Source of the DNA: a virus
IMG/VR virus record: IMGVR_UViG_3300013286_000013
Location: 9,189 to 73,188 of that record
Length of the DNA: 64,000 nt
Direction: 5' to 3' (one strand)
The notes below the pieces were generated by a model, which searched no databases, was not told the origin of the DNA, and saw only the letters and a list, made by a program, of their open reading frames with translations. Positions 1 to 64,000 of this stretch are shown here, one piece after another. Position 1 is the first letter of the stretch. Each line of letters starts with the position of its first letter. The translations under genes were made by a program, and so were the position numbers.

Positions 1-2635
1 CAACTGCATCTCGAGGAGTTATTGCATTTGTAATTTCGTTAACTGCTTTAAGGAAAGTAGATTTAAAATTTTGATAATCGTCTGATACTTTCTTCACAGC
101 GTTGATAATACTATGTTCTTTCAGTCCAATAAAAAAGTGTGCAAATGACAGAGGTTCGATATGGGAAATTAAGCGGGTGCCGTACTGTGCGGCATCACCT
201 AAGTCTCGCAAATTATTAAAACCCAGCGCCGATCCAAAGAAGTTGGGAATCTTTTCAGAAATAGATTGCAACTGATTCGTAAATTCTGCCAATGTCAATT
301 GTGCAATAGGACCATTCAACGGATTGTTTGTTAAACTTATGCTAGGCTCGTATACTCCATTCTCGTTAGGAATTGCAGTTGTATAGAGTTTAAACAAGAC
401 TCTACTTGAGATAGGTAAATTATTATAGAAGACTACAAATAAGTATTGGTTCTGCGGAACAATCTCAAATTCAATATATTGTATTTTTTTGATACCATTT
501 ACAAATACATCTATTTTTAAATCATTTTGCCATCCCGGATAATTGACCGCATTAACTTCCACGTTCGATGTTGCTATCTCAATCACCTGATACTGTAAAA
601 TAGCTATAGGAAGATTAATTGACGGCGTCCAGGCATTTACATATTTTGTCGATACCCCGTTTGATATTTTTAAAAATCCGGATGACACAGGCACGATCGA
701 AGTTCCTGTAGCTGATGCTACAGAAAATGTGTCTGTATTAAAATAGTTTGTGAAAAGAAAGTCACCAATATTCGCAACATTGAGATATTTTAAATCAAGG
801 CCCAACACCGGGTCGTGTATGGTACCTTTGGTATAGCCGAATAATTTAGTTCCGGAAAAATTTCCAGGATAATAGGCTGTGTTGCTGTAGCTTATTCCGT
901 TGGCATCAAATAGGTCAAATACGGGAGCTTGGTTTAACCCTGTTTTCTGTTGGGCCAATATCCAACTCTTGCCATCCCACCACCAACTAGATCCCTTGTA
1001 TTCGGATCCTTCTGCTGTAACAACTGTATCTCCAACTGTGGGATTAGAAGCTATATCCTCAACTAGATTAACAATTTGGTTTCCGTTGACAGTTTCTATT
1101 TTGACTACAAAAGTTTTTCCTCTTACTAAAGTATCTTCGTCAGCGTTAAAAATAACTCGATAGCCTTCTTGTAATAATACTCCGTCAATATAGTACCCTG
1201 CACTGCCTTCAACTGTAAAAAATGCATTAGCTGTTATCGTATCTATTAGATGAACATTGGTTTTTGCTGTTGTGCCAAAATTAAATAATTTAATGTTAGG
1301 TTGAAATTCAATGATAGGGCGGCGAGCACGTTTGTCTTGCGGAAATACTGCAGGTACACCATTCGCTTTAGCAGATGCCGAAATAATTCCAGCATGGAAC
1401 CAGCGGTTATATCTAGACCAGGGATTTCTATCAGCACTGGCTCGATTGATTGTCACATAGTCCGGGGTAATTGGGGCATTTTTAAAATCATCAAATGGGA
1501 ACTCATCAAATTTTTGCGCATCAAAGTTAGTGTTGAGACTATTTGATAGATCAACACTATTTTGCAAGCTATCAAAATCTGTTAGATTAATAGCAGTGCC
1601 AACACCTTCAACTATCCAACGCTTCTTTGCATAAGACTGAGGAACTACGCTATCTGGAAAGTATATTACCATTCCGTTTGACAGCTGGATATTGTTACCG
1701 GAGTTGTATGTTTTTTTACCTATAAGATCTGCTTCAACGTTCAATTCTGTATTTTCTAATATAGACTTAACAACAATTTTTCCTGCTACACGAGTATCGT
1801 CGCCTGCTACGTAATATAGAACGTCTGGTGTTAGGTCATCGATAGTGACAATAATCTGTCCATCTTTGGAACCATTATTAAGCACTCCGGAGTACTGATC
1901 TGCCTGACCGTATGATAGTGCTGTCTTAATATAGAGATTATGCACCGAAGTAACATTTAGCACATAGGTTAATCCCCTATAAAAAGTTACAGTAGGATCT
2001 GGTGTTAATCCATTAGGAGTAAAGATAAAAACAGTAGCATTATTTGTGTCGCTGATTATTTTTTGATCAATAGTTGTAAAAGTATTAACAGTTGCGCCGC
2101 CGTCCGTAACAGTATATGTACTAACTGTGGACTTTTGTATGCCTGTGATTTCTATAGGATCAGGGCCGGCTTCTAACCAATAGTATTGAGTATAGTTTAC
2201 GAATTTATCAATGTCTATCTTGGGATCATAAGAGTATACAGTAGGTCTAAGAATTTTATCATGATTGTCGGTAGTGGCATTGTAATATGATAATTGGTTT
2301 AAAAAGTCATCATAGCTTATCGCATGTGTTATGTTATTGCTGTCATCTCTAATAATTAGACCAGGATCTAATTGGTAATCTTGTGTTAATTTTGACACAC
2401 TACCGATATACTGATCTTTTAATGGATTGTATGTTGATGTAATTTTGCTTCCAACATATCCGCTAATTCTTTCAACTCGAGGAACCTCAACTAACCTATC
2501 CAAGGTACTTGATAAGAATTTTATATTTTTATCTGTCTTGAGATATTCGGGTAATAAATCGCTGGTCTTTCTCGTGTGACTGGGATCGTTTAAGTTGTAA
2601 ACGTCAGTTAATTCGTTTCGTGTATTTTTTGCCAT
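1..2635 (-). CDS. Large baseplate wedge/structural protein, partial (runs off left edge)
   Basis: Not in the ORF track because it has no stop in the window. ATG at 2635 (-) reads MAKNTRNELTDVYNLNDPSHTRKTSDLLPEYLKTDKNIKFLSSTLDRLV...DIDKFVNYTQYYWLEAGP. It lies directly after the gp6-like gene. Function is inferred from context. Confidence 0.75.
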   Translation of the reverse strand, partial: MAKNTRNELTDVYNLNDPSHTRKTSDLLPEYLKTDKNIKFLSSTLDRLVEVPRVERISGYVGSKITSTYNPLKDQYIGSVSKLTQDYQLDPGLIIRDDSNNITHAISYDDFLNQLSYYNATTDNHDKILRPTVYSYDPKIDIDKFVNYTQYYWLEAGPDPIEITGIQKSTVSTYTVTDGGATVNTFTTIDQKIISDTNNATVFIFTPNGLTPDPTVTFYRGLTYVLNVTSVHNLYIKTALSYGQADQYSGVLNNGSKDGQIIVTIDDLTPDVLYYVAGDDTRVAGKIVVKSILENTELNVEADLIGKKTYNSGNNIQLSNGMVIYFPDSVVPQSYAKKRWIVEGVGTAINLTDFDSLQNSVDLSNSLNTNFDAQKFDEFPFDDFKNAPITPDYVTINRASADRNPWSRYNRWFHAGIISASAKANGVPAVFPQDKRARRPIIEFQPNIKLFNFGTTAKTNVHLIDTITANAFFTVEGSAGYYIDGVLLQEGYRVIFNADEDTLVRGKTFVVKIETVNGNQIVNLVEDIASNPTVGDTVVTAEGSEYKGSSWWWDGKSWILAQQKTGLNQAPVFDLFDANGISYSNTAYYPGNFSGTKLFGYTKGTIHDPVLGLDLKYLNVANIGDFLFTNYFNTDTFSVASATGTSIVPVSSGFLKISNGVSTKYVNAWTPSINLPIAILQYQVIEIATSNVEVNAVNYPGWQNDLKIDVFVNGIKKIQYIEFEIVPQNQYLFVVFYNNLPISSRVLFKLYTTAIPNENGVYEPSISLTNNPLNGPIAQLTLAEFTNQLQSISEKIPNFFGSALGFNNLRDLGDAAQYGTRLISHIEPLSFAHFFIGLKEHSIINAVKKVSDDYQNFKSTFLKAVNEITNAITPRDAV

Positions 2636-2645
2636 TTTTAAATTC

Positions 2646-5600
2646 TTATACGATAGATAGTCTTGAAGGAGTCAATGCTGTGATAATTTCTATATCCGCC
2701 ACGGCGGCTCCGCTTACAAATATTTCGTTACTCTGGCAAGCTATTTCAAATAGATTACCGAAAGACGAACCATTCTTAGAAACGATAATAAAGTTTGTAA
2801 TATCAGGTGTCATCATGTTCATAACGTAGGTAGATAACTCACTGAAATTAAACGAATCACCAAAATTCCAATTGTCGAGGGCGAAGAATTCATTAATTAG
2901 AGAAATAATTCTAGTTTTTAAATTATTATCATTAATAGGAATATTAGGATTTTTTACAGCTCTAAATGTTGCCTGTAGATTTAATTCTGCGGCTGGTCCA
3001 AATAAAATTTTATATTTTGCAGGATGATATATAATCGTGTCTGATATACTTTTTATAGGATTGAGATATTGACTATAGGTATCTTCGAGTGTAGCTGTCG
3101 TCGGAGGCTGAGGTTCCATTTTAGTAGTGTCTAACAACCACATTCTGTAAGCAGTATCATAACCTTTGGTTAGCATATAGATATCAATGATGTTTGATTT
3201 AGCAGGATCTATACGCTTCTCTTCTCCGCTGTTATGAATATAATGAAATTTTAAATTGCTACGACCTGCACGAGCAAAGAACTGCGGTTGCAGTAGATAG
3301 GCTAGGTTTTCTGCAGAATATTGTTTAACTACATCTGCCGAATAGAAATAATACAACTGACCATCTATTGGAGAATCTACATAGCTTTCGTCGGGGTATG
3401 CAATAAACTTGCTGAAGGGATAAAGTTGATATCTTGAGCCGTCTTTCATTAATTGAAAATATACGAAGTTTCCAAGGAACCCTGTTTGCACTAAGGTATT
3501 TTGACTGTCGGTAATGATTGCAAAACTATCAGGATCGTCTATTTGTCCGTTATTTTTAGAATCATAGAAACTAATCAAAATCTTTTTAGGTTCTACGTAT
3601 CCGTCATTTTCAACTATAGATTCATCAACTTGCCATGAATGATCTTTACCTAATTCGTTGATAGTCTGTCCTGCAGGTATTACTATCCAGGCGCCGTTTA
3701 TTTTTCTACTTACAATATCATTAAGTGTATTAAGATAGAAATCTCCATTGACTCCTAGGGTTGATTGTGGGGTGGCCGAGCCGTGTCGCCATGTATTTCC
3801 TAGATTAGGAATCGTATTAATACCTAATACAGAAATTTTGTCTTTGATAGTAGTATTGGAAACATAATCAAAATTATTTTTATAATCATCTATAAAGAAT
3901 GAAGTTTGTTCTGCACTTTCAAATACATAATTTGTTTTTCTATAGAATGCAGTATAAGAAGTGCCAGTCCACTGAAACGCAAAAATCCAAGATGAATCAA
4001 CATTTTGATTGGTAACATCTCCTTGGTATATTAGACTGAACTTAGTTTGTAGATCAATATTAGTATCCGTAACTATATACCATGCTCGAGTAAGCCTATC
4101 GAAACTTAATCCAAAGTTAAGTTTTCCTACCATTTGATTTACAATTTGGTTTTCCAGAGCGAACGGTAAACTTGTAACAAGTTGCGGAATTATCTCAACT
4201 GGGATAGAACCGTCAGCTATGAACCCTGTTAGTACTATTGGACCGGTGCCGTCATTTAAGAGACCGTTGCCACTATTTGACCCGTCACCGGTTACTAGAG
4301 ATACTCGTGCCCAGGTGTATGTGCGTGTTGTAGAGTCAGCTTGGTCAGTTAGTCTTCCTGATGGTAGATAATATTTTCCTGCAGGTGGCTGAAATTTAAT
4401 CAGGGCGCCACCTGTAATATATTGTGTATTACTACTGCTGAAATATCCAACTTGCTGTGGTGTTGTGGTGCCGCTGGCAAAATCGTATTTGTCTTTGAAA
4501 TAGCCACGGACCTGCCCAGATTCAGTCTGTGCAAGAGTCCAACTGATGTTGATGTTTGACAAGTCTGGTCTTGGATATTTGTCAAAGTAGAAATTTCTAG
4601 TTGTTGGGTTTTCAAGCAATGGTTCAATTTTAGATTTCAAAACACCAAATGCTTGATTACGATTATCAAATGTAAATGTAAAACTCAGCTGTTGATCTTC
4701 TTTATAAATTATCCCATCCTGAGCATATATATCTGTTTGACTGTACCTGCCTGTGACATCATTGAGATCAAAGTATTTGCTAATTCCAGAACTCTGTCTG
4801 TTGATACTTTTAACTTTGATAACGTCCGATGCAACGGTAACTGGTCCGATATTATAATCCTCTCCTGTTATCATTCTATTTTGTAGATAATAATTTTGAG
4901 GAGCCTTTTGTTTGATAGATAAATCTGTTTCTGCAGGCGAACTATTGTAGACAGAATATTGCAAACTCAATGTCAATGACAAAGATTGCGTTTGTCCTGC
5001 ACTGTTTACATAGGGTATTCTTACTGACAGGCCGTTGATGTCTGATGGTGAAATCGTATATCTTAATCCGTTGCTCTGTCTATAATACAATGCAAACTTA
5101 CCTTTAGGTAGATCACCAAAGTTGCCATCTGCAAAGTTTAAATCAATTTGATCATTGATCCTAGAAGTAACAGCATATAAAGTTCTTGTGTTTAAATTTA
5201 AACTATTATAGATAACGTTATTGCCCACCGTAGCCTCAACTTTAGACCACTCTCTATCGTAGGCTCCGTTCGCACTCAGTTGCCACAGCCAAACGTCACT
5301 ATTGTTGATATCAGTAGCATTGATACCAACAATTTCATTTGGAACTGGATTATCAACAGAGAACGAAGTGCTGTTTAAGGATCCCTGTTTAAAATGCATA
5401 AAGAATCCAGTATTTTTTGCACCTGCTCCTTGATTGTCATTCCTCCAAATTATGCCAGTCTGTCTTCCGGGCAGTGGAGATTCTTCATATATGTAAGTTT
5501 TATCTTTAAAGGTTGCACTTACCAATTCAAACGCCATGGCCAATCCGCTGATAGATTTATTAAAAGTATATACAGGAGCACCAGTTTGATCTGTGTTTAT

Positions 5601-6161
5601 TCTATATTGTTCTGTTGAAATTCCGCCAATGGTATCTGACAGGGCTGGAGACCCAAATGCCATACCGGACGGCATTGCAGAATTCATGACTAGAATCCAC
5701 TGCTGATACCAGTTATTATTAGAAGGATCATCCCAGCTGATAATTTGATTGGCAAGATTGATTCCGTTGTTGTCAGTAATAGAATCTGTCGTGCTGATGG
5801 CGGTAATTTTTAAAAGCCCGCTGGCTGGTGTATTTCTTTGTGCATTGTAACTGATCAGCTGTGCTAAACGTAGGATACTATCTCGGCGCTGGGCTGTTTC
5901 TAGAAAGTTTTCACGAGCATTTAAATCAACACGGAAACTTAAATTCTGACCTAGATAACAGATGAGATCTACCAAGGCAATAAACTCAGAACTTTCAATG
6001 TAGTCATTGAAGTTCTCAGGATAATTTGCTTTTAGATATTGAACTGCTGATCGACGAAGAGTATCGTAGTCATACGATTTGAAATCTGCATTATTAAAGG
6101 ATTGGTAGATCTTAGTCCAATCTTCTGCGACAAGTAGTTTTGAGTTAGTTGCTGGTATCAT
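2646..6161 (-). CDS. Baseplate wedge subunit, T4 gp6-like, extended
   Basis: 1171-aa ORF. N-terminus has DFKSYDYDTLRR..YPENFNDYIESSEFIALVDLICY..ENFLETAQRRDSILRLAQLISY; internal LNFADGNFG and QNRMITGEDY motifs are typical of gp6/baseplate-J family. Adjacent to gp25-like gene. Confidence 0.85.
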   Translation of the reverse strand: MIPATNSKLLVAEDWTKIYQSFNNADFKSYDYDTLRRSAVQYLKANYPENFNDYIESSEFIALVDLICYLGQNLSFRVDLNARENFLETAQRRDSILRLAQLISYNAQRNTPASGLLKITAISTTDSITDNNGINLANQIISWDDPSNNNWYQQWILVMNSAMPSGMAFGSPALSDTIGGISTEQYRINTDQTGAPVYTFNKSISGLAMAFELVSATFKDKTYIYEESPLPGRQTGIIWRNDNQGAGAKNTGFFMHFKQGSLNSTSFSVDNPVPNEIVGINATDINNSDVWLWQLSANGAYDREWSKVEATVGNNVIYNSLNLNTRTLYAVTSRINDQIDLNFADGNFGDLPKGKFALYYRQSNGLRYTISPSDINGLSVRIPYVNSAGQTQSLSLTLSLQYSVYNSSPAETDLSIKQKAPQNYYLQNRMITGEDYNIGPVTVASDVIKVKSINRQSSGISKYFDLNDVTGRYSQTDIYAQDGIIYKEDQQLSFTFTFDNRNQAFGVLKSKIEPLLENPTTRNFYFDKYPRPDLSNINISWTLAQTESGQVRGYFKDKYDFASGTTTPQQVGYFSSSNTQYITGGALIKFQPPAGKYYLPSGRLTDQADSTTRTYTWARVSLVTGDGSNSGNGLLNDGTGPIVLTGFIADGSIPVEIIPQLVTSLPFALENQIVNQMVGKLNFGLSFDRLTRAWYIVTDTNIDLQTKFSLIYQGDVTNQNVDSSWIFAFQWTGTSYTAFYRKTNYVFESAEQTSFFIDDYKNNFDYVSNTTIKDKISVLGINTIPNLGNTWRHGSATPQSTLGVNGDFYLNTLNDIVSRKINGAWIVIPAGQTINELGKDHSWQVDESIVENDGYVEPKKILISFYDSKNNGQIDDPDSFAIITDSQNTLVQTGFLGNFVYFQLMKDGSRYQLYPFSKFIAYPDESYVDSPIDGQLYYFYSADVVKQYSAENLAYLLQPQFFARAGRSNLKFHYIHNSGEEKRIDPAKSNIIDIYMLTKGYDTAYRMWLLDTTKMEPQPPTTATLEDTYSQYLNPIKSISDTIIYHPAKYKILFGPAAELNLQATFRAVKNPNIPINDNNLKTRIISLINEFFALDNWNFGDSFNFSELSTYVMNMMTPDITNFIIVSKNGSSFGNLFEIACQSNEIFVSGAAVADIEIITALTPSRLSIV

Positions 6162-6185
6162 ATATGTTATGCCATTTGGATAACA

Positions 6186-6191
6186 TATTTA
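6186..6191 (-). promoter_or_regulatory. Late promoter core TAAATA upstream of gp6-like gene
   Basis: ATAAATA on - strand about 25 nt before ATG 6161; matches the core of the T4 gp55 promoter TATAAATA. Confidence 0.65.
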
Positions 6192-6213
6192 TTAGTAACA
6201 TAAACTACGTAGA

Positions 6214-6651
6214 TTATTGTAGTGATAATCCGGCTTGTTTATCAAAATTTAACCGCATCACATCAACTTGGCTGGTAGGTACAAATCTGAGATTAATTTC
6301 CAAGACTAGGCCAAATTCTGCTTCTGTTATGGTCACTGACATAATGTTGACCCTAGGATCTGATGCTACAATTTTTTGTATATCTTGCTCTATTTCGGCC
6401 CTTACTTCGTCAGTGAACGGATCGTACAGTTTGTCCCATATAATAGTACCCCAGCTAGGTTGCATTACCCGCTCGCCCTGACGTGTATTGAAATAGTTTA
6501 ACAGATCCTGCTTGACAATATCAAAATCATACAGCGTCACAGTTCTTGACATGGGATCTTGCGTGGAGAATCCTACATAAAACTGAGATGTTTGTTCTTT
6601 ATTTTGCTCGCTATAATTAGCAGGCTTGATTATGATATTTTTATATGGCAT
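6214..6651 (-). CDS. Baseplate wedge subunit, gp25-like
   Basis: VKQDLLNYFNTRQGERVMQPSWGTIIWDKLYDP...IVASDPRV is the gp25/GPW family signature. Confidence 0.9.
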   Translation of the reverse strand: MPYKNIIIKPANYSEQNKEQTSQFYVGFSTQDPMSRTVTLYDFDIVKQDLLNYFNTRQGERVMQPSWGTIIWDKLYDPFTDEVRAEIEQDIQKIVASDPRVNIMSVTITEAEFGLVLEINLRFVPTSQVDVMRLNFDKQAGLSLQ

Positions 6652-6656
6652 GCGTA

Positions 6657-6662
6657 TATTTA
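6657..6662 (-). promoter_or_regulatory. Late promoter TAAATA, 5 nt before the gp25-like ATG
   Basis: - strand reads TAAATA-TACGC-ATG and overlaps the gp5-like stop codon; no SD present. Confidence 0.65.
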
Positions 6663-8978
6663 AGCAACAAGTGTGCCTCCTCCTTCTCTAAAATATTGAG
6701 CTAATGTTGTAGTAGGAACTTCACGCTGTCCGTATCCTGCACCCTGAAAGCTGGCCCATATTTTTCTAATTTTGTATGCCGCTGAAGAAAACTTACCTGC
6801 TCTAACATCGTCCAGTGCATTGCGAGTTTGAAGAAGGTATATACATGCCTTGTCTTGACTTGCAGGACTAAAGTCAGGTAAGTTGCAGGCTTTTTTGCAG
6901 GTGTCCCAAGTGTCTGGCATAAACTGGTATGCGCCTGCGGCAGAAGATCTGAGTCTTGCTGGACCTAAAACAATTCTAGGATGATCTTTGTATTTGTAAC
7001 TTCTGTTAGTGTAACTATCACCGTTTTTATCATATGAGTTGCTACCATATGTATAAAATTTGAGTCCGTTATAGTTACCAGCTCCCGTAGGAGTAGTAAC
7101 TCCAGGGGGTAGACCTGCATTGTCAATGTCAAATAATGCGCTGGTATATTGTGTTCTATATCCATCTTTGCTGGCTGTGCCTTCTGCTCTGCGAATAGTC
7201 CACAAGAATGCCGCAATATTATCTTCTGCAAGATTACCTGTCTTGCTAGGTGGTGCGTAGGACGGATTTTTATTGTAAACAATATTAGCACCTGAAAAAG
7301 TATTTGTACCAGTATTTTCTGAATCAGTTCCGCCGAATCCAAATCTCTCAGGGTTAACGTTCTCATGATGCTCCCAAGGTTCGTGTGTTGGAACTCGAGT
7401 CATAATTGTAACAATATCTGCGGCTTTGTAAAATTCACCGTCGCTCCAGGATCCCGGAGGTTGTCTATTAGGTAAATTATATCTTTGAAGGGGTTCTGGT
7501 GCATCTGGGAAAGTTGGGGCATCAGCAGTAGCAGAATCGGGGGCAGGACCAGCTGTTGCCGCAGGACCATTAATGCCAAGTGCCGGAGATGTTAGGTACA
7601 ATGCCTGTTTCCCTAACACATTAATTTTCTTAGTTGCGGCAATTGAAATCGTATCATTTGCATTAAAACTAACAGATCCTTGACTTCCTAATTTTACTGT
7701 CTGGCCGCCGTTGATATTTAAATTGTCTGTTGCTTGAATAAAAGAATTAGTAGATCCCAATCTAAAATCACCATTTACTTTGATATTAGTGTTTCCGCCA
7801 GAAGCAAGATTTAAATTGTCGCCGCTTGCACTAATATGCATATCAGATTGTGCGCCAAGAAACATGTCACTTCCTGCGCTGATATGTAATTCCTTACTTG
7901 TCTGCATTTTTATATCATTTACTGCTAATCCATAAATGCTGTTGCCTGATTCTATTTGAAGGTTTTCTCCGCTGGTTATCTTCACAGCTCTACCTGCTTC
8001 AATATTGAAATCACGGTCAGCACGTAGGTTAAAATCTCCTTCTGCATGTAATGATATAGAATCGGCCGCATAGGCATCGATTTTGCCTTGACTTGTTAAT
8101 TCTATCCATGCTGTTCCTGCGGCATTGCCAATATAGATCAAATCACTACTATTGTGTAGCAATATCTGATGCCCTGTACGAGTACGAATTCTTATAAGCT
8201 CATTGAGATTGTCTTTATCCCCATCGTCCATTACAAACTGAGATCCGCCCATTCTACTTACGTAGGCTGTAGATTTTACATCAAATCCTATTTCCCCCGT
8301 TTTAGATCCTTTTGACTCGTCAATTGGACCAGGTGTGCTGATGCCAAACACGCTAGACGGGTATTCTCGTCTAGCTGAACTAGAAGTTATTCCCCGTATG
8401 TCATCTAAAATAAGACCTTGCGCCAGGAGTCGGTCTGCGAACGGGTGGACAGGCTTTGTGAACTTGTTGACATCTGAGCCCGATAAATCCCTACTACGCT
8501 TAAGAAATTCTCCAACTGGGAGATTTGTAGTTCCATATTTTCTTTCTTGTTCCGGAGTTAGTGCAACGTTGCGACTGGCTGCGATTCCAGGAACCATGTG
8601 ATTTTGATAAGTGTCAGGTATGCATCCAATCCAATAGCCTGCATTTGCCATTCCTCTAACGAATATAACCATAACGCATGAGCCAATGTCAGGAGGTACC
8701 ATCCACATACCGTATGATTTTTGTACATCATTAAAATCTGCCGAGTTGTTGCCTTCAAATCCACTCGAGGTTGTTCCCCAGAATGGGCTCATGTAATAGA
8801 CCGGAATAGTATTTGATTGCAAATTTGAATCGGCTGTTCCGCCTTCGTATAATAAAACTTCAAGACCGCCCATCAAAGTAGAATCTAGATGGTTTACTAC
8901 CCTTGCCAAGAAAGGACCGGCGCCAACAACTTGCCCTTCAAGCAACTTGTGTTTTGATTCGGTTGAATTGATTGCCAT
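6660..8978 (-). CDS. gp5/VgrG-like baseplate spike with C-terminal lambda-R-type lysozyme
   Basis: N-terminal OB-fold motif (SYGMWMVPPDIGSCVMVIF..YWIGC), then RTRTGHQILL and a beta-helix-like region. C-terminal AFLWTIRRAEGT..DHPR..SSAAGAYQF..TW..DFSPASQD..WASFQGAGYGQ matches lambda R/GH104 muramidases. Confidence 0.85.
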   Translation of the reverse strand: MAINSTESKHKLLEGQVVGAGPFLARVVNHLDSTLMGGLEVLLYEGGTADSNLQSNTIPVYYMSPFWGTTSSGFEGNNSADFNDVQKSYGMWMVPPDIGSCVMVIFVRGMANAGYWIGCIPDTYQNHMVPGIAASRNVALTPEQERKYGTTNLPVGEFLKRSRDLSGSDVNKFTKPVHPFADRLLAQGLILDDIRGITSSSARREYPSSVFGISTPGPIDESKGSKTGEIGFDVKSTAYVSRMGGSQFVMDDGDKDNLNELIRIRTRTGHQILLHNSSDLIYIGNAAGTAWIELTSQGKIDAYAADSISLHAEGDFNLRADRDFNIEAGRAVKITSGENLQIESGNSIYGLAVNDIKMQTSKELHISAGSDMFLGAQSDMHISASGDNLNLASGGNTNIKVNGDFRLGSTNSFIQATDNLNINGGQTVKLGSQGSVSFNANDTISIAATKKINVLGKQALYLTSPALGINGPAATAGPAPDSATADAPTFPDAPEPLQRYNLPNRQPPGSWSDGEFYKAADIVTIMTRVPTHEPWEHHENVNPERFGFGGTDSENTGTNTFSGANIVYNKNPSYAPPSKTGNLAEDNIAAFLWTIRRAEGTASKDGYRTQYTSALFDIDNAGLPPGVTTPTGAGNYNGLKFYTYGSNSYDKNGDSYTNRSYKYKDHPRIVLGPARLRSSAAGAYQFMPDTWDTCKKACNLPDFSPASQDKACIYLLQTRNALDDVRAGKFSSAAYKIRKIWASFQGAGYGQREVPTTTLAQYFREGGGTLVA

Positions 8979-8981
8979 ATA

Positions 8982-11900
8982 TTAACTTGTTTTTGTCAGC
9001 ATTAGTTTATCTAAAGGACTAAGTGCTCGCTGTGTTCCATATAGACTGTTCACAGTGTTTATTTCAACGTAGTATCCTCCAATGCCTTGTAGCGTTCGGA
9101 TTGCATTGGCATTATTTGACTCAACTGACCCTAGTCCTTGAACTGCGGGTGGCAGTCCATTGGTATTTAAACTTGCATTGTTTAACTCTGCGGCGCTCCT
9201 GAATTTGTCAAACTGTTGAGTAGCATTTAAGGGGTTGCTGCCGCCTGTTCCGTTTGCCTGCCCTCTAGATCCGCCAAGAAGAGCTAACAATGCTCCCACT
9301 GATGCAAAAGATGAGGCTCCTGGTAGATTAGCAATGTTTCCACCATTAGCAAGAATTTTTTGCAGATCATACTGGCTAACATTTGCAAGAGGCGATTTAG
9401 TCAGTGCTTGTAGTGCGGGTAAGTTGGCAATGCCGGCGCCTGTTAAATTCTTTAGGCTGAGACCCAGCGCCTGGAATCCTTGGATATTTGCATCTTTAGG
9501 TACAGACGCTAATACTTTTTGTAGCTTTGACAATAGTGATGTTTGCTGGTCAGTTGACAGCCCCGAAAATTGTGCAGGATCAATCCCTAACTGTGCGGCA
9601 ATTGCTGTAGGATCGGTAGGTACACCGTTTAATGCGGCAATGGTTTTCTGTCCAATGTTATTAAGATTGGAATCTTTAGAGGGGTTGGTAATATAATTTT
9701 TTCCATCAGCTGTAATTATATTATTTTTATAATTTGTTTCTAATGTATAGAGATTATTAGTGTCTTGTACAAAGCTGGAAATAATATTTGCCTGCGCATT
9801 TTGATTCGCTTGATTCTGTGCAGTTTTACTAGGAGCCGGTATCGTTGTTGTTTGCAATGGAATGCCGCTTGTGTAGGGATTATATCCTGTCAACGATTGA
9901 CCGACTGCTGGTGCACCAGGGTTGTTTAACAAGGCATCTGCAACTGCAACCAATCCTCCTATTTGCACACCTACTGAGGCAATAGCCTGTAACGGAGCTA
10001 CTACTCCCTGTATCACTCCAAGTCCATCTGAAATAGCGGCATCAATTCTTTTGACTGACGACTGCAATGCTCCAGATGTTTGGGCAAAAAGCCCCTGTGC
10101 CGACGCCATCAATCCTGCCAATCCCAGGCTGGGAATTTGAGGATTTAAAATCTTACTTAGATCGGCAGTCTGCCTCTTAGTGCCAAACTTATTCACAGAG
10201 GCCGGAGCAGAGTCCGCCGTCTGCTGTTGGCCGGGCTCCGGAGAACTCTTAAAGGGAATTGAAGGTGTTATTTTCTTAGACGGTTGTTGGCCTGCAAGTC
10301 TTATCAGATTCAGTGTTTGGGTAAACTCGCCATCCCTAAAATGATGGTCCATCGATCTCACTAGGAATATTCCACTGAAGTGATCAACAGTTTCTCCGCC
10401 AAAATCCATAAATCCGTCTGATCGATAATCTCGAGGATTTTTAAAATCAATGCTTATGTAAATCTCACCATCTAGCCACGGAGCTTCTCCGTTCTGATTT
10501 TGGGTTTCAGTTTTAAATTCAGAGACAACATTACTCATACCCGAAGTTACAAGATAGTAAGGATCACCAATAATTTTGCAAGTCATTCCTTGCATTTCGC
10601 TATTGTCAAGTAGACTAAGTTGTATAGCTTTTGCTAGAGACTGATACGGTGATATCTGTAGCGGTTTTCCATCTAGTCCGCTGGCGCTGGTATCGCCAGC
10701 AATGGCCGGAGCAGTATTAACTTGAGCACTAGGATTATGCTTTGCTTGATCAGAGACAGCTATCTTCACAGTATTAGACGGAGATGCACCCATTGAGGTT
10801 GCAGATCTATCTTGCACTCCTAATTTGTAAGGACGCTGTTGATAATATAAGGCATTGAAACTGATTCTAAAATCTATTAAGTCAACATTTTTTCCGGTAT
10901 AGATATAATTGTATGTTCTAGATAATGTTCTTTTTAACCCCTCAGTATCCCAGGATCCAAATTCTTCAGGCAGACGTGAATAATGTATCCAATATGGTCT
11001 AATTTCGTAGGTAATGGTATAAGCGGGCCGATTTTCTTTAGGATTTCTTTTTTCTTTTAATTTTGTAGTGACATGAATCCTGTACCAAGGAACCTTACCA
11101 TTGTATTTGCTTTTCCATTTATCTTTATTATCAATAAAATCTTTAGTGTATTCGCTGTCTCGTATAACAACATCTATAATATCAAAAATTTTAGTTCCTG
11201 CTTTAACAGAGATTGTTTCCCCTTTTTTATCATACCTGACCGCAGTAACTTCTTTGTCTACAAATCTATAATTATTTTTTGATGTTTTGTCAGTAGGTGC
11301 CGCAAACTCAAACATAGAGTTTGCCCTTAGAAAATCGTTGATTTTTTTATTTTCAATAGTGATAGTTTCTGCAGACCCGTCGGGTGCTTTTATTGGTAAG
11401 AATTTAATTTCATACGAATTAAAAATTGGAGATCCTTCAGCATCGTTACTTTTGCTTTTTGCTGTTTCAACCTCTTTTACCAAGTTCGTCAGCATGTCGC
11501 CGACTGTTTCGCCCTTCATCTTCATAGTTACCGGAATGTTGGCATCAAGTCCTAATACGTTTGCATTAAGATTTACTAAGCCGCATCTGTAACTTGTACC
11601 ACGCTCATCGGCAGTTATTTGAACAGTGTTTAAGCCAACTGTCCAATATCTTTCAGATCTTGGTACTTTCTCAGCTTTACCTGTTGTGTCGTTCCACCCC
11701 CAGAACTCTATCTTTAGGCATAATGGCTTATCAACATGATCTTCATAACCGGCCGCTAGACAATTGACTCTTAGGGACTCGAGGAATCCGTTCATGCTGA
11801 GAGGTTCTACTACAGTCAGTTGGAATTGAGTTACTACAGCTCCTTCAGTCAACATCCAGGGACCATTCATTTCGAGGCTTTCTACAAATAGATCAAATCG

Positions 11901-12260
11901 ACCAGTACCAGTTTTGTTAAACTCTTCTACTAATTGTTTCACATCTAAGTTTTTAGACGTTTTAGACCCATAGAATCCGCCATCTTGTGCGTCAGCATCT
12001 CCGCTCTGTGTAGGAGTATTATTGTAATCAAATAATTCTGCGTCGGTTATTCCTTGTGTGCCCTTGCCTGAAGTTTTAAAAATTACATGTTCTAGCTGAG
12101 GAGATTTTGCAAGATATGAAGTGCTGTTAAATTGGTCTTGAGTTAACACCGCAAGAGTAAACACATAGTTGTAGGAACTATAATAGTTCAATGGGTTAGT
12201 TTCACCCGCTGAAGCAAATGCAGTGCTTGTATTGAAATAACTGGTACTTGAATCCAGCAT
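8982..12260 (-). CDS. Baseplate hub/tail protein (gp27/Mu gp44-like) with long C-terminal extension
   Basis: 1092 aa; CKIIGDPYYL and FSGIFLVRSMDHHFRDGEFTQTLNLIR resemble hub protein motifs; located between LysM and gp5-like genes. Confidence 0.65.
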   Translation of the reverse strand: MLDSSTSYFNTSTAFASAGETNPLNYYSSYNYVFTLAVLTQDQFNSTSYLAKSPQLEHVIFKTSGKGTQGITDAELFDYNNTPTQSGDADAQDGGFYGSKTSKNLDVKQLVEEFNKTGTGRFDLFVESLEMNGPWMLTEGAVVTQFQLTVVEPLSMNGFLESLRVNCLAAGYEDHVDKPLCLKIEFWGWNDTTGKAEKVPRSERYWTVGLNTVQITADERGTSYRCGLVNLNANVLGLDANIPVTMKMKGETVGDMLTNLVKEVETAKSKSNDAEGSPIFNSYEIKFLPIKAPDGSAETITIENKKINDFLRANSMFEFAAPTDKTSKNNYRFVDKEVTAVRYDKKGETISVKAGTKIFDIIDVVIRDSEYTKDFIDNKDKWKSKYNGKVPWYRIHVTTKLKEKRNPKENRPAYTITYEIRPYWIHYSRLPEEFGSWDTEGLKRTLSRTYNYIYTGKNVDLIDFRISFNALYYQQRPYKLGVQDRSATSMGASPSNTVKIAVSDQAKHNPSAQVNTAPAIAGDTSASGLDGKPLQISPYQSLAKAIQLSLLDNSEMQGMTCKIIGDPYYLVTSGMSNVVSEFKTETQNQNGEAPWLDGEIYISIDFKNPRDYRSDGFMDFGGETVDHFSGIFLVRSMDHHFRDGEFTQTLNLIRLAGQQPSKKITPSIPFKSSPEPGQQQTADSAPASVNKFGTKRQTADLSKILNPQIPSLGLAGLMASAQGLFAQTSGALQSSVKRIDAAISDGLGVIQGVVAPLQAIASVGVQIGGLVAVADALLNNPGAPAVGQSLTGYNPYTSGIPLQTTTIPAPSKTAQNQANQNAQANIISSFVQDTNNLYTLETNYKNNIITADGKNYITNPSKDSNLNNIGQKTIAALNGVPTDPTAIAAQLGIDPAQFSGLSTDQQTSLLSKLQKVLASVPKDANIQGFQALGLSLKNLTGAGIANLPALQALTKSPLANVSQYDLQKILANGGNIANLPGASSFASVGALLALLGGSRGQANGTGGSNPLNATQQFDKFRSAAELNNASLNTNGLPPAVQGLGSVESNNANAIRTLQGIGGYYVEINTVNSLYGTQRALSPLDKLMLTKTS

Positions 12261-12261
12261 T

Positions 12262-12567
12262 TTATAATCCCAATGCCCTATTAATGGTTGTGAGTTGCGG
12301 AATAAAAATTTTCACGCCAGGTAGCATGTCATATATAGGATCTCTAATTATATCTTTATTCCGCATGGCAAACACCCACCAAAGCTGTTCATTCTGGTAT
12401 ATGTCAAACGCCAACAGATCAGGACGATGTTTATATTGCGAAGTTAAGGTGATTTGCGTATCATTTTTTAACAACGGTAGATCACGTATGTTCATAATAT
12501 CTAGATAATTAGATTTCTGAACAGTGTTAAAATAGGGACTTGCTTTACTATATACAATTTCGGCCAT
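12262..12567 (-). CDS. LysM-type baseplate protein (gp53/P2 gpX-like)
   Basis: YKHRPDLLAFDIYQNEQLWWVFAMRN...PGVKIFIP motif; baseplate context. Confidence 0.8.
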   Translation of the reverse strand: MAEIVYSKASPYFNTVQKSNYLDIMNIRDLPLLKNDTQITLTSQYKHRPDLLAFDIYQNEQLWWVFAMRNKDIIRDPIYDMLPGVKIFIPQLTTINRALGL

Positions 12568-12568
12568 T

Positions 12569-13369
12569 TTATAGATATCCTTGATCTGCTAACTTACCTT
12601 TGTTGAATTTATCAACTGAATAGCCTAGTTGCTGTGCGCGGCTGTAGACTGGTATTAATTCCAACGTTAGAGAACTTAAAACAGGAACAAAATTATTACC
12701 ATAGTCCTTAATTCCTTCTCCAACTTGAATATAATCAACACCGTCTGGTAGATCTAATTTCCAAGACTGTACAGCAACGGGCACATTATGTAGCATGCTA
12801 TTACCATATGCCATGAGCCTGCAAATCGGTGGAGGAGATCCTGCTCCTACATCATCACCCCAGCGCATTTTTGTAAGAGTCCTCAACAGATGTTGAACTG
12901 CTAATATCAATGATCCTTCGTATTCGTTTTGACAGGTAAATTTTCCTGTTATCTGTATAGCCGATGTCTGTGCATTTTTAAAAAAGTAATTGTTAAAATT
13001 TGAATGTGTCGGGGCAAGGTTGGTATAGGCCGCGGTGTTACTGTAACTTATTGTTGGGGTGAAGGGGAAAATAATACCGCCAGGATGAGATGCAGGGCCG
13101 CCAATATTTTCAAAAGGTCTAGTACTACCAAACTGTGGGCCACCGCCCAGTGTTCTGCTGGTATACATTTCAGGAACACATAATTTAACTCTAATATCTT
13201 GGGCAGGTGATCCTTTCCAGTTGATAGAAGCTGGCATAGCCGACTCAGGTACTGCCGCCGACTTTATTTTAGTAAAATTAGGTGCCGCCAAATCTCCGCC
13301 GGAGTTAAAGCCTGCATTAGAGTTTCCTTGTGCATTTCCATCTTCACTTGGTTTTCCGGTAGTTGCCAT
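12569..13369 (-). CDS. Tail tube initiator/baseplate cap protein (gp48/gp54-like)
   Basis: GIIFPFTPTISYS..IQITGKFT..GSPPPICRLMAYG..VPVAVQSW motifs; SD AAGGA upstream; first gene of the baseplate operon. Confidence 0.6.
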   Translation of the reverse strand: MATTGKPSEDGNAQGNSNAGFNSGGDLAAPNFTKIKSAAVPESAMPASINWKGSPAQDIRVKLCVPEMYTSRTLGGGPQFGSTRPFENIGGPASHPGGIIFPFTPTISYSNTAAYTNLAPTHSNFNNYFFKNAQTSAIQITGKFTCQNEYEGSLILAVQHLLRTLTKMRWGDDVGAGSPPPICRLMAYGNSMLHNVPVAVQSWKLDLPDGVDYIQVGEGIKDYGNNFVPVLSSLTLELIPVYSRAQQLGYSVDKFNKGKLADQGYL

Positions 13370-13387
13370 GTTTTTTCCTTTACCAGT

Positions 13388-13405
13388 TATTTAACCTGAT
13401 AAATA
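13388..13405. promoter_or_regulatory. Divergent pair of late promoters (TAAATA - strand 13388-13393; + strand 13400-13405)
   Basis: Both motifs lie in the 106-nt gap between divergent operons. Confidence 0.6.
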
Positions 13406-13427
13406 ATATACGTAGATAATAAAAGTC

Positions 13428-13455
13428 TTGACTTCTTACTTTTTTCTGCTATAAT
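13428..13455 (+). promoter_or_regulatory. Sigma70-type promoter for gp55-like gene
   Basis: TTGACT-16 nt-TATAAT with extended -10 (TGcTATAAT); SD GGAG before ATG 13476. Confidence 0.8.
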
Positions 13456-13475
13456 AGTACTGGGAGATCCTATAC

Positions 13476-14399
13476 ATGACATCAATAATAACAACAAGAA
13501 AAGTCAAGTATCTAAACAATAGAGATTTATTGGCAGAGATACACAAAAGCAAAGTAAGTTTTTGCAGTTTTACAAAAGCAGAATATCATCAATACGATAT
13601 CATACTTACAAACTTAGACAAAATCAACATTCGCACTGTAGCAGATGCCAAACGTGCAAGAGCCAAGCGGCTTGGCATAGAAGCTTTTAACGCATTACGC
13701 ATTGCGGGCGACAAGAAAACAAAGCTCGCAGAAGTAACACCAGATTACAAAACGATTGCCAAAGAAGATGTTGTGATCCGTATTATGACATTTGAGCATA
13801 TTCCCCTAGCACCGGGTCGTAAAAAGACCACAAAGACCACAGCAGATAGTCACGACAAGGTTAACTTTCCTCCGTTCCAACATTGGAAATATGATGATCA
13901 AGGTAACTTAGAGTGTGTAGGCAAAAGTCACTGGAAGGGCGGGGTTAAGACTGGCAAGTTCAGCAAAGACCACGGGCGCATTACTGAAAATCTAGGTAAA
14001 ATGTATATCAAACTAAGCGAACGATATGCACAGCGAAGCAACTGGCGCGGATATACTTACATCGATGAGATGAAGGGACAGGCTATTCTACAGCTGAGTC
14101 AAATCGGACTTCAGTTCGATGAATCAAAATCAGAAAATCCATTCGCCTATTATACTGCCGCAGTAACAAACAGTTTTACTCGCATCCTAAACATCGAAAA
14201 GAAAAATCAAAACATTCGAGATGACATGTTAGAAGAAAACGGACTAACTCCTTCTATGACAAGGCAGTACAGTCAAGAGTTTGCAGAAGAGATCGCTCGT
14301 CAAGCAGAACTGTACAAAAACATGCGCATGCCAAAGAGCGAAGAAGATCCTGTCGAGGAAGAGGAAGCAGAAACTACAAGTGGCAAAGAAATCACTTGA
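13476..14399 (+). CDS. Late-transcription sigma factor, T4 gp55-like, with large insertion
   Basis: YLNNRDLLAEI..., then LGKMYIKLSERYAQRSNWRGYTYIDEMKGQAILQ..FDESKSENPFAYYT..NSFTRILNIEKK; acidic C-terminal tail; upstream of gp47/gp46 as in T4. Confidence 0.88.
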   Translation: MTSIITTRKVKYLNNRDLLAEIHKSKVSFCSFTKAEYHQYDIILTNLDKINIRTVADAKRARAKRLGIEAFNALRIAGDKKTKLAEVTPDYKTIAKEDVVIRIMTFEHIPLAPGRKKTTKTTADSHDKVNFPPFQHWKYDDQGNLECVGKSHWKGGVKTGKFSKDHGRITENLGKMYIKLSERYAQRSNWRGYTYIDEMKGQAILQLSQIGLQFDESKSENPFAYYTAAVTNSFTRILNIEKKNQNIRDDMLEENGLTPSMTRQYSQEFAEEIARQAELYKNMRMPKSEEDPVEEEEAETTSGKEIT

Positions 14400-14424
14400 T
14401 TTACCACTGCTTTTTTGTTAAAAT
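14396..14424 (+). promoter_or_regulatory. Sigma70-type promoter for gp47/gp46 cluster
   Basis: TTGATT-17 nt-TAAAAT with extended -10 TG; SD AGGAG before ATG 14442. Confidence 0.65.
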
Positions 14425-14441
14425 AAAAGATAGGAGATCGT

Positions 14442-15455
14442 ATGGGACTTTTTAAGAAGGTAGCATGTTTCACCGACATCCATTTTGGGTTGAAGTCAAA
14501 CTCTGCTACACATAATCAAGATTGTGAAGAATTTGTAGATTGGTTTATTGCCAAAGCCAAAGAAGAAGGTGCAGAGTCCTGCATCTTTCTCGGAGACTGG
14601 CATCACAACAGAAACAGCATCAATCTAATTACGCTAGATACTTCAATCCGTTGCTTGGAAAAGCTAGGTGCGGCATTTGAACAGTTCTTTTGGTTTCCAG
14701 GAAACCACGACCTCTTTTATAAAGACAAGCGTGAGATACACTCCAGTGCATTTGGTCGTCATATCCCGGGTGTTACAGTGGTAGACAGTATATGGACAAA
14801 AGACGAGGTTACTCTTGTTCCGTGGCTGATAGGCGACGAGTGGAAGACCATGCGAGAGCTAAAAAGCAAATATGTCTTTGGTCACTTTGAGCTTCCTTTG
14901 TTCTATATGAACGCAATGGTACAGATGCCCGACCACGGTGAACTACGTAGAGAAGACTTTGCTGGTCCGGACTATGTATTCAGCGGGCACTTCCACAAGC
15001 GACAAGCCAACAACAATATCGTCTATATCGGTAATGCATTTCCCCACAACTATTCAGATGCATGGGATGATGACCGTGGCATGATGGTGTTAGAATGGGG
15101 TGGCAAGCCTGAATATCACATCTGGGAAGATGCTCCTAAGTTTAGAACTATTAAATTATCAGATCTAATTGACCGTAAAGACGATGTTCTCAAGAGTAAG
15201 ATGTATCTTAGAGTAAATCTTGACCTTCCGATTACATTTGAAGAAGCTAATTTTATTAAAGAAGACTTTAGTAGCAATTACAACATACGAGAAATGAGTC
15301 TTATACAAGAAAAGACCACCCTCGAAGGTGTGATCGACGATTCAGCTGATGCAAAATTTGAATCAGTAGACCAAATTGTTACTGAGCAGTTGATTAATAT
15401 CGAGTCTGATCAGTTTGAACAAAAACTATTGTTGGACATTTACCATAATCTATGA
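14442..15455 (+). CDS. Recombination nuclease subunit, gp47/Mre11/SbcD-like
   Basis: Metallophosphoesterase motifs FTDIHFG, FLGDWHH, PGNHD, FGHFE, FSGHFH. Confidence 0.93.
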   Translation: MGLFKKVACFTDIHFGLKSNSATHNQDCEEFVDWFIAKAKEEGAESCIFLGDWHHNRNSINLITLDTSIRCLEKLGAAFEQFFWFPGNHDLFYKDKREIHSSAFGRHIPGVTVVDSIWTKDEVTLVPWLIGDEWKTMRELKSKYVFGHFELPLFYMNAMVQMPDHGELRREDFAGPDYVFSGHFHKRQANNNIVYIGNAFPHNYSDAWDDDRGMMVLEWGGKPEYHIWEDAPKFRTIKLSDLIDRKDDVLKSKMYLRVNLDLPITFEEANFIKEDFSSNYNIREMSLIQEKTTLEGVIDDSADAKFESVDQIVTEQLINIESDQFEQKLLLDIYHNL

Positions 15456-17239
15456 CATTTAAAATAAAAAACATCACAGTTAGAAACTTTCTTAGCGTAG
15501 GTAATCAAACTCAAGCAGTTGATTTTGATAAAGAACACTTGACTCTAGTGCTGGGTGAAAACTTAGACCTAGGGGGAGATGATAGCGGAAGCCGTAACGG
15601 TACAGGTAAGACCACCATTGTCAACGCACTATGCTATGCGCTCTACGGAAACGCACTAACTAACATTCGCAAAGAGAACTTGATCAATAAAACCAACGGC
15701 AAAGGCATGTTGGTCACTGTTGAGTTTGATGTAAATGGCATTTCTTATCGTATTGAGCGCGGTCGTAAGCCTAACATTTTAAAGTTTTACGTCAACGATC
15801 AGGAACAGAAATCAGTAGATGTTGAAGATGATGCTCAGGGCGATAGCCGTGAAACGCAGAAACATATAGAACAATTACTGGGTATGAGCCCGTTGATGTT
15901 CAAGCATTTGGTAGCGTTGAACACTTATACTGAACCTTTTTTGAGTCTTAAAGCGGCAGAACAACGTGAGATCATTGAGCAATTATTAGGCATAACTCTG
16001 CTTTCAGAGAAGGCAGAAAGCCTTAAAGCTCAAATGAAAGACACCAAAGACGCTATTATTTCAGAGTCTGCAAAGATTGAAGCTACTAAAACTGCTAACG
16101 AAAACGTTCAAAAGAGCATCGATAGCCTAGGAATTAAGAGTTCAGCATGGGAATCTAAGAAAGATAACGACCTAGAAGGGCTAGGCAAAGCTATTGTGCA
16201 ATTAAGTTCTGTAGATATTGAGTTAGAAATTGGTCTGCATGAGAAACTTAAAATGTGGACTGAGAACAACAACAAGATTAAAGATCTTAACAAACAACGT
16301 GCTACTTTAGAATCTGCGATCGGGCAAGCTGAAAAAAGCGTAAAGAAGTATAGTGGCGAGCTAGAAAAACTTGCAAATAAAACATGTCATGCCTGTGAAC
16401 AAGAACTCCACGATCACAAGCACAGTGAAATGACTGCTGAGGCTACTACACACTTGGCTGAAGCCAACACATATTTTGATAAAGTCACTAAAGATTTTAA
16501 CAAGATACAAAAAGAAATCAAGGCGATTGGTGAGCTAGATAAAAAGCCAACGACCTTTTACGAAACACTACAGGAAGCACTTGGACATAAGAATAATCTT
16601 GCTAATCTTGAGAAGGCACTTGAAACAAAGGTAATTGAGCCAAATCCCTATGTAGAACAGATTGAAGAATTAAAACATACTGCACTACAGGATATCGATT
16701 GGAACTCTATTAATTCTCTAACAAAATTTAAAGAGCATCAAGAATTCCTGTACAAACTGTTGACAAACAAAGATTCATTTATCCGCAAGAAGATCATTGA
16801 TCAAAACTTGACGTTCTTGAACAAGCGTCTAGGATACTATATTGATAAAATTGGTTTGCCACATGCTGTTGTATTCCAAAATGACCTTACTGTGGAAATT
16901 ACCCAGCTAGGACAGGACTTGGACTTTGACAACTTGAGTCGTGGTGAGCGTAATAGACTGATCTTAGGATTGAGTTGGGCGTTCCGTGATGTTTGGGAAA
17001 ACCTGTACCAGCACGTAAACTTGTTGTTTATAGACGAACTTATCGATGCAGGCATGGACGCGGCAGGCGTCGAAGCGGGACTTGCAGTTCTTAAGAAGAT
17101 GGCCCGTGAGCGCAATAAGAATATCTACTTGATCAGTCATAAAGATGAGCTAATCGGACGTGTTAACAACGTGCTTCACGTGATTAAAGAGAACGGATTT
17201 ACCAGTTACTCAAACGATGTCGACTACGTAGAGGCATGA
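15452..17239 (+). CDS. Recombination ATPase subunit, gp46/Rad50/SbcC-like
   Basis: Walker A GSRNGTGKT, coiled coil with zinc hook CHAC, signature LSRGE, Walker B LLFIDE, H-loop LISH. Confidence 0.95.
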   Translation: MTFKIKNITVRNFLSVGNQTQAVDFDKEHLTLVLGENLDLGGDDSGSRNGTGKTTIVNALCYALYGNALTNIRKENLINKTNGKGMLVTVEFDVNGISYRIERGRKPNILKFYVNDQEQKSVDVEDDAQGDSRETQKHIEQLLGMSPLMFKHLVALNTYTEPFLSLKAAEQREIIEQLLGITLLSEKAESLKAQMKDTKDAIISESAKIEATKTANENVQKSIDSLGIKSSAWESKKDNDLEGLGKAIVQLSSVDIELEIGLHEKLKMWTENNNKIKDLNKQRATLESAIGQAEKSVKKYSGELEKLANKTCHACEQELHDHKHSEMTAEATTHLAEANTYFDKVTKDFNKIQKEIKAIGELDKKPTTFYETLQEALGHKNNLANLEKALETKVIEPNPYVEQIEELKHTALQDIDWNSINSLTKFKEHQEFLYKLLTNKDSFIRKKIIDQNLTFLNKRLGYYIDKIGLPHAVVFQNDLTVEITQLGQDLDFDNLSRGERNRLILGLSWAFRDVWENLYQHVNLLFIDELIDAGMDAAGVEAGLAVLKKMARERNKNIYLISHKDELIGRVNNVLHVIKENGFTSYSNDVDYVEA

Positions 17240-17475
17240 AGCTAAATCAGTACATAGAACTGCATGAAAGATATATTTCGTTGTTGGTAGACTATCACAA
17301 CGCATATACATCATGGGTTAAAAGTCAGTCGCTAGAAAAGACTACAGCATTGCGAAAGATTCTCAAAGAGATGCGTAAGGTACAACACGAAATGTGGGCT
17401 ACCGCAAACGACGCTATGAAAGAATCCAAGCAACGCAAGCGACAAAAATGGAACAGAGAACATAAGGAACAATAA
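17236..17475 (+). CDS. Hypothetical helical basic protein, possible distant Hc1-like paralogue
   Basis: 79 aa; ATGA overlap with gp46 and TAATG overlap with next gene; basic C-terminus. Confidence 0.6.
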   Translation: MKLNQYIELHERYISLLVDYHNAYTSWVKSQSLEKTTALRKILKEMRKVQHEMWATANDAMKESKQRKRQKWNREHKEQ

Positions 17476-17669
17476 TGTCAGATACAATCCAAGCAATTAA
17501 AGATGCTGTAACAGCATGGGAAGCAGAAGATACAAAATTTGAAAAAGGTAACAGCGCCGCTGGTACCCGAGCTCGTAAGGCACTAGGCGAACTTAGCAAA
17601 TTAGTCAAAGCTCGCCGCAACGAAATCACAACAGAAAAGAATGCCCGCAAAGAAGCCAAGGTAGCCTAA
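17475..17669 (+). CDS. Histone H1-like Hc1-family small DNA-binding protein
   Basis: KFEKGNSAAGTRARKALGELSKLVKARR matches the Hc1 N-terminal motif GNKAAxxRxR; SD AAGGA. Confidence 0.75.
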   Translation: MSDTIQAIKDAVTAWEAEDTKFEKGNSAAGTRARKALGELSKLVKARRNEITTEKNARKEAKVA

Positions 17670-18218
17670 ATGCGATTCAATTATTTTTTTGTTAAAGGAT
17701 TTTACTCTCCGGATGAGGTCACTAGACTAAAAAATATCTTAATTAAGAATCAAGATAAAACCCAACCAGACGTGCCTGCTAAGAATGTTGTAAAAACAGC
17801 CGAAGTAGGTATTGTTCCGATCCTTGCCTTGCAGGAACACATTGGTGGCATTTTGAATCTAATTAAAAAAATCAATAAAGAAAACTTTGGTTTTGATCTC
17901 TATGATTTCACTGAGTATGATACTGTAAATTATAATCAGTACAATTCAGATACCAACGGTGAGTACGGGTGGCATACAGATTTTCCTTTGAGTTTCTTTC
18001 ATCAGATCAAACTTACTGTGTTGGTTAACCTAAGTACAGAAAGTTATGAGGGCGGAGACTTTGAGATTTTTTTAAACGGTCCTATTCCTATTCCTGATTT
18101 TAAGGAACCAGGCGGAGTGTTAATTTTTCCATCGTACATATCGCACAGAGTTACACCAGTAACAAAAGGATCTAGATCATCTATGAGCTTGTTTGTTACA
18201 GGTCCACGTCTAAGGTAA
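17670..18218 (+). CDS. 2OG-Fe(II) oxygenase (PKHD/prolyl-hydroxylase-like)
   Basis: WHTD (HxD), KLTVLVNLS..YEGGDF, IFPSYISHRVTPVTKGSRSS (distal His and 2OG-binding Arg). Confidence 0.92.
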   Translation: MRFNYFFVKGFYSPDEVTRLKNILIKNQDKTQPDVPAKNVVKTAEVGIVPILALQEHIGGILNLIKKINKENFGFDLYDFTEYDTVNYNQYNSDTNGEYGWHTDFPLSFFHQIKLTVLVNLSTESYEGGDFEIFLNGPIPIPDFKEPGGVLIFPSYISHRVTPVTKGSRSSMSLFVTGPRLR

Positions 18219-18219
18219 T

Positions 18220-18648
18220 ATGGATTGGATTCATAATGGTATGGTAGTTGCAGAACTACCAGAGGATTGTGTCGGTTTTGTTTATCTCATTACCAACAAT
18301 CTTACAGGCAGAAAATATATAGGCAAAAAATTAGCAAAGTTTGCAAAGACGACCTACAAGACTGTAAAGTTAAAGAACGGCACAAAGAAGAAAAGGAAAA
18401 TCCGTAGTAAGATTGCCAGCGACTGGCAAGAGTATTACGGATCCAATTTAGAATTAAACACAGACGTACTAAAGTTAGGCAAAGAACAATTCACCCGAGA
18501 GATCCTGCACTATTGCAAAAGCAAAGCAGTATGCTCTTACATCGAGGCCCTTGAACAATTCAACCGCAAAGTATTAGAATCACAAGATTACTATAACGGA
18601 CAGATCTCAGTCCGTGTCCATGGCTCTCACATAATCAACAAAATCTAG
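18220..18648 (+). CDS. Small GIY-YIG-family nuclease-like protein
   Basis: GFVYLITNNLTGRKYIGKK (GIY-YIG signature), YYGS, FTREIL, conserved Glu (YIEALEQ) and YYN; Lys/Arg-rich insert KTVKLKNGTKKKRKIRSK. Confidence 0.8.
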   Translation: MDWIHNGMVVAELPEDCVGFVYLITNNLTGRKYIGKKLAKFAKTTYKTVKLKNGTKKKRKIRSKIASDWQEYYGSNLELNTDVLKLGKEQFTREILHYCKSKAVCSYIEALEQFNRKVLESQDYYNGQISVRVHGSHIINKI

Positions 18649-18649
18649 G

Positions 18650-19095
18650 CTCAGTCTTACAGGATATGCTCGCACCGGCTTAAATCGGGTGCCTAGCGAC
18701 AACCGGATAATAACGGGGACGGAAGCCTCTGCGCTGTACAGAGCACTTATCAACCATCCTTGACAGGACGACGATCGCTATGCCGCGATTTTGATATTTG
18801 AATAGAGTGAATAAGAGCTAAAAGAGGGGAGAAAAACCCCGGACTTAACGTATATGTTAGCGTATGTATGTTAGGTTACCGTCATAAAAAGACGTAGCTA
18901 GGGGTACAGGATGACCGCCTCAGTAATGCTACAACGCTAAGTGACTTGCGTACTCAGATAATGCCAAGTGAACTTTACCCGGTTACCTGGGTTAAGTGTG
19001 ACCATTATATCTAGATAATACTTAAACATCTAAAGATGTTCTAGAAAATGCTCTGAGCGCAAGCGAAAGAGCAAGTGAACGCAGTTCACTTTTAG
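18650..19095 (+). ncRNA. Candidate large structured non-coding RNA, family not recognised
   Basis: Longest non-coding gap in the window; about 12 consecutive hairpins, including a 15-bp stem (18843-18876) with five G-U pairs that form only on the + strand. Confidence 0.6.
19073..19093 (+). terminator. Possible intrinsic terminator or stable GCA-triloop hairpin
   Basis: AAGTGAAC-GCA-GTTCACTT followed by TT. Confidence 0.45.
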
Positions 19096-19104
19096 CATTA
19101 AACA

Positions 19105-19110
19105 TAAATA
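19105..19110 (+). promoter_or_regulatory. Late promoter TAAATA
   Basis: CATAAATA upstream of SD GGAGA (19119-19123) and ATG 19132. Confidence 0.7.
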
Positions 19111-19131
19111 TTCTTGCTGGAGAATGCAAAA

Positions 19132-19824
19132 ATGAAAATAAGTGAATTAGTAATGGAAAGCCATAAACTTGATGAAGCTCCTATGGGCATGCTCAGTAAG
19201 TTTGGCAATAAAGTGATGAGTAAATTTGGTAGCGATACTTCTACTGGAAAGCTAAAGTCAGGTGATGTAGCTAATAAGTTATATTCAGCGTTCAATCAAT
19301 ATCTAGGTCAATCAGGACAACAGCCAACATGGCCTGTTGTTTCAAAATGGTTACAGTCAAACAAGTATCCTATCAAGATGGCACAGAAAGTAGTTCAAGG
19401 TGCCAAAGCAGATGCCGCCATTCCACAAGGGCCTAGCATGTTGGACAGAGCTAAATCTGGTGCTCGACAAGTTGGTAATAAGATTAAACAGGGTGCAGAG
19501 AAAGTAGCTAACTATGCTATGGACAAAGCTGGTGCTCCTGGAGAGTTTGCTGAAGGTAAAATTAGTGAAGCTACTGGTGCTCCACTAGATAAGAAAACAC
19601 TAGAGAAAGTGTTCATGGCGGCCGCTCAAGAAGCCGCAGTAGTTGTTCAACAACGTAAGCAAGGTGGTGGACAGCCTAATCAAAAAAATAACGGACAGCA
19701 ACAGCTATCTGTTCAACAAGGTGGTAAGAGTCAAGGTGGAGATGCTAAGTTGGCGCAACGTGTTAGCAACCTTGAAGCTGAAGTTGCCGCACTAAAAGGA
19801 TCTGGGGAACAAAACGCCGCTTAA
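19132..19824 (+). CDS. Late hypothetical protein, probable internal head protein
   Basis: Start moved to ATG 19132 (SD and promoter). N-terminal MKISELVMESHKLDEA contains I/L-x-E sites like those cut by gp21; Gln/Gly/Lys-rich. Confidence 0.6.
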   Translation: MKISELVMESHKLDEAPMGMLSKFGNKVMSKFGSDTSTGKLKSGDVANKLYSAFNQYLGQSGQQPTWPVVSKWLQSNKYPIKMAQKVVQGAKADAAIPQGPSMLDRAKSGARQVGNKIKQGAEKVANYAMDKAGAPGEFAEGKISEATGAPLDKKTLEKVFMAAAQEAAVVVQQRKQGGGQPNQKNNGQQQLSVQQGGKSQGGDAKLAQRVSNLEAEVAALKGSGEQNAA

Positions 19825-20050
19825 AAGAACGGCAAGCCGCTTTCTTTTGTAGTTTCTAGATTGCTTCTGATTATCTTAGACACTATCTCTCGATCTCCGC
19901 TATCCATCATATAGAGCTGGTCTATTGTTATCCCTCCTCGCATGTACCAACACATTTGATATAGATTATGTTTAATGGCTTCTATCTCTCGATCCATCTC
20001 TTGCACTAGGGCTAAGATCTTATCGTAGGGTAGAGCTAGAAGCCTTATAC
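19821..20050 (-). CDS. gp51-like hub/tail assembly chaperone segment, probably expressed as -1 frameshift extension of the upstream gene
   Basis: -1 frame is open from the slippery site through RIRLLALPYDKILALVQEMDRE..CWYMRGGIT..GLPFF; no SD before GTG 20006. Confidence 0.65.
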
Positions 20051-20920
20051 GAAAAAATTTGCTTCGTTAAACGTGAAAGGAACTTCGATAGTAGGCGGAG
20101 CGCCTTTTTCTAACATTTCCGGAGTACTTTGTATGGTCATTGGCTTTAATTGATTGTTTAAATTAAGAACTCCCAGTCTGTCCTTAATCTTTTCAAATAC
20201 TGCGCTGTCACATTTTTCAATAAACTCTGTAATAAATTCGGGATCTTCTACTACTCCTGCTATACTTTCTATCCTGTAAATAGCCTGACCAATTATGGTA
20301 ATTGTCTTGCTTGTGAGTTTTTGAAAGGCCGCTTGAAATGCCTTGATCTTGTCTTGTTCGGAAGTGTTGTCATCTTTGATAATACTGATTAATCTCTGCG
20401 TGTCAAATTCTCCTATCTGCGCATCAGTCTGACTACGATAGGTTAAAGGTTTAAGATAGACTACTAATTCTGGAGATATTTCAAATCTATCATCCCAATC
20501 AACTTGAGACTGCAGATTTTCTAAAACTTCGCGCACGTTAATTTCATAATCGGTATCGCCGTCAATAGTAGGATGTGTTATTTTCATAGTGAGCATTTCG
20601 CCATATGTAGCTAACCGCACGGCTACTAGAATAGTATCAAGATCAACCTGTGGGCAGTCCCAGGCATCAAGCACGTTGGGCATGCAACTGTGAATAATTT
20701 CTACCATAGCTTGACCGTTCATCAATGCATCTGGAGTTTTTAACAGGAGTTCATCGCGGGCTGTCATTGAAAACACAGGATATTCTCCGTTGACACTTAC
20801 ATTGAGACTGCCTTCTTTCCAATATTTGCCGTTGCTGGGTAACCTAATATAGATCTTGGGCTGTCTTAAAACGCTTAATAACGGATTAATTCTTACTGCT
20901 GGTTGGGTAATTTCTGTCAT
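20045..20920 (-). CDS. Baseplate hub assembly chaperone, gp26-like
   Basis: RQPKIYIRLPSNGKYW..MTARDELLLKTPDALMNG..DLDTILVAVRLATYGE; ends NFFV; SD GGAG upstream. Confidence 0.75.
   Translation of the reverse strand: MTEITQPAVRINPLLSVLRQPKIYIRLPSNGKYWKEGSLNVSVNGEYPVFSMTARDELLLKTPDALMNGQAMVEIIHSCMPNVLDAWDCPQVDLDTILVAVRLATYGEMLTMKITHPTIDGDTDYEINVREVLENLQSQVDWDDRFEISPELVVYLKPLTYRSQTDAQIGEFDTQRLISIIKDDNTSEQDKIKAFQAAFQKLTSKTITIIGQAIYRIESIAGVVEDPEFITEFIEKCDSAVFEKIKDRLGVLNLNNQLKPMTIQSTPEMLEKGAPPTIEVPFTFNEANFFV
20051..20060 (-). other. Putative programmed -1 frameshift slippery site AAATTTTTTC
   Basis: Two overlapping in-frame X XXY YYZ heptamers (A AAT TTT and T TTT TTC) just before GTA TAA. Confidence 0.7.
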
Positions 20921-20933
20921 TTCTGCACTCCGA

Positions 20934-20965
20934 TAAATAATATGGCAATCTGATACACTTATTTA
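20934..20965. promoter_or_regulatory. Face-to-face late promoters (+ 20934-20939; - 20960-20965)
   Basis: GATAAATAA on both strands in the 74-nt gap between the gp26-like and tape measure genes. Confidence 0.65.
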
Positions 20966-20994
20966 TCTACGCACATATCCAGGAAATTTAAACC

Positions 20995-23421
20995 ATGGCA
21001 GGAAAAGAAACAGTCAAAGGTACGTTTGGCAATGAGCCAATAGAGCTTAATAATGCCGCGAGCGAAGCTACGCTTTATGCCATGTTAAAAATAGCACAGA
21101 AAGATAGTGCTGTACTTGCAGAAATGGCCAAGAAGGCAGGTATTGATAGTAAAAAAATTCAAGAGTCTTTAGACAAACAATCAGACGGTGGCGGCGGTAG
21201 CAAAGGTGGTGGATTAGGATTGTTAGGTGGCGCCGCAAATTTAGCAGGTGGCTTCTTAATGGACATGGTAGGAAGCATAGGAAAGACTATTGGTAACCTG
21301 GCTAACTTTAGTCAGAGCTTGATGGACGGCACTGCAAGAGCCAGTGATTTTTTCAAAGCCTTTAGCGGTCTGCCATTAGGGCTAGGACTGCTCGCAGATG
21401 CATTGGCATTTTCTCAAAAGTTTTTTGAAAAACAAATAGACACCTATAGGATAATAAGTCAGACAGGTGCAGGTCTATCTAGCAGTCTAGGAGGACTACG
21501 CATACAGGCGCTTAATCTTGGGCTGAGTATGGACGAGTTTGGAGCCATGTTTGCAAAAAATCAACGTGCATTAGGACAGCTTGGCGGCAAGTCAATGGAA
21601 ACTGCAAAAAATTTAGTAGCAATTAATAATGCATTAGTTAATAGTCAAATGGGAAGAAATTTAGCAGGACTTGGGTATACCTTTAGTGAGCTCAATGGTC
21701 TCATAGGAGATTATCTAGCTGTTACAGCAGACGGTGTAAGAATCAATCATGATTCGGGCAGTGAGCAGAGAAGATTGGCCAAGGCCGCTGGGGAGTATGG
21801 CAAGGAACTTGATTTCCTTGCCAGACTAACAGGTGAAAGTAGAGAAGCTATTCAAAAGAAAATGGAAGCAGATAATCAAGAAGCCAGCTGGCAATTATAC
21901 CTTACAAGTCTAGGACCTGAAATGCAAAAACAAGCTACGGAAGCTATTGCTCGTGCCAGACTGATGGGAGGTAAAGGCGGTGTTGATGCTATTAAATCTA
22001 TGTTTATGGGATTTGCGGGACCGTTCAGCCAAGAAGGTCAGTTTTATGTTTCTACCATGCACGGAGGAACACAAGCACTGAAAGGAATGGTTGCCGCAAT
22101 TAAAAGCGGGCAATCAAGTGAAATAGTTAGCACTCAAATTAATAAACTTTTTGCGCAAGGCATGGCAAGCAATATCAAAGACGTAGATAGATTCAGACAT
22201 ACTATATATGCGGCTGGCCAAGGCGGCGCAGAAAGCGCCAAGGCTTTCTTAGAATTAGTCGAAGCGCAGAAAAATTTTAGGAATCAAGGAAAATTTGCGG
22301 AAGCAGATATTTTGAAGTCTATTATTGCTACTCAAAAAAAAGCCGCAGCCGATGCAGATGCGGCTAAAGGACAAGCCGAAACAGACAAGCAGATGAAGGC
22401 TTTAGGAGCAACATTAACAACTGCATTACTACCTGCTTTATCTAGACTTAGTACAGTTGGCCTGAGTTTAATAAGCAGATTTACTGAGTTTATTAAATCG
22501 GAAGGTGTTATGGACAAGATTAAGAAAGCCGCTAACATATTAGCTGAATTTATAGAAAATTTATTCAATGACGCTGGAAGAGAAAAAATATTAAATGATT
22601 TCAAGTACATGATGAAATTGATGTTGATAGAGATCAAGTATGCATTGAACTTGTTTTATACAAAAGGTGATGCGGCGGCCGAAAGAGCAGAATTAGATAG
22701 ACAAAAAAAGATTATAGATCTAACTGCTCAAAAAGAAAGATTAGCAAACGAAGCAAAGATCCTACAAGAAAAAATGCTTATTGTGCAGAAAAATGATGCT
22801 AAAAAGTTTGACGAACAAATCAAACTAAGAGAGAAACATATCTCAAGTATCGAAAACGACGGAAAATTAGAGGAAGCAGTTAAACAAGAAAGAATTCAAA
22901 AAATTCGTGACGAGATACGTGAATTAGAAGATAAAAAAGAAGCCGCTGGAAAACTCAAAGCACCAGAACTGGCCGCCCAAATAGAACAAAATAGTAAAGA
23001 TTTATCTAAAACTACAGAAGAACTTGACAAGCTATTAGCAGAAAAAAATAAAGTGGAGAAGGCAAAAGCTGATAGAGCTAGAGATGCTAAGGAATCTGAA
23101 AACAATATGCCTGGCCCTATCCGTCCAACATTTGCTTCGGGTACATTAGGATCAGGAAAATTGATACAGAATTTTGGTAGAGAAACTATAGCATCCCTGC
23201 ACGGAAAAGAAGCCGTATTAAATGAAGAGCAACTAACAAATCTAGCTAAAGGTGTCCAGCAATCTTCTCCACAGATAAATTTAGACGGCCTAGATGTGCT
23301 GGCAGAAGGCATAATTACATTAAATAGAACTACAGCAATGCAGAATAAGATACTCGGTACTATTGCCGACAATCAGCGTACAATGATCAACCGGGCAACC
23401 GGAAATAGACTAATGGCATAA
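20995..23421 (+). CDS. Tape measure protein
   Basis: 808 aa, Ala/Gly-rich helical and coiled-coil; C-terminal FASGTLG..FGRETIASLHGKEAVL motif common in tape measure C-termini; adjacent to chaperone pair. Confidence 0.75.
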   Translation: MAGKETVKGTFGNEPIELNNAASEATLYAMLKIAQKDSAVLAEMAKKAGIDSKKIQESLDKQSDGGGGSKGGGLGLLGGAANLAGGFLMDMVGSIGKTIGNLANFSQSLMDGTARASDFFKAFSGLPLGLGLLADALAFSQKFFEKQIDTYRIISQTGAGLSSSLGGLRIQALNLGLSMDEFGAMFAKNQRALGQLGGKSMETAKNLVAINNALVNSQMGRNLAGLGYTFSELNGLIGDYLAVTADGVRINHDSGSEQRRLAKAAGEYGKELDFLARLTGESREAIQKKMEADNQEASWQLYLTSLGPEMQKQATEAIARARLMGGKGGVDAIKSMFMGFAGPFSQEGQFYVSTMHGGTQALKGMVAAIKSGQSSEIVSTQINKLFAQGMASNIKDVDRFRHTIYAAGQGGAESAKAFLELVEAQKNFRNQGKFAEADILKSIIATQKKAAADADAAKGQAETDKQMKALGATLTTALLPALSRLSTVGLSLISRFTEFIKSEGVMDKIKKAANILAEFIENLFNDAGREKILNDFKYMMKLMLIEIKYALNLFYTKGDAAAERAELDRQKKIIDLTAQKERLANEAKILQEKMLIVQKNDAKKFDEQIKLREKHISSIENDGKLEEAVKQERIQKIRDEIRELEDKKEAAGKLKAPELAAQIEQNSKDLSKTTEELDKLLAEKNKVEKAKADRARDAKESENNMPGPIRPTFASGTLGSGKLIQNFGRETIASLHGKEAVLNEEQLTNLAKGVQQSSPQINLDGLDVLAEGIITLNRTTAMQNKILGTIADNQRTMINRATGNRLMA

Positions 23422-23427
23422 TAACAT

Positions 23428-25167
23428 ATGAGTTGGAAAAAATACTTTACACCAGTTTCGACAGGTAACTTTGGCCCCATTAGCGGCCAGTCAGGTGCAA
23501 GTCCTCAACGTGCAAACTACAGCAGTTACCTGCCTGACGTTTACACAGGGCATCCCAACAGACTAGAACGTTATAGGCAATACGATACAATGGACGGTGA
23601 CTCGGAAGTCAACGCGGCCCTAGACATTCTAGCAGAATTTTGCTCACAGATCAACGATGAAAACGGAACACCGTTTGAACTTGATTTTAAAGATCAAGCA
23701 ACTCCTACAGAAATCAAGATCCTTAAAAAGTATCTACAGCAGTGGACTAAACTAAACCTATTTCAAAAGCGCATCTTTAAAGTGGTACGCAACGTATTCA
23801 AGTACGGCGACAGCTTTTTCATTCGCGATCCAGAAACACAGGCATGGGTCTATGTGGATCCTGCTAAGGTTGATCGTATAATTGTCAATGAAAGCGAAGG
23901 CAAGAAACCTGAGCAGTATGTTATCCGTGACCTAAACATTAACCTACAATCGCTAACAGCAACCAGTATCAATCCCAGTAATCAAAACAGCGGCATGGGC
24001 GGTGGTTCATCGTTTGGTACAGCCAATGCCGGCGGCTCACGCGGTATGGTAGGCGGTGCTACTCCAAATGCTGGTAACCGTTTCCAAATGAATCAAAATC
24101 AACATCCTGTTGATGCAAAGCACGTTATTCACATTAGTCTGTCAGAAGGTCTAGACAACAATTTTCCTTTTGGAAACAGTCTTTTAGAGAGCATTTTCAA
24201 GGTATATAAGCAGAAAGAACTACTGGAAGATGCCATTATCATCTATCGTATACAGCGAGCTCCAGAGCGCAGAGTATTCTATATTGATGTGGGTAACATG
24301 CCAAGCCACTTGGCCATGGGCTTTGTTGAACGTGTTAAAAACGAAATTAATCAAAGACGTATTCCTAGTCTAACCGGCGGCGGCACTAACCTAATTGACA
24401 GCAGTTACAATCCATTATCAATCAACGAAGACTACTTCTTTCCGCAGACAGCAGAAGGTCGTGGATCAAAAGTTGATGTGCTACCTGGCGGCACAAACCT
24501 AGGAGAAATTGATGATCTGCGTTATTTTACCAATAAGTTATTTCGTGCTCTACGCATACCTAGTTCTTATCTACCTACCGGCTCTGACGACGGAGGAAGC
24601 AATTTCAATGATGGACGTGTTGGAACAGCATACATACAGGAGTTGAGATTCAACAAGTATTGTGAACGACTACAGAGTCTAATGAACTCGGCCTTTGATC
24701 AAGAATTTAAAACTTATCTCTATTCAAAAGGCATCAACATTGATCCTAACCTGTTCGATGTTACATTTAATCCTCCACAAAACTTTGCAAGTTATCGTCA
24801 AGCAGAGATGGACGGAGTACGTATTAACACATTTGGCAGCATTGTTGCGCTACCCTTTATCAGCAAACGCTATGCACTAAAACGCTTCTTGGGACTTAAA
24901 CAAGAAGAGATTGCAGAGAATCAAGAGATGTGGGAAGAAGAAAACATTGACAAGACTAAACCTATTTCAGCTTCTGCAGAACTACGTTCTGCGGGCATTA
25001 CAGCAGGCGGTATGGGTGGTGATATGGATAGCCTAGGACAATCAGATCCGGGTACTCCAGAGATGCAGGGCGCAGATGAGACTGGCGGAGCAGGCAATGC
25101 CGCAATGGCTCCTAGTGCAGGATCAGCAGGCGGTGGTGGCAGCGGAGCACCTCAAGGCCCGATGTAA
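23428..25167 (+). CDS. Portal vertex protein, gp20-like
   Basis: LLEDAIIIYRIQRAPERRVFYIDVGNMP, EDYFFP...GRGSKVDVLPGG.NLGEIDDLRYF.NKLFRALRIPSS. Confidence 0.96.
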   Translation: MSWKKYFTPVSTGNFGPISGQSGASPQRANYSSYLPDVYTGHPNRLERYRQYDTMDGDSEVNAALDILAEFCSQINDENGTPFELDFKDQATPTEIKILKKYLQQWTKLNLFQKRIFKVVRNVFKYGDSFFIRDPETQAWVYVDPAKVDRIIVNESEGKKPEQYVIRDLNINLQSLTATSINPSNQNSGMGGGSSFGTANAGGSRGMVGGATPNAGNRFQMNQNQHPVDAKHVIHISLSEGLDNNFPFGNSLLESIFKVYKQKELLEDAIIIYRIQRAPERRVFYIDVGNMPSHLAMGFVERVKNEINQRRIPSLTGGGTNLIDSSYNPLSINEDYFFPQTAEGRGSKVDVLPGGTNLGEIDDLRYFTNKLFRALRIPSSYLPTGSDDGGSNFNDGRVGTAYIQELRFNKYCERLQSLMNSAFDQEFKTYLYSKGINIDPNLFDVTFNPPQNFASYRQAEMDGVRINTFGSIVALPFISKRYALKRFLGLKQEEIAENQEMWEEENIDKTKPISASAELRSAGITAGGMGGDMDSLGQSDPGTPEMQGADETGGAGNAAMAPSAGSAGGGGSGAPQGPM

Positions 25168-25172
25168 TTTGG

Positions 25173-25178
25173 TAAATA
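25173..25178 (+). promoter_or_regulatory. Late promoter TAAATA, 5 nt before ATG 25184
   Basis: TAAATA-TAGAC-ATG; no SD. Confidence 0.65.
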
Positions 25179-25183
25179 TAGAC

Positions 25184-25435
25184 ATGCTATTAAACGAATT
25201 CATTTACTTTAGTCCTGAGCAAGAGGAGATGTCCGACAAGGGTCGCTACGATCCGTTGGACGATAAAACATCAGTCCTACACGATAAAGACACTCGCAAA
25301 ACTCGCTTGACACTGGGCATGATAAATGATCTGCGCAGGGCAAGTGAAGCAAGAGATCGTGAAACCAAAGAGAATCTAATAGTAGTACGCCAGATGTATG
25401 CAATGCCAACTGAAGAAGGTGCCGCTCCGGCATAA
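25184..25435 (+). CDS. Small head-module protein (83 aa)
   Basis: Start moved to ATG 25184 (MLLNEFIYF..DTRKTRLTLGMINDLRR..VRQMYA) to avoid overlap with portal; lies between portal and core genes. Confidence 0.7.
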   Translation: MLLNEFIYFSPEQEEMSDKGRYDPLDDKTSVLHDKDTRKTRLTLGMINDLRRASEARDRETKENLIVVRQMYAMPTEEGAAPA

Positions 25436-25439
25436 AATA

Positions 25440-25611
25440 AACTTGTAGTTTAATTCAAAAAGATACAAGTTAAATATTTTAAACAAAATTCAATACAAAC
25501 TTAGAAAGATAATAACTAAGTTTCGTCACCAAATGCCAAAAAGACTCGTTTTTGGCCTATTTCCCATAATTAATATAGGTGAGCATTAAATATGCTTATA
25601 TATTATTCACC
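25440..25611. repeat. AT-rich cluster of inverted repeats containing two TAAATA motifs
   Basis: AACTTGTA/TACAAGTT, AAACTTAG/CTAAGTTT, GCCAAAAA/TTTTTGGC, CCTAT/ATAGG, AGCAT/ATGCT; TAAATA at 25471 and 25587. Confidence 0.7.
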
Positions 25612-25640
25612 CCTTGACAAACCAACAGGAGAAACCCGCA

Positions 25641-26579
25641 ATGAATAAATTCGAACAACTATTAGACTATATCGTAAACGAGGAAAAGGACAAAGCTGAA
25701 GAGCTATTCCATGAAATCGTAGTAGAAAAGTCACGTGATATCTACGAAAACTTGATCGCTGAAGAAGCAACATGCGATGCCTGCCACAAAGATCCATGCG
25801 AATGTGACGATGACAAAGAAGAAAAAGAAGATGACGAAAGCGTAGAAGAAGCTTTTGGCATGGAAGACGAAGGCGAAGAAATGGGTGGCGATGCTACTGA
25901 TGATTTCACAGCTGACACAGCAGATACAGATGGACCAGGCGCTGAAGAAGACGGCGAAGAAGCTGGCGACATCGACGGTGACGGTACTCCAGCAACTGCT
26001 GATGATGTACAAGATCTAGCTGACGCTCTAGAAGAATTGAAAGCAGAATTTGCTAAATTGATGTCCGGCGAAAAACATGAGGAAGAAGAAGATCCAGATG
26101 TACATGGCGGCGCACTAGACGACATGGACGCAGGCGACGAAGAAGAAGATGACGAAGAAGATGAAGAAAAAAATCCTTTTGAATCACGTCAAATGACACG
26201 CGAATATCGTGAAACAGTAGCAAAACCAAGCAATACAGAAGCTGGTGATGGCAAATCTGGTCCGATCAACGCAAACCCAAAGAACCGTCCAAGCGGCGGC
26301 AATGTGAGCGCACATAACATTGCTCAAGGCCAAACTGCAAGTGATTCAAATATCAAAGGCGGCGAAGGTTTAGTTGGTGGTATCAAAGGCAAGTTTACAA
26401 GCCCAAATACACACAACGTTGACGGTGTTAAGTCTGGTATCAAAACAGTAACCAAGCAAGGTGCTGGTTATCCAGGTAACAACAAGACAGCAGGTCCAGT
26501 AGGATCTGGTACAGGCGACAAAGCTGGTCAAACATCAGTTGGTAGCCCTAAGTCAGTTGTTGACCACAAACAAGGTTAA
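25641..26579 (+). CDS. Acidic prohead core/scaffold-like protein
   Basis: ATG 25641 follows SD AGGAGA; very Asp/Glu-rich N-terminal two-thirds, Gly/Lys-rich tail; between portal and protease like T4 gp67/gp68. Confidence 0.65.
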   Translation: MNKFEQLLDYIVNEEKDKAEELFHEIVVEKSRDIYENLIAEEATCDACHKDPCECDDDKEEKEDDESVEEAFGMEDEGEEMGGDATDDFTADTADTDGPGAEEDGEEAGDIDGDGTPATADDVQDLADALEELKAEFAKLMSGEKHEEEEDPDVHGGALDDMDAGDEEEDDEEDEEKNPFESRQMTREYRETVAKPSNTEAGDGKSGPINANPKNRPSGGNVSAHNIAQGQTASDSNIKGGEGLVGGIKGKFTSPNTHNVDGVKSGIKTVTKQGAGYPGNNKTAGPVGSGTGDKAGQTSVGSPKSVVDHKQG

Positions 26580-26586
26580 TAAGTAG

Positions 26587-27225
26587 GTGACTACTAGGAT
26601 GCAATTTTTACGAGAACACCTTAGCTTTGACCAAGCTAATGCGGTCGTAGAGAGCGACGACAAAGACGGCAAGAGCCTTTATCTAAAAGGCATTGCTATC
26701 CAAGGCGGTATTCGCAATCAGAACCAGCGGGTTTATCCAGTCAAGGAAATCGAAATCGCTGTAAAGACTCTCAACGATCAAATTCAGAATGGTTATAGTG
26801 TTCTTGGAGAAGTTGATCATCCAGATGACCTCAAAGTAAATTTAGACCGTGTGTCCCATATGATTACTCAAATGTGGATGGAAGGTCCGAACGGATATGG
26901 CAAAATGAAAATTTTGCCTACTCCAATGGGACAACTAATTCGTGTCATGCTTGAAAGCGGAGTAAAACTAGGTGTTAGTTCGAGAGGCAGCGGTAACGTT
27001 GACGATCGTTCTGGCAATGTTTCCGAGTTTGAGATTATCACAGTTGATATAGTTGCTCAACCAAGCGCACCTGGTGCGTATCCAACACCCGTTTATGAGC
27101 ATATTATGAACGCTCGTGGAGGATATCGTGCATTACAGGTAGCTAAAGAAGTGAAAGAAGATCCTAGGGCACAGAAGCATCTCCATCAGGCGATGTTGAG
27201 TATTATCAGTGGCCTTAAAGCCTAA
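26587..27225 (+). CDS. Prohead protease, gp21-like
   Basis: NQNQRVYP, LGEVDHP, LGVSSRGSG, ITVDIVAQPSAPGAY. Start may be ATG 26599. Confidence 0.95.
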   Translation: MTTRMQFLREHLSFDQANAVVESDDKDGKSLYLKGIAIQGGIRNQNQRVYPVKEIEIAVKTLNDQIQNGYSVLGEVDHPDDLKVNLDRVSHMITQMWMEGPNGYGKMKILPTPMGQLIRVMLESGVKLGVSSRGSGNVDDRSGNVSEFEIITVDIVAQPSAPGAYPTPVYEHIMNARGGYRALQVAKEVKEDPRAQKHLHQAMLSIISGLKA

Positions 27226-27235
27226 GGAGAAATAA

Positions 27236-28333
27236 ATGGACGCATTCAAACAGTTAGTAGAGAGCGGAGTGATTAGCGAAGAAATTCGTACTGATCTAGA
27301 ATCTGCCTTCAACACTAAGATTCAAGAGAATCGCGACCAAGTAACCGCCCAACTAAGAGAAGAGTTTGCCCAACGCTATACACACGATAAAGGTGTGTTA
27401 GTAGAGTCAATCGACAAATTAGTAAGCGAACGCTTAGCCGCAGAGCTAGGTGAGTTTGCGCAAGATCGCAAGGCATTGGCAGAAACCAAAGCCGAGTACA
27501 AGCGCAGAATGACAGCTGATTCCAAAACAATGGAATCTTTTGTTATGACTCAGTTAGCCAAAGAACTTGTGGAATTTCAAAATGACCGCACAAAGGTCAG
27601 CGAGAATTTCCAAAAGATGGAACAATTCGTTATCAACGCATTGGCCAAAGAGATTTCAGAATTTGCACAAGACAAGAAAGATATAGTTGAAGCGAAAGTT
27701 AAACTGGTCCGCGAAGCCAAGAGCAAATTTGCAGAAGTCAAGAAAGAATTCATCAAGCGTAGTGCCAATCTTGTCAAAGAGACAGTTAGCCGTCAGCTAA
27801 CAACTGAGTTACATCAGTTGAAAGAAGATATCGAATCTGCTCGTACAAGCAATTTTGGTCGCCGTATTTTTGAAGCATTTGCACAGGAATTTCAACATTC
27901 GTATCTTAACGAAAAGTCTGAAACAAGTAGATTGTTAAAGATTGTAGATAAGAAAGAATTAGAAATTGCCGAAGCACAGGAAGCCGTTGCTAAAGTACAG
28001 GCCATTGCAGAATCTAAGGACCGCGAAATTCGCGTTACGAAAGATCTAATGGAACGTGCAAAAGTAATGAGCGAACTATTAGCACCTTTAAGTGCTGAGA
28101 AGAAGGGTGTAATGAGCGAATTGTTAGAGTCTGTACAGACTGGAAAATTAGCTAATTCATTCGACAAATACCTACCCGCAGTAATGGAAGGCGAAAGTCG
28201 TAAACAAAAGCAAGTTATTGCCGAAAGCAAGACACAAACTACTGTTACTGGCGATCGTGAGGTAAAAAATCAGCCTGAGGTAGGCTTTGACAACATTGTA
28301 GACATCCGCAAGTTAGCGGGTCTAGCAAAGTAA
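27236..28333 (+). CDS. Prohead scaffolding protein, gp22-like
   Basis: Long coiled coil between protease and major capsid; SD AAGGAG. Confidence 0.8.
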   Translation: MDAFKQLVESGVISEEIRTDLESAFNTKIQENRDQVTAQLREEFAQRYTHDKGVLVESIDKLVSERLAAELGEFAQDRKALAETKAEYKRRMTADSKTMESFVMTQLAKELVEFQNDRTKVSENFQKMEQFVINALAKEISEFAQDKKDIVEAKVKLVREAKSKFAEVKKEFIKRSANLVKETVSRQLTTELHQLKEDIESARTSNFGRRIFEAFAQEFQHSYLNEKSETSRLLKIVDKKELEIAEAQEAVAKVQAIAESKDREIRVTKDLMERAKVMSELLAPLSAEKKGVMSELLESVQTGKLANSFDKYLPAVMEGESRKQKQVIAESKTQTTVTGDREVKNQPEVGFDNIVDIRKLAGLAK

Positions 28334-28346
28334 AATTAAGGAGAAA

Positions 28347-29528
28347 ATGATGTCACAACTTCTGAACGAAAGATGGTCAGAAACCAAAGAAGCCCTATTA
28401 GAAGGGTTACAAGGGAACCGTCGTGCCTCCATGCAAACATGCTTGGAAAATACACGCCGTCACCTAATTGAAAGTGCAACAGCAGGTGCTACATCTGCAG
28501 GTAACGTTGCAACACTTAACCGCGTAATCCTACCAGTGATTCGTCGTGTTATGCCTACAGTTATTGCTAACGAAATCGTTGGCGTACAACCAATGACTGG
28601 CCCAGTTGGTCAAATCCATACTCTACGTGTTCGTTACGCAGATAATGGCTCTGACGTTACAGCTGGTGAAGAAGCATTGAGTCCATTCAAAATTGCTCAA
28701 GCCTATTCAGGTAACAATGATGCAACATATCCAAAGGCGCAGACAACAGCGGCTATGGAAGGTACACCAGGTAAGCGCATGAGCATACAAATCTTGAAGG
28801 CACCAGTCGAAGCCAAGTCACGCAAGCTATCAGCTCGTTGGACTTTCGAAGCCGCACAAGATGCACAAGCTCAACAAGGTATTGATATCGAAGCAGAAAT
28901 CATGGCCGCTTTAGCACAAGAAATTACTGCTGAAATCGACCAAGAAGTATTGGCTTCACTACGTAGTTTAGCAAGTGTCGAAGAAACATATGACCAGTCA
29001 TTAGTTTCAGGTACAGCTACATTCGTTGGTGACGAACATGCCGCATTGGCAATTCAGATCAACCGTGTTGCGAACAAGATTGCTCAACGCACACGTCGTG
29101 GCGCTGGTAACTGGGCTGTTGTAAGTTCACAAGCACTTACAATTCTTCAGTCTGCAACAACAAGTGCTTTTGCACGTACCACAGAAGGTACATTCGAAGC
29201 CCCTACAAACACCAAGTTTGTTGGTACATTGAATGGTGCAATGCGCATTTATGTTGACGCATATCTAAGCGACACAGGTCAAGATGCAAACCAAGTTCTA
29301 ATTGGTTATAAAGGTCCTAGCGAGGCAGATGCTGCCGCGTTCTATTGCCCTTATATTCCGTTGATGAGCTCTGGAGTTGTTCTAGATCCAGCAACATTTG
29401 AACCAGTAGTTGGCTTCTTAACACGCTACGGCTATGTTGAGTTGACAAATACAGCTTCATCATTGGGTAACGCCGCTGACTACCTAGGCAAAGTATCTAT
29501 TACTTCTGCCAACGTAAGCTTCAAGTAA
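28347..29528 (+). CDS. Major capsid protein, gp23-like
   Basis: VIRRVMPTVIANEIVGVQPMTGPVG, SRKLSARWTFEAAQD, AFYCPYIPL, TFEPVVGFLTRYG; probable maturation site LIE/SA. Confidence 0.97.
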   Translation: MMSQLLNERWSETKEALLEGLQGNRRASMQTCLENTRRHLIESATAGATSAGNVATLNRVILPVIRRVMPTVIANEIVGVQPMTGPVGQIHTLRVRYADNGSDVTAGEEALSPFKIAQAYSGNNDATYPKAQTTAAMEGTPGKRMSIQILKAPVEAKSRKLSARWTFEAAQDAQAQQGIDIEAEIMAALAQEITAEIDQEVLASLRSLASVEETYDQSLVSGTATFVGDEHAALAIQINRVANKIAQRTRRGAGNWAVVSSQALTILQSATTSAFARTTEGTFEAPTNTKFVGTLNGAMRIYVDAYLSDTGQDANQVLIGYKGPSEADAAAFYCPYIPLMSSGVVLDPATFEPVVGFLTRYGYVELTNTASSLGNAADYLGKVSITSANVSFK

Positions 29529-29551
29529 TCCAAGGCTTAAAAGCAAATAAG

Positions 29552-29574
29552 AAGGGCTCTTAGGAGCCCTTTTT
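29552..29574 (+). terminator. Intrinsic terminator after major capsid gene
   Basis: AAGGGCTC-TTAG-GAGCCCTT-TTT. Confidence 0.9.
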
Positions 29575-29585
29575 GTTGACCACAA

Positions 29586-29667
29586 TAAATACACTGTCCA
29601 ATCCGGACTTGTTGCGGTTTCCATCCGCGCAGTGGCTAGAACCCACATACATTAAGGAGAAATTAAA
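29586..29667 (+). promoter_or_regulatory. Late promoter TAAATA plus three-hairpin 5' leader
   Basis: TAAATA 29586-29591; GTCC/GGAC, GCGG/CCGC and GTGG/CCAC hairpins; SD AAGGAG. Confidence 0.6.
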
Positions 29668-30210
29668 ATGGCAAAAGGTATGAAAATCGCGAGAGCAAAT
29701 AGTCTACAAGTAGACCAAACAATCAGCCCAATTCAGTTTACGTATGCCGCAAGCACATCATCAAGTGCTACTGTATATCGTGGCGGTACAGGCGGATTTA
29801 CATCAGGCACAACAAGTCTAGTAATTTTAACAAATTACAAAACTGCCGCAGGTGTTGCAAAAAGTGACGGACAAATTACTCGTCAACGTGGAGCTTATCA
29901 GTTTATGTGTCAAAGCATTGCTGGTGGTGCCGCAACACTGACACGTTGTACATTAGTTGGCGGTGCAAGCCAGCCAACATTGGCCGCAAGTCAAATGTCT
30001 ATTAAAGCAGTTAGTCCAACTGGCATATTGTTTTATGCAACACGTATTACAGATCGCTATGTCTGGAATGGCACAACACGTTATCCATATGTGCTAGGTA
30101 CAACAGCCGCTGTAACATACGTTGATTCAACATCAACAACTGGCGTTGTACTTACAAATTCTGTAGGTGGAACAGCAGACGACGTCTACGCAATCGTAGA
30201 AGGCGCTTAA
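29668..30210 (+). CDS. Late virion structural protein, possible head decoration
   Basis: 180 aa, Thr/Ala/Gly-rich; own promoter, strong SD and terminator directly after the capsid gene. Confidence 0.6.
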   Translation: MAKGMKIARANSLQVDQTISPIQFTYAASTSSSATVYRGGTGGFTSGTTSLVILTNYKTAAGVAKSDGQITRQRGAYQFMCQSIAGGAATLTRCTLVGGASQPTLAASQMSIKAVSPTGILFYATRITDRYVWNGTTRYPYVLGTTAAVTYVDSTSTTGVVLTNSVGGTADDVYAIVEGA

Positions 30211-30212
30211 TT

Positions 30213-30238
30213 AAAAGGACTCTTGGGAGTCCTTTTTT
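30213..30238 (+). terminator. Intrinsic terminator
   Basis: AAAAGGACTC-TTGG-GAGTCCTTTTTT. Confidence 0.9.
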
Positions 30239-30240
30239 GT

Positions 30241-30510
30241 ATGCTAGAAATAAAATCAAGTCTCGACTGGAATTCCGTAGAAACAGAAATTAAACGCCTT
30301 GGTAAAATGCTACCAATGTTCCAGCACGATATTAAACGACTGTGTGATACTGTGCGTCCCGAAATTGCAAAACTAAGTAATTTAGAAGTAGATCACAGGC
30401 GAGCGCACAGTACAGCTACACACAGATATTGCCAACAGCAAGTCCAAAAAATCAACGAAACTCTAAAACTTTTTCAGAAATTCCATTTAATGGCCTTACT
30501 TGCTCAGTAG
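30241..30510 (+). CDS. Hypothetical helical protein (89 aa)
   Basis: ATG 30241 preferred because the track start (TTG 30223) lies in the terminator loop; fills the gap to the next promoter. Confidence 0.55.
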   Translation: MLEIKSSLDWNSVETEIKRLGKMLPMFQHDIKRLCDTVRPEIAKLSNLEVDHRRAHSTATHRYCQQQVQKINETLKLFQKFHLMALLAQ

Positions 30511-30511
30511 G

Positions 30512-30517
30512 TAAATA
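30512..30517 (+). promoter_or_regulatory. Late promoter TAAATA, 5 nt before ATG 30523
   Basis: TAAATA-CTGGT-ATG; no SD. Confidence 0.65.
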
Positions 30518-30522
30518 CTGGT

Positions 30523-31197
30523 ATGCCAGAATTTTTCTATCCACGTTCAATAGTACAATATGCAGAATACCCTGAGATAAACGTCAGCTGGTCTAACAAC
30601 CAAAGCAATCACACAATAGTTGATACTCCTAGTTATAATCTCAATGATCCAACTACTGGTGCTGGAAGTTATAATGTAATTGGTACAACAAAACCTTTAA
30701 CACATGTTGCAAATCCCACACGTGGACCTAAGTTAGACAAGACATATTATTTGAAATGCACTAATTTCAACATAGGAAATCTGCCTAATACAGTAACAGG
30801 AATAACACTACATATCAGTAGTCAACGTAATCAAAAGATCATAGACGAAACCATCTGTTTGATTTATGATGGCGAAATCATCAGTGATAATAAAACAAAT
30901 CTTTCAGCAGGACACTACGGAGTTGAAGGACACATGAAGATTGAAAACGAAGCATCTTATGGAGGTCCTGGAGATTTATGGGGAGCTACCATTACCAAAA
31001 CCATGCTTCAAGATTCAAAATTTGGAGTACTGTTGAGATTCAGCAGTAACCCAATGCGTCCCCATAAAGAAGGGATGTCAATATATCAAATCGTTCTCGA
31101 AGTAGGCCCTAACAATTATTTTGTTTTTGAAGAAAATTTTGGTACTGAATTCGTTACAGAAGATGCAACGAATGAGTTAGTTTTTGTTAACGAGTAA
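30523..31197 (+). CDS. Hypothetical virion protein (beta-rich)
   Basis: 224-aa ORF with YGGPGDLWG..FGVLLRF; late promoter; structural context. Confidence 0.6.
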   Translation: MPEFFYPRSIVQYAEYPEINVSWSNNQSNHTIVDTPSYNLNDPTTGAGSYNVIGTTKPLTHVANPTRGPKLDKTYYLKCTNFNIGNLPNTVTGITLHISSQRNQKIIDETICLIYDGEIISDNKTNLSAGHYGVEGHMKIENEASYGGPGDLWGATITKTMLQDSKFGVLLRFSSNPMRPHKEGMSIYQIVLEVGPNNYFVFEENFGTEFVTEDATNELVFVNE

Positions 31198-31200
31198 AAA

Positions 31201-31206
31201 TAAATA
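31201..31206 (+). promoter_or_regulatory. Late promoter TAAATA
   Basis: Intergenic, upstream of SD AAGGA and ATG 31227. Confidence 0.6.
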
Positions 31207-31226
31207 AAGGGTAAAGGAATAATCAT

Positions 31227-32252
31227 ATGACTACAAATGTCGTTCGCGTACCGGGTAATTATGTAATACAAGCGTCACCTACTATCACGCTGGATCCCAG
31301 CGGAGGTACAGGCCTTAATACTGGTACCGTAGTCATTACTGGTAGTCTTAGTGTGCTAGGAAAAACAACAACTGTTGCGTCTACCAATGCACAAATCAAA
31401 GACAACGTATTAGTTTTAAACGCAGGCGAAACTAATTCATATGTTACGCTGGGTACTTCTGGATTTATTATTGACCGAGGTAACGAGGCAAATTTATCAA
31501 ATGCCGCTTCTCTTTTATATAATGATCAAGCAGGGCTTGACGGATTTACATGGCATACTTCGGATATCTCTGGAAGAGGTATTTTTGAATTCAAAGTCGC
31601 GGGCGGTGTAAGTGCCATACGTGTAAATGCAATTCGCATAGATGAAAACTCTGCTCCGCGAGTAGGTGGCTATCCTAGATTAAACTTTTTTGGAAGCGAC
31701 AACTCCGGTGCTGTTATCAGTGTTGCCGGAACAGCAAACTACGAAACTCGTGTTATTGACAAAGACGATATTCCGAACAAAGCATACGTTGACATTCAAA
31801 TTGCGGCAAACCAATCATCTGTTGACAATATTAGAAAAATTAAACAAGGTCCCGCAGGATCTGAAACTTTTGTACAGCTAAATGACATAAGTGTAACAGG
31901 ACAACCTAGCAATATCGTATTAGGTATTAATCAATTACCTGTTGCAACTATTAGTCAAGGATCGGTATTGTTTCCAGGATTGGCATTTACCAATCAAACT
32001 ATTACAGCGTTATCAGGTAGTGGAACGGCTGATCTTTACCTAGAACCAACAGGCAGTGGATCTGTTATCTTGCGTAAGGCACTGCGTATTACCAATCAAA
32101 ACTTGCCTCCAATATCAAATACAAACACAACTGCGATTTACACAACAGGAATCGTAGGAGCAGGTGGCACGGGAATCTATTACTTAAATAGTCTAGCATC
32201 GGGAGAATTCATATCTCGCAAACGTGCTATCATTTACGGATTAATATTTTAA
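31227..32252 (+). CDS. Virion structural/fibre-associated protein
   Basis: VITGSLSVLGKTTTVASTNAQIKDNVLVLNAGE..GFIIDRG motif is shared with modules of the giant fibres; DDIPNKAYVD. Confidence 0.65.
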   Translation: MTTNVVRVPGNYVIQASPTITLDPSGGTGLNTGTVVITGSLSVLGKTTTVASTNAQIKDNVLVLNAGETNSYVTLGTSGFIIDRGNEANLSNAASLLYNDQAGLDGFTWHTSDISGRGIFEFKVAGGVSAIRVNAIRIDENSAPRVGGYPRLNFFGSDNSGAVISVAGTANYETRVIDKDDIPNKAYVDIQIAANQSSVDNIRKIKQGPAGSETFVQLNDISVTGQPSNIVLGINQLPVATISQGSVLFPGLAFTNQTITALSGSGTADLYLEPTGSGSVILRKALRITNQNLPPISNTNTTAIYTTGIVGAGGTGIYYLNSLASGEFISRKRAIIYGLIF

Positions 32253-32261
32253 GGACAGGAC

Positions 32262-32591
32262 ATGGCAATAACAAGCAAACAAATAACAGTAGCTGGGAAC
32301 CCTCCAACACAGGTATACCAATCGAGTGGACAGAACGCAATCACTACCATGATCATCTGCAACACTTCAACATTAGTCAACACATTGATTGATATATATG
32401 TGGTATCAGCAGTAAGTGGATTTGCCGTTGGCCCGCAGACTCAAATTATCAATCAAGTACCAGTTCCTGCTACAGAGTCTTTTGTAATGGATACTGAAAA
32501 ATTTATCTTAGAAGATCAGGATAGCATCAGCGTTAGATCAAGTGCTGCCGGAGCTATCACTGTGACAATAAGTACCGTGAGTACAGCCTAA
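32262..32591 (+). CDS. Small virion structural protein, similar to 42276-42662
   Basis: TQVYQS..AITTMIICN..VPATESF..KFILEDQDSI pattern parallels TFVYTAP..IVLMANVAN..IPPQDA..KMIIESLDSV. Confidence 0.65.
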   Translation: MAITSKQITVAGNPPTQVYQSSGQNAITTMIICNTSTLVNTLIDIYVVSAVSGFAVGPQTQIINQVPVPATESFVMDTEKFILEDQDSISVRSSAAGAITVTISTVSTA

Positions 32592-33307
32592 TGAAATTCG
32601 TTAAACGTCTAGTCTTAAACAAATATCGTCCATCGAGTCAAAACTTTGTTGTTGAAATTAATGGAAAAGTCGTTACAGATTCTAAAGCAGAATTGCAACT
32701 TCCTTCCGGCTCTACAGCCCAGCGAGCAGAGACTTTTAACAACGGCCAGATTAGATACAATAAAGATTTCAATGAAATTGAAGCATACATAAATGGCGCT
32801 TGGGAGTTTTTAAGAACTCGTAGACAAGGTAACGTACAGTTTCAAACAGTGGGCACTGGCGATTATGTAAACTCAGTTTACGGGCCACTCAGTGTTCGCC
32901 TAGATCAAACAAAACCACAAAACGTAATGCTGTATGTTGAAAATGTATTTCAAGTCCCTACAGTAAATTACACATTGGTAAATGACTTTGTGCAGACAAA
33001 AGCCACTGTTGGTGTAACAAATCCGGGAGTTACAAATATTACTCTTGTTGATAAACTTGACATACAAGTAGGATCAGCAGTGGGAGGCGATGTAGGAATT
33101 GCTCCGGGAACAACCGTTCTCAGCGTGAGTACAAATACAAATGCAGTACGTCTAAGCTCTGCAACACTAGGGATTGTCAACGCAGGATCATTCTTGACAT
33201 TTACTTTCTCAACAGGAACTTATGCTGTATTCACCAGCCCTGTTCCAGCCAAGCCTATATACGCAATCCTTGGATTTGACGGTTACTATCCTCCTTTTAA
33301 TACTTAA
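32591..33307 (+). CDS. Virion structural protein
   Basis: LQLPSGSTAQR..GQIRYNKDFNEIEAYINGAW fibre-type motif; VENVFQVPTVNY. Confidence 0.65.
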   Translation: MKFVKRLVLNKYRPSSQNFVVEINGKVVTDSKAELQLPSGSTAQRAETFNNGQIRYNKDFNEIEAYINGAWEFLRTRRQGNVQFQTVGTGDYVNSVYGPLSVRLDQTKPQNVMLYVENVFQVPTVNYTLVNDFVQTKATVGVTNPGVTNITLVDKLDIQVGSAVGGDVGIAPGTTVLSVSTNTNAVRLSSATLGIVNAGSFLTFTFSTGTYAVFTSPVPAKPIYAILGFDGYYPPFNT

Positions 33308-33310
33308 TGG

Positions 33311-33406
33311 TAAATATATGTGATGCTGATTGCCAGCAGAACATACTGTGGTAAACCCGCAATGTAAGGTGGTTATCCGTGTAACACGGTGTATTGAGGA
33401 GCTTCT
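33311..33406 (+). promoter_or_regulatory. Late promoter TAAATA plus structured 5' leader
   Basis: TAAATA 33311-33316; hairpins 33324-33338, 33341-33365 and 33377-33389; SD GAGGA. Confidence 0.6.
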
Positions 33407-36400
33407 ATGGCCGTAGGTCGAATTACAGGCCCGTTACTTGCAAGTAATTTGCTACGTGACGGTATAAACTTAGCAGTTGAAACCAACTTGCTCTATCTTG
33501 ATGTGACAACAGGTCGCATCGGCATTAAGACGAACTCTCCGCAATACGATCTAGATGTAAATGGAACGGCCAATGTTGGCAGTATAATTGTTTTAAACAC
33601 ATCTACACTCGGTCTACTAACAGTCACAAAAACCGCAAGTAGCGGTACTATTGGATCTACACTAGGTCCCATTCACATAAAGCCTGCCCCTGGTAACGAA
33701 ATTAAATTAGATGCTGATACTCTAGTAAGTGGAAATCTACATGCTACGGGCGATATCACAGCAGATGGCAACATTGTTCTAGGCAATCAACTAGGTGTTG
33801 ATACTCTAACAGTTGGCGCAGAATTCCTTTCAAGCCTAATTCCAAAAACTCCAGGGACATATAATGTTGGCTCTCCCACTAACAATTGGAAAGATGGTTA
33901 CTATCAACAGATACAAGCCGGTAACCTAAGAGCCTACGGTAGTACGATTACCAATCTATTAGCCAGTCAAGGCATTAGTATAGAACCCAAAGGCGGTCCG
34001 CTAAATGTCTACGGTGAAATTCGCGTATGGGGACAAAATCCTTTAGGCACATCACCAGTAACAAAAAATCTACTGTATGTAACTGAAGATGGTAGTGATA
34101 CCAACGACGGCGGAGCCATGGATCCAAGTCGTGCTTGCCGTACAGTAAGTGGTGCAACTAAGAGTCCTTTATACAAAGAAGGTACAAGCATTAAAGTTTC
34201 GCCAGGTCTGTATAGAGAAAATAATCCCATCCTGATGAAACAATACACATCAGTAATTGGTTCAGATCTACGTACAACACTTATTGAACCAATGAACAAG
34301 ACTCAAGATCTATTCCACGTTCAATCAGGTTGTTACGTTGCACAGCTGATGATGTACAACGGCCGATCAGGAAGATTTCCTGGTGGTCCTGGTTATGCCC
34401 CCGGCACCAATAGAGGTGCCTATGCCACAGCATTTCCACCACAGGTTAACGGAACAAAGATTGACCTGTTCCACTCGCCATACATTCAAAACTGTACCAA
34501 CCAATCAGGTCCTTGGTTATATGACGGCACAATGTTTGTGCCTAACCAAACAATCCAAATTCCAGAAGCTGTCGGAACAGCTACATATCCTTCAAACACA
34601 ACAACATTTACTGTTACTTTAAGTACAGGATCTATCTATGTTGGCCAGTCGATCAACGGAGGGCCACCTGATCCTGGATTTCAAAATGCTCGAACACTGT
34701 TGTTGGCCAACAAGGCATTTATTCAAGAACAAACAGTTGCCTATGTTGATCAAACATACGGCGGCCCATTCCAATATAATGCAGTTAAGTGCGCCCGTGA
34801 TACAGGATTGATTGTTGACGGCCTAGGACTGGACTTGATCTATCAAGGTACAAGTCAATCAGTGTTCTCTGGTTTGCAATACTGGAATCAAACTGCTACT
34901 CCGACTCAGATTCCTGGAGAAGCAACAACAACCACAAACGCATTTAACTATATCAGCGGTCTTGCACAGCAGATTGTTAGAAATATTGTAATTGCGGCAC
35001 CTTATCAAAATACTCTAACACAGGTGACAAATCTTCCAGCCGGAGCAGTTGGTGATTCTACTCGAGTAGGATCGTTGTTTACAACTGTGACCAATATCAT
35101 TACCTACGGTACGGCTGGAATCACAGATAAGATTATCCCTAACGGTACTACTATTACTTCTAACACCAGTACCGTTGCCGCATATAATTTGTTACAGGCA
35201 AATAAGAATTTCTTAAAGTCAGAAGTAATTGCATGGATTACTGTTTTTAGTCCCGGCAGTTTTATCTACGATAAAAACAAGTGTAAAAGAGATCTTGGAT
35301 ATATCATAGACAGCATATCTTTTGATTTGCTACGTGGCGGAAATAGACAAGCTATTCAGGCTGGTACTCTATACTACGGGTACAGTAGCACCACTGCTAT
35401 TCCTAATGAAATTGCACAGACAACCATGGCTTATCAGTACATGAAGTCTGTGATTAGCTCAGTTGTTCAAAGCCAAAAGTTGGTGTCATTTTATCAGAGC
35501 GAAATTCCACAAGTATTAGATAATGTTAATCCTGGGTCAGCCGCCGCCGCAACAACTATCAGTTCTAATATTGATCTTATTACTCGATTAATTACAGTAG
35601 GACCAGCGGCTGCTCCTAGTCTAGTTCCTATCAGCTTAACTCAAACTTCAACAGCTGGACTATTAAATGCCTATGCATTGCTAAATGCAAATAAGAATTT
35701 TATCAAGGCAGAGGTTGTTGCCTATACAAATAGTCTACCTAACTTTGTTTACAATCAAGAAAAATGTAAAAGAGATATTGGTATTATTTTGGAAAACGTC
35801 AGCTTTGATGCACTGTTTGGAGGCAATGCCAAGGCTATCGAATCTGGGCTTGCTTATTTTGACGGAGTAAATTCTGTAATTGCTGGACAAGAAACACAGA
35901 GTGTTGGTGCGATCAATTATGTTAAATCATTGACCAACACAATTATTAATAACATGCGGGCTCCTAATTTAATAGGAACTACAGCAACGCATGCACAAGT
36001 TATTAATTATGCATTTCCTGGCGGAAGTGTAGCACAAGACTCTTTAGACAATGCCTACGACACTATTACAAATATAATCAATAATGGTCCAAGCGTTGCC
36101 CCAGAAAGTTTCTTAGGTTGCGCACCTGATCCTCATTATATGAGTGCAGAAATTCTGCTACAGACCAACAGAGCATTTATACAAGAAGAAGTAGTTACAT
36201 ATTTAAATAATCAATTCTTACCGTTCTCATTCAACTCAGCTAAGTGCTATCGCGATAGTGGACTAATTGTTGATTCAATCGCATTGGATTTATTATTCCC
36301 AACTGCAACAGACAGTCAAAGCAATTTTGCTGGACTACAATATTGGTCACAAAGCAGTTATACAGGATTGATTGCATCTCAAATAACTACCACTACCAAC

Positions 36401-39400
36401 TCTATCAGCTATCTAAGTAGCCTAGCACAGAAGATTATTTTAAATGACACGTCCGGTCCGCGTTACCAGTCAACGTCGGCACAAAATACATCAGTGGCTT
36501 CTAGCACTGCTGAAGTTGCCACTAAAATTGGTACAAACTTTAATTTAATTTTAGACATTTTAAACAATGGCACTGTTGGAATAACTGACAAGATAGTTCC
36601 TAGCGGATTAGCAACGAATGATCCTAGAATAGTCCATGCCTACACTCAGTTGCAAAATAACAAAGGTTATCTGCAAGACGAAGTCATTGCGTTTATAACA
36701 TCAACAACTTCAGGATTTACCTACGATCAGACCAAGTGCCGACGCGATGTTGGTTACATGATTGATAGTATCAGCTTTGATTGTCTATATGGCGGGAATC
36801 GTCAGAGCATTACATCAGGCATCAACTACTATAGTCACAATGCCCTGTCTTCCGTGCAGACTCCTGCAGAAACTACAGCAACTATAGCCGCATATACTCG
36901 TCTAAGTGACATTGTTTCGGGGATTATTACAGCAACTCCCATAGCTCGAAGCGATAATAACATCATTGATCAAGTTATAGATCTTCCGCCTGCGACCAGT
37001 GCAGAAGTCACTCTAGCAAGAGCCAAGATTGCTAAGATATCTAGTATTATTACCACTGGCCCGTCAGCGGCATCGGCAACAGCTTCTATAAGCCTAACGC
37101 CAAGCGCAGATGAAAATGTTAAACGTGCCTATGCATTGTTAGAAGCCAACAGAAATTTTATTGCAAATGAGTTGGTACAGTTTGCACAAAATACCTACAA
37201 TGGTGGTGGTTTCCAATATAATCAAGCCAAGTGCTCGCGTGATACAGGTTTAATAGTTGACGGATTTATAACTGACCTAGGATGGTCTACCAATGGCTAC
37301 ACCAATACCATATTTTCAGGATTGCAATATTGGAACCAGTCAGGGTTCACAGGTCAAATAGTTGGCCAATTAACCACAACTACCAATGCAATTAACTATG
37401 TAAAAACAATGGCTAAAGAAGCTGTTGTTAACACAGTAGGAACACGTTATCAAAGCACAGTTACTCAACAGATTAATTTGCCTTCAGCAACACTATCTGA
37501 AGCCAGCACACTAGACATTGAGTTTAAAATAATAACCGATATTTTAAGTACAGGTACTGTTGGTATATCAGACAAGGTTGTTGCTAACGGCTTAGCTATT
37601 GTTTCGTCTAATGCTCAAAATGCCTATAATATATTGCAGGTCAACAAGACATATTTCCAAGCTGAAGCAATAGCATATATTGATTCAACTAAGACAGCTG
37701 GCTTTATCTACGATAAAGTTAAATGTTCTCGAGATGTAGGCTACATGATCGACTCTGTCTGTTTTGATCTGCTATGGGGCGGCAACAGACAGGCAATTAC
37801 CAGTGGTGTCTACTACTATTCATTCAATGGCTCGTCTAGTATTCCCGGAGAAAGTCAACAGACTATTTCGGCATATCAGCGGCTAGGGGAAATACTTGGA
37901 GACATTATTACCAATTCTCCAATACAGAACAGTCCGGGAAATATAACTGCCCAGCAATTTAACAGTTCTCCGTCAATCATTGAAACAGCCTCAGCATTGA
38001 ATGCCATGGTTGCCTTGTTATTAGATATCATAAACAACGGTCCTTCAGCAGTCAGCAGACAAATACCAGTGGGCTTGACTCGCAATACAGATCAGAACAT
38101 TCTCAACGCTCAGACACTGTTGTTGTTGAATAGACAATTTATTAGAGATGAGATAATTGCCTACGTCAACAGTACATTCCCTAACTACCAAGGCAATAAA
38201 GGTTTTAATTACGATCAGGCAAAGTGTTATCGTGACACAGGTTTGATCATTGATGCAATTAGTCAAGATTTATTAGTGGGCGGAAATAGAAAAATCATTG
38301 AAGCCGGTGTGAGTTATTGGACCGGTGGTCGAAATGTTGTTTACGATCAGCTTCCACAATTTAATGCCGCACTGACCTACATCAAAGATTTATCAAGACA
38401 GATTGTACAAAATATAACAGTTACATCGTTAAGTGCCGCACCGCAAAAACTCAATACATATTTTGGCGGCGGTATATATGCAATTGATAGTATTAACAGA
38501 TTGGTAGAAACATTTAGAACTATCGTTACTAAAGGTCCTGCCTACTCTCCAATCGGCTACGAAGGATCAGGTGCGTTTTCTGCACTGAGCCCAACCAGTG
38601 CTGACTTTACTCAAGTGGCATCTACAATATTACAAGCAGACCTAGTCGGAGCTAATCAATATAAAATCATATTGAATGTTCCTACACAAGGTCCTGGCAT
38701 TAACCAAACTATATACTTTGGTCAAACATCTGTTTATCCGTTGCAAGATAAGGATGTTCCGGATATCTACGAACAACGAAAAGTTGATCCGTGGGGTTCT
38801 ATCGGCGGAAGCCTGGTAGACGGTGGTGTAATTAGTGATCGATCACCGATTCAGTCTTTTGTTTATGATGCGTTTACGCAGGTTAACCAAGGCGGCATCG
38901 GTATTCACATTACAAACAATGGATATGCACAGTTGGTATCTGTGTTTACAATTTTCTGCGGTACTTCAGTATTGGTCGAAAACGGCGGTATCTGTTCGAT
39001 TACCAACTCAAACGCCAACTTTGGTGACTACTGTCTAGTATCAAAGGGCTATGGTAAGCGTAGCTTCTTTGGCGAAGTTACTAATCCGGCGGTACTGCCA
39101 TACTATCCAAACGGCTTCTTTCCGCAGGCTCAACAGGTTGAAGTATACTGTCCTGACCCTGCTAATCGTCCGCACATTGGACAAGTTATGGAAGTTGAAG
39201 TTCCGGAAACCTATCGAAATGCACAGGGACTACCTGGATACCTTTCTGCTATTGTCAATACATCTACGCTGACTACTGGTAGTATTGTGATAAATGGCAT
39301 CGACACTACCGGAATTGTTATTGGCCAGAGCCTCTACGCACGTGATCAATTTGGTAGTTATAATGATTTATTTGGCAATCCATACATTACTACAGGTACT

Positions 39401-42262
39401 CAGGTTACAGATGTTAACTTCCAATCAATCTCTCTAAGCAATCCTGTAAATGCTGGCGGCGGTGATACTGCCAATCTTAATTTCTTTACTATGTATATCA
39501 CAGGCAATGCCTATTATACTATCAGAGGTAGTACATTGGCACCTGATCCAATCGCTCCAGGTACTAAACTCATTGGTGCAGGTGCTACTGAACAAGGCAA
39601 CGATCAAACAATTGAAGAAATTCAAGCCATTACTTATCTAAGTTCCTTGACAAACAAAATTGTATCCAACACTTTAGTCAACGCATTTCAATCAACGATA
39701 ACACAATTTACAAATATTGCGCTGGCAACAGGCGGACAGTCAACTGTGAGAATGGGGCAACTGTTTGCAACCTTGACAAATATAATTAACAACGGACCAA
39801 GTGTAGCTCCTACTGTTGCCTACGCAGGCATTGTTGCACCCGGAGCGAACGATTCGTCTTCGTTATTAAGATCAAATAGATTATTCCTACAAACAGAAAT
39901 AGTAAATTATGTTAATAGTCTATACTTTGTCTACGACCATGCGTCGTGGAAACGCGATTTGGCATCTATTATAGATGGTTTTGCCTATGATGTAGCCTTT
40001 CAATCCAACTATCAATCTATCAAATCCGGAAATTTATACAATAGAAATATTGAAAGTGCCAAGTATATTTTAGAAAATGAAAAGACTCAGATAACGGATG
40101 CTATAGGCAAACTCGGTGCTATCACTAACCAGTTGGCTGGTATTAGTACAGTCACATCTGCCATTAGTGTAATTAACTTAGACTCTATCTATATACAAAA
40201 TATTATCAACAACGGCGACGCCGGTGGTCCTGCGTACTCAATGCCTGCACCTGCAGGACTAGATTCGGGCATCGTTGGTGCCATTAGCTTAATTAACAAC
40301 AACATATCCTTTATTAAAGAAGAGTTGATAGGATGGATCAACTATACATATCCAGTTTTTACTTATGACACAGTTAAGTGCAAGAGAGACATGGGACTCA
40401 TCTTAGATGCTGTTCATTGGGACGTGTTATTAGGCACCAATTATCGTGCAGTAAAAGCCGGTCAATCGTATTATCGTGGTAATTCATATGCTGTACTAAC
40501 CTACGAAAAGACAGCAACTATTGCGGCATTTAATTTTATCAAGACCGATGCATTGTTGATTCCAGCAGTAGCAACAAGCACAACCGCTACAACTACAGTA
40601 ACTACTGACTTTACAACAATTAATAACATATTGCAAAGTGGTGTAAGTGTAGCTCCTGCGATAACCTATACCCTACCTACAAATATTGCAGTTGGATTTG
40701 ATAGTGCAAGTTTACTACTGCAAAATAATGTGTCATTTATCAGTGCAGAAGTAGAAGCATTTATATATACCAACTACAATGCTGGCGGCTTTGTCTATGA
40801 TCGTGTAAAATGCAAACGTGATATTAGTTATCTCGTACAGGCAATTATATACGATATCACATATGGTGGAAATTCCATGAGTATTGATAGTGCGTTGCAG
40901 TATTTTGATAGTGCCAATAATAATGTAAGCACTATTCCAAATCAGCAAACACAAACCATTGCAGGTATCAACTATATTAATACCATATGCCAACGCATCA
41001 TAACTAATTTGTCTCCATTAGTGGCATATCAAACAGTTAACATTGTTGCTCAATATAAAAATAATGCATATATAAACGGTTCAGCCGCAGGTTCTAAAGT
41101 TGCACTGTTGGTAACAGTGATGAGCAATATTGTCAGTAGCGGTCCTAGAGTGACCCCGGTTATTACAACTCCTGATATCAGTTGGGTCAACGACAAGACT
41201 CTTGCAGCCGGAACAGCTATCAATGCCAGTGCGAATTCAATCTCTACACAGGCGATTACATTTATCGGGCAAAATTTTGATGTATTCACTTATGATCAAA
41301 ATAAATGTCGCAGAGACATAGGCTACATATTACAGGCTCTAATATATGATTTGACCTACGGTGGCACCTGGCAGACTGTTGACTCCGGAAAATTGTATTG
41401 GAGCGGGACCAAATCTTTAGTGCCAAATGAACAAGCACAGACTGTGGGTGCCTGGAATCGCATGTTATATCTGGTTGGTCAGATAGTACAAAATCAAAAT
41501 CCTGCAAATAGTTATCAAGCTACGTACAGTCAATTCACCAACGGATCGATCACCAACGGAGCAAATGCTATACCAACATTGACTAATTTGACTGGTATAT
41601 TAACTTCAATAATTCAAAACGGATTATCTTATGCTCCTGATATTGTATATCCAAGCATATCACAGGCTACTCCTGTACTGCAGGGAATATACAACATAAT
41701 CGAATCGCAAAAGACCAATCTAGTGAATCAGGTAATTACATACATTGATGGAAAGTATAATGGATTTGAATATAATCAAGCTCTGTGTAAGCGAGATGTT
41801 GGATATATTATAGATGCCATAGCGTCCGATTTGGTAACAGGCGGTAATTACAACACAGTGTTGGCAGGTCAAAGTTATTACGCCAGGGCAGGAACACATC
41901 ATTACGTGCAGTTAGAAGACAACATCACGGATGCCGCTCTGTTTTCAGACAAGGCACTGGTGAATTTCTATCAGCGTTCATACATGTCGGCTTCTGGCTA
42001 CTTGTTTGAGTATGTAGGCGCAGGTTCTAACTACGGCGCTCTACCGCAGATAGGACGAGCAGATCCAATACAAGAAAGAGAAACCATACAGTTGAATAAC
42101 GGTAAGGTCTTCTTTACATCAACAGACCAAAACGGTGACTTCCGAATTGGCCCGGGATTGGTAATTAGTCAGGCAACTGGCGTGTTATCAGGTCGTACAT
42201 TTACCAAGTCATTGTTTGCTAACTTGACACCGTTCATCTTGGCGATTGAAGGAAAAGGATAA
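33407..42262 (+). CDS. Giant virion fibre/spike protein: split pectin-lyase-like beta-helix carrying 13 phycobiliprotein-like helical repeats
   Basis: 2951 aa. LYVTEDGSDTNDG..SPYIQNCT / GGSLVDG..DAFTQVNQGGIG beta-helix motifs; repeats of KCxRDxGxIIDxIxxDLxxGGN. Confidence 0.75.
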   Translation: MAVGRITGPLLASNLLRDGINLAVETNLLYLDVTTGRIGIKTNSPQYDLDVNGTANVGSIIVLNTSTLGLLTVTKTASSGTIGSTLGPIHIKPAPGNEIKLDADTLVSGNLHATGDITADGNIVLGNQLGVDTLTVGAEFLSSLIPKTPGTYNVGSPTNNWKDGYYQQIQAGNLRAYGSTITNLLASQGISIEPKGGPLNVYGEIRVWGQNPLGTSPVTKNLLYVTEDGSDTNDGGAMDPSRACRTVSGATKSPLYKEGTSIKVSPGLYRENNPILMKQYTSVIGSDLRTTLIEPMNKTQDLFHVQSGCYVAQLMMYNGRSGRFPGGPGYAPGTNRGAYATAFPPQVNGTKIDLFHSPYIQNCTNQSGPWLYDGTMFVPNQTIQIPEAVGTATYPSNTTTFTVTLSTGSIYVGQSINGGPPDPGFQNARTLLLANKAFIQEQTVAYVDQTYGGPFQYNAVKCARDTGLIVDGLGLDLIYQGTSQSVFSGLQYWNQTATPTQIPGEATTTTNAFNYISGLAQQIVRNIVIAAPYQNTLTQVTNLPAGAVGDSTRVGSLFTTVTNIITYGTAGITDKIIPNGTTITSNTSTVAAYNLLQANKNFLKSEVIAWITVFSPGSFIYDKNKCKRDLGYIIDSISFDLLRGGNRQAIQAGTLYYGYSSTTAIPNEIAQTTMAYQYMKSVISSVVQSQKLVSFYQSEIPQVLDNVNPGSAAAATTISSNIDLITRLITVGPAAAPSLVPISLTQTSTAGLLNAYALLNANKNFIKAEVVAYTNSLPNFVYNQEKCKRDIGIILENVSFDALFGGNAKAIESGLAYFDGVNSVIAGQETQSVGAINYVKSLTNTIINNMRAPNLIGTTATHAQVINYAFPGGSVAQDSLDNAYDTITNIINNGPSVAPESFLGCAPDPHYMSAEILLQTNRAFIQEEVVTYLNNQFLPFSFNSAKCYRDSGLIVDSIALDLLFPTATDSQSNFAGLQYWSQSSYTGLIASQITTTTNSISYLSSLAQKIILNDTSGPRYQSTSAQNTSVASSTAEVATKIGTNFNLILDILNNGTVGITDKIVPSGLATNDPRIVHAYTQLQNNKGYLQDEVIAFITSTTSGFTYDQTKCRRDVGYMIDSISFDCLYGGNRQSITSGINYYSHNALSSVQTPAETTATIAAYTRLSDIVSGIITATPIARSDNNIIDQVIDLPPATSAEVTLARAKIAKISSIITTGPSAASATASISLTPSADENVKRAYALLEANRNFIANELVQFAQNTYNGGGFQYNQAKCSRDTGLIVDGFITDLGWSTNGYTNTIFSGLQYWNQSGFTGQIVGQLTTTTNAINYVKTMAKEAVVNTVGTRYQSTVTQQINLPSATLSEASTLDIEFKIITDILSTGTVGISDKVVANGLAIVSSNAQNAYNILQVNKTYFQAEAIAYIDSTKTAGFIYDKVKCSRDVGYMIDSVCFDLLWGGNRQAITSGVYYYSFNGSSSIPGESQQTISAYQRLGEILGDIITNSPIQNSPGNITAQQFNSSPSIIETASALNAMVALLLDIINNGPSAVSRQIPVGLTRNTDQNILNAQTLLLLNRQFIRDEIIAYVNSTFPNYQGNKGFNYDQAKCYRDTGLIIDAISQDLLVGGNRKIIEAGVSYWTGGRNVVYDQLPQFNAALTYIKDLSRQIVQNITVTSLSAAPQKLNTYFGGGIYAIDSINRLVETFRTIVTKGPAYSPIGYEGSGAFSALSPTSADFTQVASTILQADLVGANQYKIILNVPTQGPGINQTIYFGQTSVYPLQDKDVPDIYEQRKVDPWGSIGGSLVDGGVISDRSPIQSFVYDAFTQVNQGGIGIHITNNGYAQLVSVFTIFCGTSVLVENGGICSITNSNANFGDYCLVSKGYGKRSFFGEVTNPAVLPYYPNGFFPQAQQVEVYCPDPANRPHIGQVMEVEVPETYRNAQGLPGYLSAIVNTSTLTTGSIVINGIDTTGIVIGQSLYARDQFGSYNDLFGNPYITTGTQVTDVNFQSISLSNPVNAGGGDTANLNFFTMYITGNAYYTIRGSTLAPDPIAPGTKLIGAGATEQGNDQTIEEIQAITYLSSLTNKIVSNTLVNAFQSTITQFTNIALATGGQSTVRMGQLFATLTNIINNGPSVAPTVAYAGIVAPGANDSSSLLRSNRLFLQTEIVNYVNSLYFVYDHASWKRDLASIIDGFAYDVAFQSNYQSIKSGNLYNRNIESAKYILENEKTQITDAIGKLGAITNQLAGISTVTSAISVINLDSIYIQNIINNGDAGGPAYSMPAPAGLDSGIVGAISLINNNISFIKEELIGWINYTYPVFTYDTVKCKRDMGLILDAVHWDVLLGTNYRAVKAGQSYYRGNSYAVLTYEKTATIAAFNFIKTDALLIPAVATSTTATTTVTTDFTTINNILQSGVSVAPAITYTLPTNIAVGFDSASLLLQNNVSFISAEVEAFIYTNYNAGGFVYDRVKCKRDISYLVQAIIYDITYGGNSMSIDSALQYFDSANNNVSTIPNQQTQTIAGINYINTICQRIITNLSPLVAYQTVNIVAQYKNNAYINGSAAGSKVALLVTVMSNIVSSGPRVTPVITTPDISWVNDKTLAAGTAINASANSISTQAITFIGQNFDVFTYDQNKCRRDIGYILQALIYDLTYGGTWQTVDSGKLYWSGTKSLVPNEQAQTVGAWNRMLYLVGQIVQNQNPANSYQATYSQFTNGSITNGANAIPTLTNLTGILTSIIQNGLSYAPDIVYPSISQATPVLQGIYNIIESQKTNLVNQVITYIDGKYNGFEYNQALCKRDVGYIIDAIASDLVTGGNYNTVLAGQSYYARAGTHHYVQLEDNITDAALFSDKALVNFYQRSYMSASGYLFEYVGAGSNYGALPQIGRADPIQERETIQLNNGKVFFTSTDQNGDFRIGPGLVISQATGVLSGRTFTKSLFANLTPFILAIEGKG
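34681..38551 (+). repeat. Protein repeat block 1: eight ~160-167 aa C-x-R-D repeats
   Basis: Cys codons at 34790, 35282, 35765, 36245, 36737, 37232, 37724 and 38225. Confidence 0.9.
39602..41884 (+). repeat. Protein repeat block 2: five repeats, one with Cys replaced by Trp
   Basis: Trp codon at 39947 (SWKRD); Cys codons at 40379, 40811, 41306 and 41786. Confidence 0.88.
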
Positions 42263-42275
42263 AGGATAATATAAC

Positions 42276-42662
42276 ATGGCATTAATACCATTAAACGTAT
42301 TCAAGACAAAAACTTTTGTTTTGACAACACAAACAAACACATTTGTTTACACAGCACCGGTTGGAGTTACATCGATTGTATTGATGGCAAACGTAGCCAA
42401 CGTAACGACGGCAACAACGGCGGCAGTGACTTTTGCACATCATAGGAATCTTCCGGTCTTACCAGATGCACAGGGTAACGGAGGCCAACCGGCAAACGTG
42501 ACCACGGAAATTGTTTCAGGATTTCAGATACCTCCACAAGATGCGTCAAACATGTTGCCGGGAAAAATGATTATTGAGAGTTTAGATAGCGTAGTGGCTT
42601 ACGCAGATACTGCTAGATCATTAAAATTAACTCTAAGTATCTTAGAAACAGCCAACGCATAA
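42276..42662 (+). CDS. Small virion structural protein
   Basis: 128 aa, SD AAGGA; similar to 32262-32591; sits between giant fibre genes. Confidence 0.7.
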   Translation: MALIPLNVFKTKTFVLTTQTNTFVYTAPVGVTSIVLMANVANVTTATTAAVTFAHHRNLPVLPDAQGNGGQPANVTTEIVSGFQIPPQDASNMLPGKMIIESLDSVVAYADTARSLKLTLSILETANA

Positions 42663-42674
42663 TAGGAATTAACA

Positions 42675-45600
42675 ATGCCATCATTACTAAGCGGTAAGGT
42701 AAAATTAGTTAGTCCAGGAACTAATTACACCGTAGTTAACAATTATATCAGTCTGAGCCAAGCACAGGCTGGTTTAGGTGCCTCACCTACAACAAACACT
42801 GGTTACACCTTAGTAATTGGCCCAAATGGTCAGGCAACATATACAAACACACTTGGTCAAATTGCGTTTAGTACTGGTACTATTACATCGCAAGCACCGA
42901 CTGGTGACTTAACTCTTAATCCAAGCGGCACAGGTACGATTACACTTAATGGTCCTGTTAATATTCCCCAAGGTATTCAAGGTAGTGGATTTAAGACAGA
43001 AGCAAAACGTGCAACAACTGGAAACGTTTTAGTCAATCAATCCACATCAACAGTGGTCTATGACGGTTATCATGTAGATTATCTAGACCGTCTCTTAGTT
43101 AGAGCACAAGATGATGCTAGAAGCAATGGTATCTATTATGTTTACACAGCAACGTTTGCCACTAATGTAGTTACAACGCAGATAAACTATACGCAAAATA
43201 GCTATACTGCCACAACATACAACGTCGGTGATGCAAATAGTCTAGTTGCGGGTAGTACACTTACCAGTTTGTTTGTCGGCTTTAACACAACTATTGTTCA
43301 AATACTAGACAGCTCAACATTCTTAATGAGCAATCCTGCATTGGGAAATATTACTGGTGCAGTTTCTACAGCATCAAGTAAAGGTCTAACAAACTTTGTA
43401 ACACTTTCAAGATCAACAGATGCATACACGACTGGTGGATTGAAACACGTTGTTGTTCCAATTGTTGGAGGCACCTATGAGGGTAGATTATTTTATACAT
43501 CATTCCTGGCTACCCAGGTAGTCGGAGTTGATCCAATCAATTGGTATGAGATAGTTGATAGTACTTCTTATCAAACTGTCTACAACAAATATTTAGAAAA
43601 TTCATCGATTGGCTCGTATCTTCCAAACACTGGTAGATTTACAAATTTAACTGCAATAAACACAGCTACCTTTACTAACGCAACTGATTCTACAGCAACT
43701 AACAATGGTGCTGTGATAGTAACTGGTGGGGTTGGTATTCAAAAGAGTCTGTTTGTTGGAGGAGCTACAAACATTCAAGGCAGTTTAAATGTAAACAGCC
43801 AAGCAAATATCAATCCAGCTGATGCAACAGTATCAATTCAACCAACTGGAATTGGCACAGTTACGATCAATCCATCTACTAAAGGCACCATTAACAACAT
43901 AGACATTGGTAACACTATTCCCAAGAATGGTACCTTTGTAAATCTAACAGCTAATAATCAATTATTAGTAACATCAACATCACAGTCTACCAGTACAACT
44001 ACAGGTGCTGTACAAATTGCAGGCGGTGTTGGCATTGGTGGCAACCTAGTCCTAGGAGGTCAGTTAATATTCAGCGGACTTGCAGACGAGTTTGTTGTTA
44101 ATAATTTCCGTGCAAAAGGACAGGTACTGTTTACTACGAGTACAAATTCAACATCAACTACGACAGGCGGACTTATTGTAAGTGGCGGTGTTGGTATTGC
44201 ACAAGATCTAGTATTAGGTGGTAAACTAATATTTCAGGGCTCGGGCACAAACTTATCTTTGAGTACACTATCAGTTACGTCTAGTTCACAGTCAACCAGT
44301 ACTACTACTGGTGCGTTAACTGTAGTCGGTGGGGTAGGTGTAGGTGGAAACTTAACCCTAGGCGGACAACTAATATTCAGCGGTGCTGCCGGTAATTTAA
44401 AGGTCAGTACCCTAGCAGTTACCAGTTCTACAAATTCAACCAGCACAACTACAGGAGCATTTACTGTTACTGGCGGTGTTGGTATTGGACGAGATTTAGT
44501 ACTAGGCGGAAGTCTGGTATTCACAAACGCCAGCGGTACTATCAACGCGGCACAAGTTCACATCCTTGGAACAAACACTTCAGTAAGTACGCAAACAGGT
44601 GCTCTAGTTGTTGATGGCGGTGTGGGTGTTGCCAAGGACGTGGTAGTTGGCGGCAATTTGGACCTAGGCGGTCAGCTGACATTTAACAAATCATTTACTG
44701 CAACCTTCGTTGCACTACACATTACCAGCACAGCAAGTAACGTCGCCTCATTTGTTGATAATGCAATTTTTGTTGAAGGTGGCCAATCTGTTAAGAAAGA
44801 CCTAAGTGTTTATGGTAACACGGTGCTCTACGGTAATTTAACGGTAGCTGGAACACAGACAGTTGTTGATTCGCAAAACACCTATATCATTGATCCAGTA
44901 ATTGACATAGGTACTGGTGTGGATAACACTCCACTATTGGTCAATGACGGTTATGATCGCGGCATGCTATTGCACTATAGCACAGGAGTTGGCGCACAAT
45001 TTGACAACCATGCATTTATCGGGCGCGATGCAACTACAGGTTTCTTAACCTATAAAGTTAACATCTACCCAGGTGGCTACGAATATTTTCCGCCAGCATT
45101 TGCAAATACAGGTAGCTTTGGTACAGCACAATTTGGCGGCCTACGACTAAGTGGCGGCGCAGTTGCACTGAGCACTAACACGGGAGATCTACAAGTACTG
45201 GGCGGTATTGGTGTTACAGGCGGAAGCTATTTTGGCGGAACGCTAACACTAGGTAGTGCATTAGCCAATACAACACAGACAATCAATCATGCATTGGTAG
45301 TATCTAGTGGCGGTATTGGAGTTGCAGGAGCCAGTTTCTTTGCAGGAACGGTTAAGTTTTCAAATGCCCAAGCATCAACAGATCCATCATCCGGAGCAGT
45401 CGTGCTTTCAGGAGGCCTTGGAGTAGGCGGATCGATCTTTACTGCCGGTCCAATGCGCATAAGAAACAGTACAGCGGCTGTAAGTACTGGAACAGGTGCC
45501 CTAGTTGTTTCAGGCGGGGCAGGATTTGATGGCGATATCTATGCACATAACATCTATACAGATGCAGGCCTAACACAGCTGGCAAATTTCAACGGTGGAC

Positions 45601-48600
45601 GCATCAGCGATCCATTGTTTATCGACAATACTACAACTGCAATCAGCACTACAACAGGAGCATTGCGAGTTGGTGGTGGCGTAGGTATCGGCGGGGCATT
45701 ATGGGTAGCTGGAACTGCAAACGTTAGCAACTTGTTTGTCAACGGTGCGGCAGTATTAACTACATCAAGTCCGACAGGATTCAACGGCGGCACGATCATC
45801 TATCCATTGCAAATTGGATATAGTACTTCCACGTTAAACACAACTGGCCTAACAGTCAACTCAGGTGTTAACTCTGTATCAACAGACAGCGGCGCTATTG
45901 TAACTATTGGTGGCGTTGGCATTGGTCAAGATCTGCATATTGGCGGAACGATTTATCGCGAAGGCGATATAACAACGGCCAACTGGGGACAGACAGGTAT
46001 TGCGGTTAACTTGGCAAGTGCTGTCTATACAGATAATCAAGCATCTGGGTCATTTACAAATACAAACAACGTCTATGTTGGCCAGCCAATCATCAATTCA
46101 AGATACGGCTCTGCATACGCACAGGCAAACACTGTCTTTATTGAAGATGCTCCTAAAGTTAAGACCACAGCTACTACCAGCATTGCGGATTCATACGCAG
46201 TATGGGTAAACAACGGCAAAGTTCATATTGGTAGCACAGCGTCTAGTGCAACAAACTATCTCAACAACGCACTAAGCGTAGCAGGTGGTATTGGTATTGC
46301 TGGTGCTATACAGGCCAGTGGTCCATTAAGTGCTCCACAAATATTTGACAGCGGCAATCGTGTTGTTACATTTGTTGATATCATTGACGGTCCCGGTATA
46401 TCATCAACTCCTGATAAATCAGGCGGCACTACTGCCACTATTACAATCAACAATACTGGTGTTCTAACAGCAAACGCTGGTACCGGTATCAACGTTGACA
46501 GATCTACCGGCGATGTTATAATCAGCAACGTTGGTGTAACCAAGATTGAAACAGGTCCCGGAATTAGCGCATCAACCAGCACTGGTACCGTGTCACTGGT
46601 AAACACCGGTGTCCTAAGCCTAATAGCAGGAACTGACACAGCAGTATCATCTACTACTGGTAATATTACAGTTTATAGCACAGCTACTTTGGCTTCTGTA
46701 ACCAGCAGAGGTGCAACGACAACCAGCACTATTCGTTTAACTAATACGCAGACTGGGTTGGTTGTCGGAGGCGATGCTGTGTTCTCTGGAACTGTTGCAG
46801 TTACCGGAACATTGAACATCGGCGGTGCAAGTATCAGCGGTGGCAATGCTACATTTACATCATTACAAGCTGGCGATACCCTGATTACTGGACAGCTAAC
46901 AGTATCAGGAACATCAACATTTATCAACAGTCAACAATTGACAGTTGTTGACCCTGTTATTGACGTAGGAACAAATATCAATAATGCACCGTTATTAGTT
47001 AATGACGGATTTGATAGAGGTGTGTTGATGCATTACAGCACCACTCTTTCAAATAACATTAAATATGATGCCCACGCATTCTTAGGACGTGATAACGCAT
47101 CAGGTAAGTTAACTTATAGAACCAACATTTGGCCAGGCGGTGTAACCGATGTTCCAAATCCTTTCAGCTCGACAGGCACACTGGGAACAGCAGTATTTGC
47201 CAGATTAGAACTACAAGGCGGAATTGCTTCTACAAGCCCAACTACCGGCGATCTACAGGTAGTAGGCGGCATAGGTGTTGGAGGCGCAAGTTACATTGCC
47301 GGACAGGCAAGATTTGGAAGTCAGCTAAATGCAAACGCCACAGCGACTGGCGCAGTCATAGTCGATGGCGGTCAATCTATTACTAAAGATCTGTACATTG
47401 GCGGCAACGTTATTGTACGCGGATTTGTACTGACAACAGCCACAGCTTATAACGGCGGTGAAGTATTCAATCCTGTTATTATAACTAACGGTACAAGTGC
47501 TACGAATACCCTAACTGGTGCATTGATTGTACACGATGGCGGTGCTGGTATCGGCGGCGATGTTTGGGTCGGCGGAGCTCTTAATGCTAAATCAGTCCTG
47601 GTTGATGGAAAAGCAATCACAACTGACATTCACCTAGTAACTGGTCCCGGCCTAGTTGGTGCTGTTACAACATCTAGCGGTGGCGTAACTATCACAATGA
47701 CCAATACAGGTATCTTAAACTTAGATGCGGGCCCTGGTATTAGTCTTGCAAATACCGGCACAAGCGGTATAACAACAATTACCAACACTGGTGTATTGTC
47801 TGTATCAATCAACGGACTAGGCCTAAAGGCCAGCACGTCAACTGGATCTGTGGTATTAACTAATATTGGTGTAACAGCCGCAACAGCTGGTGCAGGTATT
47901 AGTGTAAATCAAAATACAGGCTCGATCATTATCACCAACGTAGGTGTTCAAAGCATTGGTACTATTGGTGGTGGTATAACAGTAACTACCAGCACTGGAT
48001 CTGTATTCTTACTGAATTCCGGGGTGACAAGCCTAACAGCAGGTACAGATACCAACGTTACCGCGATATCAGGTGATATTACAATTTGGGATATCAGTAC
48101 CCTACAATCAGTAACCGGTCGTGGAAATATTACAACTCACGACATAACTATCGATAGTACAACTCCAACTTCTAATACTGCCAGCGGAGCATTGGCAGTC
48201 ACAGGTGGTGTTGCAGTCGGACAAAACTTGTACGCAGGTGGCCAGATTTATGCTCTGGGAGGCTATTTAGGATTAAATCCTCCTGCTATCTTTATCAACA
48301 ACACAAACGTTACTGTAACTGATAATACAACTGAGCACAAGGTTTCTGTTGCTATCAACGGTACTACTACAACTACATTTGATATTGTCGGTGAGCATAT
48401 ACTATCTACAACAAATTCAACAAGCACCAATACGGGCGCATTGATAGTTGATGGTGGTATTGGCCTTGCCAAGAATATCTATGTTGGTGGCAGTGCCACA
48501 GTTGCAAATACTCTAACAGTACTAAGTACATCGACGATGGGTTCAATACTGCCTCTGCCAGGCGGTTATTACAACCTAGGAAGCCCAACACAGCGTTGGG

Positions 48601-49568
48601 GTACACTTTACATCAATTCTGCAACCATTGACATGGGTGGATTGACGTTGACATCTATCAATAGCGTATTACAACTGCCTAGTACTGCCGTCTACGGTAC
48701 CCAAACAAGTACAAGCACCATTACAGGGGCGCTAACTCTACAAGGTGGACTGGGACTAACAGGCGATATATTTGCCCGTAACTCAATCAATGGCGCAGAT
48801 ATTACGTCAACTGGAACCATTTATCGTTCAGGTAATATCACTAAATCTTCAATTGGAAACTTGGGATTTGCACTTGACATCGCTAATGCAACTTACACAG
48901 ATTCTGGATCTAATGGTACAGTGGCGCAAACTGCAATATCACATTTTCACGGTTCAACCATCAGTGCTACTGGCGGAACAGTAAGCTATACCAATGCGGC
49001 TACAGTCTATATTGGAAATGCGCCGGTAACAGGAAATGGCAATACGACAATTAATAATGCATGGGCATTGCAGATTAACAATGGCAAGACTAGGCTAAAT
49101 GACAGCTCAGTATCTAACAGCACACAGAGTGGTGCCCTACAAGTTGTCGGCGGTGTTGGTATCGGCGGCGATCTGTATGTTCAAAATACCTTAAACGTTA
49201 TCGGCAATACTGCAAACATTGGTAACAGTGAGATATTTACATTTACAAGTCCTGCACTTTCAACAAGTAACAAGATTAATCTTGATACCTTTGCAGTTGC
49301 AAGTTATCAATCTGCCAAATATTTCATACAGGTTGTGGATAATACTGCACTAGGTGTAGCCAACAAAATGTATGTTACAGAGCTGATTGTATACCATGAC
49401 AGCATAGGTGGAGTGTACATATCAGAATACGGTATGGCCAGTAACTTTGGTGATCTAGGTACATTTGATGCTGTGATCAGCGGTCTAAGCGTTCAACTAA
49501 CTTGGCAACCAAACTATGTTCCGGTATCGATGGTTGTTAAAGTACATAGAACCACGCTCAGTAGATAA
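42675..49568 (+). CDS. Giant repetitive tail fibre-like protein (2297 aa)
   Basis: Many STSTTTGALxVxGGVGIGxxL repeats; NTGVxSxxAGxGI repeats; two DPVIDxG..DRGxLxHY modules; C-terminal LDTF..YQSAKYFIQV..SEYG domain. Confidence 0.8.
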   Translation: MPSLLSGKVKLVSPGTNYTVVNNYISLSQAQAGLGASPTTNTGYTLVIGPNGQATYTNTLGQIAFSTGTITSQAPTGDLTLNPSGTGTITLNGPVNIPQGIQGSGFKTEAKRATTGNVLVNQSTSTVVYDGYHVDYLDRLLVRAQDDARSNGIYYVYTATFATNVVTTQINYTQNSYTATTYNVGDANSLVAGSTLTSLFVGFNTTIVQILDSSTFLMSNPALGNITGAVSTASSKGLTNFVTLSRSTDAYTTGGLKHVVVPIVGGTYEGRLFYTSFLATQVVGVDPINWYEIVDSTSYQTVYNKYLENSSIGSYLPNTGRFTNLTAINTATFTNATDSTATNNGAVIVTGGVGIQKSLFVGGATNIQGSLNVNSQANINPADATVSIQPTGIGTVTINPSTKGTINNIDIGNTIPKNGTFVNLTANNQLLVTSTSQSTSTTTGAVQIAGGVGIGGNLVLGGQLIFSGLADEFVVNNFRAKGQVLFTTSTNSTSTTTGGLIVSGGVGIAQDLVLGGKLIFQGSGTNLSLSTLSVTSSSQSTSTTTGALTVVGGVGVGGNLTLGGQLIFSGAAGNLKVSTLAVTSSTNSTSTTTGAFTVTGGVGIGRDLVLGGSLVFTNASGTINAAQVHILGTNTSVSTQTGALVVDGGVGVAKDVVVGGNLDLGGQLTFNKSFTATFVALHITSTASNVASFVDNAIFVEGGQSVKKDLSVYGNTVLYGNLTVAGTQTVVDSQNTYIIDPVIDIGTGVDNTPLLVNDGYDRGMLLHYSTGVGAQFDNHAFIGRDATTGFLTYKVNIYPGGYEYFPPAFANTGSFGTAQFGGLRLSGGAVALSTNTGDLQVLGGIGVTGGSYFGGTLTLGSALANTTQTINHALVVSSGGIGVAGASFFAGTVKFSNAQASTDPSSGAVVLSGGLGVGGSIFTAGPMRIRNSTAAVSTGTGALVVSGGAGFDGDIYAHNIYTDAGLTQLANFNGGRISDPLFIDNTTTAISTTTGALRVGGGVGIGGALWVAGTANVSNLFVNGAAVLTTSSPTGFNGGTIIYPLQIGYSTSTLNTTGLTVNSGVNSVSTDSGAIVTIGGVGIGQDLHIGGTIYREGDITTANWGQTGIAVNLASAVYTDNQASGSFTNTNNVYVGQPIINSRYGSAYAQANTVFIEDAPKVKTTATTSIADSYAVWVNNGKVHIGSTASSATNYLNNALSVAGGIGIAGAIQASGPLSAPQIFDSGNRVVTFVDIIDGPGISSTPDKSGGTTATITINNTGVLTANAGTGINVDRSTGDVIISNVGVTKIETGPGISASTSTGTVSLVNTGVLSLIAGTDTAVSSTTGNITVYSTATLASVTSRGATTTSTIRLTNTQTGLVVGGDAVFSGTVAVTGTLNIGGASISGGNATFTSLQAGDTLITGQLTVSGTSTFINSQQLTVVDPVIDVGTNINNAPLLVNDGFDRGVLMHYSTTLSNNIKYDAHAFLGRDNASGKLTYRTNIWPGGVTDVPNPFSSTGTLGTAVFARLELQGGIASTSPTTGDLQVVGGIGVGGASYIAGQARFGSQLNANATATGAVIVDGGQSITKDLYIGGNVIVRGFVLTTATAYNGGEVFNPVIITNGTSATNTLTGALIVHDGGAGIGGDVWVGGALNAKSVLVDGKAITTDIHLVTGPGLVGAVTTSSGGVTITMTNTGILNLDAGPGISLANTGTSGITTITNTGVLSVSINGLGLKASTSTGSVVLTNIGVTAATAGAGISVNQNTGSIIITNVGVQSIGTIGGGITVTTSTGSVFLLNSGVTSLTAGTDTNVTAISGDITIWDISTLQSVTGRGNITTHDITIDSTTPTSNTASGALAVTGGVAVGQNLYAGGQIYALGGYLGLNPPAIFINNTNVTVTDNTTEHKVSVAINGTTTTTFDIVGEHILSTTNSTSTNTGALIVDGGIGLAKNIYVGGSATVANTLTVLSTSTMGSILPLPGGYYNLGSPTQRWGTLYINSATIDMGGLTLTSINSVLQLPSTAVYGTQTSTSTITGALTLQGGLGLTGDIFARNSINGADITSTGTIYRSGNITKSSIGNLGFALDIANATYTDSGSNGTVAQTAISHFHGSTISATGGTVSYTNAATVYIGNAPVTGNGNTTINNAWALQINNGKTRLNDSSVSNSTQSGALQVVGGVGIGGDLYVQNTLNVIGNTANIGNSEIFTFTSPALSTSNKINLDTFAVASYQSAKYFIQVVDNTALGVANKMYVTELIVYHDSIGGVYISEYGMASNFGDLGTFDAVISGLSVQLTWQPNYVPVSMVVKVHRTTLSR

Positions 49569-49592
49569 AACCTGTAGTTTCTCTCTCTTTGG

Positions 49593-49640
49593 TAAATAGT
49601 CGTATAAGCAAATTTTTGCCATACGTGGAGAGGGAAACTA
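49593..49640 (+). promoter_or_regulatory. Late promoter TAAATA plus hairpin leader
   Basis: TAAATA 49593-49598; CGTAT-aa-GCAAA-tt-TTTGC-c-ATACG hairpin, then GGAGAGGG. Confidence 0.6.
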
Positions 49641-52600
49641 ATGGCTACTAATGACGATTTCATAGTCAAAAATGGTCTTGTGGTTCGTGCCGCAAGCTCA
49701 GAATATCAATCAACAAGCACCCAAACTGGTGCAATCGTAACGCCCGGCGGATTAGGCATTGGCCAAAATGCGACTATCGGCGGACAACTCAATGTATTAA
49801 GTACCTCATCTTTTGCAGGCCAATTGCAAGTTGGCGGTATAACAAAGATACTTTCCACAGCGATTAACACAGCAACAGTGACGCCAACCGGCAATGCATT
49901 GCAAGTTGCAGGCGGCATTTATGCACAGAATATCAACATCGGCGGCATAGGTTTAATCAAGGGCTCGCAGATCCTAACACAAGCTGATGGTTTCAAAGGC
50001 GGTATCATTACCGAACCTTTAACCATCAACACAACTACCCAATCAACCAGCACATACTCAGGAGCATTAACAAGCCCTGGTGGTATTGGTATTGGTGGTA
50101 ACTTAAACGTTGGCGGCTACGCACAGATCACAGGAACAACATACCTGTTTGGTGATGCCTATGGTAATGGTCAACATCTATTAACAAATCTAGTAGCAAG
50201 TCCCGGTCCTGGTATAGCTTCAAAAGTAACCTTTAACGGCTACACCGCAACAATTATCACTACCAACACTGGTGTATTATCAGTAGTAGGTGGAACAGGT
50301 ATCAACGTAGATACTCCCAACGGCAACGTCACAGTTAGCAACGTTGGTGTTACATATATCCAAGCTGGCACAGATATCACCGTTGATGTCAACACTGGCA
50401 CAGTCACTATCAATGATGCCAGCACACTACAATCTTTATTAACACGTGGCAACTCAACCGATCAAATTGTTAACCTTAACAACGGTGCCATAAGCAATGA
50501 CCCTACAATAAACAATACATTAAATGTATTAGGCAGTATCGGGGCCACACAATTAACAGTGGCCAACACCAGTTATATTGGTGGAGCCATCGTTGTTACT
50601 ACCAGTAACATCAATAGATACGTTGGCGGTGTTATTACAAATACTCTGCGTATTCAAAATACCACAAGTTCACTAAGCACACAAACAGGCGCCCTAGTAG
50701 TTGATGGTGGAGTGGGTGTTGGCCAGGATGTAAACATTGGCGGACAACTTTTTGTTCAAGGTGGTATTACAGTCCTTGGTAGTTATACCACAGTCACCAT
50801 CAACTCAACACAAACAGTATTCACTGACCCTGTTATTGATCTTGGTTCTGGGTACAACAACAGAGCATTATCAATCAATGACGGTTTAGATAGAGGCGTC
50901 CTTCTACATTATAATACTGGATCAAATACAACTTTTGATAATCATGCTTTCTTAGGTCGTCAAGCAAGCACCGGTAATTTAGTTTATCTAACAGACGTAC
51001 TTCCTGGCGGTAACGAAAACGTACCAAATCCTTTTGTAGGAGAATGGGGAACTTTCAAGACTGGCCAAATTATTTTAACAAGTCCAACTGCCAGTACCAG
51101 TACAACTTCTGGTGCGTTAACTGTAGTTGGTGGTATTGCTACACAGGGAAATTTAAATGCCAAGGCGGTTTATGATGCCGGCAATCGTGTAGTTACCAAT
51201 ATAAACGTTACATCTACTCTAGTATCATTAACCGACCCAGGATCTGGTATCGCAGTAGTATCAACTGTGGTAACTGGCTCATATGTAACAGTAAACTTGA
51301 CTAATACTGGTATCGTTGGATTGTTTCCTGGCGCAGGTATTGGTATTGCAGGAACAGGCGGCTTCACAGCAACTAACGGTATGATGGTTGGCGTTCCAAA
51401 CATCTACAATAGAGGTGTACTAACAGTCAGCGTAATAGGTGACCTAAACGTTACATGGAACGGCCAGTCATATTACACTGGTGATATTGTTCTAAGCAAT
51501 TTATCTACACTACAGACTGTAACAGATCGCGGTAGCTCAACTACTAATATTGTTAAAGTTTTAAATCAAACAACCAGCACAACAGATACCGCAACAAATG
51601 CCCTACAGGTGCTAGGTGGTATCAGTGCCAAGACCCTATTAATTACAGATTCTGGTTACATCAACGGCGCCCAAATAGTTACATCGTCAACGATTAACAG
51701 TTTCTCCGGTGGTACGATTAACAACTCGTTGTTCATCGCAAGCACACAAACATCAACAGGTTCTACATCTGGTGCATTGCGTGTATCTGGCGGCGTTGGA
51801 CTTGCAACAACATTAAATGTTGGCGGGCTAGGTTCATTCCTCAATACTGGAACAGCATTAAGTGTTACAGGCAACGCCCTATTCAGCAGTACTATATATG
51901 TCAACACAGTATCTGCGCTGACACTAGGATTAGATCTAATCAGTGTTGGTACTGGCACAGTCAAAGTCAACGGAGTTGATCTACTAAGCCATCCTGCAAA
52001 TGTAAAATATGTAAGTGCAACAAGCGGTAGCAATACTAACGACGGATGGCGCCCAAACAGTGCCTATGCTACCATTGCCTATGCATTGACCCAGGCCACT
52101 ACTGGTACAGCAGTTTATCTTGCGGCGGGCACTTATACTGAAGTATTTCCTCTAACTGTTCCAGCAGGCGTTACCGTACAGGGCGCAGGCCTACGTTCTA
52201 CCATCGTTCAACCAACTACCGGTACTAAAAATAATAATGGATTTCTACTGAACGGTGAAGTATTAGTCTGCGACTTAACCGTTGCTAACTTCTTCCAACC
52301 AGGTTCAGGATTTGCCTTTACATCTGGTGCGAAGATCACTACCAAATCTCCTTACATCGAACGTGTAAGTGTTATTACTAGAGGTTCGGTAACCAGTGCA
52401 AGTGACCCGTTTGGATTCAACCAAGCTGATGCTGGTAACGGTGTAAAACTAGATGCAAGTCTATTAGATGCTACCAGCCTAGAGCCAGCAGTGTTGTTTA
52501 ACGAAGCAACGTTTATCGTTCCAAATGCGGTTGGTATATACATGACCAACGGTGCTCGTGCAGAGTTGCTAAATGGTTTCACATACTTTGCCAGCAAGTC

Positions 52601-55600
52601 AATCCAAGCTGAAGCAGGTGCTACTGGTTTAGCCGGCGCAGGTAAAACAAGATTAAAACTTTCCGGTATAACAGGCACATTTGGGGTCGGCGACATTGTC
52701 ACCTATAAAGATCCAAGCGGCAACACAAAGGCACAGGGTACTATTGCCAGCACCGACGGCACATACATTTATCTAGCAGGGCCAGTCTGGGGATTTGAAA
52801 CAATTACAGATCGCGCTGGCAAGACAGTTACTGCCTATGGTAATGCAAAACAAAGCACAGTTCAAAAGAAATTTGGTACCAGCTCTTATGTGGGTGACGG
52901 TTCAGGCGACTATCTAGAAGTACTAAGCGACAGCGACTTCCAATTTGGTAGTCTAGGTAGCTATACTGTAGAGGCATGGATTTATCTAAACAGTCTAGGC
53001 AAGACACAGAGAATTTTCTACAAAGGTACGGCTGGCACAAACTTTAGAGTAAGTGTTAATTCAAGCAATGTTCTAAGTGCAGTCCACGCAGGCGCCACTA
53101 TTGTAGGTATCACTGCTCTGACTACAGGTGTATGGTACCATGTTGCTCTTGTTAGAAATGCAGACCTAGGCACATTTAGAATATATCTAAACGGTACACT
53201 TGACGCATATACAACTGGCGTAACTGGAAATGTAAACAACGTTGATCCGGTTAGTATCGGCGGCATTGCGGCAACTGCCGGCGATAGTCTCGACGGTTAT
53301 ATTGACGATTTTAGAATTAGCAATGTTGCAAGATATACTGCTGGAACATATACGGTCCCGACTTCTGCACAGACATCCGATGTTGCAACGGTCCTGATGC
53401 TGAACTTTGATGGCGGAAATCTTTCAACTACATTTGTTGATTCTGCCAACGGTACGCAAAATATCATATCAAATGCGGCCGCAAGTGCTACCCGCATCGC
53501 CCTAGCTGACTATCATCAGTTTGGTGCAGAACTACGTTGTATTGGATCTGCATCAGTATACGGTACCCAGGGTGTTATCGCTAATGGTACTGGTACTGAT
53601 TTAAAACTGATTGCCTACAACATGAGCCATATTGGCTCAGGCAAAGACTTTTCAAATGACAACAGTCTTGTTGTCCAAGCTAATGAAGTTATTCAAACAA
53701 ATGGCGGTTTAGTATACTTCCAGACGGTCGACCAGACTGGTAACTTCCGTGTAGGCACCAGCTTCTTGATCAATGAACAAACTGGTAATGTAAGTTTTGG
53801 TAACGCCAACGTCAACTTATCTAGTTTAAATCAACTACAAATTACAGACGGCAGTCATTACGCAACTATTCTTCCAACGAGTATAAGCGTTGGTAACCTA
53901 AGTCTCAGCGGAAATAGCCTATCAGCTTTAAGTGGCGGTATTTCTATTACCCCATCGGGCGGCATTGTCACTATCAACAGTAGTGCAACAGTAGTTGGCG
54001 GCCTAACGATCAGTGGATCATTTGCTGTTCCTGCACTAATTAACTCAACAAGCACAAACACAGGTGCTCTAACAGTTGGTGGTGGCCTAGGGGTTGGACT
54101 ACAAGTTCAAGCTGGCAGTACAATTACAACATACAGCGCAGCCGGCTCAACAAGTTCTATACTAAACAATGCTGTCACAGTTCCTAATGGCGGAATTGGA
54201 GCCAACACATTATACCTAACAGGCAAAGGTTATTCTGCAGGTAATGAAATTGTTACAACTGCTACCATTGGTTCCAGCTTGGGCGGCACTGTTCCAAATG
54301 CACTACGCATCACAAGTCTTACACAATCAACAAGTACAAACACAGGTGCTCTGGTTGTTGATGGTGGCGTTGGTATTGGTGGCAATTTAACAATAGGCGG
54401 CTCGTTAAACTTACTAGGTGGCGGAAGTGTTCTAACAAATGTTTCTGCAACTACTGACGCATATATCGGTGCAAGCGTAACCAAGACTGGCACAACTGCA
54501 ACAATTAATATTGTTAACCTAGGCGTTCAAACAGTAACCGCAGGGTCGGGTATCGCAGTATCTGCAAACACTGGTACAGTGCTAATCGCCAACACAGATA
54601 CGCTAGATACTGTACTTGCTCGTGGAAGTTCGACTTCACAAATTATAACAATGAGCAATGTCGGCTATAGTACTTCAACTATTGCTGGAAATGTTCTACA
54701 AGTAACTGGCGGAATTGGAGCCGCACATTTATATCTAAGTACAGATGGTTTTATAGCAGGTGCGCAGATTGTTACTTCAAGTACAATTGGTTCTTTTGTT
54801 GGCGGACAAGCAGTTACAAGTCCGTTGCAGATTACCAGCACAGCTACTTACGCACTGAATATTCAAAACGGTGGCGCCTATATTGGCGGCACTGTTGTAA
54901 TTGGTGGTAGTCTACAGGTTGCTGGAACTGTTACAAGTATCAACAGCACCAGCGTTGACATTGGTAATAAGGTTATATTCTTAAGCACATTGTCTGGAAG
55001 TGCTATACAATCATCAGGTGCTGGTATTGTTGTTGGTAAAGACGATGGTATTGAAAATGATCGTTGGTCAAGTTTATTATTTGACGGCGGTGCAGGTGCG
55101 GCAGGCAACTGGGTAAGTAAAGGCGGATTGAATCCGTTTACTGACAGTACATATGGAATTGGTACTATTGCCCTACAATGGAACTCAGCATACATTAAAA
55201 CAGTCAATGCAAGTTCTATAATAACAACAAGTTCGGTATACAGCACAAGTACTATTGGTGGTAATGCTCTACAAGTCACTGGCGGTATTGGTGCTAGAAG
55301 CCTTTATCTAACTGACAAGAGTTACATTGGTCCTAGTGAAATTATTACCACAGGTAACTTGGCAAACTACGCAGGTACATATGATGGTCAAACACCACTA
55401 CACTATCCTGTACAGATAGTTAACACAAGTACTTCAACATCTGTAAATTCTGGTGCCCTACAAGTATCAGGCGGCGCGGGAATTGTAGGCGACTTATACG
55501 TAGGCGGTTCGGCTCGTGTTGCCAACAGACTGTATGTAACCAACACTGCAACTATCGGCTCTGGAGTATTGTCCACAACACCAACAAACGGTAGCCTGGT

Positions 55601-58600
55601 CGTTACAGGCGGTATTGGTGTACAAGGCAACATAATAGTCAACGGAACTATAGAAAGTTATAATGATATTGCTACACGCGGTAACGTAAACGTTTCTGGT
55701 ACTACCATAAACTTTACCAATACTCAAACTTCTGCAAATATAAATTCTTACAGTCCATTGTTTATCAGCGGTGCAAATGGAACTACAGGAGTAGCTCTTG
55801 GGTTATCCTTGCAAGCAACCAACGGTCAAGTTGTAATTCAAGGCGGTTCAGGTGTAGCAATTTCCAGCGCATTGACAGTCACCGGGGCTGTTGTTTATCA
55901 AGCACAAAACACAAACACATTTGGTCAGTTAACAATATCAACACAGACTGGTGCTATTGTTGCAGTTGGCGGTATTGCCACAGGCGATAGCGTCTATGCT
56001 GGTAATAACATTACTGCTAACAATATTATTTCATCAACTGCGGCTGCAATTAGTTCAAGTACTATAGCAGGCAATGCAATTACAGCGCCAAGCGGCGGCC
56101 TTGGAGCAAGAAGTCTATACCTAACAGATCAAGGGTATATCAATGGTGCATTGATTGTTACAACAGCAACAATCAATCAGTACTCAGGTGGTACAATTGG
56201 CAACACGCTAAACTTATCTAACACTACAAACTCACTAAGCACAAACACAGGTGCATTGACAGTTGCAGGCGGTGTTGGAATTGGCAAAGATGTCAACGTT
56301 GGCGGCAGTTTATATTTACAGGGCGATTTATATGTAGACGGATCACGAACTATCGTTAATTCAAACGAGATTATGACCGGCGATAAGATCATCTACGTTA
56401 GCACCGGTGCCGCAAGTGCAATTTTAGCAAGTGGTTCTGGTATTGCAGTAGGTAAACCAGGCGGGATAAGAGCAAGTTTATTATTTGACGGTATAAGTAG
56501 CTGGAGCTCAAACGCCAGTGTTAACCCGAGCGGCCCAGGAATCGGGCTAGGCACATACTCAAATGCATGGAGTTACGGATATTTTAACACTATCAAAGTT
56601 GTTGGTAACACATCATCAACAAATACGCTAACTGGTAGCCTACAGGTATTAGGCGGCATCAGCGCAACTGAAAATCTATACTTAGGTACAAGTCGTACCA
56701 GCACACTGACAAATACCTACAATGCGTTAACAACCCTAGGCGGCGCCTATATTGGCGGACAACTAACCGTTAGTGGTCCAGATGCATGGGTAAATGGTAG
56801 TCCAATTGTTACAGCAACTGATAACAAACAAATTGCTTTCACAAATACAACTGATGCAACCAACACTCAAACAGCGGCATTTACTGTAGCTGGTGGTGTT
56901 GGTATTGGCAGCACATTAATTGTTGGCGGTCAACAGTACATTACCAGCCTATTAGAATCTACAATAACAAATACAGCTAATGCATTGGTAGTGTCTGGCG
57001 GTATCTACGCAGACATGTTGATGGTTAACCAGATTGCAACTGTAAACGGTGGTGTTGTAATTACAACAGCGACCATCAATCAGTTTGCGTTCAATGGTGG
57101 AACCATTACTAAGCAAATCATTATCAATAGTTCTACACAGGCTACAAGTACTATTACAGGAGCGTTCCAAATTACTAATGGCGGTGCTGGTATTGGAGGC
57201 AACGTATACATTGGTGGTGAATTACGTGTTCAGGCTAACTCTTCAACGTTTAAAACAATTAACGTTGGCACAGCTACAATTACAACAGGCACTGTAAGTT
57301 CTAGCATATTCAACACAGCGACTCAAGCAGGTAATGCTTTACAAGTTGTTGGTGGTGGGAGCTTTGGATACTTGCGTGTACAGAATCAAGCATGGGTAGG
57401 CGGCTATCCTGTTATCACAGCACAGAATATTAACAGTTACTCTGGTGGTACTATTAATAATCCGCTGGTTATCAATAACGGTACGCAGGCTACTTCAACA
57501 ACTACAGGTGCTTTACAAGTTACTAACGGCGGCTTAGGAGTAGGCGGTAACGTTTGGTCAGGCGGATATTACGAGTTTGTTGATCCGTTTAACATATCAC
57601 CAACATATGATGGTTATTTTGGTATCAACGTCACACTAAATGCTGTAAACATTGGTTCCAACAATACTGCTATACCTCTAGCATTTGTTCAGAACAAGAA
57701 TGAAATAGGCAGAATCACAGTCTATAATCCAACTGGCAGTGCAGTCGGCGCAGTTTTAGGAGTAGGGCAGACAGCTCCTCAGTTTGGTATACATCTATCA
57801 GGCAGTTCGGCAGGTACATGGAATTGGATACAGACTGCCAATACCATGAGCAACCTGGTAAGTTTCAATAATACACTCCACAGTTCATTGTTTGGCGGCG
57901 ACATTTCTAAAGTTGCAATGGCCGCGTTCTCAAGTGATAATGGTGCAACGTTTGAACACTGGATCGCATCGGGTGGTACAAGTGCTGGTAGTCAAGTACC
58001 GTTGGTATTTGCAGGCGGCGCATGGGATAATAATCTCAATACAAACACAACTGTTGAATGGGCGAGATTTACCAGCACTGGTAACTTTGCGGCCAAGAAC
58101 AATATTATTACAACAGCCGCAGGATTTAGTACTGCAACCATTGCCAGCAATGCAATGCAGGTCAGCGGCGGCGGTTGGTTTGGCAACTTATACGTAACCG
58201 GTGCGGCATGGGTAGGCAACAGTAAAGTTGTTACAGCGGCCACCATTGGTTCATACTCATTCAATGGTGGTACGATTACTACTGCATTGTATGTAAACAC
58301 AACTACGCAGGCAATAAGCAACTCAAGTGGCGCTATCCGAACAGCTGGTGGTATATCAGCAGTTGGTAACATCTACGCTGGCGCAAACTTCTATGGTAAT
58401 TTAATCGCTACTAACGTAACAGCAACTACAATCAACTCAGCAGGAAGCCCATTATCAATTGGCGGAGCCTTAACTCTAAGTACAGCAACTGATCAAACAG
58501 GTGCGGGCACAGGTGCTCTAGCAGTAACTGGTGGTGCAAGTATTACCAAGAGCCTGTATGTTGGAAGCAATTTAAGCAGTACATCAACTGTTGGCGGAAA

Positions 58601-61600
58601 TGCGCTACAGGTTGTAGGCGGTATTGGTGCAAGTACACTATATCTAAGTACAGATGGTTGGATAGGTACAGCACAGATCGTAACAAGTGCCAACATCAAC
58701 AGCTTCTCCGGTGGTACAATTAACAATGCATTAACACTTGCCAACACGACAGATTCAATTAGTACACAAACTGGTGCTCTAGTTGTTACTGGTGGTGTTG
58801 GCATTGGCAAGAATTTATGGGTTGGCGGAAATGCAAACGTGTTGGGTAACATGTACCTAACAGGTGATTTGTATGTAGACGGCATACAGACTATTATTGA
58901 CAGCACACGTATCCAGACTGGCGACAAGGCGATATATCTAAGCACAGCATCAGGCAATGCAGGTCTTGCAATCAACTCTGGTTTATATATCGGTAACACT
59001 ACAGCACCTTATGCTTCCATGTTGTTTGATGGAATCAATGCTTGGGTAAGTCAAGGAAATATTATTCCTTCTACATCAGGTGGTTGGAATCTTGGAAACA
59101 ACACTACACCATGGAATACATTATATTCCTTGACTGCTCGTTTCTCGGGTGCGGTTGATTCGACTACCACACAGACAGGTAGCCTACAGGTTGTTGGTGG
59201 AGCAGGTGTTGGTAAGAGCTTGACTGTTGGAAATACAGCAACAGTTCAAAGCACTCTATACAACTTGACCAGTGCCAGCGGTAATGCAATCTACACACCG
59301 GGAGGTATTGGCGCCAAGTACCTAAGTATTGATACCAACGGTTACATCAACGGTAGTCCAATTGTAACAGTTGCCAACATTGGTGCCTACGCATACAATG
59401 GCGGTTACGTAGCAAATGCTATTATCGTTAACTCGACTACAAATGCAACGTCTGCATTGAATACAGGATCATTGGTAACCTATGGTGGCATGGCAGTCAC
59501 TAAAGATTCATACCACGGCGGCCTAGTAGCGATTGCAAGTGCATTGTCAAGCACAAGTACCATTGCCGGTAATGCACTACAGGTTACTGGTGGTATTGGT
59601 GCTAACACATTATACATTGCCACAGCAGGTTACATTGGTACAAGCCCAATTATTACAGCGGCTAATATTAACAGCTTCTCAGGCGGTACAATTAATGCGG
59701 CATTGACAATCAATAATGCTACACAGTCAATCAGCACAACAACTGGTGCATTGATTATACAGAATGGCGGTGTGGGTATTGGTGGCAACATCTACACAGG
59801 CGGCTATGCGGCCATTGGTGTAAACTACGGTAACGCAGGTACATTGGGCAACACAGCTACAGGTAGCCTACAGGTATTTGGTGGTGCTGGTATCAACGGC
59901 AACTTGACAGTTGCAAGCCAAGGGTACTTTGGTGGCAACGTAGGTATTAATACTGCTCTTCCAGGTCAAGCACTTGAAGTTAACGGTAACATTGTTGCTG
60001 GTTCATATAACAGTTCACGTGTACAGATTACAAACGCAGGCGGCTCACAGGCAATTTACGAAATTAAATTGACTGAAGCAAGCCCACGTTGGCAGATCGG
60101 ACGTGATTTATTCAGTACAGATATTTCTGGTATTGCGTTTATGAACGCAAATCAAACATTTGCCGCAGGCGGTGCAGGGGTTGGATCAATATCTGGTAGC
60201 AACGGCTACTTGGGATTCTATACAACCAACGGTACTAACCAAACACTACGCGGAGTTATTGATGGTGGATCACAGGGTGGTAACTTAGGACTTGGAGTTT
60301 CAAGCAACTTACAGGGCAAGATACACATCAATGGTGCAAGTGCAAGTGGTTACGGTATCTATGCAACAGGCAACAATGATCACATCTTAAGATCAGGTGC
60401 ATCGGGATCATATGTTGATCTAATTATTACTCGAACAGGCGTTGGTGGAAATTCAGACTTCCGTATTGGCGTAGCTGGTGCCGCAAGTAACTTTATTGCT
60501 ACTGCGGCCGCTGGTGATGCTGTTGTAACCTACGGTAGCAACTTGATATTTGCCAATGCTGCCAACTATGAAATGGCTCGCTTTGGCAATGGTGCATTTA
60601 CTATTGCAACTGCTACACAGGCGATTAGTACACAGAGCGGAAGCATTGTAACCTACGGTGGTGCAGGTATTGGTGGCAATCTGTTTGTCGGTGGTACAGC
60701 AAACATAACAGGTACAACATTTATTAGTTCTGCTATTGCAAGTACAAGTACTATTGCTGGTAATGCACTACAAGTCACTGGTGGTATTGGTGCGCAGAGC
60801 ATCTTCTTAACTAACAACAGCTGGATCAACGGTTATCAAATTGTTACAACACAGAACGTTGGATCATTTACTGGTGCGTTTAACGGCGGTACAATTACCA
60901 ATCCGTTGTTTATACAGAACGCAACCAATTCCGCAGGTACTGGTTCGGGTGCGTTGTATACAACCGGTGGTATTGGTATAACACAAGACTTGTATGTTGG
61001 TGGTCAAACAACTCACATAGGTATTACTAACCTAAGCGGCCTAGTAACAGTTATCAACGCTACACAGGCAACAAGCACAACAACAGCCGCAGTAAAAATT
61101 ACCAACGGTGGACTAGGTGTTGGTGGTAATATTTGGACTGGTGGTAACATCAACTTCAATACCGCAGTTAACAAAATTCGTTGGCAGACTACACAAATTG
61201 CAGTGGGCGACGACGGCGGCGCTGGTCAAGGTTCAATATTCTTTAACAGTAACAATGCCGGTTATCCATCTTCAACAAGTTCAGTACAAAGCGTTGTAAT
61301 TGGTGCCTATGCTGGCCCGGCATTGAGTGGTGCCCAGACTACCCTAGTTGGTAACAATGCAGGTTACACATTGACCAGCGGTGTGGGAAATACTCTAATT
61401 GGTTATAATGCAGGTAACTTAATTGCCGCTGGCACATATAATACCTATGTAGGTAATAGTGCAGGTGCAGGTAATAACTCAACATTGAGTGCAGGCGTTG
61501 GTGTTGGCTATCAAGCTCTACAAGTTGCATCAGGAAATCAAAACGTTGCACTAGGTTATCAAGCAGGTAAGTCAATTACCAGCGGTGCCTACAACGTGGT

Positions 61601-63257
61601 AATTGGTGGTATTGATGGCTCAACTATTGCCGCTTTAAGCAACAATATTTTACTTGCAGACGGTCAAGGCAACCTACGTGCTTCATGGGACAGTGCTGGT
61701 ATACAGACACATCCTGGACAACTTAAAGTTACCAACATCACCAGTGCCACAAGCACTATAACGGGTGCTGTAATTATATCAGGTGGCCTAGGTGTTGCAG
61801 GCGACATCTATGCACGTAACATCTACGCTAACGGTGCCTTAGTTGGTACAGGTAGCGGTGGTGGCAGCGGAGGCTCTTCAACAAGTACACCATACATTGC
61901 TGTAACAAGTGCAACAGTATCTATCTCAACATTAACAGGTGCAGAGATTGTAACTGGTGGTGTTGGTATTGGTAAAGACTTGTTTGTAGGGGGTCCAGTA
62001 TCAATTGGATTGAACACATTCCTAAACAGCGGTGCTAACTTACAATTATCTGGCAACCAAATATCTAGTGGTGCGAATATTGCACAAGGCCTGTATGCAC
62101 AAGGCGGCAACTTATTAGTTTACAGCAACGATTGGTCAGTGGGTAACTGGACAAAATTAAACACTACCTATCAAGCAGGTAGTACATACAGCCCAGACGG
62201 CACACTGAATGCTACTAAACTTGTTGAAACAAGTGCCAACGGTAATCACTACTTCCAGCAGACAATTAGTCAAGTTGGTCCGATTACAGTCAGCGTGTTT
62301 ATGCAGTCCGCTGATCGTACCTACGGTGCAGTTAACATTACCATTGCAGGTCAAGCACACTCAGCATGGTTCAACTTGTCAACAGGAGCTGTGGCAAATA
62401 CAAACGGTGCTCTATACCCTGTTCAAGCTCGTTGCGAATTTGTTCCATACGTTGGCACAGGTAACTGGTATCGTTGCTCACTAACAGTTTGGGCACCAAC
62501 CAGCGCAACAGCAACAGCGTTTGGTATCTACACAGCGATTGGTGCCGGTACAGTTATTAACGACAGCCTAACATCCTACACTGGTACAGCAGGATTTGGT
62601 ATCTACATATTTGGTGCGCAGGCAGAAGCAGGTTACATTGCAGGTTACTATACACCGTCAACAAGCGCGGCAGTTGCTTCCACTACAAACAACTTGTATT
62701 CGGGTGGTAGCCTATATGTAGCAAGCACAGCAACCGTGGCTGGAAGTGCAGTAACAACACAAGCCACATTGATGACACAGTTGGGAGGTACAACACTCAA
62801 CCAAATCATCATCAACAACGCTACGCAGGCAACCAGTACTATAACTGGTGCGTTACAGGTAATCAATGGTGGTGTTGGTATTGGCGGCAACTTGTATGTC
62901 GGCGGCACATTATTTGCAACTGCCAAGAGCTTCTTGATCGATCATCCAACTAAACCAGGACAGAAATTACAATACGGTAGTTTAGAAGGACCAGAAAACG
63001 GAGTCTATGTACGCGGTCGCTCTACAAATGGTATTATTGAACTACCTGATTATTGGACTGCATTGGTAGATGAAAATTCTATCACGGTTGATATGACACC
63101 AATAGGTGCGCATCAGAAACTGTATGTAGATCGTATCGAAAACAACAAAGTTTATATTGGTAATGAAAACATTATGAGTAAGAAAATCAACTGTTTCTAT
63201 ACAGTATGGGCCGAACGCAAAGACATCGGCAAGCTAGACGTAGAAGGAGGAAAATAA
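49641..63257 (+). CDS. Giant multidomain tail fibre-like protein (4538 aa)
   Basis: TGALxVxGGxGI repeats; beta-helix module (~52000-53800) with inserted LamG domain (YTVEAWIY..WYHVALVR..GYIDDFRIS); NTxxGYxAG adhesin-like repeats; carbohydrate-binding-like domain (SPDGT..WYRCS..GAQAEAG); C-terminal KSFLIDHPTK..SLEGPENGVYVRG..ERKD domain. Confidence 0.82.
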   Translation: MATNDDFIVKNGLVVRAASSEYQSTSTQTGAIVTPGGLGIGQNATIGGQLNVLSTSSFAGQLQVGGITKILSTAINTATVTPTGNALQVAGGIYAQNINIGGIGLIKGSQILTQADGFKGGIITEPLTINTTTQSTSTYSGALTSPGGIGIGGNLNVGGYAQITGTTYLFGDAYGNGQHLLTNLVASPGPGIASKVTFNGYTATIITTNTGVLSVVGGTGINVDTPNGNVTVSNVGVTYIQAGTDITVDVNTGTVTINDASTLQSLLTRGNSTDQIVNLNNGAISNDPTINNTLNVLGSIGATQLTVANTSYIGGAIVVTTSNINRYVGGVITNTLRIQNTTSSLSTQTGALVVDGGVGVGQDVNIGGQLFVQGGITVLGSYTTVTINSTQTVFTDPVIDLGSGYNNRALSINDGLDRGVLLHYNTGSNTTFDNHAFLGRQASTGNLVYLTDVLPGGNENVPNPFVGEWGTFKTGQIILTSPTASTSTTSGALTVVGGIATQGNLNAKAVYDAGNRVVTNINVTSTLVSLTDPGSGIAVVSTVVTGSYVTVNLTNTGIVGLFPGAGIGIAGTGGFTATNGMMVGVPNIYNRGVLTVSVIGDLNVTWNGQSYYTGDIVLSNLSTLQTVTDRGSSTTNIVKVLNQTTSTTDTATNALQVLGGISAKTLLITDSGYINGAQIVTSSTINSFSGGTINNSLFIASTQTSTGSTSGALRVSGGVGLATTLNVGGLGSFLNTGTALSVTGNALFSSTIYVNTVSALTLGLDLISVGTGTVKVNGVDLLSHPANVKYVSATSGSNTNDGWRPNSAYATIAYALTQATTGTAVYLAAGTYTEVFPLTVPAGVTVQGAGLRSTIVQPTTGTKNNNGFLLNGEVLVCDLTVANFFQPGSGFAFTSGAKITTKSPYIERVSVITRGSVTSASDPFGFNQADAGNGVKLDASLLDATSLEPAVLFNEATFIVPNAVGIYMTNGARAELLNGFTYFASKSIQAEAGATGLAGAGKTRLKLSGITGTFGVGDIVTYKDPSGNTKAQGTIASTDGTYIYLAGPVWGFETITDRAGKTVTAYGNAKQSTVQKKFGTSSYVGDGSGDYLEVLSDSDFQFGSLGSYTVEAWIYLNSLGKTQRIFYKGTAGTNFRVSVNSSNVLSAVHAGATIVGITALTTGVWYHVALVRNADLGTFRIYLNGTLDAYTTGVTGNVNNVDPVSIGGIAATAGDSLDGYIDDFRISNVARYTAGTYTVPTSAQTSDVATVLMLNFDGGNLSTTFVDSANGTQNIISNAAASATRIALADYHQFGAELRCIGSASVYGTQGVIANGTGTDLKLIAYNMSHIGSGKDFSNDNSLVVQANEVIQTNGGLVYFQTVDQTGNFRVGTSFLINEQTGNVSFGNANVNLSSLNQLQITDGSHYATILPTSISVGNLSLSGNSLSALSGGISITPSGGIVTINSSATVVGGLTISGSFAVPALINSTSTNTGALTVGGGLGVGLQVQAGSTITTYSAAGSTSSILNNAVTVPNGGIGANTLYLTGKGYSAGNEIVTTATIGSSLGGTVPNALRITSLTQSTSTNTGALVVDGGVGIGGNLTIGGSLNLLGGGSVLTNVSATTDAYIGASVTKTGTTATINIVNLGVQTVTAGSGIAVSANTGTVLIANTDTLDTVLARGSSTSQIITMSNVGYSTSTIAGNVLQVTGGIGAAHLYLSTDGFIAGAQIVTSSTIGSFVGGQAVTSPLQITSTATYALNIQNGGAYIGGTVVIGGSLQVAGTVTSINSTSVDIGNKVIFLSTLSGSAIQSSGAGIVVGKDDGIENDRWSSLLFDGGAGAAGNWVSKGGLNPFTDSTYGIGTIALQWNSAYIKTVNASSIITTSSVYSTSTIGGNALQVTGGIGARSLYLTDKSYIGPSEIITTGNLANYAGTYDGQTPLHYPVQIVNTSTSTSVNSGALQVSGGAGIVGDLYVGGSARVANRLYVTNTATIGSGVLSTTPTNGSLVVTGGIGVQGNIIVNGTIESYNDIATRGNVNVSGTTINFTNTQTSANINSYSPLFISGANGTTGVALGLSLQATNGQVVIQGGSGVAISSALTVTGAVVYQAQNTNTFGQLTISTQTGAIVAVGGIATGDSVYAGNNITANNIISSTAAAISSSTIAGNAITAPSGGLGARSLYLTDQGYINGALIVTTATINQYSGGTIGNTLNLSNTTNSLSTNTGALTVAGGVGIGKDVNVGGSLYLQGDLYVDGSRTIVNSNEIMTGDKIIYVSTGAASAILASGSGIAVGKPGGIRASLLFDGISSWSSNASVNPSGPGIGLGTYSNAWSYGYFNTIKVVGNTSSTNTLTGSLQVLGGISATENLYLGTSRTSTLTNTYNALTTLGGAYIGGQLTVSGPDAWVNGSPIVTATDNKQIAFTNTTDATNTQTAAFTVAGGVGIGSTLIVGGQQYITSLLESTITNTANALVVSGGIYADMLMVNQIATVNGGVVITTATINQFAFNGGTITKQIIINSSTQATSTITGAFQITNGGAGIGGNVYIGGELRVQANSSTFKTINVGTATITTGTVSSSIFNTATQAGNALQVVGGGSFGYLRVQNQAWVGGYPVITAQNINSYSGGTINNPLVINNGTQATSTTTGALQVTNGGLGVGGNVWSGGYYEFVDPFNISPTYDGYFGINVTLNAVNIGSNNTAIPLAFVQNKNEIGRITVYNPTGSAVGAVLGVGQTAPQFGIHLSGSSAGTWNWIQTANTMSNLVSFNNTLHSSLFGGDISKVAMAAFSSDNGATFEHWIASGGTSAGSQVPLVFAGGAWDNNLNTNTTVEWARFTSTGNFAAKNNIITTAAGFSTATIASNAMQVSGGGWFGNLYVTGAAWVGNSKVVTAATIGSYSFNGGTITTALYVNTTTQAISNSSGAIRTAGGISAVGNIYAGANFYGNLIATNVTATTINSAGSPLSIGGALTLSTATDQTGAGTGALAVTGGASITKSLYVGSNLSSTSTVGGNALQVVGGIGASTLYLSTDGWIGTAQIVTSANINSFSGGTINNALTLANTTDSISTQTGALVVTGGVGIGKNLWVGGNANVLGNMYLTGDLYVDGIQTIIDSTRIQTGDKAIYLSTASGNAGLAINSGLYIGNTTAPYASMLFDGINAWVSQGNIIPSTSGGWNLGNNTTPWNTLYSLTARFSGAVDSTTTQTGSLQVVGGAGVGKSLTVGNTATVQSTLYNLTSASGNAIYTPGGIGAKYLSIDTNGYINGSPIVTVANIGAYAYNGGYVANAIIVNSTTNATSALNTGSLVTYGGMAVTKDSYHGGLVAIASALSSTSTIAGNALQVTGGIGANTLYIATAGYIGTSPIITAANINSFSGGTINAALTINNATQSISTTTGALIIQNGGVGIGGNIYTGGYAAIGVNYGNAGTLGNTATGSLQVFGGAGINGNLTVASQGYFGGNVGINTALPGQALEVNGNIVAGSYNSSRVQITNAGGSQAIYEIKLTEASPRWQIGRDLFSTDISGIAFMNANQTFAAGGAGVGSISGSNGYLGFYTTNGTNQTLRGVIDGGSQGGNLGLGVSSNLQGKIHINGASASGYGIYATGNNDHILRSGASGSYVDLIITRTGVGGNSDFRIGVAGAASNFIATAAAGDAVVTYGSNLIFANAANYEMARFGNGAFTIATATQAISTQSGSIVTYGGAGIGGNLFVGGTANITGTTFISSAIASTSTIAGNALQVTGGIGAQSIFLTNNSWINGYQIVTTQNVGSFTGAFNGGTITNPLFIQNATNSAGTGSGALYTTGGIGITQDLYVGGQTTHIGITNLSGLVTVINATQATSTTTAAVKITNGGLGVGGNIWTGGNINFNTAVNKIRWQTTQIAVGDDGGAGQGSIFFNSNNAGYPSSTSSVQSVVIGAYAGPALSGAQTTLVGNNAGYTLTSGVGNTLIGYNAGNLIAAGTYNTYVGNSAGAGNNSTLSAGVGVGYQALQVASGNQNVALGYQAGKSITSGAYNVVIGGIDGSTIAALSNNILLADGQGNLRASWDSAGIQTHPGQLKVTNITSATSTITGAVIISGGLGVAGDIYARNIYANGALVGTGSGGGSGGSSTSTPYIAVTSATVSISTLTGAEIVTGGVGIGKDLFVGGPVSIGLNTFLNSGANLQLSGNQISSGANIAQGLYAQGGNLLVYSNDWSVGNWTKLNTTYQAGSTYSPDGTLNATKLVETSANGNHYFQQTISQVGPITVSVFMQSADRTYGAVNITIAGQAHSAWFNLSTGAVANTNGALYPVQARCEFVPYVGTGNWYRCSLTVWAPTSATATAFGIYTAIGAGTVINDSLTSYTGTAGFGIYIFGAQAEAGYIAGYYTPSTSAAVASTTNNLYSGGSLYVASTATVAGSAVTTQATLMTQLGGTTLNQIIINNATQATSTITGALQVINGGVGIGGNLYVGGTLFATAKSFLIDHPTKPGQKLQYGSLEGPENGVYVRGRSTNGIIELPDYWTALVDENSITVDMTPIGAHQKLYVDRIENNKVYIGNENIMSKKINCFYTVWAERKDIGKLDVEGGK

Positions 63258-63258
63258 T

Positions 63259-63912
63259 ATGTCAATCTCAATAGGACCTTTTATTCCTCTTTCCGGATTA
63301 GTGTTTATAGCTGATCCACGTAACACAAAATGCTATCCGGGAACAGGCACAACCGCTTACAATCAAATTGATAATCAGGCACTGACACTGAGCTCTGCCA
63401 GTGCATGGTCGGGCAACTATTTTACTCCGGGTGCGGCATATACCATTGCCAGTAACAACTCTTATTCATTGAGTGTTACTTCGGGGTATACTGTGATTCA
63501 GTTCATAAACTTGACGACTCGTGCAGGCGGAACGTTTGGCTACACATCTGGTTCAAATACTGCCAACTTGTACATGGGTAATGCGACAAACATGCGCTGG
63601 CAAACTTACCTAACAGGCGGCGACTTGACTTCAAATTCTACAGTACCATTGAGTACATGGCATTGCTGGGCAGGAAGTTTTAGTGGAACAGGCTCAGCAG
63701 GCGGAACAGCAACAAGCAAACTTTACTATAACGGAGTACTAGATGCTCAAAACAACGTGGCAGGATCTGCAAGTATAGCTGGTAATTTTCAGTTATTCTA
63801 CAGTGGACCACCTAACGGTAGCATTGGACCCACATTATTTTACAGCAGAGTCCTAAGTGACCTTGAAGTAAAAACATGCTTCCAAGCATATCGAGCAAGT
63901 TTTGGAATTTAA
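63259..63912 (+). CDS. LamG/concanavalin-A-like lectin domain protein
   Basis: GLVFIADPRNTKCYPGTGT..WHCWAGS..KLYYNGVL..YSRVLSDLEV. Confidence 0.75.
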   Translation: MSISIGPFIPLSGLVFIADPRNTKCYPGTGTTAYNQIDNQALTLSSASAWSGNYFTPGAAYTIASNNSYSLSVTSGYTVIQFINLTTRAGGTFGYTSGSNTANLYMGNATNMRWQTYLTGGDLTSNSTVPLSTWHCWAGSFSGTGSAGGTATSKLYYNGVLDAQNNVAGSASIAGNFQLFYSGPPNGSIGPTLFYSRVLSDLEVKTCFQAYRASFGI

Positions 63913-63920
63913 TAGACCAA

Positions 63921-63926
63921 TAAATA
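63921..63926 (+). promoter_or_regulatory. Late promoter TAAATA
   Basis: Intergenic ATAAATA about 20 nt before ATG 63947. Confidence 0.6.
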
Positions 63927-63946
63927 TAGGAACAATGGAATAAGAG

Positions 63947-64000
63947 ATGGCATATACTGATCGTAATATTTTAATAACGCCAAACATTGGTTCAAGTACA
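63947..64000 (+). CDS. Start of next structural gene (partial)
   Basis: ATG GCA TAT ACT.. reads MAYTDRNILITPNIGSST, open to window edge. Confidence 0.6.
   Translation, partial: MAYTDRNILITPNIGSST

Follow-up and report, generated by a model that had tools for sequence, protein, structure and literature searches.

CsrB and RsmZ are protein-sequestering decoy RNAs that carry repeated short words in loops for a dimeric reader. In HEARO and the omega RNAs of IscB and TnpB, a large structured RNA adjoins a compact nuclease gene, an arrangement that is likewise found at the locus analysed here. The nearest catalogued motif is Polynucleobacter-1 (Rfam RF01718), which the table of Weinberg 2010 (PMC2864571) flags as likely cis-regulatory, with the switch entry '?'; our literature search found no publication on the RNA beyond this 2010 table entry. 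Here, we report that this orphan, catalogued as an element of bacterial 5′ UTRs, is the head of a ~430-nt, multiply knotted phage RNA gene.

The window (the whole stretch of DNA that was analysed, 64 kb) carries, directly past the stop codon of a GIY-YIG nuclease gene, one conserved structured RNA gene on the + strand, and conservation among its relatives spans both ends. No ORF of at least 100 aa lies in 18649-19113 and none of at least 60 aa in 18649-19097; since what looks like a gap at 1-2635 is taken up by a minus-strand ORF with an open end, this is the sole long non-coding gap in the 64 kb, as an earlier reading of the sequence (the earlier note) had stated. The RNA is present once per record in 5/5 large phage records (221-355 kb), including one with a completeness rating of 100%. 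We consider it slightly better than an even bet (about 0.55, for the explanation as a whole) that this gene is the full-length form of Polynucleobacter-1 in an uncultured freshwater giant T4-like phage, and that it acts as an autonomous, single-copy non-coding RNA presenting two identical words to a two-site reader.

The earlier note had taken the RNA to be unrecognised and had proposed a search of Rfam. In our search (the 64 kb at gathering score, and the 751 nt of 18500-19250 at E <= 10), this description held for the last ~300 nt, which match no Rfam 15 family, but not for the first 133 nt, where the covariance model of RF01718 is matched over all of its 141 positions at 81.1 bits, above the curated gathering score of 37 bits. 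The same model is matched by 10 of 10 related full-length loci (69-120 bits). A second subfamily keeps the 3′ two-thirds of the RNA and has a different 5′ domain, to which RF01718 gives 0/12 matches. RF01718 was the only family to pass in the window: no model of a group I or II intron, RNase P, tmRNA or tRNA was matched there and ARAGORN listed 0 tRNA or tmRNA genes, in agreement with what had been read from the letters. A weak likeness to cow-rumen-2 (RF02947; 17.7 bits, E 1.5 on 751 nt, below its gathering score of 66 bits) was discarded, being absent at E <= 1 from the 10 related loci. A blastn search of a 912-nt stretch against 50,697 phage records gave no match, and in bacterial genome contigs a motif scan (at least 120 stretches) and nhmmer gave no true relative, with one marginal match of 19 bits; the Polynucleobacter copy named by Rfam did not reappear among the bacterial contig matches listed.

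That this is a structured RNA is borne out by comparison of 45 non-redundant relatives in a structure-blind MAFFT alignment. Across 77 proposed pairs, 88.7% of the cells are paired, against 73.7 +/- 0.4% in 500 shuffles (0/500 reach the observed value), and pairing drops to 34-45% when the partners are slid by 1-3 columns. Both sides have changed in 58 of the 77 pairs, the kind of covariation among homologues that had been named as a test. The stems listed in the earlier note are all present in the sequence and most of them covary, among them GTAGC/GCTAC around GGGGT..ACCGCC (helix H5 below); the long stem at 18843-76 does contain the five G-U pairs described, although we read its last two pairs as belonging to a pseudoknot. 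Selection on + strand RNA had also been proposed, and indeed G-U pairs exceed A-C pairs by 154 to 5 in cleanly aligned helices, an excess that supports a + strand RNA; the + strand folds with z = -3.21 (0/100 shuffles equal it) and the - strand with z = -2.08. The coordinates of all features are given in Table 1.

Table 1. Features of the RNA locus in window coordinates; double changes are changes on both sides of a pair
Feature	Position	Strand	Remarks
GIY-YIG nuclease gene, 142 aa	18220..18648	+	catalytic domain only, basic beta-hairpin insert
Whole RNA gene	18664..19093	+	end-to-end conservation, covariation, single copy
5′ domain, Rfam Polynucleobacter-1	18667..18799	+	RF01718, model 1-141
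Helix GCACC/GGTGC	18672-76/18688-92	+	5/5 pairs with double changes, 100% paired
Helix CTCT/AGAG	18727-30/18740-43	+	3/4 pairs with double changes, 98% paired
Helix	18748-52/18792-96	+	4/5 pairs changed on both sides, 100% paired
Helix of 5′ domain	18758-59/18766-67	+	
Helix ATCGC/GCGAT	18773-78/18785-90	+	3/6 pairs with double changes, 100% paired
Hairpin H1, GGGG/CCCC	18826..18840	+	3/4 pairs with double changes; MI pair 18828:18840 94% complementary
Long hairpin H2	18843..18876	+	11/12 pairs with double changes; loop 18857-18863 in pseudoknot 1
Pseudoknot 1	18857..18940	+	H2 loop UUAGCGU (18857-63) with ACGCUAA (18934-40)
Pseudoknot 2	18882..18914	+	UCAU (18882-85) with AUGA (18911-14), apical loop of hairpin H4
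Helix H5, UAGC/GCUA around H4	18895..18931	+	invariant GGUACNGGNNNACCGCC core; covariation
Twin box 1	18950..18962	+	word AGAUAAU at 18956-62; predicted large loop, short closing helix, variable register
Hairpin H6, ACTTTACCC/GGGTTAAGT (18972-97)	18973..18996	+	between twin boxes; predicted in 81/87 relatives
Twin box 2	19007..19019	+	word AGAUAAU at 19013-19, matching box 1
Helix H8, GCUC/GAGC around GC-GNNA-GC hairpin (19057-64)	19050..19072	+	4/4 and 2/2 pairs with double changes
Terminator-like 3′ hairpin H9 and U run	19073..19093	+	7/8 pairs with double changes
ATAAATA box, T4 late-promoter-like	19104..19110	+	before next gene (19132-19824)

Two pseudoknots are well supported. In pseudoknot 1, 7/7 pairs vary on both sides, 97.4% of the cells are paired in the structure-blind alignment and the pairs found by mutual information (MI) are 99-100% complementary; pseudoknot 2, which alignment A2 shows as well, was found through the MI pairs 18883:18913, 18884:18912 and 18885:18911, each of which has 2-3 pair types and a complementarity of 97-100%. 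A helix H3 (18881-83 with 18891-93) was dropped, as it shows no double changes and pseudoknot 2 takes its place. Over the entire RNA, MI is highest for 18895:18931 in H5, and in H6 the MI pair 18976:18993 shows 95% complementarity. In the 5′ domain, a single covarying pair (18668:18679) gives a hint of a further, small knot. Strongly conserved tertiary structure in large RNAs usually means a mechanistically special role.

The earlier note had read the nuclease and the RNA as a possible nuclease-RNA system, that is, a ribonucleoprotein in which the RNA would guide, tether or regulate the upstream enzyme, much like the omega RNAs that work with IscB and TnpB. Relatives retrieved by an RNA-only core motif (102 true among 119 loci) speak to this point. 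Across 93 RNA loci, the upstream gene is a GIY-YIG nuclease in 80, a PD-(D/E)XK nuclease (PF24608) in 7 and, in 1, an ORF without a family assignment; the other 5 loci are non-syntenic with no nuclease nearby. The 7 PF24608 loci are syntenic with the GIY-YIG loci, yet the two nuclease folds are unrelated, and common words are found behind each. Conversely, among 79 close GIY-YIG homologues that were informative, 5 (at 75-79% identity) have coding sequence and no RNA behind them, and the core model run with filters off found nothing there; the protein family is single-copy in 463 cultured phage records, and the 5/5 cultured phages examined that carry it have neither a large gap behind the gene nor an RNA match genome-wide, in a search whose positive control scored 88 bits. 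Thus, the RNA is independent of the nuclease family, and RNA homologues unlinked to the nuclease, which the earlier note had named as evidence against its proposal, do occur. At neither end did we see a variable, guide-like segment, and HEARO and other known guide families gave no match. On the other hand, in all 88 gp46/hub-syntenic loci with enough upstream sequence, within the T4-like synteny class, a small ORF lies directly 5′ of the RNA (87 nucleases and the one ORF of no known family), which makes a functional tie to the slot possible; the RNA starts 1-54 nt past the upstream stop codon across loci, both nuclease types are bare catalytic domains, and a contig from an RNA library spans the gene end and the RNA. 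Weighing these observations, we regard a nuclease-RNA system as highly improbable. A compact nuclease beside a big RNA does not by itself make an RNA-guided system, and the nuclease is best described as the RNA's upstream neighbour and a putative partner only.

The protein itself largely agrees with its first description as a 142-aa enzyme lacking the DNA-binding tail and carrying a basic insert. It matches PF19835 (SegE_GIY-YIG; E 1.6e-31, 109.5 bits) over residues 3-129 and ends 13 residues past that domain, the Seg-type C-terminal DNA-binding domain being missing, and its PHROG family is phrog_447. The GIY (V21-Y22) and YIG (Y33-I34-G35) motifs are conserved in 18 homologues, in which Y22, Y33, G35, E109, E112 and N126 are invariant. 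An AlphaFold model (pLDDT 85.2) places a ~27-residue basic beta-hairpin after YIG, and Foldseek ranks the I-TevI catalytic domain first (1mk0, prob 0.98, E 0.07; next 1ln0, prob 0.94), with target-normalised TM of 0.63-0.65 and E of 0.07-0.17 for the I-TevI matches and none at E <= 0.001. Sequence searches of the PDB with the nuclease and its profile gave nothing reliable, the profile finding 3r3p alone (E 0.013), and an NCBIfam search with the nuclease gave no match.

These features also bear on the possibility that the RNA gene is a landmark beside which free-standing mobile nuclease genes have been inserted and swapped. The best Pfam family is a SegE homing-endonuclease domain, two nuclease families alternate in the slot, extra ORFs have been inserted at the same site in 8 loci, and ACP17 and S-SRM01 each carry the homologue on the + strand, by itself amid - strand genes. 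Homing genes, however, are usually sporadic, whereas no empty slot was found in any syntenic locus; the protein is without the DNA-binding half that Seg enzymes have; and the junction resolvase label that PHROGs gives to the PD-(D/E)XK alternative (phrog_244) fits a housekeeping recombination role beside gp46/gp47. We judge such a history of homing quite unlikely as the explanation of the locus. It is compatible with the reading of the RNA as an autonomous phage gene. The inserted ORFs of 257-300 aa between nuclease and RNA belong to no Pfam or PHROG family, the same is true of the 175-aa ORF of locus L140, and in one locus nuclease and RNA are separated by an RNase H gene.

As to expression, contigs of the freshwater RNA-seq library X5 lie on 18606-18817, 18714-18830 and 18895-19020, the first of them running from the 3′ end of the nuclease gene into the RNA. 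Being assembled contigs, which leave DNA carry-over, strand and level open, they give a weak hint of transcription; they leave 19043-20100 uncovered, and missing cover carries no information. Hairpin H9 is kept with at least 6 of 8 bp in 78/87 relatives, and the U run after its stem is short (1-3 T in 6 nt), which makes termination there uncertain; a scan for consensus terminators did not list the site. The T4 late-promoter consensus is TATAAATA, and TAAATA occurs at most 60 nt past the RNA in 54/86 loci, compared with 1.8% of random 60-nt windows.

An mRNA element acting in cis, be it a riboswitch-like leader in front of the downstream gene or a stabiliser and terminator in the 3′ UTR of the upstream operon, would account for an RNA that in the window sits between two same-strand genes and ends in a hairpin, and the table of Weinberg 2010 marks the motif as likely cis-regulatory. 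Yet the description of RF01718 as a cis-regulatory 5′ UTR does not fit these loci: the downstream gene is unconserved (its 230-aa product in the window has only 5 relatives in viral contigs) and in many loci lies on the opposite strand, and where the late-promoter-like box is present, it stands between the RNA and that gene. The upstream gene varies too, and a stabiliser would need far less than 430 nt that contain two pseudoknots, loops that do not vary and a twin word whose copies change together. We therefore hold a cis-acting role to be unlikely.

The earlier note had seen RGATAAT three times, at 18705, 18956 and 19013; all three are present, but only the last two form a conserved twin word, the first being unconserved. 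The 7-nt word is the same in both boxes at 158/158 loci where both boxes were found and in 86/87 non-redundant RNAs, while 9-12 different twin words occur across loci (AGA in 33/86, GAA or GCA in others). On a tree built without the boxes, the word has undergone at least 34 concerted changes, against 47-54 with shuffled labels. Its variable columns covary solely with each other by MI, and a partner for the word inside the RNA was found neither by MI nor as an exact complement. The same words are met with behind GIY-YIG, behind PD-(D/E)XK and in loci without any nuclease. By-eye helices of shifting register, together with partition-function folds in which box nucleotides are on average only 30-70% unpaired, suggest that the twin boxes sit in loops.

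Several candidate readers or uses of the word were considered. An antisense partner for both boxes (the complement of the word plus RRRU, tolerating the ACUC and AUCU flanks by G-U) was sought in the window's own record and in two other phage records, one of them 100% complete; counts equalled those of a backwards-pattern control, the matches beyond chance being the boxes' own opposite strand only. As a promoter-like genome motif the word was likewise rejected, YYAGATAAT having 8 matches against 2.8 +/- 1.5 expected, of which the 6 outside the RNA are all inside ORFs. Among pairs of GIY-YIG proteins at least 97% identical the word differs in 0/62, and among those at 90-97% in 66/176; with no differences in the first class, this comparison could not separate word from protein. 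Alternatively, gene conversion between the direct repeats, acting on the DNA, could keep the two copies identical. A word that changes often yet always in both copies offers a genetic handle toward the RNA's partner.

As further possible roles of the RNA, the earlier note had named a ribozyme and a replication primer. Concerted direct repeats are also reminiscent of iterons, and the RNA adjoins recombination genes and, in the locus mentioned above, an RNase H gene. One may thus imagine an origin-like element whose transcript primes replication in the manner of an R-loop or of ColE1 RNA II, with the twin boxes as initiator sites. This we consider very unlikely: GC skew has no inflection at 18-19 kb, selection acts on RNA pairing and on one strand, the repeats number two only, neither an initiator gene nor an AT-rich unwinding element was identified, and elsewhere in the window the word shows no enrichment at regulatory sites, its 6 other matches all falling inside ORFs.

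Returning to the autonomous RNA with two identical words, we propose that it would be transcribed as the last element of a rightward gp47-gp46-...-nuclease operon, starting no more than some 15 nt past the nuclease stop codon, too close for a separate promoter to fit, that the transcript would end at its own terminator-like hairpin, and that the next gene would be driven by a separate late-type promoter. A compact knotted scaffold, built from the swappable 5′ domain, the two pseudoknots and the invariant core, would then display the two copies of the 7-nt word in loops to a putative reader that has two sites and acts in trans, which might be a dimeric protein or an RNA present in two copies. 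That the RNA is co-transcribed, that it works in trans and that there is a reader are our inferences; two words presented in trans would make the RNA a scaffold, decoy or sponge rather than a guide for the neighbouring nuclease. More speculatively, and in our view improbably, the RNA could be the scaffold of a new phage ribonucleoprotein, in which the words serve as the address of a co-evolving dimeric factor and which acts with the junction-cutting nuclease of the slot, for instance in marking or priming recombination-dependent replication beside gp46/gp47.

Compared with known systems, the neighbouring enzyme resembles SegE and I-TevI in its PF19835 match and its GIY and YIG motifs, with the I-TevI catalytic domain as the top match of its predicted fold (E 0.07), and differs from them in its 142-aa length, its lack of a C-terminal DNA-binding domain, its basic beta-hairpin insert and the single-copy state of its family. 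HEARO and IS605-orfB give no Rfam match here, and the neighbour is a GIY-YIG or PD-(D/E)XK rather than a RuvC/HNH nuclease; unlike HEARO and the omega RNAs, the present RNA has a conserved helix and a hairpin at its ends in place of a guide-like variable end, and RNA and nuclease are each found without the other. GOLLD, ROOL and OLE, large ornate RNAs of phages and bacteria (cryo-EM preprint 10.1101/2024.12.08.627333), are similar in being large, intricately folded and phage-borne and in having come to light through comparative genomics, in part of lake metagenomes; the present RNA matches none of them in Rfam by sequence or structure, is smaller (~430 nt) and has no adjoining tRNAs. The likeness to CsrB and RsmZ is a functional analogy and implies no membership, the present RNA having two copies of its word and no fixed GGA motif. 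With Polynucleobacter-1, by contrast, it shares the whole 141-position model and, going by the habitat given for that motif, fresh water or estuary. That motif, described in its catalogue entry as a bacterial 5′ UTR element, here resides in phage genomes and amounts to the first third of the molecule, as the 5′ domain of an RNA of ~430 nt whose additional parts are two pseudoknots, the invariant core, the twin word and the hairpin at its 3′ end.

The whole gap behind the GIY-YIG gene is one conserved, real, large and multiply knotted phage RNA. It is, as the earlier note had claimed, the only long non-coding gap in the 64 kb: 18649-19113 holds no ORF of at least 100 aa, and an apparent second gap at 1-2635 was rejected, being covered by an open-ended minus-strand ORF. 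All the stems listed in that note were located in the window sequence, and its statement that tRNA and tmRNA are lacking agrees with ARAGORN, which found neither. Against shuffled sequences, the + strand folds with z = -3.21 (0 of 100 shuffles as good) and the - strand with z = -2.08. Homologous DNA (65-75% identity by blastn) is present in 68 of 86 related loci, usually starting directly behind the stop codon and spanning nearly the full gap, and an nhmmer profile detects the RNA in 74 of 80 protein-selected loci, taken from at least 570 relatives of the GIY-YIG protein in viral contigs.

In a structure-blind MAFFT alignment of 45 non-redundant copies, RNAalifold proposes 60 pairs and shows compensatory changes in 40. 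A manual model of 77 pairs, 58 changed on both sides, has 88.7% of cells paired, as against 73.7 +/- 0.4% in 500 column shuffles, none of which reaches this value; sliding the 3' partners by 1-3 columns drops pairing to 34-45%. The covariation score of the model is 0.455 versus 0.185. G-U cells outnumber A-C cells by 154 to 5 in the cleanly aligned helices and, therefore, selection acts on the RNA of the + strand, as had been proposed from the G-U pairs of the window. Pseudoknot 1 is paired in 97.4% of cells, and each of its seven pairs has two-sided changes. Pseudoknot 2, detected by mutual information among 87 non-redundant full-length copies, replaces a helix first drawn there and dropped for want of double changes; at 18883:18913, 18884:18912 and 18885:18911, complementarity is 97-100% and several kinds of pair occur. 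An additional small knot in the 5' domain is tentatively indicated by one covarying pair, 18668:18679.

Features of the RNA and its surroundings (window positions)
Feature	Position	Strand	Remarks
gp47/SbcD-like gene	14442-15455		
gp46/SbcC-like gene	15452-17239		
Two small ORFs			after gp46; one encodes the Hc1 protein
Hc1 histone H1-like protein	17475-17669		64 aa; PF07432, E 1.6e-15; between gp46 and oxygenase
2OG-Fe(II) oxygenase gene	17670-18218		
GIY-YIG gene	18220-18648		142 aa
Gene-free gap			between GIY-YIG and 230-aa genes
5' domain, Polynucleobacter-1	18667-18799	+	RF01718, full model; 81.1 bits, cut-off 37
Hairpin H1	18826-18840		
Long hairpin H2	18843-18876		
Pseudoknot 1	18857-18863 with 18934-18940		H2 loop UUAGCGU with ACGCUAA
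Pseudoknot 2	18882-18885 with 18911-18914		UCAU with H4 apical loop AUGA
Helix H5	18895-18898 with 18928-18931		encloses hairpin H4; invariant GGUACNGGNNNACCGCC core
Box 1	18950-18962		
Hairpin H6	18973-18996		between boxes; predicted in 81/87
Box 2	19007-19019		
Variable hairpin			between box 2 and H8
Helix H8	19050-19072		with GNNA hairpin
3' hairpin H9	19073-19091		kept in 78/87
ATAAATA box	19104-19110		just after RNA
230-aa gene	19132-19824		no family assigned
Baseplate hub gene		opposite	beyond 230-aa gene

The record around the window (73,188 bases in IMG/VR) is rated 21% complete, and the genes flanking the RNA are a T4-like myovirus set. Judging by related contigs, which are as long as 221-355 kb, the phages are giant T4-like ones, and near-identical DNA is found in sequencing runs from lake or freshwater samples. 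Gene order around the RNA is otherwise fixed: gp47, gp46, then variable small genes, a nuclease, the RNA, one or more variable genes and, on the other strand, the hub gene. Relatives of the Hc1 protein are present in several related loci.

The adjoining protein is indeed a minimal GIY-YIG enzyme that has a basic insert but lacks a DNA-binding tail: PF19835 (the SegE GIY-YIG domain) spans residues 3-129 of 142, and the insert forms a long beta-hairpin in the AlphaFold model (pLDDT 85.2). Across 18 homologues, there is no variation in the GIY and YIG tyrosines or in the acidic and Asn residues further along, and the best Foldseek matches are to the I-TevI catalytic domain (probabilities 0.98 and 0.94, with weak E-values).

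That this nuclease and the RNA form one system, as had been suggested, is not upheld, as the two are found apart in both directions; RNAs occurring away from the nuclease were what the earlier note had itself named as speaking against its idea. An exact core-motif scan of viral contigs, made independently of the protein, gave at least 120 stretches in 119 loci; among the matches listed, 102 loci are true relatives by nhmmer, and 93 remain after setting aside nine with too little upstream sequence. A GIY-YIG ORF lies directly upstream on the same strand in 74 of these 93 listed loci, six more have GIY-YIG plus an intervening 257-296-aa ORF, and 13 lack GIY-YIG in the locus. Intervening ORFs in relatives, of 257-300 aa (L016:3372-4274, L041:2438-3232, L110:4369-5259, L111:8190-9017, L122:10375-11148, L205:1262-2113), match no Pfam or PHROG family. 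In seven of the 13, an approximately 173-aa PF24608 protein ('phage putative PDDEXK endonuclease'; RusA-like junction resolvase by its PHROGs label, phrog_244) occupies the same slot after gp46, as at L128:3963-4484 and six other loci; at one of the seven (L106), an RNase H gene separates it from the RNA. One further locus has a 175-aa ORF with no family matched, and five (four distinct) show other gene contexts with no nuclease. Among the latter, the RNA of one contig follows an amidoligase-like gene; this phage contig (L170; 3911-4304, 8395-8851) lacks T4-type synteny and carries a permuted phage tmRNA and a tRNA, and its RNA matches RF01718 at 64 bits and reads AGUUGAA, an unusual word, in each box. 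GIY-YIG and PDDEXK never occur together in 205 loci, and the same twin words stand behind GIY-YIG, behind PDDEXK and behind neither.

Conversely, of the 79 closest GIY-YIG homologues that were informative, five (75-79% identical) have ordinary coding sequence behind them, where the core covariance model, run with filters off, finds nothing. The GIY-YIG family is represented by a single member in each of 463 cultured phage records, most of them from cyanophages and all below 60% identity. In the five of these that were examined (Melnitz, P-HM1, phiN3, ACP17 and S-SRM01), the gene has no large gap behind it, and neither RF01718 nor the core model R1 matches anywhere in the genomes, the window's own record giving 81 and 88 bits, respectively, as positive control. 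A nuclease-guide system is thus very unlikely. For the small nuclease that constantly fills the slot, the likeliest reason would be that the slot belongs to the gp46/gp47 recombination operon, or that it is an insertion hot spot.

Because the RNA starts 1-54 nt past the upstream stop codon, whichever gene stands there, co-transcription with the upstream operon would be the simplest reading. The U run after the 3' hairpin is short. Within 60 nt downstream of the RNA, 54 of 86 loci have TAAATA, as against 1.8% of random windows; this box, ATAAATA in the window, resembles the T4 late promoter, a sign that T4-type late promoters may be in use in these phages. The gene after the RNA is not conserved among relatives and this, together with TAAATA, argues against the suggestion made in 2010 that the RNA is a 5' leader. 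In one freshwater RNA-seq library, there are contigs over 18606-18817, 18714-18830 and 18895-19020, a weak hint of transcription.

Boxes 1 and 2 are direct repeats, their variable letters being the same rather than complementary. At the column pairs 18956/19013, 18957/19014, 18960/19017 and 18962/19019, the two letters are identical in 99% of 87 sequences, and the 7-nt word is equal in both boxes of 86 of the 87 non-redundant RNAs (the exception looks like a misalignment) and in all 158 loci where a pattern search located both boxes, with one or both missed in 24 more. The non-redundant set holds nine words (AGAUAAU 28, GGAUAAU 18, GGAUGAA 13, GGAUGAU 9, GAAUAAU 7, GCAUAAU 4 and three rarer), and additional ones exist beyond it. 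A quick maximum-likelihood tree from which the box columns were left out requires at least 34 changes of the word, as against 47-54 for shuffled labels. By mutual information, the box columns covary with no other part of the RNA; sequence by sequence, no complement of the word lies inside the same RNA; matches to a phage-encoded antisense partner stay at control level; and other occurrences of the word in the window lie inside ORFs. The reader of the word would, therefore, lie outside the RNA. Alternatively, concerted conversion at the DNA level could keep the two copies equal. The pattern [A/G][G/A/C]AU[A/G]A[U/A] (18956-18962, 19013-19019 and relatives) can be read as NAU plus a purine, GAU, AAU and CAU being Asp, Asn and His codons, or as AUA/AUG plus A; speculatively, the boxes may imitate codons that a tRNA-like reader recognises.

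A second subfamily (L089, L104, L108, L112, L127 and others), located approximately 180-220 nt after the GIY-YIG stop, shares the 3' two-thirds, with the same core and twin boxes, joined to a different 5' domain that is itself conserved and covarying; RF01718 matches none of 12 members. The RNA is present as one copy in five of five large records, one of which (354,680 bases) is rated 100% complete. Altogether, the RNA probably functions autonomously, acting in trans as a scaffold or decoy.

The view that the RNA was unrecognised fails for its first third and stands for the rest: in a whole-window Rfam scan at the gathering threshold, RF01718 is the single match, and 18500-19250 gives no other at E <= 1. 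Window 18843-18934 bears a sub-threshold likeness to Rfam cow-rumen-2, with a common order of elements (UUAGC-loop hairpin, then GCCG.CAU, then GUAGC..ACAGGAUGACC..GUAA); identity with that family was rejected (17.7 bits, E 1.5, cut-off 66 bits; absent from 10 related loci), and the likeness may be due to chance or to a structural module common to both. Our literature search on Polynucleobacter-1 found nothing beyond Weinberg et al. (2010; PMC2864571), whose tables rate it as probably an RNA and probably cis-regulatory, enter '?' under switch, and place it in Burkholderiales and in fresh water or estuary. In the literature searched, no paper was found on the RNA in its full length; the supplements of PMC10690425, outside that search, may hold tail pieces, and this 2023 survey of short IMG/VR motifs, by its own description, left out candidates overlapping Rfam. 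RF01718 matches in all 10 full-length loci tested. The RNA is the full-length form of the orphan motif Polynucleobacter-1.
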